Assembly (NCBI RefSeq): GCF_052425735.1
Contig: NC_135761.1
Span: 31,930,001 to 31,994,000 of the forward strand
Source: Oculina patagonica
Lineage: Eukaryota
DNA length: 64,000 nucleotides
Direction: 5' to 3'
The translations under genes were made by a program, and so were the position numbers. A model generated the notes under the pieces. It was not told the origin of the DNA. It worked only from the letters and a program-made list of their open reading frames with translations, and did no database searches. This document shows, in pieces, positions 1-64,000 of this stretch (within the stretch, counting starts at the first letter, position 1; the number at the start of each line of letters is the position of its first letter).

Positions 1-1134
1 ATAATGCCTAGAGATAGATTTGACAAATTAACTCAATATCTCCACATCAATGACAATGAAAAGGCTGCCCGCACGGACACCGTGACCACGACAAGCTATT
101 CAAAATCCGTCCTTTGTTCGAGGCTGTTCCTTGAAGTTCCTTGAAGAATATGTACCGTCCTAAAACGTCTCAGTCGATGAAGCAATGATTGCTTTCAAAG
201 GACAATAAGCAATGAAGTAATATCTTCCAGTGAAACCTGTGAAAAGGGGAAAAAAAGTGTGGATGTGTGATGATGCTTCGAATGGTTTTGTTTGTAATAT
301 GCAAGTCTACATAGGAAAGAAAGATGGCGCGCAACTGAACATGGACTCGGTTACCGTGCTGTTCGAGATTTAACACAACCTTTTATCAACAAAAACCGTC
401 ATGTTTTTGCTGACAATTTCTTTACATCCATTCCATTAGCTTGCGATTTGTTAAGAGACAACACGTATTTCTGTGGAACTGTTCATTACAATCTGGGTGG
501 CTTCCCTTCGAGTTTGAATCCAACACGAGCTGATGTGAAGGCACTACGAAAAGGAGAATCTAAATTCTGCCGCCACAGGAACTTAGTCGCTTCTGTTTGA
601 AAGGACACAAAGTTAGTTCACTTTCTCAGCACACAATCAAATCCTGTTGGAGTCCACACTGTGAATAGAAAGCAAAAGGACGGAACAATCATTCAAATTC
701 CTACAGTTCCCGTTGTTGTTGATTACAACAAGAACATGGGTGGAGTGGATTTGAGTGATCAACAACGCCAATACTATGCTGTGGGCAGAAAGTCTCGCAA
801 GTGGTGGCGCTACCTTCTGTGGTTCTTCATTGATGTGAGCATAGTTAATGCTCACTTTCTAGAGTGTCAGGCGGACAATCATCGTTCAAAAACCCAGTTG
901 AAATTTAGACTTGAGTTGTTGAAGATGCTCATCGGTGATTTTTCAAGTCGTTCACTAACTGTTTCAGAAGGATGAATTACATGTGGACATTGGCCTGTGG
1001 CTACAACACGAAGGCGATGCAAACGCTGTTTGAAACGAAAGAGCACTAAGTTTTGTCAAATTTCATGTATGGCTTGTAACAAGCGAGTATGCTTGGATTG
1101 TTTTGCCAATCACACTGATGATGATTTGTCATAA
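1..1134 (+). pseudogene. Decayed piggyBac (PGBD4-like) transposase, 3' part
   Basis: Motifs MPRDRF, SVDEAM, FADNFFTS, YNKNMGGVDLSDQ, KWWRYL and a C-terminal Cys-rich domain (CKRC..CMAC..CLDCF), broken by several stops and frameshifts. Confidence 0.93.
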
Positions 1135-1237
1135 ATATGGCGCGAATTTCAAAAGTTCATGATCGAACATTTTGGCTTACATTTTCAGAAAATGGTCTGT
1201 ATGGGAACATGTGCTTGCAAAGATGTAAATATAGTTA

Positions 1238-1480
1238 CCGTGTTTTCTTGATTAAACGCCCCCAGCGTTTATTTCAAACTTGGCCCTATAGGGCCGGCGT
1301 TTATTTGAATTCAGGAGTTTTTTCAAGCCCTATGTTTCTAAGAAATGATTTTTATTCATTATTTTTGACAGCTATATAATAAGAAATTATTTTTAAAGCG
1401 TATTCAACCTTAAATAATTGTCTAAGGGGTTGATTTTCAAATACAACTTGGAGACCCAGCGTTTAATTGAGAAAATACGG
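1238..1480. mobile_element. Tc1/mariner-pogo type MITE
   Basis: TIRs ccgtgttttcttgattaaacgc / gcgtttaattgagaaaatacgg, flanked by TA on both sides. Confidence 0.8.
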
Positions 1481-2616
1481 TACTTGTTTGTTCTGTTTTT
1501 GCTTTTTTGTGTCCAGTAGGACTAGAACATTGATGTAAATAGAACATTGTTTCTGCTATGAATGACACACAAGATATGGAAATAACCAGTCTGAGACATT
1601 AATCTTAAAACAAGTTTATTTTAATCATTTTGCTCTGTATATTTGATAGTATAAATTATATCATTAAATAGTTTTATCATTTTGTAGCAACGTTTGTTTG
1701 AATCATTTTGCTGTATGGTGCTTTGCTTTTGCTGTAAAGAGCTTTTTCTGAACCTACCTGAAATTACTCCTAAAATGCCTGGAAGCCCTAAGGGAAGAGG
1801 GGTCATATTTCTGATTGGGCCTGTAGGCCTTTAAAGGGTTAATAAGACAGGACCTTGTCGTATCTACAGACGCTAAAACGATGAGCAGACTAACAATTGC
1901 TTGTATGAGCGGTAAAGGCAAAAATATCTCCAGTGTAGTCATTCAAAGAGTAGTTCGCTAGGACGACAAGGGACATTAACACTGCGTAAACACTCGCTAA
2001 GAAATTTGGACATGGCGGTGGCTTTTCCATTTTCAACATAAGCAACTCTGAAAATTCAGAAGAAACACTGATGTTTATTTATACTTCTCAAATAGAAAAA
2101 AACAACAACGATTTTCTGTTCGTCTAAAGTTACGCTTTCCACACCTTTTTTGTGAATTATTTTGGAGCAAAGCGTTGCATAAGGTTTTGACACCTTTTGT
2201 TGTATCCGAACGTTTTGTACACAACTAAGGACATAGTAAAATAGTAAACAATTGCTCAGTAGAACATTTCTATGTAACTATACCTTCCATTTCTATCATA
2301 ATCATTTAAAAAACACAGGTTTTAATTTTTTAATTGCAAAACTGTAAGACTACTGCGCGTTGGCTGATTAAGCTGAGTTTCTTCAGAGGCAAAACACTTA
2401 TTTTCTCTCCTTGTAGTGACACCTTTATGAAACACAACGTGGCAACATTTACCTTCGCACCCTAAGATCAATGGCAACATTCGCCTTTTTAATCAATCTT
2501 TTGTTATATTAGAATTTTTGTTACGGTGAAAACACACGAATTTTCACACAACTCCAAGAGAATTAATTACCATTCTATAAGAGTCGTCCATGTTTGTGAG
2601 TGTTGTTTGCCTGAGG

Positions 2617-3270
2617 ATGTCAGACTTGGACGAAAATATTTTTCTGAAAGTGGCCTTAAAAGGCGAAATAACGCAGCCGTCCTCTTCGCAGGGGAAAAGG
2701 AAAGAAAAGCCAAGAAAAAAAGCTCATCGCTATTCGCAGATTGAAGACCTGATTCTAGTGCAAGCTGTCGAGAATTGTGGTCGTGAGTGGCGAAGCGTGG
2801 TTCACTTCATGAAAAAACACGCAGAAGTGTTAGCGGAAAACAGCGAAATATACAGAAAAGCGGACCCGAATGACAAAAAGTTACAAGAAAGACTGCGAAA
2901 AAGAGCCGCAAAAATTTTGAGAGACCGTGATTCAAGAGCAAGGTAAGTGATTTCTTTTTAGTATCGATAGTTTTTCTATTAAATATCTCTTGGTTCGATA
3001 CCGTGTTTAAGTCGCGCTTTTCCCTTTTTATCGTTAGCATGAGTAAACAAGCCCCCACCATCGACGAAGAATACAACAGTGGGAAAAATTTGCCGAAAAG
3101 CGGCAGTTCCAGTGACTCGAGCTGTGAAACGAATGACACGTTGGTCTTTGATCTCAGCGCCCGCCAAAAAATGAGACAAAAAATATGTGAAGAATACCAA
3201 GCAGACAGCAATCCAACTGATGTGCTGGCCGCTATAAAGAGAAAAAGGAAAAGGAACGAATCAAAGACAG
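2617..3270 (+). CDS. Spliced Myb/SANT-like domain gene (exons 2617-2942 and 3038-3270; probable later exon near 4173-4320 with a stop)
   Basis: YSQIEDLILVQAVENCGREWRSV is Myb-like; phase-2 GT-AG intron 2943-3037 keeps the frame; donor at 3271. Confidence 0.6.
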
Positions 3271-4523
3271 GTGAGATTTATAAGACATTCATTTCGTTCA
3301 ACAGCCATATGAAATACACGCAAGACATTATACACGTCAATGACCTTTTATGTAATTTGGGAAGTATGTAGGACCGGAGATAACGACATATCCAACAAGA
3401 TATGTTTCCCCAGTGATGGCTTTTTTACATGTAAGAATAACTAACTGCTTATAGAAGCATAAAAGTGAATGTCTGAAAAATCGATGAAGATCCTGAAAAA
3501 TGTGCCAACATCTGAATCGTCTGATATCACGACAAAAAAAAAATCATACACACTTCCCAAGGTTTCATTTTTTGTTAACTCTTGTGAGTCTTTGCATGAC
3601 CGCAGAATAAATTTTCACAAAATCACTGTTTTTGTACCTGAAATAACCATCATTCGAGCGAGTGTTGTATGGTTAAACACCCGAACTAAACTATGCTTCC
3701 GGGAAAAATGCTGTTTTCAGTGCTTGATGTCTCCTTGCGTATGAGATGTGGACTGTGTTGTTTATTTGGAATACAACTTATTTCGCATCGATTAATTTAA
3801 ATAACAATGAGCGTGTGATTTTATGGGTCATTGATGGTCGTTCATGCAAAACATCTACTAAATCCTGCGCGTATGAAACCGTAAACCTACAAAACAATGA
3901 CTGGGCTCCTTTGGTAACTGGTCCAGTATATGCTATTACACCTGTTGAAATCTCTCAGCAAACATGACGTCTGTGAGCGAGAAGCCAAAAAGTGTAAAAT
4001 TTCGAATACCAGTCTTAGGGATTTCCAAGTTTTATATATGCCACATATTTCAGTTACTTACCTAGCCCTACAAACTGACAAATTATGAGTGTTTTTATTA
4101 CAGCGGCCACAATTTCTTTGTCTGAACTGACACTTACTCTTAATACTTAAACTTTACATTCTTACGTTTCAGAAAAATGGGGAACAGGCAGACGAAAAAG
4201 AAGGAGAGGGAGGAAAAAACTACATAAGAAAAATTAAATGCCTTATTGGATCAGATGCCAAAATTGTTGGAAAATGCGAATGCTGCTGCCTTAGCACATA
4301 CAGAAGCGCTTGCCAAATGACTGTCAAAATACCATAAAGTTCCGTGTGTAAGCCGCACCCGTAGATAAGCCGCACCCCCGATTTGGAAGCTCACATTTTT
4401 GAAAAAAAATATACAGACCATAAAGTTTGAAGTTCAAGTGAAGTTCTATTGGTAAACAAACAAGGGCAAACAAGAACGGTTTCGAAACACTGCGCGGCGA
4501 TTGTTGCAATGTTTAATATAAAT

Positions 4524-6135
4524 GAAGGGAGGACTGGTACGGGCAAGATGGCGGAATAGACGTGTCCGTAAGAGCTCCGCACTTATTAGCTAATTTAAAC
4601 CTAATGTTGCCCATGTTGGATGATATTGTCTATTCATCCAAGAAATCTATTACACTAAAGCGAACATCAACACAGAGAAGTGATTCTAGCACGTCTGAAT
4701 CGAGCTCTCCGTCGGATAAGCGACTCAGGAATACGAAGCACATTGAACTGGAAGGCGAAGTCCAAGAAGTCTTCGAAGGAGCAGTCGAAGCCTCGCTTGC
4801 CGTAGATATGTCCGAAATGATGGCAGAGAAGCTCGACGAAATATTGGCCAAGCTGAATAAGCTTGACAGCATCGAAACAACTCTAAATAATCTTTGTTCA
4901 AAGATGGCCACAGTGGAAAGTGACGTATCGAAGCTGAAAGACGGCGCACGTGTTACTGATGGTAAACTGGAGAAGATGGATAACGGTTTACAATGGATGA
5001 ATACAGAAGTTGAAGACTTGAAATTGAAGATAACGCTTCTTGAAACAGCTAAAAAAGATCTACACACGCAGCAACTTTATGCAGAAGCTTATAGCCGAAG
5101 GGAAAATTTGAAATTCTTTGGACTAGCTGAGAGAGAAACAAAGAGCAGCTCAAATAGCAGCGAGGTGATCAACACGCGTAATATCCTATTTGAGTTCCTG
5201 GAAAAAAGGCTTGGCCTTGAAAACCCAGAAAAAGAAATAGAGTTACAAAGAGTTCATCGCATTGGAAAACCAACTGCTGGAAAAACGCGACCAATTATCG
5301 CAAGATTTCTTCGCTTTCAAGATCGTGAGATGGTATTAAAAGCTTCCTTTCGTCTACAAGATCCGGAGATCAAAGTGCTGGAAGATTATCCGCAAGAGAT
5401 TATCGAACGCCGACGAAAACAGATGAAAAAGTTAAAGGATACCAAAAAGAACGGTATGAAAGTCTCATTTAGTAAAGCCGAACCAGATAAACTCTATATA
5501 AATGGTAAATTCATTCCAATGTAAAGCTCTGTTTACGTTCGGACGCGTCTTTTAGGTCGCAATTCAAATGGTTTATGAATTATTATTGTTAGCCGCAGGC
5601 CAAAGAGCTAAAATTGTAAACATGGGCTAATAAGTATCGAACGGAGTTCTGAATGCTTGATGGAGTTATCTTTATTTCATCTTGCATTCTTCGAGGGGAG
5701 CTATGTGTGTGTTTATTTATATGTGATTTTTTGTTGCATTTTAGTTAGTTTCAGTTTAGTGAGATGTTTTTTCGCTGAGATCACACAATTGGGCACTATA
5801 CGAAGAAATTTTCCCTATGTATTGTACTCAAAACAGTCATTAATCTATTCATTATGGATGTTCTTGTTTCTTCAGCCTTCTGTCGTTTATTCAAAATTTA
5901 GCTTTCAGATTTGGATCTTATTATTTATGCATGTTTAAAATATGTCAGCTTGTATGTAATTGTGTGATGAGTGAGCGAGCGAGTGGGTAAGTAGGTTTAA
6001 GGTTTAATGTAAAAACTCGTAATGTTGTTAAGTATTGTTAGTTGTATAAGTAGTAGCTTGTATTGTAAATAGTGTATGTAACTATGTGTTATGCAAATAA
6101 AAATTATTAAAAAAAATAAAAATAATAATAAAAAA
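4524..6135 (+). mobile_element. ORF1-only L1/Tx1-like retroelement (HAL1-like) with A-rich tail and 88-bp TSD
   Basis: 4436-4523 is identical to 6136-6223; A-rich tail at about 6095-6135; a single ORF1 and no ORF2. Confidence 0.85.
4604..5524 (+). CDS. L1-type ORF1p (coiled coil + RRM + CTD), intact
   Basis: Heptad region, [53 protein letters not shown]; first ATG at 4604. Confidence 0.9.
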   Translation: MLPMLDDIVYSSKKSITLKRTSTQRSDSSTSESSSPSDKRLRNTKHIELEGEVQEVFEGAVEASLAVDMSEMMAEKLDEILAKLNKLDSIETTLNNLCSKMATVESDVSKLKDGARVTDGKLEKMDNGLQWMNTEVEDLKLKITLLETAKKDLHTQQLYAEAYSRRENLKFFGLAERETKSSSNSSEVINTRNILFEFLEKRLGLENPEKEIELQRVHRIGKPTAGKTRPIIARFLRFQDREMVLKASFRLQDPEIKVLEDYPQEIIERRRKQMKKLKDTKKNGMKVSFSKAEPDKLYINGKFIPM

Positions 6136-7379
6136 AAGTGAAGTTCTATTGGTAAACAAACAAGGGCAAACAAGAACGGTTTCGAAACACTGCGCGGCGA
6201 TTGTTGCAATGTTTAATATAAATTGAGACCTACGAAAGCGAAATTTCACTGGTCATACCTCCCTTTAAGTTTGAGTTCACAATATCTAAAACTTGGATGC
6301 TCTCTTGATATAATTTTTTCGAGATTATCACTTCTAAACACTACTGAAACACTTGTAATCGTATGCGAGTGATAAATGCTTAGTGGCTAAACTTTGAAAT
6401 GTAGAGAGGAGTCTGGGCACTAAAACAAACATGGTGGCACTTTCTTCGGAAGAAACCACGTTTTTATTTCAAGATTCTTGGAAACTGCTACCCGCAACAG
6501 GTTAAAAACTTCATGCAGAAAATGAGTTGTTAATCCAACAGATGCATTTGTTGTAAAGGTCAATAAAAAAGTGAAGCGGTCGGCCATTAGCCTTGTGAGT
6601 ACTTGCGTTTATCTTGGTGCTTTCTCGCATGCGACGGAAAGACATGATTCGAAGTGACTGGCAGGTTCACTGCAAACAGCTTTGCAGAGGAACTAAAAGG
6701 CAGTGAACAACAAAGTTTTAAGGTTGTTATATGTTTATTCAGTGATGTCTTGAGAAGTTTTTTATGAATATTAATAAGCCTTTTAGAACTCCAACCAGAG
6801 ATGCTTCCGTAGATAAGCCGCACCCCCGATGTTTGACTTGAATTTAGAGAAAAAAGGTGCAACTTATACACGGAACTTTACGGTATGCTTTGTTGTCAGA
6901 TAGTAGTAATGAATAAAATGCTCGAGGAACTCTATTCTCTTTGTGCTAATTGTTGTGCACCGTTACAGACATTTTAAATTCTGTTTTTAGTTTAATTATA
7001 CAGCGGATTTTTTTCAAGGATACACTCTTTATGTAAGATTGGATATCTGCTTCAGTTAAAAGAGTTCTATCCTGGTGATTTTTTTCTGTTTTTAATAAAC
7101 ATGGCTAATGCACATCAATGCAAATGAATATCAATGGAAAGATATTAAATATATTGCAGTTGATTGAATGACGAACTGTCACTTTATTAGAATTCAAATG
7201 CAAAGGGTTTTGCCCAACGGGGATGGTAAAGCTTTGACTGGTATATGATGGCATGTGCATTTTGGAGGACCATGGATGCCTTTTACAAACAAACTGCCTA
7301 TACGCACTGTATTCTCTTTGCAAATATTCTCATGTTACTTTGGTGCAAACTAAAATATACACTTCCTGTATCTTCACAG

Positions 7380-8450
7380 GTTTGATACTTTAAGTGAACA
7401 GCAACAGCTGATTGTCAATTTAGTCCAAGGAGGGCACAATGTTTATTTTGGTGGTATTGCTGGTTGTGGAAAGACGTATGTTGCAAAACATGTTTTGGAT
7501 GTCCTCAATTGGAAGAATATGGAGTTTGCCTGCATATGTACTACAGGCATTGCCTGTACCTTTTATGGCGAGATCCCTGCCTGCATGATCCATTCCCTTT
7601 CTGGAATTGGACATTATAGAGGAACCAAAGAACAGCTCTTATGCAATATGTTGGCCAATCAGGACTGCAGCAACCGATGGAGATACACTGAAATTCAGTT
7701 TATTGATGAAATTTCTATGTTAAGCAAAACATTTGTAACTCCAATTATATGTTTGGGGGTTTGCAAGTGGTGGCATTTGGAGACTTCCTGCAATTGCCTC
7801 CAGTGCCAAGTGCAATTGATGATGGAAAGTATGCTTTTGAAAGGGAATCATGGCAGTTTGTATTCCCTTATCAAGTGATTCTGGAGGATAGTTTCCGTGT
7901 GAAAGATGACAATAAACTTGTCAACATCCTCAAAGACATTTCTGTAGGTCACTGCAGTGATCAGCTGAATTACAACTTGACTTCATTCCAAAGGTTTTTC
8001 CCCTTAATGAGGATGTTGACTATTCCAACATGTGCACACTGGACAGCCTGCCAGGTAAAGAGGTGGTATTTACAACATAAATGATAGCATCAAAAATGGT
8101 GTACAAGGAACTGTGGCATCATTTTTGAATAGATTGCCAGTGGTCACTACAAGCGATGGGACAGAGGGTGTTGTGGTTGAAAGGGTGACCTGGTCTGTGT
8201 ATGACAAAATTGAAACTCACAAGTTGGTTGGAACACATACTCAGATTCCCTTAAAATTGGCGTGGGCAATGACTGTACACAAAGCCCAAGGGAAAACACT
8301 GGAAGCAGTGGAATTCATTGTGGAAAAGAGTTTGCTCCAGGACATTTGAATGTTGCCATGTCAAGAGTAAAATCAAAGGATCACCTGCGAGTGATTGGTT
8401 TTAACAAGAATAGGCTGATTTCTGCAGCTTCAGAAGTGTTGGATCTGTGA
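7380..8450 (+). pseudogene. PIF1-family helicase, decayed copy 1
   Basis: GIAGCGKT (Walker A), FIDEISML, GDFLQLPPV, QIPLKLAWAMTVHKAQG, VAMSRV; frameshifts and deletions. Confidence 0.9.
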
Positions 8451-8455
8451 AGTTA

Positions 8456-8650
8456 GTAAGCTATGGCCAAAGGTGCTTCTCATTTGTAGCACCTAGCCTA
8501 TGGAACTCTCTCCCGAACTATATAGGAGAGAGCGGCTCGCTATCAGGTTTTAAGACTTGTATAAAGACATACCTTTTTTAACAAATTTTATAATTAGACT
8601 TTTAGTTAGTCAGTTAACCAGTAAATTAGATAGTTTAGTTAGACAGTAAG
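8456..8650 (+). mobile_element. L2/CR1-clade LINE 3' fragment
   Basis: Translates as YGQRCFSFVAP..WNSLP...SLSGFKTCIKTYLF, the typical ORF2 C-terminus. Confidence 0.65.
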
Positions 8651-10242
8651 TTAGTCACTTAGTTAATTAGTTAGTTTTTCATTTAAAGGTTTTAATGATT
8701 CTTAGTTTTTACCTTATGGTATCATAAGGTATAGTGAGGGTTGAATGTCACTCCATTCCCGTTAAACAATTAATGTAAGCATTAAATCCGCATTAAAAGT
8801 GAATTAAACACGGTTTCCCCTCTCTCCCGTACTAGGTTTTGTCCACATAGTCGTGCCATTGTCTAATGTTCATATATGTGGGGGGAGGGGGTGGAGCAAA
8901 AGCGGCAGTACAGTGTACATGTTTTCAAAATGGCGCCTGTTGTGTCGAGCCCGACGGTAAAATTGTCAAGGCGGATTTTTGTTCCTTTCGCAACATCTTT
9001 GATCAAAATACACTTTTAAAGACCTCAAGAACCAACAGAAAATGTGCACAAGAAAGCTCGAGTGAAAAAATGCGACTTTCCCAATGCAAACGAAGCATAA
9101 TCGCAAAGATTGCGGCTGCCGAATTGAGAAGATGGACAAAATGAGCCATTCCATTTTTTATCCGCACCCCCCTATTGAGGATCAAAGAAATCTTAGGTGG
9201 AGGGGGGGGGGGTTGAAGGGGTATAGCAAAATTTACTTGCATGTAAGAAGAAAAATCTGAAGGGGTTTTGCAATTCTGACTTTCTTGTGACATGATAAAT
9301 TCTGAAGGGGTAATGTGAATGTAACTTGGCCATTAGGGGTTAAGCGAATTTTTTTCCAAGCCAAACAGTGTTACCGTTCATTGATACTGTTTTTGTCACA
9401 GGGGGTCCTCACACCATATTTTATCTATCCCGTGTTGTGTTTTGTGGCAGCCATTTTGAATTTTATATTTTTTTTTGTGGTTGGATGGTGCAAGGTCTGG
9501 AACCAAGCATTCCTCGGAAATCGCTCGGAACTGAAGGAAAAAGACAAGGTTTAATTTAACTCAAATGACAGCCTTCGAATTTCGCATTATTTAAAAAGAA
9601 AATTTCTTTCATAACTTCATGAAAATTATTCTGTGAAAAGAGACATTGAACTTAATATCAGTGAGCCTATTTGTCCAAAATTTTCACTAAATCGAATTTT
9701 CTCGACAAATCATAGGGTTTTAATTTACAGCCTCTACAGTGCAGTTTAAGTGAGATTATTTTCACCTTATTCATCATATTGTGACATTACGGACTGGTTC
9801 AAAAGTACAGTGATCAGAGGGGTGGAAAAATTCATTTTACAAAGGCTAGTTTCATGTGACCCACCCTCATATTATGTAATTTGTGATGATCTTAAATTAG
9901 CATAAATTACTATTTTGCCGGCACGGATCAGAGGGCTGGGTGTGGGTTTGAGGTGCGCAGTGTATAGTGGGATTTGAGTTTAAATAGGTGGCCGTTAGAA
10001 AGGTGAGACATTCTACGGTCAGCCTTCGTCACGTTTTGGTCAATGTTTGGTTTTCCACCGAACAAAACTAAAGTCAGGGAAATTATTCCTCTGAACAATC
10101 GTGGTCTTCTTGGTCAGATAAAGAATCTTGTCGCGACTATAATTTTAGTTCTACCAATATTTTGTCTTGGTTCTACGAGATCGAGCGATGAGGTGCCACT
10201 GAGCAGATGCGGGATGTTGAAAGAAGCGCGTTGCTTCTCCTT

Positions 10243-10465
10243 TCATTCAATAAGAAGAGTAATGAAGATCAGTTTAGAGCTAACAAATCGGTCCTAGAGG
10301 CAATTGAAGACGATATCGGTCGTAAAGACTTTGACAAATCCAAGAAAGCGTTCTATCGGGGAATGTCTTTTTAGTCGCCGTTCTGCTTTGGAATGCAAAC
10401 ATCACGATGTGGCGGATGTCGGACGAAGACGATGAGAAGAAAACTTATAGAGCTGAAGCAAAACC
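10243..10465 (+). pseudogene. DIRS/Ngaro gag-like remnant
   Basis: SFNKKSNEDQFRANKSVLEAIED...GMS and DDEKKTYRAEAK, motifs recalled from invertebrate DIRS-order ORF1. Confidence 0.65.
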
Positions 10466-11024
10466 AGGTCTCTGTAGAGACTCCTTTCTTGTGCTGGTCC
10501 TGCCGACTTACGGTCAGAGTGGCTAGGCAACAACGCCCAGGATCAAGGTGTAGTTTGTTCCATTTTACTTTTGGTTTGATTTCCTTTTGATTTAACAGTT
10601 TATTCATGTTTTGTTTAAAGGCAGATTGCGTAGATCACTTCAGTTTTGGAAAGTAATTCCCACGCCTTCTTTCATAATAGGCACTATTAGTCGGGCTTCA
10701 TGTTGCCACTACTTATAATTCCATGGCTTTTTGTTACAACGAACAATTAATCACTAATTTATTGGTGCTGAAAATTTATCTGTCTTTGTTCAGATCACTA
10801 TAACGGGCTTATTAGTTTTGACTGTATCACTATATTTTCTACACCTTCTATCTGTTCCTATTTGGATTCCTTGTTATTGCGTTTATTGATCTCGGTTAAT
10901 TTTTGCGCATACATTATATTGTTGCTACGGGCTACGGTTTCCCGTTAGTCTCCTATGCATTTTGCATCCTACAGTATTAGTACTTTGCTTTATGGCTTTT
11001 TAGCCTTCTGCTTGAAGGGCACGT

Positions 11025-11740
11025 GCCCTTGAGGGGTCTATGATATGAGATTGTTTATGTTTAAGATTTGAATACAGTGCCCTTGACGGGTCTATGATAC
11101 GAGATTATTTATGTTGAAGATCTGAATACAGTGCCCTTGAGATTGCATAGAAGAGCCAATATTGTTGGAATTCAAATAAACCATTATTATTATTATTATT
11201 GTTTATGTTGAAGATTTGATTACAGTGCCCTTGAGTGGTCTATGATATGAGATTGTTTACGTTGAAGATTTGAATACAGTGCCCTTGAGTTTGCATTGAA
11301 GAGCCAATATTGTTGGAATGCAAATAAACCATCATTATTATTATTATTACCAAAAATAAGTCGTATTTGTAATGTATGCTCAAATTTAAGTCAGAATGTA
11401 TTTTTAGCCATTGTAAATATTTTAGAAATAGACAAATAAAAGTATTACTATTGTTATTATTATTATTGTTGTTGTTGTTTTTGTTGAAGATGTGATTACA
11501 CTGTCCTTGGGGGGTCTATGATATGAGATTATTTATGTTGAAGATTTGAATACAGTGCCCTTGAGGGGTCTATGATATGAGATTGTTTATCTTGAGGATT
11601 TGAATACAGTGCCCTTGAGGGGTCTATGATATGAGATTGTTTATGTTGAAGTTTTGAATACAGTGCCCTTGAGGGGTCTATGTTAAATGATTGACATTGT
11701 TGAAGATTTATTATCACTCCCCTTTAGGGGTCTGATATGA
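11025..11740. repeat. 54-bp minisatellite with two embedded short LINE-like tails ending (tta)n
   Basis: Unit gtgcccttgaggggtctatgatatgagattgtttatgttgaagatttgaataca starts at 11555, 11609 and 11663; degenerate copies at about 13120-13330. Confidence 0.9.
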
Positions 11741-12133
11741 GACTGCCAATGTCAAGTATTTATATATTTTCATAGTGCCCTTTAGTAGTGTATAGAGTAC
11801 ATGTATGTTTCTTGTCGTTTTGTTTCTTTCTGGAGTAAGCGTTCATAAATATTGAATTGCGTTTCTCTGGAAGTTGCTTGTCTGTATGTATTAGCTTGCT
11901 TAGTCTCTCTTTTGTTGAAGTACCATTGTTTGTTTTCACATATTCCTTTATTATCACTTTGTTTCGTTTTTTCTTTAGACATTTCTGGCACGAGGTTATA
12001 GTCTTCACCTACATGTGATACAGGAGAGGTGTCCATTATTATTAAAAATAAAAAAAATAATAAAAAATAAAAAAAAGAAAGAAAATGAAATTTACAGCTC
12101 TTGTTTTTGAGTGCTTCAGAGATTTCTCTTAGT

Positions 12134-12365
12134 TACACAGGAGTTTTTAACAGATGGAGATCTTTTGCCTCAACTGTGTTGGGTACCAGTCCCATCCCTG
12201 TAAAGCCCATCAATTGTGCCTCGTTCATGCAGTGAATGCTGTATTCGAGCACATCAGTGTTTTCTATCAGTTGCGCATTCCATGGTTTCAAGCCGCTGCA
12301 CGATCTGGCAAGCTTGAGTGTCCCAATTATCCTTCACTGTTATAGCAGTTAAAGAAAGTACGGTC
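12134..12365 (+). pseudogene. Tyrosine recombinase N-terminal remnant (second copy at about 17237-17430)
   Basis: YTGVFNRWRSFA...P.P, AFHGFK.LHDLA and VIAVKE resemble the N-domain of DIRS YR. Confidence 0.55.
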
Positions 12366-13644
12366 CACCAGCTAATCACTGAAAGGAATGCCCAGAATCA
12401 AGGTGTAGTTTGTTCTGTTTTGCGTTTGCTTTCAGTTTTTGATCCTAGTTATCCTTTGGTTTTTTCAGACTAGTCGCATTAAGCGCTTTTCATCTTATTT
12501 TACATTAATTCAATTGTTTTTGTATTTTATTTCCTAGATCATGAGTCTGAAGCTTTGCCATTGCCATTTATTGATCCCTCTTTTCGTTTACTTGTTCTGT
12601 TGGTGTATTGTGATATTAAATCTGGTGTCAAGTAAAAAGATTGTGTTTAATTATCACTTCAGTATTTTGGAAAGTTTTTGGTGCACCTTGTTTCATATTA
12701 GGCACAATAAGTAGGGGCTCAAGTTGCCACTACTTTTAATTCTAGGGTTTTTGTTACAAGAAATATTGTTAGATTTACCGGTAGTGATGCTGGAATTTGT
12801 TTTTGCTAAGATCGCTTTTAGGAGCAATGTTAGTTTTAGTGTTGCTCGGATCTGTCTTTGCCGAGATCGCTATTACGAGTTTTTTAGTTTGCAATGTTTC
12901 GTTTTATTTTCAACACCTCCAACGATATTTAATCCTTTATCTATTCCTATTAAAAATTTGAGGAAAAGCGTTTGTATTATTGATCTTGATCTTTGTAGCT
13001 TTACGCAATAATTTTAGTATTCTTACAAGCCAACGTTTCGCGTTGGTTTCCAATGCATTTCGCGTCCCACAATGTTAGTACATTGCTATTTGGCTTTCAA
13101 GCCTTCTCCTTGAAGATGACGTGGCCCTTGACATGTGCCGTTTACGGATCTATAATATCAGTTTGTAATTTTCGATTATTTGTTTAACAGTGCCTTTTAT
13201 GGGTCTATGATATAAGATTCTTAATGTTGAAGATTTGCATACAGTGCCCTTGAGCGGTCTGTGATACAAGTTTGCTTATTTTGAAGATTTGTAAACACTG
13301 CCCTTGAAGGGGCTGATATGAGACTGTTGATGTTGAACAATTGTATATCAGATAGTACCTTTGAGTGGTATATAGAGTATGTTTGTTGTAGTTTTGTTTC
13401 TTTCTGGATAAAGCGTTCACAAATATTTTATTGTGTTTCTTTGGAAGTTGCTTGTCTGTTAGCTTGCTTAGTTTCTGTTTTGTTAAGGCAGGTTGGCGTT
13501 ATTTTTAATTTCGTATATATTTCCCCTCTTCTTTGTTGTCACATATTGTTTTATTTTCACTTGGTCTTTTCGTTTTTTCTGCAGACATTTTTGGCACGAG
13601 GTTCTGGACTTCATCTATCTGTAATACGGGAGAGGTGTCTTTAA

Positions 13645-16600
13645 AGTGCTACTATGACCAAAATTTTTGTTTTTCTTTTCGTCTTTTTCTAAAGTCAATT
13701 TGTTCAATATATCTATATTTAACTAGCGCGCTAGAATTTAGAACGTTGCGAGCAATATAAGCCTTGAAATAGCTTGCCGAAAATCGTGGAAAACCCGTCC
13801 GCCATTACTCGGACGTCTAAAGTGAGCCAGCGACTGCACTGAAAAGCGGATTTACGCATGAGTTGGTCCGTGACGTCATATGCGCATCGTCGCTTCGAGC
13901 TTCGAGTGTTCCAAGAGAGAATATACTGAGAATAACAGGGTTATAAAAGATATTTCTTCGACAAATTCTCCGTCTAGTTTGCCCGGCGACGAAACCCAAG
14001 AGAGCCGCAACGAAGAGACATTGCAATTTAGCGGTATCGTTTCTTATAATGAGAATTTAAAGCCGTTTGACGTCGGTCTAAAGGGCAATGTTTGTATGCA
14101 AATACTTCAATATTTATTTCCTTCGATGAGGTTTTGGCGCTGTATGCCTACAACGAAGCTGCCGTCTTCTTGTCCAATCGAAGCACCGATCGAAGCAGCC
14201 TCGAAGAACGAAGAGGAACGGCGATTCATGGACTACGTACGTTTGAATACCTGGTATGATGAGAACGACATTGAATAGTTAGGATAAAATGTCTGCAATG
14301 TTTGAATTAATAGAGAGCTCTGCATATATATACATGTAGGTTGCTATTGCCGTTTGCGAAGGATTGAAATGACCTTTACTGTTGTTTTCATTCTTGTAAT
14401 CTATCATACACGCCATGGGCATAAAATCTATCTCAGCTGTTTATTCCGAAAAAAAGCTTTATAAACATGAAATAATGTAAAATTTATACAGAAAAATTAA
14501 AGTCAACAAGATGGTGCAGGTGATCAATGGATTTAGCTCCTTGAGTTTTATACAGTTTTACCTTCCTTGACTACAATACAGGTAATAAACCTTTTTAAAA
14601 CTAAGTGTTTTAATGGGTAATAACACTTCAGACATCCAGCTTCAGCCGGCATTCAGTATTCCTGTTTCTTAAAATAAGAAAACCATTTGAATGCTGTATA
14701 GAGTCATTAACTCTATTTACTGATAATGCTATGAAACTGTCCCACAAGTAGCAGCAAAACTGGGTAGGAGTAGTTTTTTTTATTCATTTCACCCATTTGT
14801 TTTCCTCTTGGCCCTGTGATTTTTTGATGATAAAAATAACTGAAACAATATATGCACAACATGGGAACAAGTAAAATAATATTAAGGGTATAAAGTTTTA
14901 AGTTCATAAACGGGAACACCTGGACCTCAAACAAACACTGGGACCTTGATCAAACGTTTCCAGTTTTGAACCGGTATTTAAATGAAGCCTGCGGTGAGTC
15001 GGGGTCTGGCATCTACTCAAGAAAATATTTTTTTATGGTATCATATGCAATATGACAGTGGCTCTTTCTAGAGAATATCACTGGCAGTACATTGTGCATC
15101 TGCAGTATGTGTATGTAATTGAGAGTTCAATTTTGGGACTAATCTTGTGTCAACTTAACGTGACTGTAAACAAGCGAGCTCCGTGTACCACCCTAAATAA
15201 ATTGCTCCCTTGATGCAAAAAGGCAAAGTCTGCATGCAAGCCTGCTTGCCCATCAGGCCAAAGCATATCTTGGTTTAAGTAGGATTAAGCAACCTGGATG
15301 AAATGGAAGTACAATTGCATCACAGGTTTAACCTCCCCACTCCCCCCACATACATGTAATGACACTGGTCTGGGCTCACACCTGAACAGCTTGATTCAGA
15401 GTCTTGGGCACTGACCATTAGGTCACCGCACCTAAATCAAAACAACTACCCCATTGCTATGCAACATTTTTATTTATGGTACAGGTTTGACTGTATTTGT
15501 TGTCGGCTTCGCAGCTCGTGTATACTCTTTAAATAAATACATATATAATGGTTGCAAGGGTCCTGTGTGACCTCAAAATTGCCCCCTTGTTACAAAAAGG
15601 CAAGGTCTGCATGCAAGTCTAGTTGCCCACCAAGCAACTAGACTTGCATGCCCTCGTCACACCATCAATTTGCCAGTTCCCATTCTACACTTGGAGAGGA
15701 GGCACCATGAGAGTAGTCTTGCCCAAGAACACAGCACAATGACACCAGTAAGAGTCCACACCTGAACCGCTTGATCCGGAGTCCGAACAACTTACACTTA
15801 GGCCACCTCACCTCAATCAATACAACATTTTTATTTATGGTACAGATTTGACTGTACTTGTGTTAGAAATTATGATGGATTAGCAGCTCAGGAGTTCTCT
15901 GGCACATTCACATGATTCATTGTTGGCTACTACATTCTCAACTTATGAACAAAAAGAGCATGCCAAAAATAAATATATTGCAAACTTAAAATAAAGAGTA
16001 GCTAGGATTTCAACGGTGCTCTGTTGCACACAGCATGAGTGATTGGCACAGGTCATAATTATAGCTGATGGCCCCTGTTGTACTTAAATATAATAAAGAT
16101 ATACTGAGTAAAATCCGGATAGCATGTATGTCTCTGAGACAGGCTAACACTGTTCTATCCTGAGATTACTTCTCAAAAAATGTTTATGAATACTATAAGT
16201 GCACAATGAAGTACAGTCCTACTGTAGTGTTTTATATTGCATGGCAGAAATAAACAAGTGACCAACACTGAAGATGTGCTGGTGAGTTTATTAAGACTAC
16301 AGTGTATACAGAGGACTACAATGGAAACATTTTCAGTACATAATCAGTAAAAAGATATTGCTAAGATTTGCATCCTCTGTATGTACTTTCACATAATGTA
16401 CCGCCTCGTGCGAATTTATTTAAGTTTATTTGTACAATAGAGGATATAATTCAGGAACATACAGGCCGATTTGCCCAAAAATTACCTTTTTGACATGAAG
16501 TATTTACAATAAATTTAAAAATGACTATTCTAGAACACGAGAGCTTGAGCAACAGAAGTAAATTACGCCACTCACCCACGAATACATTAAACTCACTGTA

Positions 16601-17180
16601 GATAATTCGAAGCGTTCTATTCTATTCACTTCCCTTGGATAGTTGAAGAAGTTAACCTCACAAAGGTTGCAGGGAGAAATATCTATAAAGCATTTCCAAG
16701 AGTACAAGTTTCCCTCAAAGTTATCAGACGATCTTTATTCATCTTGCGTGGTTCGGGCGAGTTAAATATTCCGCCTCTTGAAATGTTTTCTGCCACTATG
16801 TTGTGCAAAAGTGACCTAGAGATGCCCTGAAGTATGTTTAAAAAACATTTGCGCAGTAGATACGGCTTCTACATCACTACAGATTAAAAAGAAAACCAAT
16901 GTTTTTCCAGATCGGTCACTCCAGCCTTTGAAGAAGCCATTTTGTTGATGCGCATATGACGTCAGCATGCTCTCGCTCCAACTAGTTCCAGATCTCTATT
17001 TGGTCCTCGGACATTTTTGAATCTAGCAATGGCGGCAAGCCAAAGCCGAAGTTTACGCGTGAAATAAGTGGTCTTCCAATTCGAATTTGAACTTAAAATT
17101 TGGCAAGGTTACTATTTAATGAAAGTACTTTCAAAAACCGAAGAGAAAAGGGAAGGTAAAATTTTGATCATAGTACCACT
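13645..17180. mobile_element. Kolobok-type non-autonomous DNA transposon
   Basis: TTAA|agtgctactatgaccaaaatttt ... aaaattttgatcatagtaccact|TTAA; paralogous empty site near 12020-12100; inverted subterminal tgacgtcatatgcgcatc. Confidence 0.8.
15218..15813 (-). mobile_element. Two decayed tRNA-derived SINE copies in tandem
   Basis: Duplicated blocks at about 15218-15433 and 15594-15813, with cttgcccaagaacac..gaaccgcttgatccggagtc..ggccacc, a reverse tRNA-like head. Confidence 0.55.
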
Positions 17181-18806
17181 TTAATAATGGAGAAAATGAA
17201 ATTTACAGCTCTTGTTTCCAGATCTTCCGGGACTTAGTTACGCAAGAGTTTTCAACAGATGGAGATCCTTTTATGACTTTTATACAACTGTGTTGGCTAC
17301 CAATCTCATCCCTGTGAAGCACATCAATTGTACATTGATCTGCAGTATCTGCTGGATTCAAGCAAAATAATCAGTTTCCTTTATCAATTGCGCTTTCCAT
17401 GGTTTCAAGTGGCTGCACGATCTGTGAACTACCCACTCAAATGATGGTCTCTTTCAAGGAATTTCCGCTAACATGGCCCTTTGGCCTCAACCTCTGTTGT
17501 GAACAATTAGTTACATTCTGTTGACACTCTTTAGCAAGTAGATGAGAAGTTCAAAATTATAATCACTTTGCTCTAGCCCTTTCTTTTTATCTCTATATGT
17601 TGGCTTGGCTGGCCAACGCACCCAATTTAATCAATGTCTTGTGTGTCCGGGTGTGTAGTGGAGGCAAAATATGTAATTTGTGATGATCTTAAATTAGCAT
17701 AAATTACTATTTTGCCGGCACGGATCAGAGGGCTGGGTGTGGGTTTGAGGTGCGCAGTGTATAGTGGGATTTGAGTTTAAATAGGTGGCCGTTAGAAAGG
17801 TGAGACATTCTACGGTCAGCCTTCGTCACGTTTTGGTCAATGTTTGGTTATATTTGTTTTTCCTATGTCATCAGTGGATGCAGGATTACGCTTCGTTTTG
17901 TTTAAATATTTAGTTCTGCTATTATGATTGTATCACTGTAAGATCATAAATTTCGAATGACGCTTCGTCTTGTTTAAATATTTAGGTTTGCTATCAGAAT
18001 TGTATCACTGTAACATCGTATATTTGGAAAAGTATTTGTTTACAGTAGTTAGATAATAATACCCTAAACCCCCAAGGGTTGCGCCACTGCCTTGGTCGGG
18101 GCCACACGTTCCCCGTTTTCTCCACTTGCTGGTTTTTAGGGGTTTTCGTGTCCGGCTTTGGTGCACTTAGTATTTGTCATTTATTCATACCTTGTATTAT
18201 ATGTTGAGATGAAATAAACGGGACGATGGCTTGGCTGGCCAACGCACCCAATTTAATCAATGTCTTGTGTGTCCGGATGTGTAGTGGAGGCAAAATAAAT
18301 AGCTTTCAAAGTAGACGTTTTACTCTAGTTGAATTTTTTTTCTTTTTGAAAAGTCTTGTTTTTGCATTTTATCATTGCATTAGATCTACTTTTGTTTAAA
18401 TACCTGTAATGATTTTACAAATTCCTTCTGTGGTGGGGGTATGGATATTTTCTTAAACTACAATTAAGAATTAAGATTTGTGCTTTAACTGTTAATACAT
18501 TTCCCAGTTTTAATGGCGTATTGTCAAAAGACACCTTTTGACACAAAACGTGCAAAATATTACATGCCCAACTCCTTTACTGATGCATGGCTTTTGCTAA
18601 TCCCACCCCTTTTTACATGCATGAAAACATTGACCCTTATATTTCCAGCCCACCGCAACTATACTTTATGACCAGTCCCTTGATAATTTGATTCTTTGTT
18701 GGGGAGCCTAATTCAATGCTGTCAACAAACCCAGGCCTATCCATTTTAATAGGATCCGTTTCTCATAGAAGCAGGGGGTATTTAATGCACTAAGGTTGAA
18801 GCAAAA

Positions 18807-19440
18807 ATGGAAAGGCTACCTGATGAAATCCTCCTTTTCATTTTCACGTTTATCCCATTTGTTCAGCGAATTGCTTTACGTGTTGTTTCCCTACGATGGA
18901 ATCGTCTGCTACTAGACAAATCGCTTTTGAAGAGGGTTTTCTTAAAAAGACGAAGGTGTGAAGATGATCAACTGCTATCGATATTCGCTGAGGCCAGCTT
19001 ATTGAAGGAAGTTAGCTTTCTCAACAATTTTAACGTCGAAGGCTATTGCCTGCTTCATGCTAACTTGAAAAACCTGTCTTTCCTGGAATTCACTGGATGT
19101 GCTGTTGGAGACAGTGGACAGTGTTGATTATTTTAAAGTGAAAAGTAGAAAGGAACGCTTACTTCGAATAAATCATTTGTACTCGCCAAACCTGGCGAGT
19201 GATCCGCGATTTGTACTCGCCCGACAGTTTTGACACTCACCTGGGGGAGTGTGCGAGCGCTCATGTCAGCAACTGTATGCATTTTTGAGCTTCGTATTTT
19301 TTTTCTCCCTATGATATCGGGAGATGACATTAGAGGTCTAACACGCTTTTTGTGATTTGCAGTCTGTTGTTATAAAAGAACATCTAAGTTTTACTTCTAT
19401 TGGCAAAATAAATGTTGAGTTCAACGGCTGGAATTTTTTC
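18807..19440 (+). pseudogene. F-box (probably F-box/LRR) intronless gene, truncated by a stop at 19127
   Basis: MERLPDEILLFIFTFI...LRVVSLRWNRL F-box followed by Leu-rich repeats (LKNLSFLEFTGC). Confidence 0.75.
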
Positions 19441-19572
19441 AATTTGACTGACAGACATACAATTCAAACTTAACATATGCATGCTGGGAGATGGTGGGAA
19501 CTTGTTATGTTAATATATATCGCGCTGTTTTGTCTCCAAGTATTTCGCTGTAGCTTATTGCGTTGCACCACG

Positions 19573-20330
19573 ATGGAGCCTTTGCAAATTACGTTGGACA
19601 GTACCAGAAAAACGCTAGCTGTTATTTTTGTGAAAGAAAAGTCAATTTCCCTCTCAGATGTACGTGTGCAAATTACGGAAGAGGTTAAGGAGTTGGTGCC
19701 TGAGAGTTTTAAATTTGTAAGTACGTTTGGAGCACCAATAAGTGAAGTCCAAGAGGCGAAGATCTCTCTCATCCACGCACTTCACGAAGAAACTTTCTTG
19801 GTTGTGCGCGAGTTTAAGAACGCCCCTAAAATGTCTTTGAAAAGGACGGCGGACAAATCTGCCGAGGATGATGAAGATTGCCAATTGTTGGATGTTTCGA
19901 AGGGTGAAAGGACGAGGAAAAACCACCTCGTGTGGAATCAAAACCGCCCAAAAGACGAAACGTCCAAGGAACTTTGACAGTATATTTCGGGGCCAAATCT
20001 ACTCCAGCAGTTAAATATGCCACAGCCGCTGTGAGACAGGGAAATCTACCTGTATTCAGAAAGTGAAATCAATAAATCTTCCGGGATTGAAACAGAGAGA
20101 AGAAGATGGTGGAACGAGAAAGCTAAAGAGTTGAGCGAGGATTCGAGGTACGACAAGTTAAATGGAGACGAGATGCACAAGAAATTACACGAAGAATGGA
20201 GACTACAAAGGCTGATCAAATAGTCAACGAAGAAGTTAAAATCAGAGAAGCCCTCGAGAACATTCTAGAAAAACACCCGAATCTCGAGGAGTTTTTGGGA
20301 TCGAAAACAAGATAAAGAAGGAAACAATAC
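19573..20330 (+). pseudogene. Uncharacterised ORF: ubiquitin-like/SPATA1-N-like domain plus helical (HMG-like) segment, frameshifted
   Basis: SLSDVRVQITEEV..VPESFKFV...GAPISEVQE, then RRWWNEKAKEL...LHEEWRL in another frame. Confidence 0.4.
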
Positions 20331-20339
20331 TGTGAAACG

Positions 20340-20880
20340 TTACGCTTGAACAAGTTACCTTGGATCAGTGGGCGTTTAGTAATACTAGAATTTTCTACAA
20401 ACTCCTAGCTAGCCTTAAGTTACAATCGCTCGAAGATATTCAACATTACCTTGCTTATACTATTAAGATCATGGAACTAGCTAAATAGGTTTCAGTGGTC
20501 TCAGCCCTAAAGTATGACGACAAATTTTGTCTGTTGCAAGCTACCTACAATTACCCATGGAGCTTTAACTGCAATCATTTACACACCGTATTGTTAGAGC
20601 CCATTCCCAAGTCACAGTTGACAAACCACCCGCTTAATCGACCAAGGGACCATAACACTAATTTTGAATCCACAACTTACGAGCGACGTACTATCTGCCG
20701 AAACTTTAATAGCACCAGGGGATGTAGTTATAGCAATTGTGTGTACGAGCATGCATGTAACCGGCATGTTGCAGGGGGGGGGGAGCTTGTGACCAAAATC
20801 ACTCGGGCACTCTCATGGTTCCCAAAATCCGCAATTTCAGCAGCAAGCATGTACGCCTATGCAGCAATCCTGACCACAGG
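20340..20880 (+). pseudogene. DIRS gag fragment with CCCH zinc finger
   Basis: VTLDQWAFSNTRIF, YLAYTIKIMELA, LKYDDKF..LQA, ICRNFNSTRGCSYSNCVYEHAC. Confidence 0.65.
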
Positions 20881-20884
20881 GAGC

Positions 20885-22320
20885 AATTTAGTCCAAGGAG
20901 GGCACAATGTTTATTTTGGTGGTATAGCTGGTTGTGGTAAAACGTATGTTGCAAAACATGTTTTGGATGTCCCCAATTAAAAGAATAAGAAGTTTGCCTG
21001 CACATGCACCACAGGCATTGCCTGTACCCTTTATGGCGAGATCCCTGCCTGCACGATCCATTCACTTGCTGGAATTGGACATTGTAGAGGAAGCAAAGAA
21101 CAGCTCTTACGCAATGTGTTGGCCAATCAGGAGTGCAGCAACTGATGGATATTGACTGAAATTCAGTTTATCGATGAAATTTCCATGTTAAGCAAAAGGA
21201 CATTTGAAACTGTTAATTATAACTACAATATATAATTATATAACTACAATTATATGTTCGGGGGTTTGCAAGTGGCGGCATATGGAGACTTCCTGCAATT
21301 GCCTCCAGTGCCAAGTGCAATTGATGAGGGGAATTATGCTTTTCAAAGTGAACCATGGCAGTTTGTATTCCCTCATCAAGTGATTCTGGAGGATAGTTTT
21401 TGTGCGAAAGATGACAATGATCTTGTCAACCTCCTCAAAGACATTTCTGTAGGTCGCTGCAGTGATCAATCTTTAAACTTGATTTAAACCCTCAGTAGAC
21501 CACTGGACCCACTGAATTACAGCTTGACTTCATTCCAAAGGTTTTTCTCCTTAATGAGGATTTTGACTATTCCAACATGTGTACACTGGACAGCCTGCCA
21601 GTTCAAAAGGTGGTATTTCAAGGGTACGACATCGGAGAAAAGAAAGTGTTGAACAGAGGGTTAGTGGCAAATGAATAATTGATTCTTAAAGTTGGAGCCA
21701 AAGTTCATTTACAACATAAATGATCGCATCAAGAATGGTGTACAAGGAACTGTGGCATCGTTTTTGAATGGATTGCCAGTGGTCACTACAAGTGATCGAA
21801 CAGAGTGTTGTGGTTGAAAGGGTGACCTGGTCTGTGTATGACAAAATTGAAACTCACAAGTTGGTTGGAACACATACTCAGATTTCCTTAAAATTGGCGT
21901 GGGCAATAACTGTACACAAAGCTCAAGGGAAAACACTGGAAGCAGTCGTGGAAAAGTTTGCTCCAGGGCATTTTTATGTTGCCATGTCAAGAGTAAAATC
22001 AAAGGATCACCTGCGATTGATTGGTTTTAAGAAGAATAGGCTGATTTCTGCAGCACCAGAAGTGTTGGATTTTTTGGTAACATAAAAAATATAACTACAC
22101 AACCACGAAAGAAATGCTGTCAGTTGACATCACTGTCATCTTTCAGAGGAAGAATTCGATTTTGATGATGAACATTTGTGTGTAGAGATCTTTGATGAAA
22201 TTGATGCAGTTGCCCAAGCATTTCTTGATTCTAATGTTGCACAGGCTGTAGAAGATGTAATAGACTTAGAAAGTCTGTTATCACAGATCACAGATGTCGG
22301 AATTCCACAAAATTCCTGAT
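20885..22320 (+). pseudogene. PIF1-family helicase, decayed copy 2 with acidic C-terminal extension
   Basis: Same motifs as 7380-8450 and clear nucleotide similarity; keeps segments deleted in copy 1. Confidence 0.9.
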
Positions 22321-22429
22321 GACTTCCCTTTGGGGGAAGAATGTGGTTGAGAGAAGCACGCTCCAACAGGATGAGTTAGGAAAAGCGCTTGTACCGGGTC
22401 CGAATAATCTGCGAGCCAGCGAGCCATTT

Positions 22430-22700
22430 CAGTCAGCCTAAATAGCACTCTGGTCAGCCTACAGTTAGCTTAGGTAGCTTACGGTTAGCCTTTTATTGGG
22501 ATTAGGGATTTCTGGTTTGCATGGCTCGCAAGTCCTGCAAGTCATGTGAGCAATTCAGGATAGCCTAAATAGCACATTGGTTAGCCTACATAGCACTTTA
22601 GTTAGCCTAAATAGTACTCTGGTTAGCCTACACTTAGTTTAGGTAGCTTGGGGTTAGCTTTTTATTGGAATTTGGGATTTCTGGCTCGCATGGCTCCCAC
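22430..22700. repeat. Short degenerate tandem repeats (ttagcctaaatagcactctgg-like)
   Basis: Recurrent tagccta units and a duplicated block of about 170 bp. Confidence 0.6.
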
Positions 22701-23075
22701 TCGGATTCCGAAGAATTATCAGATTAGTGATGTACTCAACAGAAGTAGTTTTTGAAACAGGAATAATTTTTGTAACAGAAGTTATTGATTGATATTCATT
22801 AACATTGTTTTGGCTTTGTTTTTTGTAAATCACATTTAGGCAAATTAATGTACGACCAATTTTCCAAAGCCTGTCCAAAATAAAGTTTGGAAGGACACAT
22901 GTCCTTTTAAGTAAAAAGAATTATTTCCAGCACTGATTATGACAGCTGTCAATGAGACAAGTCTGATATTTATTTCCCAGAGTACTAGTAGTTTTAGGTT
23001 ACTAGTGTTTGGACTGCGTGGCTGCGTGATGCAGTTTGTACGTCCAACCCACAAGATTGACCCTTGCTCGCCATC

Positions 23076-23170
23076 GAGTCTCCAGTAGCTCAGTGGTTAC
23101 AGCATCCGTTCTAGAACAGGGAGGGTCATGGGTTCGAATCCCATCTGGTGCTCAGAATTTTTTCTGAATT
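23076..23170 (+). mobile_element. tRNA-derived SINE head / pseudo-tRNA
   Basis: A box tagctcagtgg, B box ggttcgaatccc, T-run downstream; anticodon stem pairs poorly. Confidence 0.7.
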
Positions 23171-23749
23171 GTTTCCTTATGGTTGATTCATTGTGCAATT
23201 ATTTGTTATTTATTTATTTCTATCAGCAGCACCTTTCTTGTGTTGCTAAAAACTACACATTGTTATTAAGTGCGTGGGAGAATTTCAACACTAGCTCTCT
23301 GTTCAGAAGACAATGAAACTGTCTGAGGTTAAAGATTGGTCAATAAGGATAGAAAGGTTGGCAGACGAATTTGAATCTCAGGGAGTTTCGACATGCAAAT
23401 CCTTACAAGTACTTACCTTTTTTACTTTTTAAATTTATTGAACTAATGTTTTTTTAATATGTTTTACGCTATTAGCATTATAAAAGTATTTCCATTTTCA
23501 TATACACTTGTTGGAGGGCCAACAGTTTGCAAGTATTTTCGCATTGCTACCCACTTTTTTCTCAGGCGCATCGTCTTGATGCAATGTTTGGTGTTAAACA
23601 ATGGATGGACCATGTCAAAGTAGAGATAAACTCTGCCTACATTTCTTTCACCCATCCTTGGTTTGTTTCAGCCATCCTTGGAGACCCAGGGGCAGTTTGT
23701 AATAAAACTAAGTGAAATCGGAAAAAGTCAGTGCGGCAAAAGTTTTCAA

Positions 23750-24450
23750 CACATTCGCCTCTCTACCATACATTAAAGGCGTAACAGAACCTCTGACCCG
23801 TGTCCTCAAAAAGCACGATATCACAGTAGTAAACAAACCACTGACCACCCTCCAACAACAGTTCCCGGCTCCAAAATTTCGACCTTCTTTGGAATCGCAG
23901 ACAAACGTTGTCTATAAAATTCCTTGTTCTGAGTGTTCATGGTGTTACATTGGTGAGACGGGCAGAGCTTTCAACACCAGGAAAAAAGAACACCTGAGAA
24001 ATGTAAAAACCGCGGCAAAAGGTTCAAGAATTGCCAATCACGTCTGGTCCAACAATCACGCGATTGACTTTGATAATGCATCTGTCATTGACAAAGGCGG
24101 CTTTAGAACAAGAAAAACGTTGGAAGCGTGGCATTCGAAGCTAACTCCCAATGCGGATAACAATTCCTGTCCTCTACCTGGACAGTACAACATTCTTTTT
24201 AACAAATATTCTTAGTTATTTGCATTTTTATTTCTGCATTCTTTTTAACAAATATTCTTAGTTATTAGCATTTTTATTTTGCAACTTCACACACTGCATA
24301 TTTTACCTTTTTACATTTTACCCATCGAAGGCTGTAGTTCAAACAGCCGAAAGCTTGTATTTTTAAAGTTTTTAAGTCAGAGATCGTTTCAAATTTTATA
24401 ATATGTTGTATCCTGGCTGCGGTCCTTCAATATTTTCATAAATTAATTTT
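23750..24450 (+). mobile_element. Penelope-like element, 5'-truncated (GIY-YIG endonuclease ORF ends at 24215)
   Basis: LPYIKGVTE, NVVYKIPCSECSWCYIGETGR..TRKKEH, LEAWH; hammerhead-like hairpin in the 3' UTR. Confidence 0.9.
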
Positions 24451-24689
24451 TTATTGTTTAAGTTCTTGCCAAAGAAGGTTGGATATTAATGATCTTAGAA
24501 GTGTATTTGAAGGAGTATCATTTACTGACGGAGATCAGGTGTTTGAAATATTACGAAAGGAAGGGGTAAGTTCAAACTTGTGCCGATTGTGTGTTGCATT
24601 GTGCAAGGGCTTACTTTGGTAAGCTTACTGTAAGCTCAATTTTCGACTCTTATCAAGTCTTATAGTTTGATTATTGTACCTTAATAGAA

Positions 24690-24997
24690 GGTAGAAAGTG
24701 TAGGTCAGTGGGTGGCTGTAGATTATGAGTCCAAATTTTACATTGGAAAAATAACGACAATTGAATGTCAAGTAAGGGACTCACAGGATGAAGTTGTCAG
24801 TCTCACTTTCTAACATAAAACAAAGGATGGCAAATACAGGTGGCCGAAGAGGAAGGACACTGCCTTAGTCAGTGCCAATTTAATATTTTGCACAAAACCA
24901 AATCTATGCGAGGAAAGTGAAGAGTTTCACCTTGAAAATGAAGAGTTTATTAGAGAACAGTTTGAGAACTATAAAAATGATTTAAATGATGAGTAAT
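24690..24997 (+). pseudogene. Transposase-associated C-terminal Tudor/SH3-like domain remnant
   Basis: VGQWVAVDYESKFYIGKI...YRWPKRKD pattern with in-frame stops. Confidence 0.4.
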
Positions 24998-26317
24998 TCA
25001 TTTGTATCAAGGAGAAAAAAGCTTTGATTATTGATATGACCAGAATAATATTATTCTAAAAGATAATTTCCTTGGAATTTATATGATATTGTTTTGATGA
25101 ATTGGTAAAGATTAATTTAAATTTTCATAAATTTTTTTAAGGAAATAGATATACAGTTGTATTTTTATGTAACATACAACAAATTATAGGGTTTCGCTTT
25201 TTAAATGTTAATCTTTCTAGCGGTGTTTTAATTGTCAAATTAAAAAAAAATGGAAAGGTATTTATGAAATTTGGATTGACAAAGATATTACAGTCAAAAG
25301 GTATTAAAAATGGATAATTTTCAGTGTTACTTGTGAAACTTAAAGGATCTATGTCACGATACTGCGCAAGTGCGACCTTGATTGACACCATTTTTTTTTA
25401 ACCAATAGAAATCATTAAACCAACACTGCGCGCAACGCGAACCAACAATAAGCAGCCTGGAGTTTCACACGTGTGCGTTCGAAAACCTCTTCGCTTAGCA
25501 TTTTTTAGGCTCTTATAGGATATTTATGTTTTGAAATGGCAAGTTATGTTGTAGATAATACACACGATGAAGAGGAACAGGTAAGGGAAAAAAGTTTGCT
25601 TTTGTTTTGTGCGTTGGCAATCAAATTTGAAATTTCCGAGTTTAGTTCGTCGATGGAAATATATTTTTTTGCCTTCCATTGATCTGTAATTTACATAGGC
25701 ACGAGTTTCGTGCAGTTGTTCAAGTACGTGCATGACCAAAACTGGTCTTAGACGTCAAGGATGTCCGTCAAGGATGTCCCCAAATGTGCCTCAGGCTATA
25801 AATGAAGAGCAGTTGATAAGCGAAGAAGAAGAGGCAAGACTGGAAAATCAACGGGTTGCAGTAACAATCGAAACCTGAATATTTGGTTCATTGTTGTTTA
25901 CATCCAGCCTCAAGAGTCCTTGTGGGGCCGACAAGTTTTTTACATGCAGCAAATCGTTTGGTGTATATTATTTACTGGATAAGAAAACGTGCAATTCAGA
26001 TTTCTTATTGGGCGATAAGTTGCGTTAGCTTTATGCTTACCCTGTGTAATAAAATAGGTTGTTGTTGGTTATTTTTGGTTTCCATGCCAAGCTTATTTTC
26101 AAAGGGACCTAAGATATGCCGTCTCAATACAGTAGTTAGATGTGTTCAGTGTGATATCATAACTATGGCTAGACTTGATTCACCCTTTTCCTTTGTATAA
26201 ATGGTATAATTTTATGTTCATCTTGAAAATATTCCACTTTGAATGAGGATAGGACTTATGGCACTGTTGTCATTCAGAAATGTGTGTAATCGTCCATAAA
26301 TGTTATATTTCCCTAGG

Positions 26318-26670
26318 AGTTTATAAATACCCTGGACGAAGAGATGGCAAAGAAGTTGGCTATAATAGCATTACAAAAAGGCGTAGGAAACATGGATTTT
26401 GTTGACTCACTTCTGATTATGGAACCAGAAGATGATGACAGTACTGACCAAGAACATGATGTTGCAGGGGATGGCTCACCTGTACGAGTGCCACAAGCAA
26501 GTAGACAGTCGATCCACCAAGAACCCATTCCGGAATGGTGTAAATGTAGTTGCTGTCGCACAATGACACAAGAATACAGCGGACATCAGAAATGATAGGC
26601 AAGACAGTAGCACTCATACTTTTCGCAAAGCTGCCTATAGAAACTATATTCCAGACACACAGGCGTTTCA
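26318..26670 (+). pseudogene. Kolobok accessory protein (KolX / P2X7 C-terminal-like) remnant
   Basis: PEWCKCSCCRTM and FRKAAYRNY; a Kolobok-like TTAA|AGG terminus lies upstream at 25340. Confidence 0.65.
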
Positions 26671-27455
26671 TTTTATTCCTTTTGGATTATGTGTACAGAC
26701 AGTAATATTGCATTGACCCAACCCGTGTAAGAAATGAATGCTCAATTTGGATGAAAATTTGATTTCCTTTAAAATTCCTCCACCAAACAAGGTTTATATA
26801 AGGTAGAAGAAAACACATTTCCTTGGTTCTCGTTCTTGACAATACTCGAGATTTTGAGGCTAAAGTCATTGATACCTGAAACCCACAAAACGGGCCTTTC
26901 AGCAAGCCAAAATTAACCCAATTTTAAATGCTTGCCATCAAGCGTATATTAAACGGACAAATACAACTAGAAATAGCTGACACTAGGTTGCCCCCGAAGT
27001 TTCGACGATGTTTATCGGTTTTTCTTTGCTGTTCATCCTTTTCTACAATTTAGACATTTGATTGGAAATTAATTTTCTATTTTGGATAATTATTAATTAT
27101 GATACGGTAAATCATTTAATTACAAGAACGCAACAGCATCTTGACATCATTTTGTCATGTTTTGGTGTGGTGGGGGATCTCAGCTAGACTCGAGCTAGAC
27201 TTTAGAAAAAGTCCGCCGTCTTTATTAATTTTACACGCTGGGACGGTCGACCTATCGCGACTTGCATCGCACGTTTTCGCGACTTCGTCACTTTGAATGG
27301 GCCACTTTGCGGGCTCGAATCGAACTCACTTCACTGTGGTTAAGTCTTGATCTCAGCGAGGATAAACTTTAGAAACAGCAAAACATTTTAAAGAAGAACC
27401 CTGCATTTTGAATGACTATTCTCTTAAGTTTAATAAAACAATTTTTATTTTCTAG

Positions 27456-29155
27456 GCCAAAAAGGGAGATGGAGCAAGTTATCTGTACAAAGTGTAAAAG
27501 AAGCTGTCCAGGCGAATGGAAACAAACTGAACCAGCACTTTGCTGCTGATGGGCGACGCACCAGCAACAAGGTAGGAACTGTTATGGCTGTCTTCAGCAT
27601 TCTAGATGAAAAAAAGCATGACTGTGATCACCAGTACAGTATTGCCCTGTACAATAGTAGTGTATAATTATATGTACTTAAATCACTGATTCTTTTTTAT
27701 TTAAAATATTTTGGTTTCTTGCTTATAACAGTGAAAGGCCTTAGTTCAGAACAAACTTGATTTTTATGATCTCACTCAGTACATCTCAAAACTATTCCTA
27801 TGAAGTCTTGATTTTATTAATTACAAAAAAGGATAAGAAAAAATTACAGAATGATATTAGACAAAAAATGAAAGGCTAGCCCAATGAGACCTTAGAAATC
27901 ACCCAGGGGGGGGGGGTACCCAAAAAAATCCCTAAGTCTTCCGACATTACCCAAAAAAATCACTGGACCAAAAATAACCCCCCAAAAAATCCCTTGTCAA
28001 ATTACCCCCTAAATTGCCAGGAGGAGCAATAATATTTCAAACCCCAAAAAATCCTTCGATCATCCCTGTCATTTACAAGCCGGAGTACCCCCCTAGGGAA
28101 ATCATACTAAAATCAAACACTGTTTAATATTTTTTAGGAAAGGAGGATTATGAGGAGGCCCACGCCTGCCTTGGCCCTATTTTTATTGAAGTAAACAATC
28201 TCCAAGATAATGGAATAGAACTAGAGGGGGTACACTATTCAGTGGAATGGTAAATACATTGCTTGTTTTTGGGATGAAAAATGTTTTCCTTAGAGAACAG
28301 GTGCCACTAAAAAAATCCCTATTTCTGAATTTGCTGAATGAAAAGGCATCACATGCTATATTGTAGCAGAAAATGTGATTACTTTTAGGGGACTTAAATT
28401 TCAAAATAAAAAAGTGGGGTCCCCATATTTGTTTACGTAATTCCTTAATAATTCCCTTTCGATTTCTGGCAAAGTACACATTCTCAGGGTTAATTATTTT
28501 TAAAACAGGAAAATTAATCTGTTTTCGTTTTAAAGAAAGAACTTGACTGCTACACCCAAAATCTAAGAAAAAATTGATAGGTCACCTTATTGTTTACAAG
28601 AAAGAGATGACTCATTTTCCTCACAGACTAAGCTGCCAATTTTTTCTGCTTAATTTAAGGGTTAATTTAATTTATTTTTTATTTTTCATTATATTTTCTA
28701 GGTACTGTTGTTCAGACTGAAAGTTTCTAGCAATGGTTTACGGGTTAAACTCTGCTACAGCAAAATTTTTTTGCATATGGTGCTATTGCACAAAAGCACA
28801 AATCTGCGACTTAACAAGTAAGTTGAAAATACGTAATGCGAATGGATGAAATTTTAATCCTCTATTTTTTGCACTAAGAATAATAAGAATAATCAAAAAT
28901 GAAAGATAACTGTAAATGGAATAAATTTTTCCTGGCTTATTCTTGTTTTATATCACATTCATGTTTGATTTATTTTTAGTTCATGACTGGCCAATTTAGA
29001 GGACTTTAGAAGACTGCACAAGAAACAGCACTGGCAAAACAACCGACAAGAGGAAAGGCTCAATCCAAACACCATTAATTTCTATTTTCTTTGAAAAAGT
29101 GATCATAGATACACTGCACCTCTTCCTCAGGATTATGGGACTACTCTTTCATCAG
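27456..29155 (+). pseudogene. Intron-containing RAG1/Transib-like DDE transposase remnant
   Basis: Exons encode FAADGRR, GKEDYEE, YCCSD*KFL..GL, FCIWCYC, VIIDTLHLFLRI; introns 28250-28701 and 28818-28979 keep phase. Confidence 0.65.
27902..28098. mobile_element. MITE with CCC...GGG termini and 6-bp TSD
   Basis: cccagggg..gtaccc / ggagtaccccccctaggg; aaatca at 27896-27901 and 28099-28104. Confidence 0.75.
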
Positions 29156-31249
29156 GTAAAATAAAAAGGTACATATACATAATGAGGAATTAATACCGTA
29201 AGCATACGGACGTACCTTTCTCAAGTGTGAATCCATTTATTAAACCAAAACAACAGCTCCCCTCCACGTACGCAGTCCGACTTTTGAATAGAATGAAAGC
29301 TTCAGGCAGGGCACTAGGAGCGCTTCTGCTTTGTCGTGTCCAGATCTCACTGTTTCGCGTTATCCGAGTCGCTACTTTCGGTACATGAGCGAAGACCGTC
29401 GCCACGCGTGCTTAGCTGCTTTGGAATAGTTCTACGTTTCGCAAGTTCACAATGTCAGAACCAAGACAACAAACGGTAAGCGGGTTTCATTTTAAATACT
29501 TAGCAGTCGAACTATATTTATAACGCTTTAGGTTGACTTAACTTTAACATTACCTCTATTCTAGCTTGAATTCCAAGATAGCGACGTATTCGCTTTGCTA
29601 CAAGAAATGGGGGCCTACCTCGAAGGTAATTTAGGCCAGCTTGATATGGTAAGTATAATTGGTGTCGTACCAACAAACAAAATGACGAAATGAGAAATTC
29701 AACAGGAATTGGGCGAGTAAATGCAAGCGGATTTGCGATTACTTGCAACATGCTCGAACTTATTGTAAGTTATAAGGGTTGTGTGTTGTATTTTGCAACA
29801 TACAAGAAGAAGAAGAAGTTGTAATACACATTTAAACTGAACTGACACTAAAATTTATTTTTTGCATTTGTTTCAGGCAAATCCACCAGCAGATTACCTT
29901 GTCCGCTGGTAGGTACTTGCTTTTTTTCTGCGTTTGCGCTACTACTTCTACTACTACTACAAAAGCTTGGTGCCTGATTTGTGTTGTGCTTATCATGCAT
30001 TTGTCGCCTTATTACACAGGGACCGAATGGTGCTCCTGGCACTTCGCTTCTTAACTGAACAGCTGACCTTTAGGGATCTGGTTGGAAATGGCAAGTTTTA
30101 ATTTAAACCATATCAAATAGAAAATCAATTAAACATTGACATGCAATCGCATAATTATTGTGGCTATTGTGGAGTTATCAATTCCTGGAGCCTCTTAGAA
30201 ATCTCACCGTCGACGCATTCAGCCACGACAGCACCCGAATAGAGTAGTATTACCATGTTTGCGCAGACATTTTTAAGCGTAATTCTGGGTTATTTTTGCT
30301 TTCATGTGGGTGAAAATGTTACGCTTTTCTGACTTCTCAAAACAATTGATACCAGAAAACGAAGCTAAACGAATATTATGAACAATTAGGAAGTTTGTGG
30401 TGAGGTTTTGGCTCGTTGCGCCACTGAATAGAAAGTCTGCTTATAAAGGCTAGTGGCTAAGTGACCGTAATATTAATCTATAATTAAATGTTACATTTTT
30501 ATCATTTTTTCTAGGAACGAGGGCTGGCAACAATGTGCAGCAAGAAAATAGAAGCTCGAATGATCGTGAAGAATAAATGTGGTGTAAAAATGTATAAATA
30601 AATGTTCTATGAAACAAAATTATTCGTCGTGATTTCAGTTATAATCGATTATGTATGCATGTTAAGAGCAGAAAAACAAGGGAAAGAAAAAATGTTGGTC
30701 AGTGACTTTTCTTGTATTTGGCACTGATGCAGGAAAAATAGATTATTTTGTCAAATGAGTGGGTAGTCTTGGCTGTTCTTTTTCACTGGGTGACAAGTAT
30801 GCAATCATGTGTGAGAACTAAAACTCGGTGGGTGGCTAGCATAATATATTTCATGTCAGTGGATTTTGCGGTACTGCATAACAATTTTCAAAATGGTTGG
30901 TAAAACTTCGGAAGAAACCCACCCAAGAGGCAGACCAAGCCAAGAGAGACCAGCAGGCCATCGACTGGTCACCATAAGTTTGCCTGATGGCATGCGCAAA
31001 ACTTTTTTCGGTGAGAATTTGTTCTATACTGTAAGCTACTGTAATTTGCTCATGATATAGATGAAGACATGATGATGCGAGCAGGCAGTTTTCGATTGTT
31101 CTTGAGAGCAGTTAGTCCAAAAATTTTGTTTCTCTTAGGTTAATAAATGACTAAATAAGCTTCCTTTCCAAAATTACTTTTAGTCGTACGGCCGATTACT
31201 AAAAGTCGGGCAGATTATTTAGCACGCTGCAAAGAAACTACAGAACAAG

Positions 31250-31544
31250 TCTTTGAAAACTTCTCGATCCATTGGGACTTTGATGGTAGTTCACCGAACG
31301 TATCCCTTCTCTGGAGCGGTTCGAACAGATAGCTTTGGTCCTATTTCGCAGACCAGGTAGTCGATTACCTTTTCTTTACCATTGACTGAAGATCTTGCGT
31401 AGTTTTTTAACGCACTGTTACAATCTTCTTCCTTCACCCAACTATCATCCGCACTTCCAAAACCTCTCCATGGCACTCGGTATTCTTTACGTCCGTTTAT
31501 GGATCGTACAGCCAAACTTTCGCTACTTGGTAATATTTTGACAT
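31250..31544 (-). pseudogene. Chromodomain-protein pseudogene
   Basis: MSKYYQVAKV/LAVRSINGRKEYRVPWRGFGSADDSWVKEEDC with a 1-nt frameshift and a later stop. Confidence 0.75.
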
Positions 31545-31989
31545 TTTCGTTAAAGGAGGCCTTACTACAACAACACTCAGTAGATAATGATAATCAGATC
31601 ACTTCTAGTTTGTTTTAAAGCCAAAAATTGAAAAGAACTGCCTTAACTGCATGTCGATCAAACATGGCAGCTAAGTACATAAAAAGTTTCAGTTGTTTAG
31701 CAGGTTAAGTCCTTTCCTTTAGACTGCTTACTTTACACACTAGTAAGCCATAAAATTATTATCCTCATCACTTCTTTTCTTATCATCATAAAAAGTTCAG
31801 AAGTATCGACTTTGGATCGAGCGAATGCTCACCCTTGTCCCCAGGGCTATCCACGTTACATGTATGCATCGTTATAACCTAGTGTTAGCAGAAAGACAAC
31901 TTTAAAAATATCGAGGACACTGTTGACTTGAGTGAACCCCATGATCCACGTTCACTTACAAAAACAATGCATTACTCTTTCGATTATGC

Positions 31990-32440
31990 CAAACAATTTG
32001 ATATTTCCAGTAATCCAATGCAGCCGACCCCATTAATTTCAAACTCCTCGTAAATGTGGAATTTTCAGAGTGATCTGCGAGGCCATCCCAAGACAAGTTA
32101 ATTATGTAATCTACGAAGCCGCATCTGTTGGGAAAGGCACAAACTCGACGATCAGTTACATTCACCATTATTTTGCAAACCATGGTCTTGAAGAAATGCA
32201 TGCTCATCTTCATGCGGACAACTAATCTGGACAGAACAAAAATTTTTACATCACTATACTTCACCAACAAGTTATTTACTCTTTCTTAATCACTGGACCT
32301 ACCAAGTTTGCCCCTGACTGCTGCTTTTTAATGGTCAAGAAGTCTTGCTGAAATGGTTGATGCATCTAGTCCCATTGGAGTTAACAAAGCCTAGTTAGTA
32401 GCAACTCAAAACAATAGGATCATTGTACCAGTATATAACT
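31990..32440 (+). pseudogene. Sola-like DDE transposase remnant
   Basis: TPRKCGIF, GKGTNSTISY, HADN*SGQNKN, G.TKFAPD. Confidence 0.65.
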
Positions 32441-33988
32441 CATGTTAAAACAGTTGGAAAAATCCCATGTACTGTAAGGGGCTCTGCTCTAACATGCACA
32501 CCCACTATTTCTTTCAGATGCACCACGCACTGATGCAAGTGTTTTACTTCAACACACCTTAAGCTGCAGCTCCATAAACATTTAACCTTATGTACCTACC
32601 AGTATCTTAGTACATAGTATGTACCTATATTATGAATATTATGATGGAAATGATTGGATTGAACTACCTACAGAAGACATTGACTCTTTTATCAATGATA
32701 GAAACTGCACAGGAAGAGAAAACATGAAGAGAGCGACCCTACAAGTGAACGAAATTGCGTTCAGTCCACCAGGTTTATTGAAAGGCACAACAGTACAACC
32801 AGCATAACAACAACAGAAACATCTTGAATCATCGCCTTCTACATCTCCAAGTGCGGTAAGCGTTCAAAGTAGCCTATTGCATGGCCTTAGAGACCCGAAG
32901 CTCGGGTCTCTCATAGATGAACTCACCCTCACAAAGAGTGAGGCATGGATAAACATGTAGCCATCCAGGAAAGGATCGCCTATTCTCAATCAAAGTCTCT
33001 TCGAGATGTTGACGTTTTTGCATGAAGTATGAGTCGAAGGTTTATCCTGTGCATTGTTCTTTGAACTTATCATTACAGTTTCTTTGTAGTTTAGTTTAAC
33101 AATTTCCTATCTTTGCGGAGGAAATGCAGCCATATAATTTTGTCAAAAATGGCTTGTCCGCGCTGGGTATTTATACACATATTCCTTAACATTACACAAA
33201 TAAACAGTGCAAATTTCACAGAGATCTGACAATTCTATACTTTAAAATTGCAAGGACCTTCCGAGCAAATGAAACAGCAAAATATGCGTTCGGCGCTTTG
33301 TTTTTGTGACGCCATATTTGAATTGTTATAGCCGGGTAGACCGCTGTTCAATGTGTTCAAGGCCGTATCGTTACGATTGCTCCACAAAAAAGCACGAAAA
33401 AAATACGGATATTTCCGACTACTGTCGGAGAAAACATTGCGCATATAATTGGGGCGTAAACAAATCGTTACACTCAAGCTGCGTTTTGTCTAGGCTCTGC
33501 GAGGGTCGGATATCAAGACCCAGGATTAAACAAAAGCCATATATACAGTGAATGCTTTCGAATTATATTTGAAGATGAAATACGAAAGAATTTTGCTGTC
33601 TCTGACTGAAATTCCACTCGAACTGCGTAGATACGATCGCATGTTGTAAAGCCTATTCATGCAACATTGCTGTCATTCAAAGTCAACGCGAGGTCACGTC
33701 CCGAACGACCTAGGCTGATGACGAAATAGAGTTGCGCTTACATGTAGCGACCAAATTTGGCCTAATTTTTAACCGCTCCTAAGCTAAAAGAAGCCCCCAT
33801 CTCTTGCATTTGTTTTAACTTCAATAATATCTTTGAAAAGAGCGAGTTTTTTGGTATGGTTTATTTTTGACGGGAAACCTTCGGAAATTTCAAAGTTTGG
33901 ACTTTTCCAACAATTTTGTGGCAGAGAATACAGCACGGATACAGAACTTTATGACATGCCACTGCAGATAGGTAAACTATGTATTCTG

Positions 33989-34132
33989 TAGTGTGTCATA
34001 ACAGAAGCGGAATTTTAAAAGAGCGCTTTAAGAAAGAGGTAGAAGACATTAAATTCAAATTAGCGCACTTAAACCGCTTTAACCTGCTGGAAAACTTTAA
34101 ATTAAAAAATCCGCTTCTGTTATGACACTCTA
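33989..34132. mobile_element. Small MITE
   Basis: TIRs tagtgtgtcataacagaagcgg / ccgcttctgttatgacactcta. Confidence 0.75.
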
Positions 34133-35138
34133 GAGGTATTGAGTGATTAGTTTTTGACAAGATCACAGTGTGCTGTCTCCTACTCGTTCCGCAAACTCTG
34201 CCACAAAATCATTTTTTTTTTCCCAATTTGGTACTAACGAGGCTATAACATCGCCATTTAATGCAATCTACCAAATGAAAGATGACGTTCACAATCTTTC
34301 ATCATTTCTTTATGTCTCTGTAAAATTTGAGCTTAATCGCACTCATAACAGCTGAGAAATAAGCGTTTTAAAAGATGCAGGTCAAGCAAAATTTCCCTTC
34401 ATGAATTTATTCATGCTGTAGGTATCCCCCGCGACCTTAATATCCTGGTGACTTCTGCTGACATCAAGGCCGATAAGGATGTGTGCTGGTTCGAGCAGAA
34501 ATCTTGACCCTCTCTGTACTCCGTAAATTTATTTTAAGGTGTACCCACATTGTATATGTTTATGATCTTAAAATCTTATTATCACAAGTGGACCAGTTTA
34601 AAGGTGTACATAATATGTAGGGCGCTTTCCATTCGACAAAAAATTCTGGTTTATTGTCATTTTGATTTTCCTAAGCGAAGGAATAGTTCCAATGCTGTGG
34701 CATGCCATTTATGATATTAAAACCAAAAAGTTTTGGAAATCTATAGGTTTTAATATTTCGGTTTTTACTGTTCATGTAAGTAACGGATATGAAAACTGCA
34801 GAAACAACGATTCGAATGAACTGCGAGTGAACAGCAAACAAAGGTCTGAACAAACAGACCGAGCAGACGAAGGTCGAAAGTGCAGAAAGCCATCCATGAG
34901 ACTGACTGACTAGAGAGTTTACAGACTAGATGGTAAAGAAAAGTCCTAATAGTAATGTTTGTGTAAGTAACAGACTCAATTTTCGGCCGTTCGTGGGAAG
35001 CTTGTGTTTTAGCCGTTTTCAAGTGTTTTTCGTCAAAAAAGGTAAGCCAAGATCATTTTCAGCAGGGTTTTTGATTTTTCACGTCTGTAATTTTTTTCCC
35101 CTCTTTTTGTTGCAGTTCCACCATCGAGTGTACTCAAA

Positions 35139-35590
35139 CAGTTCTTTTAGGAACTGAGTCCTCTTCCAAGCTTAAATTGGTAAGCTAAGTTGTTCTTGAA
35201 CTCGTTTTGTGTGCTTTTGAGTGCTCAAAGCTGTTTTTAACCTTCGTTTCTGTTTTAACTGCAGATTTCCAGTTCGACGTTGGCCAGTTTCAGTTCTTTT
35301 CAGAACTCCCTGCTTTCCCGCCGAAAAGTGCTGCCGTGTTCCCGCCAGTTCAACTAAACAGTTCTTGTAGGAACTGAGTCCTCTTCCAATTGGTAAGCTA
35401 AGTTGTTTTTGAACTCGTTTTGTGTGCTTTTGAGTGCTCGAAACTGTTTTTAACCTTCCTTTCTGTTTTAATTGCAGATTTCCAGTGCGTTAGTTGGCCA
35501 GTTTCAGTTCTTTTCAGAACTCCGTGCTTTACCGCCGAAAAGTGTTCCCGTGTTCCTGCCAGTTCAACCGAACAGTTCTTTTGGGAACTC
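35139..35590. repeat. Tandem duplication of about 220 bp
   Basis: cagttctt..aggaactgagtcctcttccaa block repeated, with a partial third copy. Confidence 0.8.
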
Positions 35591-36493
35591 TGCTTAAAAT
35601 TTAGTTCAAAAGGTAAGCGTCATTTCTGAACACACTTTTCCTCGCGTTTTACGTCCATTCTTTGCTTTTCAATGTCCACAGCATTTTTTAATGCTGTTTT
35701 TCTGTTTTTAACCACAGTGTTACAACAGTTCTGTTAAGAACTCCGTCTTACCGCCAATTTCAACAGTGACAGTCACAGAAGCTTAACAGTTTGTAACTTA
35801 AAGAAAGTTACAAACTGGATTGTATTGTCATGATGCAAATTGGTGTCTTTTTATAAGGCCGCAAACGCGAACGGTGACTCAGTTATGTTTTGACCTGAAT
35901 GTTAGTCACGCTAGTAGCCTCACTGTGGCCTTGCGTTACTCCTGTGTTATTTTATTGGGTTAGCTCAACAGGCACCTTAGCTCAAATGGCTTAGCCCAAA
36001 TGGCAAAATGTGTCTGTTGTGTTATTGATTGCTTTTTTTGGCACATGAGTACCGTCCCTATAGTATTCTGGGTTTATAGACCATTGCTGGCCCGGCTTGG
36101 CGTTTTTTTTATAAGGTCCCACACGCGAAAGGTGACTTTGTTATGTTTTGACCTGCATGTTTGTCACGCTAGTACCGTCACTGTGACCTTGCGTTACTCC
36201 TGTGTGTTTTTTTATTGGGTTTCCTGTAAACGCAAAAGGTGCCAAATATGTTATTGATTGCATTTTTTGGCACCTAAGTAGCGTCACTACAGCTTTCTGG
36301 GTTTATAGACCTTTCCTGGGCCGGTGTGGCGGGGTTTTTTTGCCACCGACAACGACCTGGTGTAGCGTTGTCGCAAATTTCCCCAAGGGTCGAGGTTCCA
36401 TATTTTTACTCATGGGAATCTAGGAATCCAGGCCACTGTTTAACATTGGCAGTAATGAAGTGACTGACTGTCGGAGGCAGCAGCTCCAGGAAC

Positions 36494-37140
36494 GTGAAGA
36501 AAACCGCTGCGCCATCGTCGATGCCAGACGTGAATGCTTCCTTGGAGAGAACGCGTTTCTTCAGGAGCCATCGCCTTCCTCCATCCAAACGCCAGAAGCC
36601 AAGGGACTTGGAGTTTTGGTGTAAGTTGCAGAGCTGGACCTACTGCGGCAGGTGCAACAAGTTAGCACCTACCCAACTGTTGCCTGGCTTTCGCAAGCAT
36701 GTGCCAACCAAGTTGGAGACGGCTTGCAAGTGCGCCAATCAGCCATACTGTGTTCCAGATGTGAATGAGGTGCCTCTGATCCTCCGTGGTTTGTCGGACA
36801 CCGACGCCCGCCTCCTGCGTCCTTTTGAAATCCATTGTGGGGATTATGCGCGTCACTTCAATGGCTACCGACAACGAACAGGTCCGTTCCGGGTCACCTG
36901 GTGCCAGCATTCCGTGGAAGACAAGCTTGGCGACGTCGCAGATGATGCCAAATGTGACAGGTTGCACGCCGTCTACCGTTTCTTGATGGCCAAAACCGAC
37001 TGCGCCTATGCCACATTTGTCCGCGTGCAGCAACATGGCTTTGGCAAGCCGTTCCTGTATCAGATCTTTACCACTCCGGAGTACAAGGGCATCGAGTGTG
37101 CTCTGTGGCCTTCCCTCTACCATCAGACCAGCATGTGCGA
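36494..37140 (+). CDS. GC-rich Cys-containing ORF fragment, possibly the N-terminal part of a Helitron-like Rep protein
   Basis: Open frame with [27 protein letters not shown]; abrupt shift to AT-rich DNA near 37150; family assignment from memory only. Confidence 0.4.
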
Positions 37141-38047
37141 GGTTGTGCTCGAGTTTTCCCGTACAAATGATGAAGAGTGGGAATTGAATCAACAACAAGT
37201 AAATGGCGTTTTCTCTCTTTGGACAGTAGTGAACTATTTCAGCAACAAAGGCAAGTTGGCAGACACTGACTCAAAGTGTGTATATTCTGACAGCAGAAAA
37301 CATTAAAACACCAAAGATTTATACATGGTTATGTGGGAACAAATGAGTGGGTTACACACACTTGCAAAACTCTGGGTTGCTTCAAAGGATATTTCACTGT
37401 TGATGGGAATTAATACCTAAAAAGATCTAAGTGTGCTTTGCCAATGGAAAAGGTCAAGATCAGGAAAGACTTGCTGGAAGTTTAGAAGTGCTGTCCAAAT
37501 GCACCACTTCCCGAGGATAAGAACCAGAAGATGTTTGTGTTCCACCAGAATTTAATTGAGCCAGAGCAGAGGCAGATATGATACCAGAAGAGTTATGCCT
37601 TGATCAGCAAAGTTCAAAAGGTTGTAAAAAGAAAGAAAACATTTTGCTTTACTTCCAAACAACAGCTGCCTTGCTGGCTCTCATTTGACCTTGTGGGTTA
37701 ATAGTCGCCGTGAACAAAATGTTTATGTGTAAATCGTAAACACAGGTGCTTCTCTTTATTCTCAGAACATCCTGGGCTGATTTAAAACACTTCAAGCGAC
37801 TAAAATAAATGTTCTTGTGGTACGAAAAAAATGGCATCAGGTATTTATTGTATTTATCATGTGAGATACGGGGCTAATTCCAAATGCAATGCAAAATGTT
37901 ATGCCTTGACAACGTTTTCTTTGATTGTTTTCGTCCATGCAAGTTACCTATTATTTTTGCCATGTTAAATTGTTCATTTTGTGCCATAACGCTGCAGCTT
38001 GTGACAACAATAAGGGCTGTAAATCACTAATCAGCTATGAATACGTA

Positions 38048-40560
38048 AAAGAACACTTGTGAAGTTGCTACACATTTCAACAAAACTGCTCATGTTCTCT
38101 CTAATTTTCAACCTTAGTGACAATAATAGCCTTGATGAATGCCTGCTAACAGGAGAAGCCTATTCGAGTGCACAACATTGCAACCTTCAGCCATATAGTT
38201 TGAACAAAAGTTCAGAATTCAATTCAAGGAATAGAAAACATGCAATAATTTAACAAAGGATATTGCCTTTATTTTTATTTTCTTTTATTCTCTTCACAGG
38301 TGACATTAGTATGTAATAATATTACTAACAATCCATTCATACTACCGGTACTCATGAGCTTAAACAGGGATTTTTTACAACAGAAATTTTGTTGCCAAGA
38401 ACACTCCTTCCAAAAAGGAAATATATCTCCTTCGTTAAGAGCATAGCCCTTAACCCAATAACTTGCAGGCAGGACCCTTATTTAGACATTTTGTTAAATT
38501 GTATTAAAATCACTCTTTCTGGATCCTGTTTACCTAGTACCTAGTTTATTGTTTATAATTTTCCTTTTTGTTTTGTATATTTTTTATAAACAATTATTTT
38601 TATCCCAAGTATTTTTAATTTTTAAACGTCAACCTTGTTACTGAAGAAGCCCTAAGGGGCAAAGCATATCAGATTTAACCTCTTGGAGTGACATGTGAGA
38701 AGTATGCTGTTTCTCTTATTACTTAACCTGAAAATATATATTTTTTGTTGAAACATTGTACCGGAAATTCTTTTGTGGAAGTACATGCAAAGCTTTTTTA
38801 AATACGAGGACATAATGCAATTGTCAGGCAAAAAGTGTTTTAACGCATGTGGACTGCCATGACACAGCCTTCTGAATGAAATTCTAATCTGATAAATAAC
38901 TAACTCTTTTGTTTTCAGTCCTGTAGAAGAACAATGAAAACAGATGACATTCTGACAAAAATTCCCCTATTGACAGTTAATCTTTCTAAACTAGAGAAAA
39001 ACTCTCCAAAAAGAAAGCAATGAGGTAACTTCCACATTGTTATGGATTAAAGTGGTAGGCTGGTAGTAAATTATGGGAAGAAAATTGAGGTGTTCCCTTT
39101 AATGGGGTCCTGTACAGCTTTCACTGTAAACAATCACTCTTAAAGAAACCTACCTTGCAAATCGTGAACAGCAAGAAAAACTAATTGTCCTTTGTCAGGG
39201 TATTGAACTCTGCTGGAATAAATGATTGAATTTCACTGGCTATGATCCCCCCAAGATGTTATTGTAAATGTCTTGCAGTTGAGGTATGATGGCACTAATA
39301 GTATGTGTTACAAAATACTTGTTCAAGCATTTGGCAGTAACTCATTTAAGCAATCTAAATTAAATCGTTTTGTTCATTTTTGTGTCTACAATCATTATTC
39401 AGCTATTACTTTAAAACGAACCACTTGTGTTTAGCAGTCACCTGCATTAGGCAGACGTTGATCAGGCAATTTATCATGCGAAACAATTACAACATTGACA
39501 CTGTTATATGTCTGCTTTGAAGTTCATATTTTCCTGGGTAATTGTATCTGTGATTCAATCGGTTAGGGACTGCAAGTTGCAAAATAAATAACAATAAAGC
39601 AGGAAAAGCATACAGGTTAAAAAATTAGCTGACAGATCAATTTTTTGCTGGTTGACAGTGAGTAAATATTTGCCAAAAGAATCAGCTTCTGATCAAGGGG
39701 ACAAAAAGCACAACTTTTGTTCCAGGGTTTTTTTTATGCCAGGGGTCATTTTAGGCAAGCATCAAGCTGGTATAGGTCCAGTGAATGAGATGCAAATTAT
39801 GCAACATAGCCTGCTTTTTTGCAAGATCTTTTCCAGCAAGATTTGCTTCAACGAGATGGCTATAATTCACACACTCTAAAAAAGAACACTTGTGAAGTTG
39901 CTACACATTTCAACAAAACTACTCATGTTCTCTCTAATTTTCAACCTTAGTGACAATAATAGCCTTGATGAACGCTTGCTAACAAGAGAAGCCTATTTTA
40001 GTGCACAACATTGCAACCTTCAGCCATATGGTTTGAACAAAAGATCAGAATTCAATTCAAGGAATATAAAACATACAATAATTTAACAAAAGATAATGCC
40101 TTTATTTTTATTTTCTTTTATTCTATTCACAGGTGACATTATTATGCAATATTATTATTAAAATTATTTAACAACAGAAATTTTGTTGCAGAGAACACTC
40201 CTTCCAAAAAGGAAATATAGCTCCTTCCTTACAGCAAGGCGCCCAAAAGTGTGACCACCTTTAATTAATTCACATTCTTTCGTGCGACCATCATCCAATC
40301 AGAAGCCAAGGACAGGTTCCAGTTGACTTCTGATTGGATTAAATCTGTGCGGAAGAATGTAAATAAATTAAAAGTGGACACACTTTTGGGCGCCTTGCTG
40401 TAAGAGTATAGTCCTTAACCCAAGAACTTGCAGGCAGGAGCCTTATTTAGGAATTTTGTTAAATTTTATTGAAAGGCACTCTTTCTGGATCCTGTTTACC
40501 TAGTACTTTGTGTGCTAGAAAACGCCTTATTTTTATTGTTTGAATTTTCCTTTTTGTTTT
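38048..40560. repeat. Dispersed duplication: about 38048-38590 vs 39880-40620
   Basis: Near-identical 64-aa ORFs at 38059 and 39892 and shared downstream DNA. Confidence 0.85.
40232..40400. mobile_element. 169-bp TcMar-type MITE with TA TSD
   Basis: TIRs cagcaaggcgcccaaaagtgtg / cacacttttgggcgccttgctg; empty site present in the paralog at about 38428-38445. Confidence 0.9.
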
Positions 40561-43049
40561 TTATATTTTTTATATACAAATCCTAGTTGGAAATAATTTT
40601 TTTTATCCCAAGTACTTTTAAGACACAGGTTGATTTCTCCTTCAGAAAAATAGAAAGTGAGACAGCTGCCATAACTACTACAAAAGATGTGGCAGAAATG
40701 AAAGTAAACCAACTTGTTACCATATGTGGCCTTCTGCTGTTTGGAGAAAAGAAACGAAAAGAGAAAGAAACCAGAACAGGTGATGAATTTCAATCTGTAA
40801 TTTGGGTTGTTAACTGCTGAGTTTTCTTGGATTAAAGGATGACCATTTTGCCAAAATTCAGCCCCTGGTTCAATGAAGTAATTTTGCCAGTATACAAGAG
40901 ATTGATCATGGAGGAGCTACGCCAGATTTCCCCTGTAGTCTCAGTCGCCCCAGTATTCGCTCTCCCATAACTACAGAGAGCCTAGGTCTTACACAAGCCC
41001 AGGCAGCCTCCAGATCTTCCCAAAGCTGTTGGACAGCTCCTTAAACCAGTGATAAATTGGCTGGCAAAGAACCCATGTTTAACCTAATACTGCAGATTTT
41101 GGAGAAGGGTGTAGAGAAACCTGGAATGGTGAGCATCTCACCTTTATACTGCTGGATGTGATAATGTGATCATCAGAGATACTAGTGGTAACAAGGATGT
41201 CAATAATGGGTGGAAGATAGCTCTTCAAGTCATGGCTTACATTAACCTTGTAGTGATAACTGTACTTTCTAGTCTTGGTCATGAGGTGAGAACTGTCATA
41301 AGAACTGTTCAGAATTGTGAACCGGTTGCTCAGGTTTTCCCGAGTCCTTTTGTCAGAGGATGAAGGTATCCACTATGTCTGCTTGGACGCTGATAATAGA
41401 GCCACCAAGAAAGTGATGAAAAAACAGACTCCTATAAAAGAAAACATAAACAAATTTGAAGATTGCAAAGAAAATGAACATAAACAAAACGATTATGAAA
41501 ATGGAATTGAAGATGATTTAGTGCTTTGTTAGGATCTACAAAACATCACAAACTCTAAAAAACGCAGTGAACAACAAGAAAAACAACAAGAAGAAAAAAA
41601 GAACAAAAAGTAGAACAACATGAAGAACGACAACAAGAAACAGAAGTTGCTGAGGAGGTTTAACTGGAATTGGCTCCAGAGGAGATCCTCCATCCTCTCC
41701 ATGCAGGACATAATCAAACAATTGTTGATAGATATAATGCCCTAAGCCACGCCACACATCGACCAAATTCAACGATACTTAAGAAGGATACAAAAGATAA
41801 GCGCTAACAGAGACATGCACCCCAGTCTCCACAGCATGAGACAGATTCTCAAAACAGTATGGAAAAGGTAGCAGACTTGTGTTAGCATTAAAAAAACAGT
41901 CCCCAGTAGATAAATGACCTATGGTTTCATCTAATTTATTTCTTTGCCAACAGGGTTTGTACCTTCTCTTACAGTGGCATCACTACCTTAATACCTCCCT
42001 GCTGCATTAACTTCTGTCTCCACAAAGTGGAAACAATCATATAACCAGATTAACAAGCAGTACTTGCTTCTTAGCATGCAGTTGTTGCTGCTGTTGTTTG
42101 TCTATCGTCATGGCTCTCAAAATTTCATTTAGGTGTGCTCCCGGTGCATTCCGGACACACATAGAAGGCCATTGTGGCTTCTCTCGATTCCAACAGGCTT
42201 TCCTGACACTGGAGAAGAGTTTGCTACAGTTACAGCTGCATTGCTGCCTTGAATAGACTCCAACAGATTCACCAACTTTACCAGTGAAACCAGACATATC
42301 TTTCTTGGCATTCTTGAGATACCTCCTTGCATCTCACAGCAATTTCCTTTCCCTTTAGAACCATCCCTTTTGAGTTTTTCTTCGTTAACAAACCATAAAT
42401 ATTCTCTAGGTTCCCCAGCACTTTAACTGTAATTTCAGCCATCAAAGAAGTGACTAAAAATATCATGGCATAGCTTTAGGCATAGGCTTTAGGTACATGT
42501 AACTGCGACTTTAACTGAGATAAGACCTGATCACCACGTGTGCATTACAAAACATGAGTCCTTGATGATTATTTGCAGGTTGCAACAATCAATGCCACAA
42601 CATCTTTGCTACATCTTTCAAAGAATGAAAATTTTGTCAATTCGAGCTTTACCATCTGCGTAACATTAATTGGATGGAATGACCAGCCTGTAGTAAGCAT
42701 CGACATTCTGTCCATATTGATGGTAACATGAAGCTCTACAGATTTAAATCTGCTGGGGTGTAAGTTATTGTTATTTTTCTTAACGACTTTATTTTTATAT
42801 ATATTTTCAATATTCCTTACACATTATCTTTTTTAACCTTTCACAGCTGCATTTTTGCATTGCTTTATTGGTCATGCAATTAAATTCAGAAGTTAATTTT
42901 TTTTTGTATAAATATCATCAAATGAGTTATATGATATTTTATGTATACTTTTTCACAACCCCATTATTTAGAAGAAAAATAGACTGTTATCACAAAGAAA
43001 CTTTTCTGGCTCCAAATGATGACGAAAGGTTTGAAAGATACCAAAAGGT

Positions 43050-43141
43050 GTGGGTGTTGTTGTGTGTCCTTGTGCACAAACAAGTCAAACAATTCTTCTG
43101 ACGTGACGTTTTACAGAGTTCCAAGAATACCAGGGAAGTGA
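43050..43141 (+). pseudogene. THAP-domain N-terminal remnant
   Basis: CCVSLCTN...DVTFYRVP followed by a stop. Confidence 0.4.
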
Positions 43142-44008
43142 AACATCGGACAGTGTTAAGCACACGTAAACAAACCTGCATGCGAAATTTGGAGCTGTTT
43201 TGATGATGTTCAATTTAGCCAGAAATTCAAGCGGCCTTTTTTCTGTACGCGCCTTCAATTGTTTTAGTAGGAGCATACAGCGAATGAGAGAACGCAAGTA
43301 GATTTTTACTAACAGCAGATATTGTTAGCCATATTTGTGATCAATCTTAAGTCTATAATCACCTTTAATATTTTAAGTGACAGTTTGTTAAATCCCCTAA
43401 GTCATGAATTAGTGACTGGATTTAAAAAGCAAGAAGAAGAACCACTGCCCCCAGACCTGAAAGCCCTAAGTAAAAAAAGGGCAGGCCTGATGTCCAACGA
43501 AGACCTTCGAGACCTCTTGGTCTTAAATGACACCATCAGTTTTATAGTGAAAGGTAATCTTATATTGTGAATATTGAAATTATCACAAATAATGGCGTAA
43601 AAGGGAGGATCACAGCTGCGCTATCAGCAAGACAGGTCATCATACCTTGTGTGACAAGAGCCTAACATGTCAACCCAGTGCTAAATGTGCATTGGATCAG
43701 TCCAGATTGCGCATCACATTAGCCTACACTACTATCTAAAGCCTCATGTTGGGATTTTGTAATGGTTTGAAATATTGACATCACTGTAATATTCCGGGAC
43801 TGGGCATGACCGCGTCGGAGTAAGATGTGCCCACCAAAGCTCCGCATGCCTTTGCGAGTTTATTGATGTTTTTTGGTCGTATTTTATGGAATCTCAAAAA
43901 AGGAAGGAGAGAGTAACCAGCAACTCAAGCATAGAAAGCAGAGATAGTGAGACGTCATCTCCGGTGGATAAAAAGAAGAGAAGTGAGTTTGGCGAAGACA
44001 AAGACGTA

Positions 44009-47000
44009 TAGTCCAAGCATTTTAGCGAATAAAAGTGGTCAACCTATCACTAATTGCAACAGAAAGTTTCTCTACGGTTTTATAACCAGAAATATATCCT
44101 CTACAATATATCAAAAGTCTAGAACAATCTAAGGAGAACAAGGGGAGAAAAATATATTATTTATATGGATACCCTGATGCTGAACATGAAAACGAGGCTA
44201 TATAAACAGTTATCTTTTACAGGCTGTTACATAAATCAGAACGTTAGGAAAACCTTGTAATTATCTTTATTGATTGAAAACTATTGTCTTAACATTTTGA
44301 GACCGTTTAAAAATAATAACCGCAGACCAGTAGTTACTGCAGGCTCAATTCAATATGGCCGCCTCCACGTGGGATTTGCTGTGTACAGGTGAGTCCTTTT
44401 ATTACTTGTTTTGACTTGCTTTTCAATGTTTTAAATATTGATTGGTGATTTGAATAGAATGTTAAGCACAATAAAACACACATTTGCAAATTAAATAACT
44501 TTTTCGCAGAGAAAATTAGAATTATATTTTCACTACAGTGTATGTAAGTTCGTAAGCTTGTTAGCAGTTTAAATACAACAATTTTCTGCACTTATAATGA
44601 TATAAATTGTAAGCATCATGTGAATTTGAATCGTTTATTCTTCTAATTCATGAAATGTGATGACTATTGGCCAGGACAAGCTGTATAATAGCCCTATTTC
44701 GCAGTTAACTTATCATATTAAGATAACAATAGAGACAATGTAGGCACTTCAGTTCGGGCTCAAGCCACAAAACACCATATTTTTTCCTGAGTTCGTGAAA
44801 CTATTTTAGTATAAAAATGGTTTTAAAATGTACAAGAACTACAATTATTTTAGTTTACATTGTTTATATGCTGTGCAAGATTGTAATTGCAACAATAATT
44901 TGGTTATAACAGGTATTTTAAACTTATAAATGTACAAAAGAAGTGATTGAAGTGAAGTATTTTGGTGACCTATAAGTATATTTTTTACTTAAAAACGTAG
45001 GTAAATTTAATAAAGCAAATTTATGACGGCAAGAACAGACTCGGATTTCAAATTCAGTGTTGTAACTAGACTTGCTGAAGCTTTATTAGTTCAATCAATC
45101 TTGGAATATTTATGATTTCAGATAATCTTAAACACAATCTGTGATGGATGGAAAAGCCAATTGCATAATCTGTAAAGAGCCACTCGACCAAGGGCCTGAC
45201 TCCGCTATAGTTACGCTAGGAGAGAAAGGCAGTGCAAGTGTTAACAGAGCAAGTTTAGAGCGTAATGATAGTACTATCTGCACCGTACCTGGGCAACAAG
45301 TTCACCAATATTGCCGCAAAATCCATTGCAACCCTAACAAAATAGCCCAAGCTAAAAGAGAGGCCGCCCAAACCCCAGACACGAGTATTTCCCACTCCAA
45401 ACGCCGTTCAGCGGAAAAGAGCTTCAGTTTCAGCAGTGATTGCTTTTTTTGTGGAACGCCTGTCAATGTTGGGGAGCAAGGGAATAAAAAAGAGGTATTT
45501 AATGTAACAACCCTAGACATTAAGGATACTATATTGGCGACATGTTGTGAAAGACAAGATGCATGGAGTGACATTGTACAGGCCAGAATTATGCATGTAC
45601 ATGATTTACCTTCCGCTGATGCAGTGTATCATCAGACATGTAGTGTCAATTTCCGCACAGGGAAGCAAATTCCAAAGAAGTTTGTGACTGATGAACCTAC
45701 GCACAAGAAGAAAAAAGTTGGCCGTCCGCAAGATGAGGAAAGAACGGATGCGTTCCTGCGAGTAGCAAGGTTTCTTCAAGAAAATGACGATGAGCAGATT
45801 AGTGTGAGTGACCTTATTGACTTAATGAATGATTTTATGGCGGACTCGGAAAGCACAGCGTATGGCCATACACACATGAAGGCAAAGATCAAGGAGCACT
45901 TTGGTGATCAAATAATAATCACTGAATTAAATGGAAGGGCTAATGTAGTCACGTTCAGGAGCACAGCAGAGACTGTTCTTCAAGAATTTCATGCTCATCA
46001 AAAGGATCATCCTGAACAGGAAAAACAATACATCATAGAAACTGCTGCCAAGCTCATTAAGAATGACATCAAGTTAGTAGACACTTCAAATGAGCACTAT
46101 CCCACCGTAAATGAAATTGAAACTGAAGAGAAATGCCTCAACTTCCTTCCTGCCTCTCTCAAGCTTTTTTTAGAAGGGATCCTGGCAGGAAAAGATGTCG
46201 GCCTTAAATTGGCATCTATTGGACAAGCCATGATGCAAGCAGCCCGCCCTCGAGTTCTACTTGCACCACTTCAGGTTGGAGTGGCTGTACAGCTTCATCA
46301 TCATTTTGCATCACGTTTCCTTGTTGACTCCCTCCACCGCCATGGATTTTGTTGTTCATATCAAGAAGTGCAGAAGTTTGGACAAAATGCAGCTGTAAAT
46401 CAAGGAACTGATATTCCCAGCCATACTTCCGAGTTTGTTCAATATGTTGCAGATAATGTTGATCACAACATAAGAACCTTGGACGGCAACGATACGTTCC
46501 ATGGCATGGGGATCATAGCCGCTGCTACCCCTGGAACAACGCAGAGCCAACTTGTTCCAAGGAGACGAGTTAATGCAGAAGATATTTCCACAGCAGGATG
46601 CATCCAAATACAGCACCAGGGCTTAGCAAGCCAGAAAATAGAGATCAAGTACAATGACATAGTCATCCAGAAAGCCCGCGATCCAACAGCCAATCTTGAT
46701 ATTCTATGGAAGACGTCACTCTTATTTGGTTTCTCTAGACCAGCTTGGTCTGGTATGATGCAGTTTGTTCATCGTGGTAACCACCCAGGTCAGTCCTCTG
46801 TGACATTCCTCCCAATGATTGACATGAGTTCAAGTGACCCTACTTGCATCTTCTCCACATTGAAGTTTGTAACTGAACATGCACGCAAGCATAACGTAAC
46901 ACCAATTATTACTTTTGATCAACCACTGTGGTGGAAGGCTTTGACAATCATTATGTCTGAACCTCTGGGAAGTGACCTTCGTGAAATAGTCCTGCGTCTT

Positions 47001-50000
47001 GGTGGATTCCATACTGAGATGAGTTTTCTCGGCTGCATTGGCAATCTCATGGCAGGATCTGGATTAAAAGAGCTTTTAGAGATGATTTATGCACCAAACG
47101 CAGTGGAGCACATCTTTACTGGTAAAGCTATCGCTCGAGCAGTGCGTGCACATCTTCTTGTAGATGCAGCTCTTAACACACTCTTGCTATCCAAAGCTCT
47201 TACAGTTCCCATTCCAGGAATGCAAGATACACCAAATGAGTCAGCGGCAGCTGAAGATGAAGATGAAGATGAAGATGTTGCATCAAACACGCCATCTACT
47301 GCAGATCCCAGACCTTCAGGAAGCTCGTGCCCTGTATGATGAGTTAATGAACAAAAAAAAGTCAGCAGAAGAAATCAGTGCAGCTGATGTTCTAGACAGG
47401 ATAAAAGGCCATCTCCAACATCAGAGGGATTTCATGAAGGACGACCGCACAGCATCGCTCTGGCTGCAGTATATGGATATGGTAGACATCCTTCGCATGT
47501 TCATAAAGGCTGAGCGAACCGGTAATTGGAGACTCCATCTACAAGCTTTGTCAGAGATGCTTCCCTATCTGGCTGCCTCAGGGCACAATCTGTATGCTAA
47601 AAGTGCCAGATTGTACTTGCAATCAATGAACAGCCTTGAGAGTGAACATCCAGATGTATACAGGAAATTTGAAGCTGGGTTCCATGTAGTTAGAAGAAGC
47701 AACCGCATGTGGGCAGGACTCTCGACAGATCTTGTGATTGAGCAAGTGCTAATGAGAAGCGTTAAGACAAGTGGTGGTCTTACAAGAGGACGTGGGATGA
47801 CGGAAAGACAGCGACTAACTTGGTTGCTCTCCATGCCTGCCTGTGCTGAGATGAATCGTGTCATGTTGGACCTCACAGGTGTAAGTTACAGCACAGGAGA
47901 ACAGAACAAGGATATGACCAAGTCTAGGCAAGCCCGCGACATGAAGGACACCCAGAGTTTGCTCTTTTCTCTAGCAGAAAGAAACCCTTTCACACCTCAT
48001 CAAGATCTGATGAACATCATGAATGGCGTCCATGCTGACAGTTCCGTGAATGTGGAAAATGCTAAGGAGATTGGACAGACCATCTTAGAATCCATGACAG
48101 GAAAATCAGCTGTGGAATTCAAGTTTAAAAGAAGTAATCAGGTCATCACACTTAGCACAAAGTCATCTGTTAAAATTGATGGAGAGAAGATCCAGGTGGA
48201 TCCGCAGCTGTTGTTTCAGCGTCTAATAATTGCCAGTAAATCACTGGATGACATGGAAGCCATGTTCCAGCATGAGCTATGCAGCTATCCAACAGCTCTG
48301 TTTGATTCCTCGTTCATGCTGCTTCAGCCACAAAAGCCAGTACTAGCAGATGCTATCTGGGCCAAGCTTCCTTCCGATCCTGCTGGGCCAACCGGTGAAG
48401 TCCAATATGTGTTGGATGGTGGTGCGCTTCTTCATCGCATCCCGTGGCCACGCGGATTCCCTACATATAGGGACATCTGTGATTTGTACTGCAACTACGT
48501 GATTTGGAAGTATGGTGCGGCAATTGTTGTCTTTGATGGTTACACTAGCAGTTCCACAAAGGATATGACACAGCAGAGGCGAGCAGGAGGGAAAACAGGG
48601 ACAACCGTCACATTTTCTGATGATATGAAAGTTACCATGAAGAAAGATCAGTTCCTGTCAAATTCAAGCAACAAGCAATCCTTCATCAATATGCTGAGCA
48701 GCTATCTGCAGAAGAGAAATTGCCAAACACATCACTCCCAAGCAGATGCTGATCTCCTCATAGTACAGACATCTGTGGAAAGCGCAAGAAGGATAAACAC
48801 CGTGCTTGTCGGGGATGACACCGATCTTCTTATCCTATTGTGCTATCACACGGAATTGGATGCATTTGAGTTATTCTTTCAGCCGGAGCCAAAGGCCAAT
48901 TCGATAAAACGGCGGGTCTGGAACATGAAAGTGGTGAAGGAGACGCTTGGTGAAGAGGTATGCAGCAACATGTTGTTCATCCATGCAATCCTTGGATCTG
49001 ATACCACTTCTCGCCTCTATGGTATTGGTAAGGGCGTCTCACTGAAGAAGTTCTTCGCCAGCCAGCATTTTCGAGATCAAGCACAAGTGTTCAACAACAC
49101 ATCTGCCTCCAAGAAGGATGTTGTCGCAGCGGGTGAAAAGGCACTGGTTTGTGTTTACAATGGCAAGTCTGACGAAGGACTGGATTCTCTTCGATACCGA
49201 CGGTACTGCGAAAAGGTAGCCACCAACACTTCGCAAGTTCAGCCACAGAGCTTACCTCCTACATCAGCAGCAGCGAGATATCACAGCCTACGTGTGTACA
49301 TTCAAGTCCAACAGTGGAAGGGGGTTGGAGAAACCATGTCAGCAGAAGAATGGGGATGGAAGGTCAGTGAAAGATTACTTCTTCCTATCATGACACACTT
49401 ACCTCCAGCACCTCAAGCCCTCCTTCAAATTGTGAGATGCAACTGCTCCACAGACTGCAGCAGCCTTAGATGTACCTGCAGAAAACACAACCTAGAGTGT
49501 TCAGCTGCTTGTGGTCAGTGTAGAGGCTCAGGTTGCACCAACTCTGTCCAGCCGGATGACTGTGAAAGTGAAGTTGATGACGATGATGATGATGTTTGAT
49601 TCATGCATCCTTCCCAATTGACACTGTCTGCTAAGGTGTCTAGATTATAGCTTTACTTTATTTCAATTAAGCCGGTGATGTTTCCATCAATGAAAAGTAA
49701 ATGAGGAAAGTTGTTTTGTATTTAGTCTTGTTGTCATGCTGATTTTTAAAGGCTTATTTGTAAAATTAGAAAAGTACTAGGCAAAAGGATTATAATTCGT
49801 GATTCATTTGTCCTACCCAGTTGAATTAGAACTTGTGAGGATGTCTGGATCATTATCTTTCTTGTTTGAATGACATTAGTAAATTTGCGATAAAAGAAAT
49901 ACATCTAAGAGTAGGTTATTGTATGTAGCCTTGTTCTCATGCTGTACCAATAGCGGTATGATGTATAAGTAAAAAATTAAGTCACTTCCCCTTCGTAGAT

Positions 50001-50109
50001 TTTTCTAGACTTTTGATATGTTGATCGGGACACTTTTCTGAGATGGATAGTGAAGAAATAAATTCTGTTGCAATTTGTGATGGGTCTTATCAATATATTG
50101 ACTGGACTA
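44009..50109 (+). mobile_element. Academ DNA transposon (XPG-type, AcademX), 6101 bp
   Basis: Termini TAGTCCA...TGGACTA, 3-bp TSD GTA (44006-44008 and 50110-50112), imperfect inverted ends of about 120 bp. Confidence 0.9.
45144..49599 (+). CDS. Academ transposase with XPG/FEN1-like nuclease and C-terminal CXC domain (about 1484 aa, one frameshift near 47307)
   Basis: DNVDH..TLDG..TFHGMG, TFDQPL, LGGFH, DLVIEQ; XPG-like LDGGALL, VFDGY, DDTD, GSDTTS; CNC..C..RCTCRK..C..C..C..CTN. Confidence 0.88.
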
Positions 50110-51949
50110 GTAGGCGAAGCTCTAAACATGTCGGTCAGTGAGAATATACAGCACATTTTGGAAAGGCTGGGTAAACTGGACACGCTTGAGACCCTTTTAA
50201 CGAAATCTTTGGCGAAGCTTGAAAAGCTAGAGTCTCGCGTAAATGAATTGGACCTTAAAGTCGGAACATTAGAAGTTAAATGCCGCAGCCATGATAAATC
50301 ACTCGGAGAGGTGAAAGCAAGCGCGGAATTCATTAATCAGCAATTCGAACAAAACAAGAGCTTATTTAACGCCAAAACCTTAGAAGATTTCAAGAAGCAA
50401 GAGTCAAAAGTTCACCAACTCAGCAAAGAGCTGCTGTATTTGGAGGCGTACTCGAGAAGAGAAAATCTAATTATCACGGGTGTGCCAGAAGTTCAAGACG
50501 CTACCGAAGACACCCTCCAAGTGTTACAAGATTTCATGGCGAACGAATTATATGTCACCGATACAGCTAACATCGATTTCCAGCGAGTTCATCGCCTGGG
50601 CAAGCCGAGAAATAAAGGTCCGAGAGCCATCATCGCGCGTTTTCTCAAATACCCGGACAAAGAACGAATTCTTTCGCTGGGAAAGCACCTGCGTGATAAC
50701 GATTTCTCCATGTTCAATGATTACCCTGAAGAAATCCAAACATCTCGGAAACGACAACTTAAGAAGCTCAAGGACGCAAAAAAGGATGGAAAAAGGGCTT
50801 CCTTCAGCAAAAGCAGGCCTGACATGTTATACATCGATGAGATGTTTGTCCCTGAATAAACTGGAACTGAACTGAACATTATCTCAGGCTGTAAGCCTAA
50901 ATGGTTCCGTAGAACCATCTTCAAACTTGCTAATTGTAGCCATAAGAGTTTAACATCTTCATATCGACCACTTAGTATTCTTTATGAGGCTGCAGAGGCT
51001 TTATATGTACGGTGTATCTTTCCTTTTCTGCTTCCGAAAGATCACACAAGAGGTAAGCTTTGGCTTTTTTCGCTTATTTATTTATTTTTCGCTCGTTATT
51101 TACCATCCAGAAAATGTTTCTAAGTTTAAATTTAATTTACATATGCAGCAATATGGAGAATCAAAGTGAAACCAGAGTGATTGTTTGCCGTTAAATCGCT
51201 TAGCTGTTTATCTGTCGTTCATTTTTCATATGAAAACAGTCTTCAATGATAGAAAAAGAATTACACATTTAACATTAGTGGTACATGTACTTGACAACTC
51301 TGAGAGAGAAAAAAAATTGGGTTTACATGCCCTTTAAGCGGTAACTTATCTCCCCAGAGTTATTCCACATATACTTTTAAAGAATACAATGACCATTCAA
51401 TAATGGCGTTAAAGGGAGAATCACAACTGTGCTATCAGCAAGACAGGTCAACATACCTTGTGTGACAAGAGCCTGACATGTCAACCCAGTGCTAAAGGAA
51501 GGAGAGAGTAACCAGCAACTCAAGCATAGAAAGCAGAGATAGTGAGACGTCATCTCCGGTGGATAAAAAGAAGAGAATAATGTAATGGTTTGAAATATTG
51601 ACATCACTGTAATAACCTTGCTTCACTGTTTTGAAATGCAAGAAAAATCACTAGTTAGATTATTTAATGGTGGCCCAAATCATTCGAGAAATTGGGCCAC
51701 TGCAGCAAGCCAATATTCCTGTCGGCTTAAAACCATGAGTGTATTAGTATGAGGTCACAAAACGATTTCTTGAGGAAGAGGCTCCTAACGAAGCACTTGT
51801 GAAGGGGGTGTACAACTGTCGGGGATGAAAGAGTTACATTGAAACATGAACTTTACGTGACAATGAAATATGAACTATTCGGACATTGAACTATTGTGTA
51901 ATGTATTGTACATGTATTGTGATCGAGAGACGCGAAATAACCAGAATGG

Positions 51950-52360
51950 ATAAGAGAGAATAAAGGAGAATCAGTCTTTAGTTTTTAGAGGGCCAGTAGT
52001 CTGGAACAGTCTAAATGAAAATATCAATTTAAAGGTGCCATAAAGAAATGTAATGGGATGGACAATGTAAGTTTTATTAAAGGAACATGTACTAACAAAA
52101 TTAAAAACTTAGAAGATTTTGTGTATTTTTAAACTATATTATATTTTAAACTTTATTATGCATGTGTATTTGTATTCTAAGTAATTTTTAAATAATCATG
52201 TTGTGTATATTTCAGTAATGTCATGAAATTTTAAAAAAACATAAAGAACTGTATAAGTTATTTTCTATTTTTTATCTGTAATTAAGTAAGGTCTACATCA
52301 GCCCTAGGCTGCCATCTTTATAGACCTTTGTTTTCAAATAAAGTATGTATGAATGTAGGT
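51950..52360 (+). mobile_element. L2/CR1 LINE 3' end
   Basis: SLSFRGPVVWNSL-like remnant, ending aataaagtatgtatg. Confidence 0.55.
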
Positions 52361-53399
52361 AAAGTGAAACTAGAGTGATTGTTTGCCGTTAAACCATTTA
52401 TGACAAAACCTCCAACGACATAACCACTTCGAAACACTAGCTGAGGTTGGTAGTTGTTTTCAATATATTTACATCTCCGTAATAAGGTTGGATAAGTGGC
52501 GTTCTTTCTTACCTTGGGCGTTTCTAATGTGTAGCAACCATGTTGTCTAGAAAATGAACACACAAGAAAAGAAGCAGGAGGGGACATACTGGACGAAACA
52601 CATCTAAATTCTTAGTGTTTTGGCTTAGCTAAAATTACAGGATTCCGATAGTCGGGTTAGCATTAAAAAAGACAAGAAAGCCAAGCTTGTTTCATGCCCA
52701 GGTAACCAACTGATACTAATTAAGCCTCTTTTTTGTCTCCTGTAGTGAGATGTTTCAACTCCCGCTGAGAGGAACATAAGGCCCGTGACTGCCCTTCTCC
52801 AAAAATAAGAACACCACCAAGAAGCCAAAGGAGCCAGCAGAAAAAATTGTGATAAATCACTTCCATACATATAAAGATAGGAGCTCGGCAAATTTTCATT
52901 AACCATGCGATTTTTTGTTTCTTGTTTCCCCGTTTTCTTTTATATTGGCTGAAATTGTTACCATATTGTATTCTTTTTCAAGCCTCATCTACCCAGCTGG
53001 AAACAAACATTGAATAATGCTAAGGGTTTAAAAACAGTTTGTCTCCTCACAAAAATGGGATTTTAGAACGGGAAATCAAGAAAGGCAAACGCTTGAGAGT
53101 CGTGGAAATCTTGAACTCGCGTTTGCGTTTACTCCATAAGTTTTCACTACTCTCTTTTTAATACGCATGTAAAGCTAGTAAAATGAATGCTCATAAATTG
53201 TGTGGCAGTAGATATCCAACTTTACGCTATCGTGAAGGCAAACAATGACTACATTCAATGACTTTTTAACAAGTGGAATAGTAAATGTATCCATGTCAGG
53301 ACATAATCGAACAATTGTTGATACATATAATGCCCTAAGCCACACAACGACAAAATCCAAAAGATTAATTTCTTGATACACTAGAAGGCTACCTGGGCA

Positions 53400-53592
53400 T
53401 ACAGATAGATTGCAGTCTTGGTTTTAATGTGCATATTGGTGACATATGTAAGAAGGCTAGCCAGAGAATTGGATGGATCATGAGGTTGAGGAATCTTACA
53501 CCAACTGAGGCCAAACTACAACTCTACAAAGCAGCCACTCTCCCTCATCTCACATATTGCATCTAGTATGGCATTTTTGCAGAGCCTCAGAG
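53400..53592 (+). pseudogene. CR1/L2 reverse-transcriptase C-terminal fragment
   Basis: LGFNVHIGDICKKASQRIG..MRLRNL..LQLYKA..LPHLTYC..VWHFC. Confidence 0.7.
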
Positions 53593-54699
53593 TCAGCAGT
53601 TCTTTCCCAAGACTACTGTCCATTGATTGTTTTGGCACCAATGAGAAACATCCAACCCCCTACTCTATGGTCAATTTTTATTACATTTATTGTTTTTATT
53701 ACATTTATGGGTGATAAAGCTAGAAGGTTCTTATTTTATCATTATGTGGTGGATTTTTAGCCCAATTATATTTTTAGAATGATACAGCAAATAACATGCA
53801 AGTGGAATGTGGGTTTGTTGACAGAGAAGGCTATCTCTCCATGGGTACAAGATTTCCAACAAAAATATCATTAACTGTTTTTTATCTGTTTCTGTCACAA
53901 TCTCTTCTCCTTGCAATTGATCCGTAAGAATGTCACCATTTTCACCAAGAATGCTTTAGAAGAAGTCAAAAGGTCGAAGAAAAACTAACAGAAATCCACA
54001 CTTTGACGAAAATTATTAACTTGTATGTACCAGAACAGTATGCTTTAAATTCAGGCAGCGTTACTCCCATTTATTGTATGTACATTATACCAAGTGTTTG
54101 AGTTCTTAAGATGTGCTACATGAAGATACAATGACAATGATTAATTTGTTTCAATCTGTAATTTTGCATTATTAGCTGCTGAGTGTTCTTGGATTAAAGG
54201 ATGAACATTTTCCGAAATTCAGTCCCTAGTTCAATATAGTAGTTTTGCCAGTGTTCAAGAGATTGATGAGGGAGGATAGCTCCTTCAAACAGTGATGAGT
54301 TGGCCGGCAAAAACACATGTATAACCTAATAGTGTAGATGTTAGAGAGGGTGTTGAAGAACCTGAAAAGGGGAGCATCTCTTTGTACTTGGAATTAGTGT
54401 GTTACAATTGTACATTGCTAGTTTTAATGATGCGATTGTCAAAAATTCTAGTGTTAAAAAGGATGCGTTTAAGTAAATAAATTAGCTATGTTTTGAGCTA
54501 TCCATCTGTAATGGTGATTGGTCAATTACTTGTTTTGTTGAATAATACACTGATCATGCTTCTTCAAGAGACTTAGCCACTGAGTCTGTGCGAGAATGGA
54601 GATATTCCGACATCTTACTTTGAAATAAAGAATAATTAAAGAGTAAAGATGTCAAGACAGACTTTGCCAACCAAAAGTAAGTGCATTGACATAAAAAAG

Positions 54700-55110
54700 A
54701 ATGAGTTGAGTTAAAGAAAGTTATGCCAAGAAGTCGCTTTGGAAATATTTGGCAAAATTCGGCAAAATCCTCATATGAATGATCAAGAAAGAATGCTGCT
54801 ACAAGGTGATCCAGAACATGACAAGTTATACAAAGAGCGACCATTGTTAGAGGTAATTTCTGACACATTTTGTGATATATGCACGCCTTCCAAATTTGTT
54901 TCCATAACAAAGCTATGGTCAAGTACAAGGAAAGACTGAGCAAAAAACAGTATTTACCAATGAAAGCAAATAAAGTGCGGAGTTAAAGTGTGGGTCTGTG
55001 CAGATCCAACAAATGGCTTTGTTTGTCCATTGCAAGTGTACACTGGGAAAGATGGCCACCAACCTGAACATTGCCTTGATCACCGCATTGTTTCTGACCT
55101 TGTGCATGGT
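54700..55110 (+). pseudogene. piggyBac transposase internal fragment
   Basis: VMPRSRF, HDKLYKERPLL, QYLPMK, VKVWVCAD..NGFV..LQVYTGK. Confidence 0.8.
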
Positions 55111-55124
55111 TTTTAACTTTAATT

Positions 55125-57410
55125 AACCTTGCTTTACTGTTTTAGAAGCGCAAGAAAAATCATGAGGTAGATTATTTTAAAATGGCCCAAATCATTCCAG
55201 CACTGAGGCCACCATGGCAAGCAAATATTCCTGTCGGCTTAAAACCAGGAGCGTATTGGTATGAAGTCACAAAATGATATCTTGGGGAAGTGAGCTATTA
55301 TTTTGTAGTACTGTCCGGATGCATGTTAAAATATTTCTCAAAGCTTTTTTAAAGAAAAAAAAAAAACACAATCATAATAAATTAATTTAAACAAGTGGTG
55401 CTTGTCGAAGGTGGACGAAACACATCTAAATTCTTAGCGTTTTGCCTTTGCTGAAATAACAGGATTCTGATAGTCGGGTCAGCATTCGAAAAGAGAAGAA
55501 AGCAAAGCTTTAGCTTGTTTCATGCCCAGGCTTTTAACCAACCCTTGAGGTAAACTGATACTTATTAAGCCTCTCTTTTGTCTCCTGCAGTGAGATGTTT
55601 CAACTGTCACGGAGAAGGGCATAAGGCCCGTGACTGCCCCTCTCCAAAAATAATAAGAAGAAAGAAGACCAAGAAGCCAAAGAATAAGCAGAAAGAATTG
55701 TGATAAATCACTATCGCACGTATAAAGATAGGAGCTCGGCATATTTTCATTAACTATGCGATTTTATGTTTCTTGTTTCCCCATTTTTTTTTTTTGAAAA
55801 AAAAAAAAAATTAAGCTGTCTTTCACTTTCCATTGAAAGTTTTTGGAGTTGTTGTCGCTTTTTATATTGGCTGAGCCTTTGTTTTTGTTTGTAAATAAAA
55901 TGTCATGAAAGCCAAACGCAAGAAAAATCATGAGGTAGATTATTTTACGATGGCCCAAATCATTCCAGCACTGAGGCCACCACGGCAAGCCAATATTCCT
56001 GTCGGCTTAAAACCAGGAGCGTATTGGTATGAAGTCACAAAATGATATCTTGGGGAAGTGAGCTATTATTTTGTAGTACTGTCTGGATGCATGTTAAAAT
56101 ATTTCTCAAAGCTTTTTTAAAGAAAAAAAACACAATCATAATAAATTAATTTAAACAAGTGGTGCTTGTCGAAGGTGGACGAAACACATCTAAATTCTTA
56201 GCGTTTTGGCTTTGCTGAAATTACAGGATTCCGATAGTCGGGTCAGCATTCGAAAAGACAAGAAAGCAAAGCTTTAGCTTGTTTAATGCCCAGGCTTTTA
56301 ACCAACCCTTGAGGTAAACTGATACTTAGTAAGCCTCTCTTTTGTCTCCTGTAGTGAGATGTTTCAACTGCCACAGAGAAGGGCATAAGGCCCGTGACTG
56401 CCCTTCTCCAAAAATAATAATAATAAGAAAGAAGACCAAGAAGCCAAAGGAGCCAGCAGAAAGAATTGTGATAAATCACTATCACACGTATAAAGATAGG
56501 AGCTCGGCATATTTTCATTAACTATGCGATTTTATGTTTCTTGTTTCCCCATTTTTTTTGGAAAAAAAAAATTAAGCTGTCTTTCACTTTCCATTGAAAG
56601 TTTTTGGAGTTGTTGTCGCTTTTTATATTGGCTGAGCCTTTGTTTTTGTTTGTAAATAAAATGTCATGAAAGCCAAACGCAAGAAAAATCATGAGGTAGA
56701 TTATTTTACGATGGCCCAAATCATTCCAGCACTGAGGCCACCACGGCAAGCCAATATTCCTGTCGGCTTAAAACCAGGAGCGTATTGGTATGAAGTCACA
56801 AAATGATATCTTGGGGAAGTGAGCTATTATTTTGTAGTACTGTCCGGATGCATGTTAAAATATTTCTCAAAGCTTTTTTAAAGAAAAAAAACACAATCAT
56901 AATAAATTAATTTAAACAAGTGGTGCTTGTCGAAGGTGGACGAAACACATCTAAATTCTTAGCGTTTTGGCTTTGCTGAAATTACAGGATTCCGATAGTC
57001 GGGTCAGCATTCGAAAAGACAAGAAAGCAAAGCTTTAGCTTGTTTAATGCCCAGGCTTTTAACCAACCCTTGAGGTAAACTGATACTTAGTAAGCCTCTC
57101 TTTTGTCTCCTGTAGTGAGATGTTTCAACTGCCACAGAGAAGGGCATAAGGCCCGTGACTGCCCTTCTCCAAAAATAATAATAAGAAGAAAGAAGACCAA
57201 GAAGCCAAAGGAGCCAGCAGAAAGAATTGTGATAAATCACTATCACACGTATAAAGATAAGAGCTCAGCAAATTTTCATTAACCATGTGATTTCCCCATT
57301 TTTTTTTGGAAAAAAAAAATTAAGCTGTATTTCGCTTTCCATTGAAAGTTTTTGGAGTTGTTATGTCGCTTTTTATATTGGCTGAGCCTTTGTTTTTGTT
57401 TGTAAATTAA
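55125..57410 (+). repeat. Three tandem ~760-bp units, each with a CCHC zinc-knuckle exon; a diverged partial copy at 52590-52960
   Basis: Unit marker gcaagaaaaatcatgagg at 55150, 55918 and 56679; exon after the acceptor encodes RCFNCHREGHKARDCP. Confidence 0.9.
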
Positions 57411-57979
57411 ATGCAATGCTTAACGATCGCATGTTCTGTTTCTCGGTCTTGAACCGACGTGTGGTGCTGTATAAGCTAAGTAATAGTATGAAGGCTCCCC
57501 CTTCCCCACCCTGTTGCCTCCTGCCCCAAGTCCCTACCAACGCCGGGGTCACGCTAACAGGAAATTTTTACCATATTGTATTCTTTTTCAAGCCTCACCT
57601 ACCCTACTGGAAACAAACATTGAATAATGCTAAGGGTTTAAAAACAGTTTGTCTCCTCACAAAAATGGGTTTTAGAGCGGGAAATCAAGAAGGGTAAACG
57701 CTTGGAGTCCCTGAAATCTCTCAATTCGTGTTTGTGTTTACTCCATAAGTTTTCACTACTCTCTTTTTAATACGCATGTAAAGCCAGTAAAATGAACGCC
57801 ATAAATGCTATCGTGAGGGCAAACAATGGCTACATTCAATGAATTTTTTAACAAGTGGAATAGTAAATGTATCCATGTCAGGACATGTTCCTGGGCCCTA
57901 AAGGACGTTTATCCACTGTTTCCATTTAGCTATTGACGATGTCCAAGGTTCAGGCAAAGTAGCGACTAGTCTAGAGAAG

Positions 57980-58290
57980 AAGGCATGTAACTGTCGCTTG
58001 ATGTTAAAACAGAAAGGAGAAGAGGCTGCTGGCTCATGTAAAAGTTTGAGGTGCTCTTGTGCCAAGACAGGTAAAAAGTGCTCGAGGGAATGTTGATGTA
58101 TTGATTGTCAAAATTCATCTCCGGTACAGATGAGTTCATCTGTTCATTCGGTAAAGGGCTGCTCATGTGGGGAAACCAAAAAGCAAGACGCGAACTTTGT
58201 TGCATGCAAAGATTCCTTGCAAAAGTCAAAGTGCCCTTGCCTCCATCAAAACGTGTACTACTCAAATTTATGTAGATGCTTCAATTTGTG
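57980..58290 (+). pseudogene. Tandem CXC (tesmin/CRC-like) Cys-rich domains, decayed
   Basis: ACNC...CKSLRCSCAK.GKKCSREC*CIDCQN and GCSCG...C...KCPC...LCRCFN. Confidence 0.65.
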
Positions 58291-59031
58291 GCAACAGAGT
58301 TGAAAAGCAAACATTACCAGATCTGGACCCTGGACTTGATTGGAATGCTAGCAAGTCATGTAGGAACAGGTGTCATCCAGATCCATTCAAACAAACAAAG
58401 GGTGCAGCATTTTTGGCCCGAGAGGGTTTGATGTAGCATCAGGGCCCTGGACATCATTTGAGACTGTTGTAAATTTAGTATTTTGGCTGCTTAATTTTCT
58501 GAGGTTGTTATCTGAAATCCAAAGAGTTCCATAGGTTTAAGGAACCTTTAAACTAAGCAATATTGTGAGAACAATTGGACAGCAACTAACCATCTCTTGA
58601 CATCATAGCTGTTAATTTTGCTATTTGTTTAACTGCTTTTTTCTTTGCCATATTGAAATATTGATGTGTTTGAATTAACAAACGTTAAACTACCGGTACT
58701 CACATAAGCAGGTTTTGAGACCGGGGTTGGTAACGTTACGTTACCTATACGGGCGTGTGACATATACGGGCGATTTCATAGATACCTTTGGTCACGCATT
58801 TCACACTACTACCAGTCAGGATGTGACAGTTCTATAAACAGTATGATTAAACAAAATCTGACAGATCTACATGTAGTTTACTTCACACTTTTACTGTCGG
58901 AATATTTGGAAGGTAGGTTGAAAATTGTCGAATAGTCTGTTGATCGTACGGGAGGTCTATCAAAGTATCGTTGGCCTCATTTATAAATAAAAACAGAGAG
59001 AGATGATTGATTACCGATGTGGCTGTCTTGT

Positions 59032-59038
59032 GATAATG

Positions 59039-59070
<32 letters not shown>

Positions 59071-59072
59071 TA
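59032..59072. repeat. (AAT)n microsatellite
   Basis: Direct reading. Confidence 0.95.
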
Positions 59073-59291
59073 TAACTGAAATAATTAGATCTATTTGAGT
59101 ACAAATGCCAATGTGAAAAGCGTTCCAAGCTGTAAAAATTGTTACAATCTATTATTCTAATCTGCGCTCAGGCGTTATTTTTCTTGCGGCGGTGTAGCCC
59201 TCCTTCCGCCACGAAAAAAGAGAAAGCCTGGTCGCAAGTTAAATCCAGCAGCGAAGCAGCATATTTATTATTTCCCTGTCTTGACTTTCAG

Positions 59292-61041
59292 ACGAATCAA
59301 GGAAAAGGCGGGGCTGGCAAGGTAATTCAATGCTCCTTTTGCATTAGCGTCTCTCATATTTTGTCAGGAGAAGAGAGGGGAAAGGTGTGAAGCATGCTTT
59401 GGCTTTCTTAGCAATATTCATTTCTCGTTTGTGTGTTTTACAGATGAGAGAAGACCAAGAGAAGAAGCGCCAGCTGGCCAAGAGCGGGGTAGGCATTCAT
59501 GTTTGTTTAACGTATAGCGGTAGATCGCGGTATATTGTGTTAATTCTATGTGGTTTTCGTGCAGTTTATAGGTCGATATCATTGAAAAAAAAAAGGGATT
59601 GGCAATGAAACTCAATTTGCAAACAGAAGAAAACAAGGCAAACTGCGGAACAATACTGTGGTTTTTTTTTATTAATATCGTTTTGTCTTGTGCGATTGTT
59701 ACAGACGATAAGAATCCAAGAGGCGACAGCCATGCCGGCCGAGAGCGGGGTACGTTTTCATAATTAGATTGACACACACTGCACACTTGCCGAGCGTGTT
59801 TATATTTTTGAAAATAATAACATGGTGTCTTTTGTGTGTATAATAGATAATAGGAGTCCAAAAGTCGAAAGGCCAGCTTGGGGAGATCGTGGTATGTTTT
59901 CATGTTTGGTTGATTTGAAGACAACATTAATTAATACACACTGCATACTAGCCAAGCGTATTCAAAGATAGATTTTTAAATACTATATTATCTTTTGTGT
60001 GTATCGCAGATTATAGGAGTACAAGAGCGGACAGGCCATCTTGGCCAGACCGGGGTATGTATTCATGTTTGGTTGATTGGAATAAAACATTAATTAATAC
60101 ACACTGCATACTAGCCAAGCGTATTGAAAGATAGATTTTTAAATACTATATTATCTTTTGTGTGTATCGCAGATTATAGGAGTACAAGAGCGGACAGGTC
60201 ATCTTGGCGAGACCGGGGTATGTATTCATGTGTGGTTGATTGGAATAAAACATTAATACACACTGCATACTAGCAGAGCGTTTTTATTAAAATGACAATT
60301 ATTGGGTGCAATTGCATGGAAAGACAAAGAAAGATAAAGTTATCAAGATTCGGGTTGTATAAAACTAAATTTTTATCTACTCCACAGGCAAAGGACGAAC
60401 AAAAGATGACCTGCGCAACAACCTGGATTTGAGGAAAAGTAAGTGCCCTTAATTTCCACCTTCACCACAAACAAATTCATATTTGTCGTGGTCTAAGGGA
60501 TAAAGGCGTGAGGGTAGTGTGGGATAGGGGGGACCCTTTCCTTAATTAAGGTTTCTGTGCTATTTTAACAAAGTAAAATTAATGGCCAGACCTCATGACG
60601 ATATAAATATAACTGAACGATCTCATGACAAGGGTGAATGTCATGGACATAAGCGAAAACAAACAAATTTGAATTTCCAAAAGGGATGAACAATCAGTTG
60701 CTAAAAGTTTTACAGAACAACATACAGAACCTCAAGGTAGGTGGAGGGGGGAAGATTACCCTTCCCACCTTAGCTTTTTTCTTACAGTAACACAGATTCG
60801 ATTAAGTACAGCTGTAGAGACTGAAAAAACATTCTCACAATTTGTGTTTCTTATAACAGGACGATGCTTCAACTGCAGAGGGTATGGTCATGTTAAGGCC
60901 GATTGTCCATCACAAACTCGCCGAAAAAGGCCAAGCAAGAGAACGAAGGAAGTTCAGACAGCATCCCCCACCCCTACACCACCAACTGCTGTAAACAACT
61001 ATAATTTTTATTCAATTGGCGGCAATATTAAAATTAATTAA
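59292..61041 (+). CDS. Microexon gene: Arg/Asp-rich 15-aa repeats plus C-terminal CCHC zinc knuckle (start exon not identified)
   Basis: Phase-1 GT-AG exons of 30, 45 x5 and 51 nt join in frame to a last exon RRCFNCRGYGHVKADCP; aataaa right after the stop. Confidence 0.75.
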
Positions 61042-61110
61042 AATAAATGAACAAAAAATCAACTTGTTTTTGTATTAACCCAGTCTGCGAAAGTGAAATG
61101 TTCCGCTAGT

Positions 61111-64000
61111 AAAGATGTTTAACGCGCCCGTATATGTAACATGTCCTGAAAGGTAAATTTACCTTCCCTGAAAATGGATACAAAAGTCCTTTCTAGTTAA
61201 ATCAGAACCACTTAGATAATTTTTAAGTTACAGACAGTCGAATCTCAGCGAAATAGAATTCTTCCGACAGTTTAAGGGTAAAGATGTTGAGCGCGCCCGT
61301 ATATGTAACATGTCCTGAAAGGTAAATTTACCCTTCATGAAAATGGACACAAAAGTCCTTTCTAGTTAAAACAGAATCATTTAGCTAATTTTTAAGTTAC
61401 AGAAAGTCGAATCCCAGCGAAAGAGAAATCTTCCGACAGTAAAAGGGTAAAGATGTTGAGCGCGCCCGTATATGTAACATGTCCTGAAAGGTAAATTTAC
61501 CCTTCATGAAAATGGACACAAAAGTCCTTTCTAGTTAAAACAGAATCATTTAGATAATTTTTAAGTTACAGAAAGTCGAATCCCAGCGAAAGAGAAATCT
61601 TCCGACAGTAAAAGGGTAAAGATGTTGAGCGCGCCCGTATATGTAACATGTCCTGAAAGGTAAATTTACCTTCCCTGAAAAACGACACAAAAGTCCTTTC
61701 TAGTTAAATCAGAACCACTTAGATAATTTTTAAGTTACAGACAGTCGAATCTCAGCGAAATAGAATTCTTCCGACAGTTTAAGGGTAAAGATGTTGAGCG
61801 CGCCTGTATATGTAACATGTCCTGAGAGGTAAATTTACCCTTCATGAAAATGGACACAAAAGTCCTTTCTAGTTAAAACAGAATCACTTAGCTAATTTTT
61901 AAGTTACAGAAAGTCGAATCCCAGCGAAAGAGAAAGCTTCCGACAGTTTAAGGGTAAAGATGTTGAGTGCACCCGTATATGTAACATGTCCTGAAAGGTA
62001 AATTTACCTTCCCTGAAAAACGACACAAAAGTCCTTTCTAGTTAAATCAGAACCACTTAGATAATTTTTAAGTTACAGACAGTCGAATCCCAGCGAAAGA
62101 GAAATCTTCCGACAGTAAAGGGGTAAAAATGTTGAGCGCGCCCGTATATGTAACATGTCCTGAAAGGTAAATTTACCTTCCCTGAAAATGGATACAAAAG
62201 TCCTTTCTAGTTAAATCAGAACCACTTAGATAATTTTTAAGTTACAGACAGTCGAATCTCAGCGAAATAGAATTCTTCCGACAGTTTAAGGGTAAAGATG
62301 TTGAGCGCGCCCGTATATGTAACATGTCCTGAAAGGTAAATTTACCCTTCATGAAAATGGACACAAAAGTCCTTTCTAGTTAAAACAGAATCATTTAGCT
62401 AATTTTTAAGTTACAGAAAGTCGAATCCCAGCGAAAGAGAAATCTTCCGACAGTAAAAGGGTAAAGATGTTGAGCGCGCCCGTATATGTAACATGTCCTG
62501 AAAGGTAAATTTACCCTTCATGAAAATGGACACAAAAGTCCTTTCTAGTTAAAACAGAATCATTTAGATAATTTTTAAGTTACAGAAAGTCGAATCCCAG
62601 CGAAAGAGAAATCTTCCGACAGTAAAAGGGTAAAGATGTTGAGCGCGCCCGTATATGTAACATGTCCTGAAAGGTAAATTTACCTTCCCTGAAAAACGAC
62701 ACAAAAGTCCTTTCTAGTTAAATCAGAACCACTTAGATAATTTTTAAGTTACAGACAGTCGAATCTCAGCGAAATAGAATTCTTCCGACAGTTTAAGGGT
62801 AAAGATGTTGAGCGCGCCTGTATATGTAACATGTCCTGAGAGGTAAATTTACCCTTCATGAAAATGGACACAAAAGTCCTTTCTAGTTAAAACAGAATCA
62901 CTTAGCTAATTTTTAAGTTACAGAAAGTCGAATCCCAGCGAAAGAGAAAGCTTCCGACAGTTTAAGGGTAAAGATGTTGAGTGCACCCGTATATGTAACA
63001 TGTCCTGAAAGGTAAATTTACCTTCCCTGAAAAACGACACAAAAGTCCTTTCTAGTTAAATCAGAACCACTTAGATAATTTTTAAGTTACAGACAGTCGA
63101 ATCCCAGCGAAAGAGAAATCTTCCGACAGTAAAGGGGTAAAAATGTTGAGCGCGCCCGTATATGTAACATGTCCTGAAAGGTAAATTTACCTTCCCTGAA
63201 AATGGATACAAAAGTCCTTTCTAGTTAAATCAGAACCACTTAGATAATTTTTAAGTTACAGACAGTCGAATCTCAGCGAAATAGAATTCTTCCGACAGTT
63301 TAAGGGTAAAGATGTTGAGCGCGCCCGTATATGTAACATGTCCTGAAAGGTAAATTTACCCTTCATGAAAATGGACACAAAAGTCCTTTCTAGTTAAAAC
63401 AGAATCATTTAGCTAATTTTTAAGTTACAGAAAGTCGAATCCCAGCGAAAGAGAAATCTTCCGACAGTAAAAGGGTAAAGATGTTGAGCGCGCCCGTATA
63501 TGTAACATGTCCTGAAAGGTAAATTTACCCTTCATGAAAATGGACACAAAAGTCCTTTCTAGTTAAAACAGAATCATTTAGATAATTTTTAAGTTACAGA
63601 AAGTCGAATCCCAGCGAAAGAGAAATCTTCCGACAGTAAAAGGGTAAAGATGTTGAGCGCGCCCGTATATGTAACATGTCCTGAAAGGTAAATTTACCTT
63701 CCCTGAAAAACGACACAAAAGTCCTTTCTAGTTAAATCAGAACCACTTAGATAATTTTTAAGTTACAGACAGTCGAATCTCAGCGAAATAGAATTCTTCC
63801 GACAGTTTAAGGGTAAAGATGTTGAGTGCGCCTGTATATGTAACATGTCCTGAGAGGTAAATTTACCCTTCATGAAAATGGACACAAAAGTCCTTTCTAG
63901 TTAAAACAGAATCACTTAGCTAATTTTTAAGTTACAGAAAGTCGAATCCCAGCGAAAGAGAAAGCTTCCGACAGTTTAAGGGTAAAGATGTTGAGTGCAC
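61111..64000. repeat. 169-bp satellite with 6-monomer (1014-bp) higher-order repeat, running off the window
   Basis: cgcgcccgtatatg at 61123, 61292, 61461, 61630...; the same variants recur at 62137 and 63151. Confidence 0.97.

Follow-up and report, generated by a model that had tools for sequence, protein, structure and literature searches.

The locus at positions 4436-6223 of the analyzed window (the whole stretch of 64,000 nucleotides from the Oculina patagonica genome; all features below lie on its forward strand and are given in window coordinates) holds an L1-like insert with a single intact reading frame between two identical 88-bp repeats. It raises the question of whether this insert represents a non-autonomous, ORF1-only retroelement family, as the initial annotation had proposed, or a copy of an ordinary LINE that has lost its second ORF. 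Comparison with its relatives in the same genome indicates that the insert (4524-6135, 1612 bp) is very probably a one-off, ORF2-deleted derivative of an autonomous L1-clade family that carries a rare long target-site duplication (TSD), rather than part of an ORF1-only family.

The element into which the insert has landed is 858 bp long and is bounded by terminal inverted repeats (TIRs), whose 31-nt arms lie at 4329-4359 and 6856-6886 (87% complementarity). Its left part upstream of the duplicated segment (4329-4435) and its right part (6224-6886) were delimited by the inverted repeat and by alignment to other copies, the left part being collinear with 14 of them. In a genome search with this host element the best 40 of 485 candidates were scored, and all 40 matched at full length with 89-92% identity. 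The copies measure 847-883 bp, and TA was present at both outer ends in 15/15 of them. The uniform size, the hundreds of copies and the lack of a long ORF fit a MITE-like TIR element. When the empty site was reconstructed in silico by joining 4329-4523 to 6224-6886, it was collinear with each of the 14 other copies compared (90-92% identity), and the pre-insertion site is therefore as well defined as had been supposed.

The two 88-nt direct repeats (5' copy at 4436-4523, 3' copy at 6136-6223) were 100% identical when compared within the window. The first two A of the repeat are ambiguous with the A tail of the insert, so that the duplication has a length of 86-88 bp. The segment is present only once in all 14 other host-element copies examined, which had been suggested as a check, and the repeat is therefore a genuine, unusually long TSD; a tandem duplication pre-existing in the host element was rejected on the same grounds. 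A private duplication in this one host copy before the insertion is formally conceivable and would require the L1 to have landed exactly at its midpoint.

The insert begins with an 80-nt 5′ UTR (4524-4603), to which five 5′-complete copies align from window positions 4530-4533; its first 7 nt (4524-4530) are extra in comparison with most other copies, which start with GGACTGG. It is followed by an intact ORF1 of 306 amino acids plus stop (4604-5524; ATG at 4604, stop codon at 5522-5524, no internal stop or frameshift) and by an inter-ORF spacer of 417 nt (5525-5941), the distance that separates the end of ORF1 from the ORF2 ATG in all full-length copies. The sole remnant of ORF2 are its codons 1-4 (ATG TCA GCT TGT, 5942-5953), which were recognized by alignment to a full-length reference copy whose ORF2 ATG (L031:1912) aligns to window position 5942. 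Thereafter come 155 nt of the 235-nt 3′ UTR (5954-6108), which match more than 25 copies at their 3′ ends with 95-97% identity and include AATAAA at 6096-6101, and an A-rich tail of 27-29 nt (6109-6135), as read from the sequence. The tail is interrupted by several T, whereas the tails of other copies are mostly pure A and 15-35 nt long. The description of a 1.6-kb insert with one intact ORF1 and an A-rich tail between identical repeats was thus confirmed. What had been taken for a non-coding 3′ UTR of about 600 bp after ORF1 is actually the spacer, the four ORF2 codons and the 155 nt of 3′ UTR together.

Judged by sequence profile and predicted structure, ORF1 is a homolog of L1 ORF1p with coiled coil, RRM and C-terminal domain. 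A profile of 39 ORF1p relatives matched human L1 ORF1p (2ykp, E-value 1.9e-10), an alignment-based AF2 model (pLDDT 79) matched human L1 ORF1p (2yko) in Foldseek (E-value 3.6e-9, TM 0.64), and one ORF1p relative at 49% identity carries PF02994. With the single ORF1 sequence, the Pfam scan gave no match to Transposase_22 and only weak coiled-coil noise, as did phmmer against the PDB; AF2 run on the one sequence gave a poor model (pLDDT 49.5), and a protein-atlas search returned unnamed clusters. The profile and the predicted fold bear out that the element is L1-like.

Between the positions corresponding to window 5953 and 5955, eight other copies (98-99.5% identical) hold 3773-3788 bp (about 3780 bp). 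In full-length copies this stretch is one ORF2 of 1236 amino acids that encodes an APE endonuclease, a reverse transcriptase and a zinc knuckle; full-length sister copies matched Exo_endo_phos (3.7e-16), RVT_1 (3.5e-36) and zf-RVT (1.3e-10) in Pfam, and residues 5-875 matched human L1 ORF2p (8uw3) with an E-value of 1.1e-107. The full-length element thus measures about 5.39 kb (5′ UTR of about 75 nt, ORF1 of 306 aa, spacer of 417 nt, ORF2 of 1236 aa, 3′ UTR of 235 nt, and poly(A)). Both ORFs are open in some of the 5′-complete copies, many copies are 5′-truncated, and with poly(A) tails, TSDs and 5′ truncation the family displays the hallmarks of target-primed reverse transcription. On the evidence of these sequences the parent is a young, low-copy, autonomous L1-clade LINE family of the coral genome, and it is probably still mobile. 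An autonomous LINE with a matching 3′ end, for which a search had been recommended, therefore exists in the form of full-length copies with ORF2. That the window copy itself is young also held, given its identity of about 99.5% to its relatives.

The initial annotation had further invoked an enzyme with widely separated nicks on the two strands. The TSDs of 11 other family copies are about 7-17 bp long, so that the 88-bp duplication is an outlier event and not a family property, and a family enzyme with habitually distant nicks was rejected. In 9 of 17 family copies the tail is directly followed by G, and this is the case in the window copy as well.

Compared with its relatives, the window copy lacks 3771 bp, from codon 5 of ORF2 to a point 72 nt downstream of its stop. 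At both breakpoints, which were compared in 8 copies, the sequence CTTGT is found, and this 5-nt microhomology now marks the deletion junction (5949-5953); the deleted segment begins with TTAAAA (or GTTTAA) and ends with CTTGT or AATTCTT. A second loss, of one 8-nt unit (TTGTGTGA), lies 14 nt beyond the junction. The one-unit form of this repeat was seen in none of the other loci examined, the two-unit form in 22. A 120-nt junction probe (window 5895-6014) was searched against the 529-Mb assembly and, among the best 40 of 41 candidates, matched over its entire length nowhere but at its own locus, the other 39 scored matches all stopping at the breakpoint. Multiple copies sharing the ORF2-less structure, which had been proposed as a check, were consequently not found among these candidates beyond the locus itself. 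With ORF2 present in each of the other copies examined and no second occurrence of the junction found in the assembly, the outcome is the one that the initial annotation had itself named as speaking against its proposal, a one-off deletion, and the notion of a non-autonomous ORF1-only family was rejected.

The origin of the deleted copy is very probably as follows. It was inserted by target-primed reverse transcription into the 858-bp TIR element, with a first nick at a family-typical site (A tail, then G) and a second-strand break 86-88 bp downstream, as against the usual 7-17 bp of the family, from which the long TSD resulted. The 3771 bp, nearly all of ORF2, are missing between the two CTTGT pentamers, and one 8-nt unit 14 nt further. 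As to when this loss took place, we lean slightly toward the reverse transcriptase having jumped template or slipped in the course of this same aberrant insertion, rather than toward a later microhomology-mediated deletion in the genome. The TSD and tail of the window copy are expected equally from a template jump on a full-length RNA, from a later deletion and from retrotransposition of an already deleted form in trans.

Decay after the insertion is a serious possibility, if somewhat short of an even chance. A full-length L1 with its 88-bp TSD would in this case have lost ORF2 later, when MMEJ or replication slippage joined two CTTGT pentamers separated by 3.77 kb; the missing 8-nt unit would go back to another, small slippage. 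The 5-nt microhomology fits either process, and small indels are frequent in the ORF2 of sister copies (3773-3788 bp). The window copy has also accumulated 8 private substitutions in 1.42 kb, of which 4 are CpG transitions; it is therefore not brand new, and a later deletion had some time to occur. Such a history, however, requires a single young copy to have undergone two independent rare events (the long TSD and the 3.8-kb deletion) as well as a small third event within 30 nt, and a comparable large clean deletion was found in none of 10 other long copies.

It is improbable that the window copy is instead the first, or the only surviving, offspring of a nascent half-L1 in a cnidarian, descended from an ORF2-less source copy or RNA and mobilized in trans by the ORF2p of a sister element. 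An intact ORF1 without ORF2, a complete 5′ end, and a TSD and tail of its own do give it the look of a retrotransposed half-L1, an autonomous element with open ORFs is available as a partner, and the account in PMC5753468 (citing Smit 1999, Bao and Jurka 2010) describes HAL1 as non-autonomous ORF1-only families of mammals that were derived repeatedly from L1. Against this, no source copy was found, no second copy with the junction was detected in the 529-Mb assembly (best 40 of 41 candidates), and the ORF1 differences between this single deleted copy and its nearest copies (2 synonymous and 2 non-synonymous) carry no signal of selection. Were this improbable course the true one, the locus would show a half-L1 lineage at its very beginning in a cnidarian, and the 88-bp TSD could be a mark of trans-mobilization.

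Very unlikely is an assembly artefact, in which the assembler would have made the deletion or the 88-bp duplication in a repeat-rich region. Logan contigs of four public runs all continue at 5953 into ORF2, from other copies, and have the majority family letters at the 8 private positions of the window copy; they include no piece that bridges 5953/5955 and no empty-site or full-length allele. Since such contigs drop low-depth variants of multi-copy repeats, however, this absence is uninformative. The contig is moreover a chromosome-scale sequence of 64 Mb, and the perfect TSD, the empty site that aligns collinearly and the microhomology at the junction are biological signatures rather than patterns of collapse. 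The removal of ORF2 as an intron from a spliced, SpIRE-like L1 transcript before retrotransposition is scarcely credible and was rejected because, clean as the loss is and almost exactly as it covers ORF2, GT..AG ends are absent at every breakpoint placement within the CTTGT overlap and the adjacent loss of the 8-nt unit would be left unexplained.

The favored reading, a single deleted copy of an autonomous family, implies that the coral carries a young, probably still mobile L1-clade family whose machinery occasionally yields long TSDs, as human L1 does in cultured cells. The locus illustrates cleanly that a single step, the microhomology-flanked loss of ORF2, may suffice to give rise to an ORF1-only derivative. 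An event of this type necessarily precedes any HAL1-like family, for which there is no evidence here. The result argues against listing the locus as a new non-autonomous family or citing it in support of an unusual endonuclease; beyond annotation it has little importance.

Several known systems can be set beside this locus. The host element resembles Stowaway-like and Tc1-mariner-type MITEs in its TIRs of about 30 nt, TA at the outer ends, non-coding sequence and hundreds of copies, but its 858 bp are large for a MITE. Like HAL1, the window copy is an L1 derivative that keeps ORF1 and lacks ORF2; HAL1, as presented in PMC5753468, comprises multi-copy families that spread in their deleted form, whereas the deleted form in the coral, with its unique junction, occurs at one locus alone. 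From L1-clade LINEs in general the window copy differs in having no ORF2 of its own (4 codons left). Like human L1 (ORF1p 2yko/2ykp, ORF2p 8uw3), the parent family has two ORFs, which encode an ORF1p made up of coiled coil, RRM and C-terminal domain and an ORF2p in which an APE endonuclease and a reverse transcriptase precede a C-terminal zinc knuckle. Its copies, too, end in poly(A), are truncated at the 5′ end to varying extents and have TSDs with a mode near 15 bp. The family differs in its very short 5′ UTR (about 75 nt), its long inter-ORF spacer (417 nt) and its insertion sites, which are without the TTTT/AA pattern and mostly have G after the tail. Finally, TSDs of more than 20 bp (L-TSDs) are a recognized minority class among de novo L1 insertions in cultured human cells (PMC4245944, with data of Gilbert et al. 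and Symer et al.), where an enzyme with a modal TSD of about 15 bp likewise produces a minority of much longer duplications. The coral case differs in being a germline-fixed or assembled copy, one of 12 examined, and its 88-bp TSD is a rare long TSD of the kind already described for human L1.

The two direct repeats that flank the insert, the 5' copy at window 4436-4523 and the 3' copy at 6136-6223, were each 88 nt in length and 100% identical to one another, so that the initial annotation was correct in describing an ORF1-containing insert between identical repeats inside a MITE (the size of the duplication being read as 86-88 bp, as the two A that open each repeat could also be counted as part of the tail). 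The interrupted host element is bounded by 31-nt inverted repeats (window 4329-4359 and 6856-6886) and measures 858 bp once the insert and one repeat copy are taken out. A genome search returned 485 first-look candidates for this element, which is present in hundreds of copies, and 40 of the 40 scored matches were full length at 89-92% identity. The empty site built in silico was collinear with all 14 other host-element copies examined (L042-L055), and since each of these carries the 88-bp segment once, as had been predicted, the repeat is a genuine target-site duplication (TSD). The host-element family (window 4329-4523 and 6224-6886 together with L042-L055) is non-coding, with terminal inverted repeats of approximately 30 nt, lengths of 847-883 bp and TA at the two outer ends of each of the 15 copies, and is probably a Tc1/mariner-type (Stowaway-like) MITE.

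The insert itself (window 4524-6135, 1612 bp) contains an open ORF1 of 306 codons (first ATG at 4604, stop at 5522-5524) and ends in an A-rich tail (6109-6135) preceded by AATAAA (6096-6101). The approximately 600 bp after ORF1, initially annotated as a 3' UTR, were found to be composite: a 417-nt inter-ORF spacer that is a feature of the family (5525-5941), twelve bases or four codons of ORF2 (5942-5953, the ATG of full-length ORF2 aligning to 5942), and a 3' UTR reduced to 155 of its 235 nt (5954-6108). The tail, the TSD and a complete 5' end, extended by 7 nucleotides, show that the window copy is a target-primed reverse transcription (TPRT)-type insertion of an autonomous L1 family member into the TIR element.

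When the 529-Mb genome was searched with the insert, no other contiguous copy was found; a match of 97-100% to insert positions 6-1430 was seen in approximately ten copies, and positions 1432-1612 were matched by more than 25, with approximately 3.78 kb between the two parts where both lay on one contig. An autonomous LINE with the same 3' end, whose existence the initial annotation had proposed to check, is thus present as a parent of approximately 5.39 kb. In eight of the ten loci retrieved the bases equivalent to window 5953 and 5955 were separated by 3773-3788 bp, and in several copies this stretch was a single 1236-aa ORF (ORF2). The family ORF2 contains Exo_endo_phos, RVT_1 and zf-RVT domains and matches human L1 ORF2p (E 1.1e-107, residues 5-875). 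ORF1p as a single sequence was not recognized by Pfam; a profile built from 39 relatives (almost without exception unnamed proteins from metagenomes or corals) matched human L1 ORF1p (E 1.9e-10), and an alignment-based AlphaFold model (pLDDT 79, above 90 in the C-terminal half) matched the human ORF1p trimer structure 2yko (E 3.6e-9, TM 0.64). Based on these domains and matches, the family belongs to the L1 clade by the membership tests and the parent is a bona fide two-ORF autonomous LINE; both frames are open in some 5'-complete copies. The L1-like character initially assigned to the insert is therefore upheld. The sister copies L031-L038 are 98-99.5% identical and differ by small ORF2 indels (3773-3788 bp between the same landmarks), so that frameshifts are already present in several young copies. 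The Oculina patagonica NCBI gene model ACROYT_G013432 (P0001; 408 aa), on the 64.4-Mb contig C4 to which the window belongs, combines an N-terminal part of approximately 110 residues, in which Pfam finds RING-finger domains, with an L1 ORF1p sharing 98% identity with that of the window copy; the match stops at residue 293, near the frameshift of a sister copy at approximately C4:24.0 Mb, and the model is probably a chimera over another family copy and not a real fusion gene.

The window copy lacks 3771 bp, a stretch that begins with codon 5 of ORF2 and runs to 72 nt beyond its stop. In eight copies of full or almost full length, the left side of the breakpoint reads CTTGT followed by TTAAAA, and the sequence retained on the right is likewise preceded by CTTGT, which places the junction within a 5-nt microhomology at which ORF2 was lost. 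No register of the junction has GT..AG ends, and splicing is hereby excluded. Fourteen bases past the junction the window copy carries one unit of the 8-nt repeat TTGTGTGA, a form found in no other retrieved locus; 22 others have two units. Of the 40 matches scored (from 41 candidates) for a 120-nt junction probe, only the one at the locus of origin ran the whole length of the probe; the other 39 ended at the breakpoint. The ORF2-less structure therefore goes back to one event at one locus, which is the outcome that the initial annotation had set down as refuting an ORF1-only family. Against the majority form of four sequencing runs and the sister copies, 8 substitutions in 1.42 kb are private to the window copy (4 of them CpG transitions), and its two TSD copies show 0 differences in 88 bp; approximately one would be expected if all private changes were post-insertion, a deficit that is not significant. 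ORF1 differs from its nearest relatives by 2 synonymous and 2 non-synonymous changes, numbers too small to estimate dN/dS.

As to the timing of the loss, we infer, at close to an even chance, a template jump during insertion in which the reverse transcriptase would have leapt out of the 3' UTR to the beginning of ORF2, with a small slip 14 nt before the jump. One aberrant event would then cover the long TSD, the large deletion and the 8-nt slip, and trans-mobilization would not be needed because the RNA template would have been full length. A later genomic deletion between the two pentamers fits the junction equally well and is only slightly less likely. It is improbable that an ORF2-less source was mobilized in trans in the manner of HAL1, which requires a source copy that is absent from the assembly. 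Most improbable is an assembly artefact. Neither a piece across the deletion junction nor the empty-site joint was seen in the Logan contigs of four public runs aligned to window 4250-6450, and since such contigs drop low-depth repeat variants this absence speaks neither for nor against the assembly at the locus. These contigs span ORF1 and the spacer, pass into ORF2 at 5953, and carry the majority bases of the family at the private positions of the window copy. The public coral runs X1-X20, with five organism labels and "coral metagenome", contained 55-61% of sampled words, approximately the share of the L1 body, and contigs from three differently labelled runs were 95-100% identical to that body; either the labels stand for closely related organisms or for a single species complex, or corals share the family at very high identity.

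The TSDs of eleven other copies (five 5'-complete, six truncated) were about 7-17 bp, mostly 13-17 bp, and their A tails mostly pure and 15-35 nt long. The base after the tail was G in 9 of 17 copies (GTG, GTT, GAG), as in the window copy (GTGAAG), so its first-strand nick is ordinary for the family; its second-strand break, 86-88 bp downstream where 7-17 bp is usual for the family, falls where an AT-rich stretch ends, AATATAAAT|TG. In cultured cells, an established minority of human L1 insertions have TSDs longer than 20 bp, the modal length of approximately 15 bp being thought to be element-determined (PMC4245944). Taken together, the 88-bp TSD is a rare outcome of the normal machinery and not evidence of a different enzyme, such as one nicking the two strands far apart. 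In the 5'-truncated copy L037 (approximately 29.74 Mb on contig C2) a normal 15-bp TSD is accompanied by exact matches of 80 nt and 34 nt between the flanks, located approximately 140 nt upstream of the insert and 50-150 nt beyond it; this copy appears to have inserted into a local repeat.

The parent family behaves like L1, with dimensions unusual for an L1 in its 417-nt spacer and 5' UTR of approximately 75 nt. The TTTT/AA insertion-site pattern of mammalian L1 is absent from the 3' flanks of the copies L014-L030 and L031-L038, and the G after the tail hints at a different endonuclease target preference. In structure the window copy is similar to mammalian HAL1; the defining feature of a family, several copies with the same deleted structure, is lacking here, and the window copy is best classed as an L1 copy that has a long TSD and an internal deletion, which illustrates the first step towards a half-L1.
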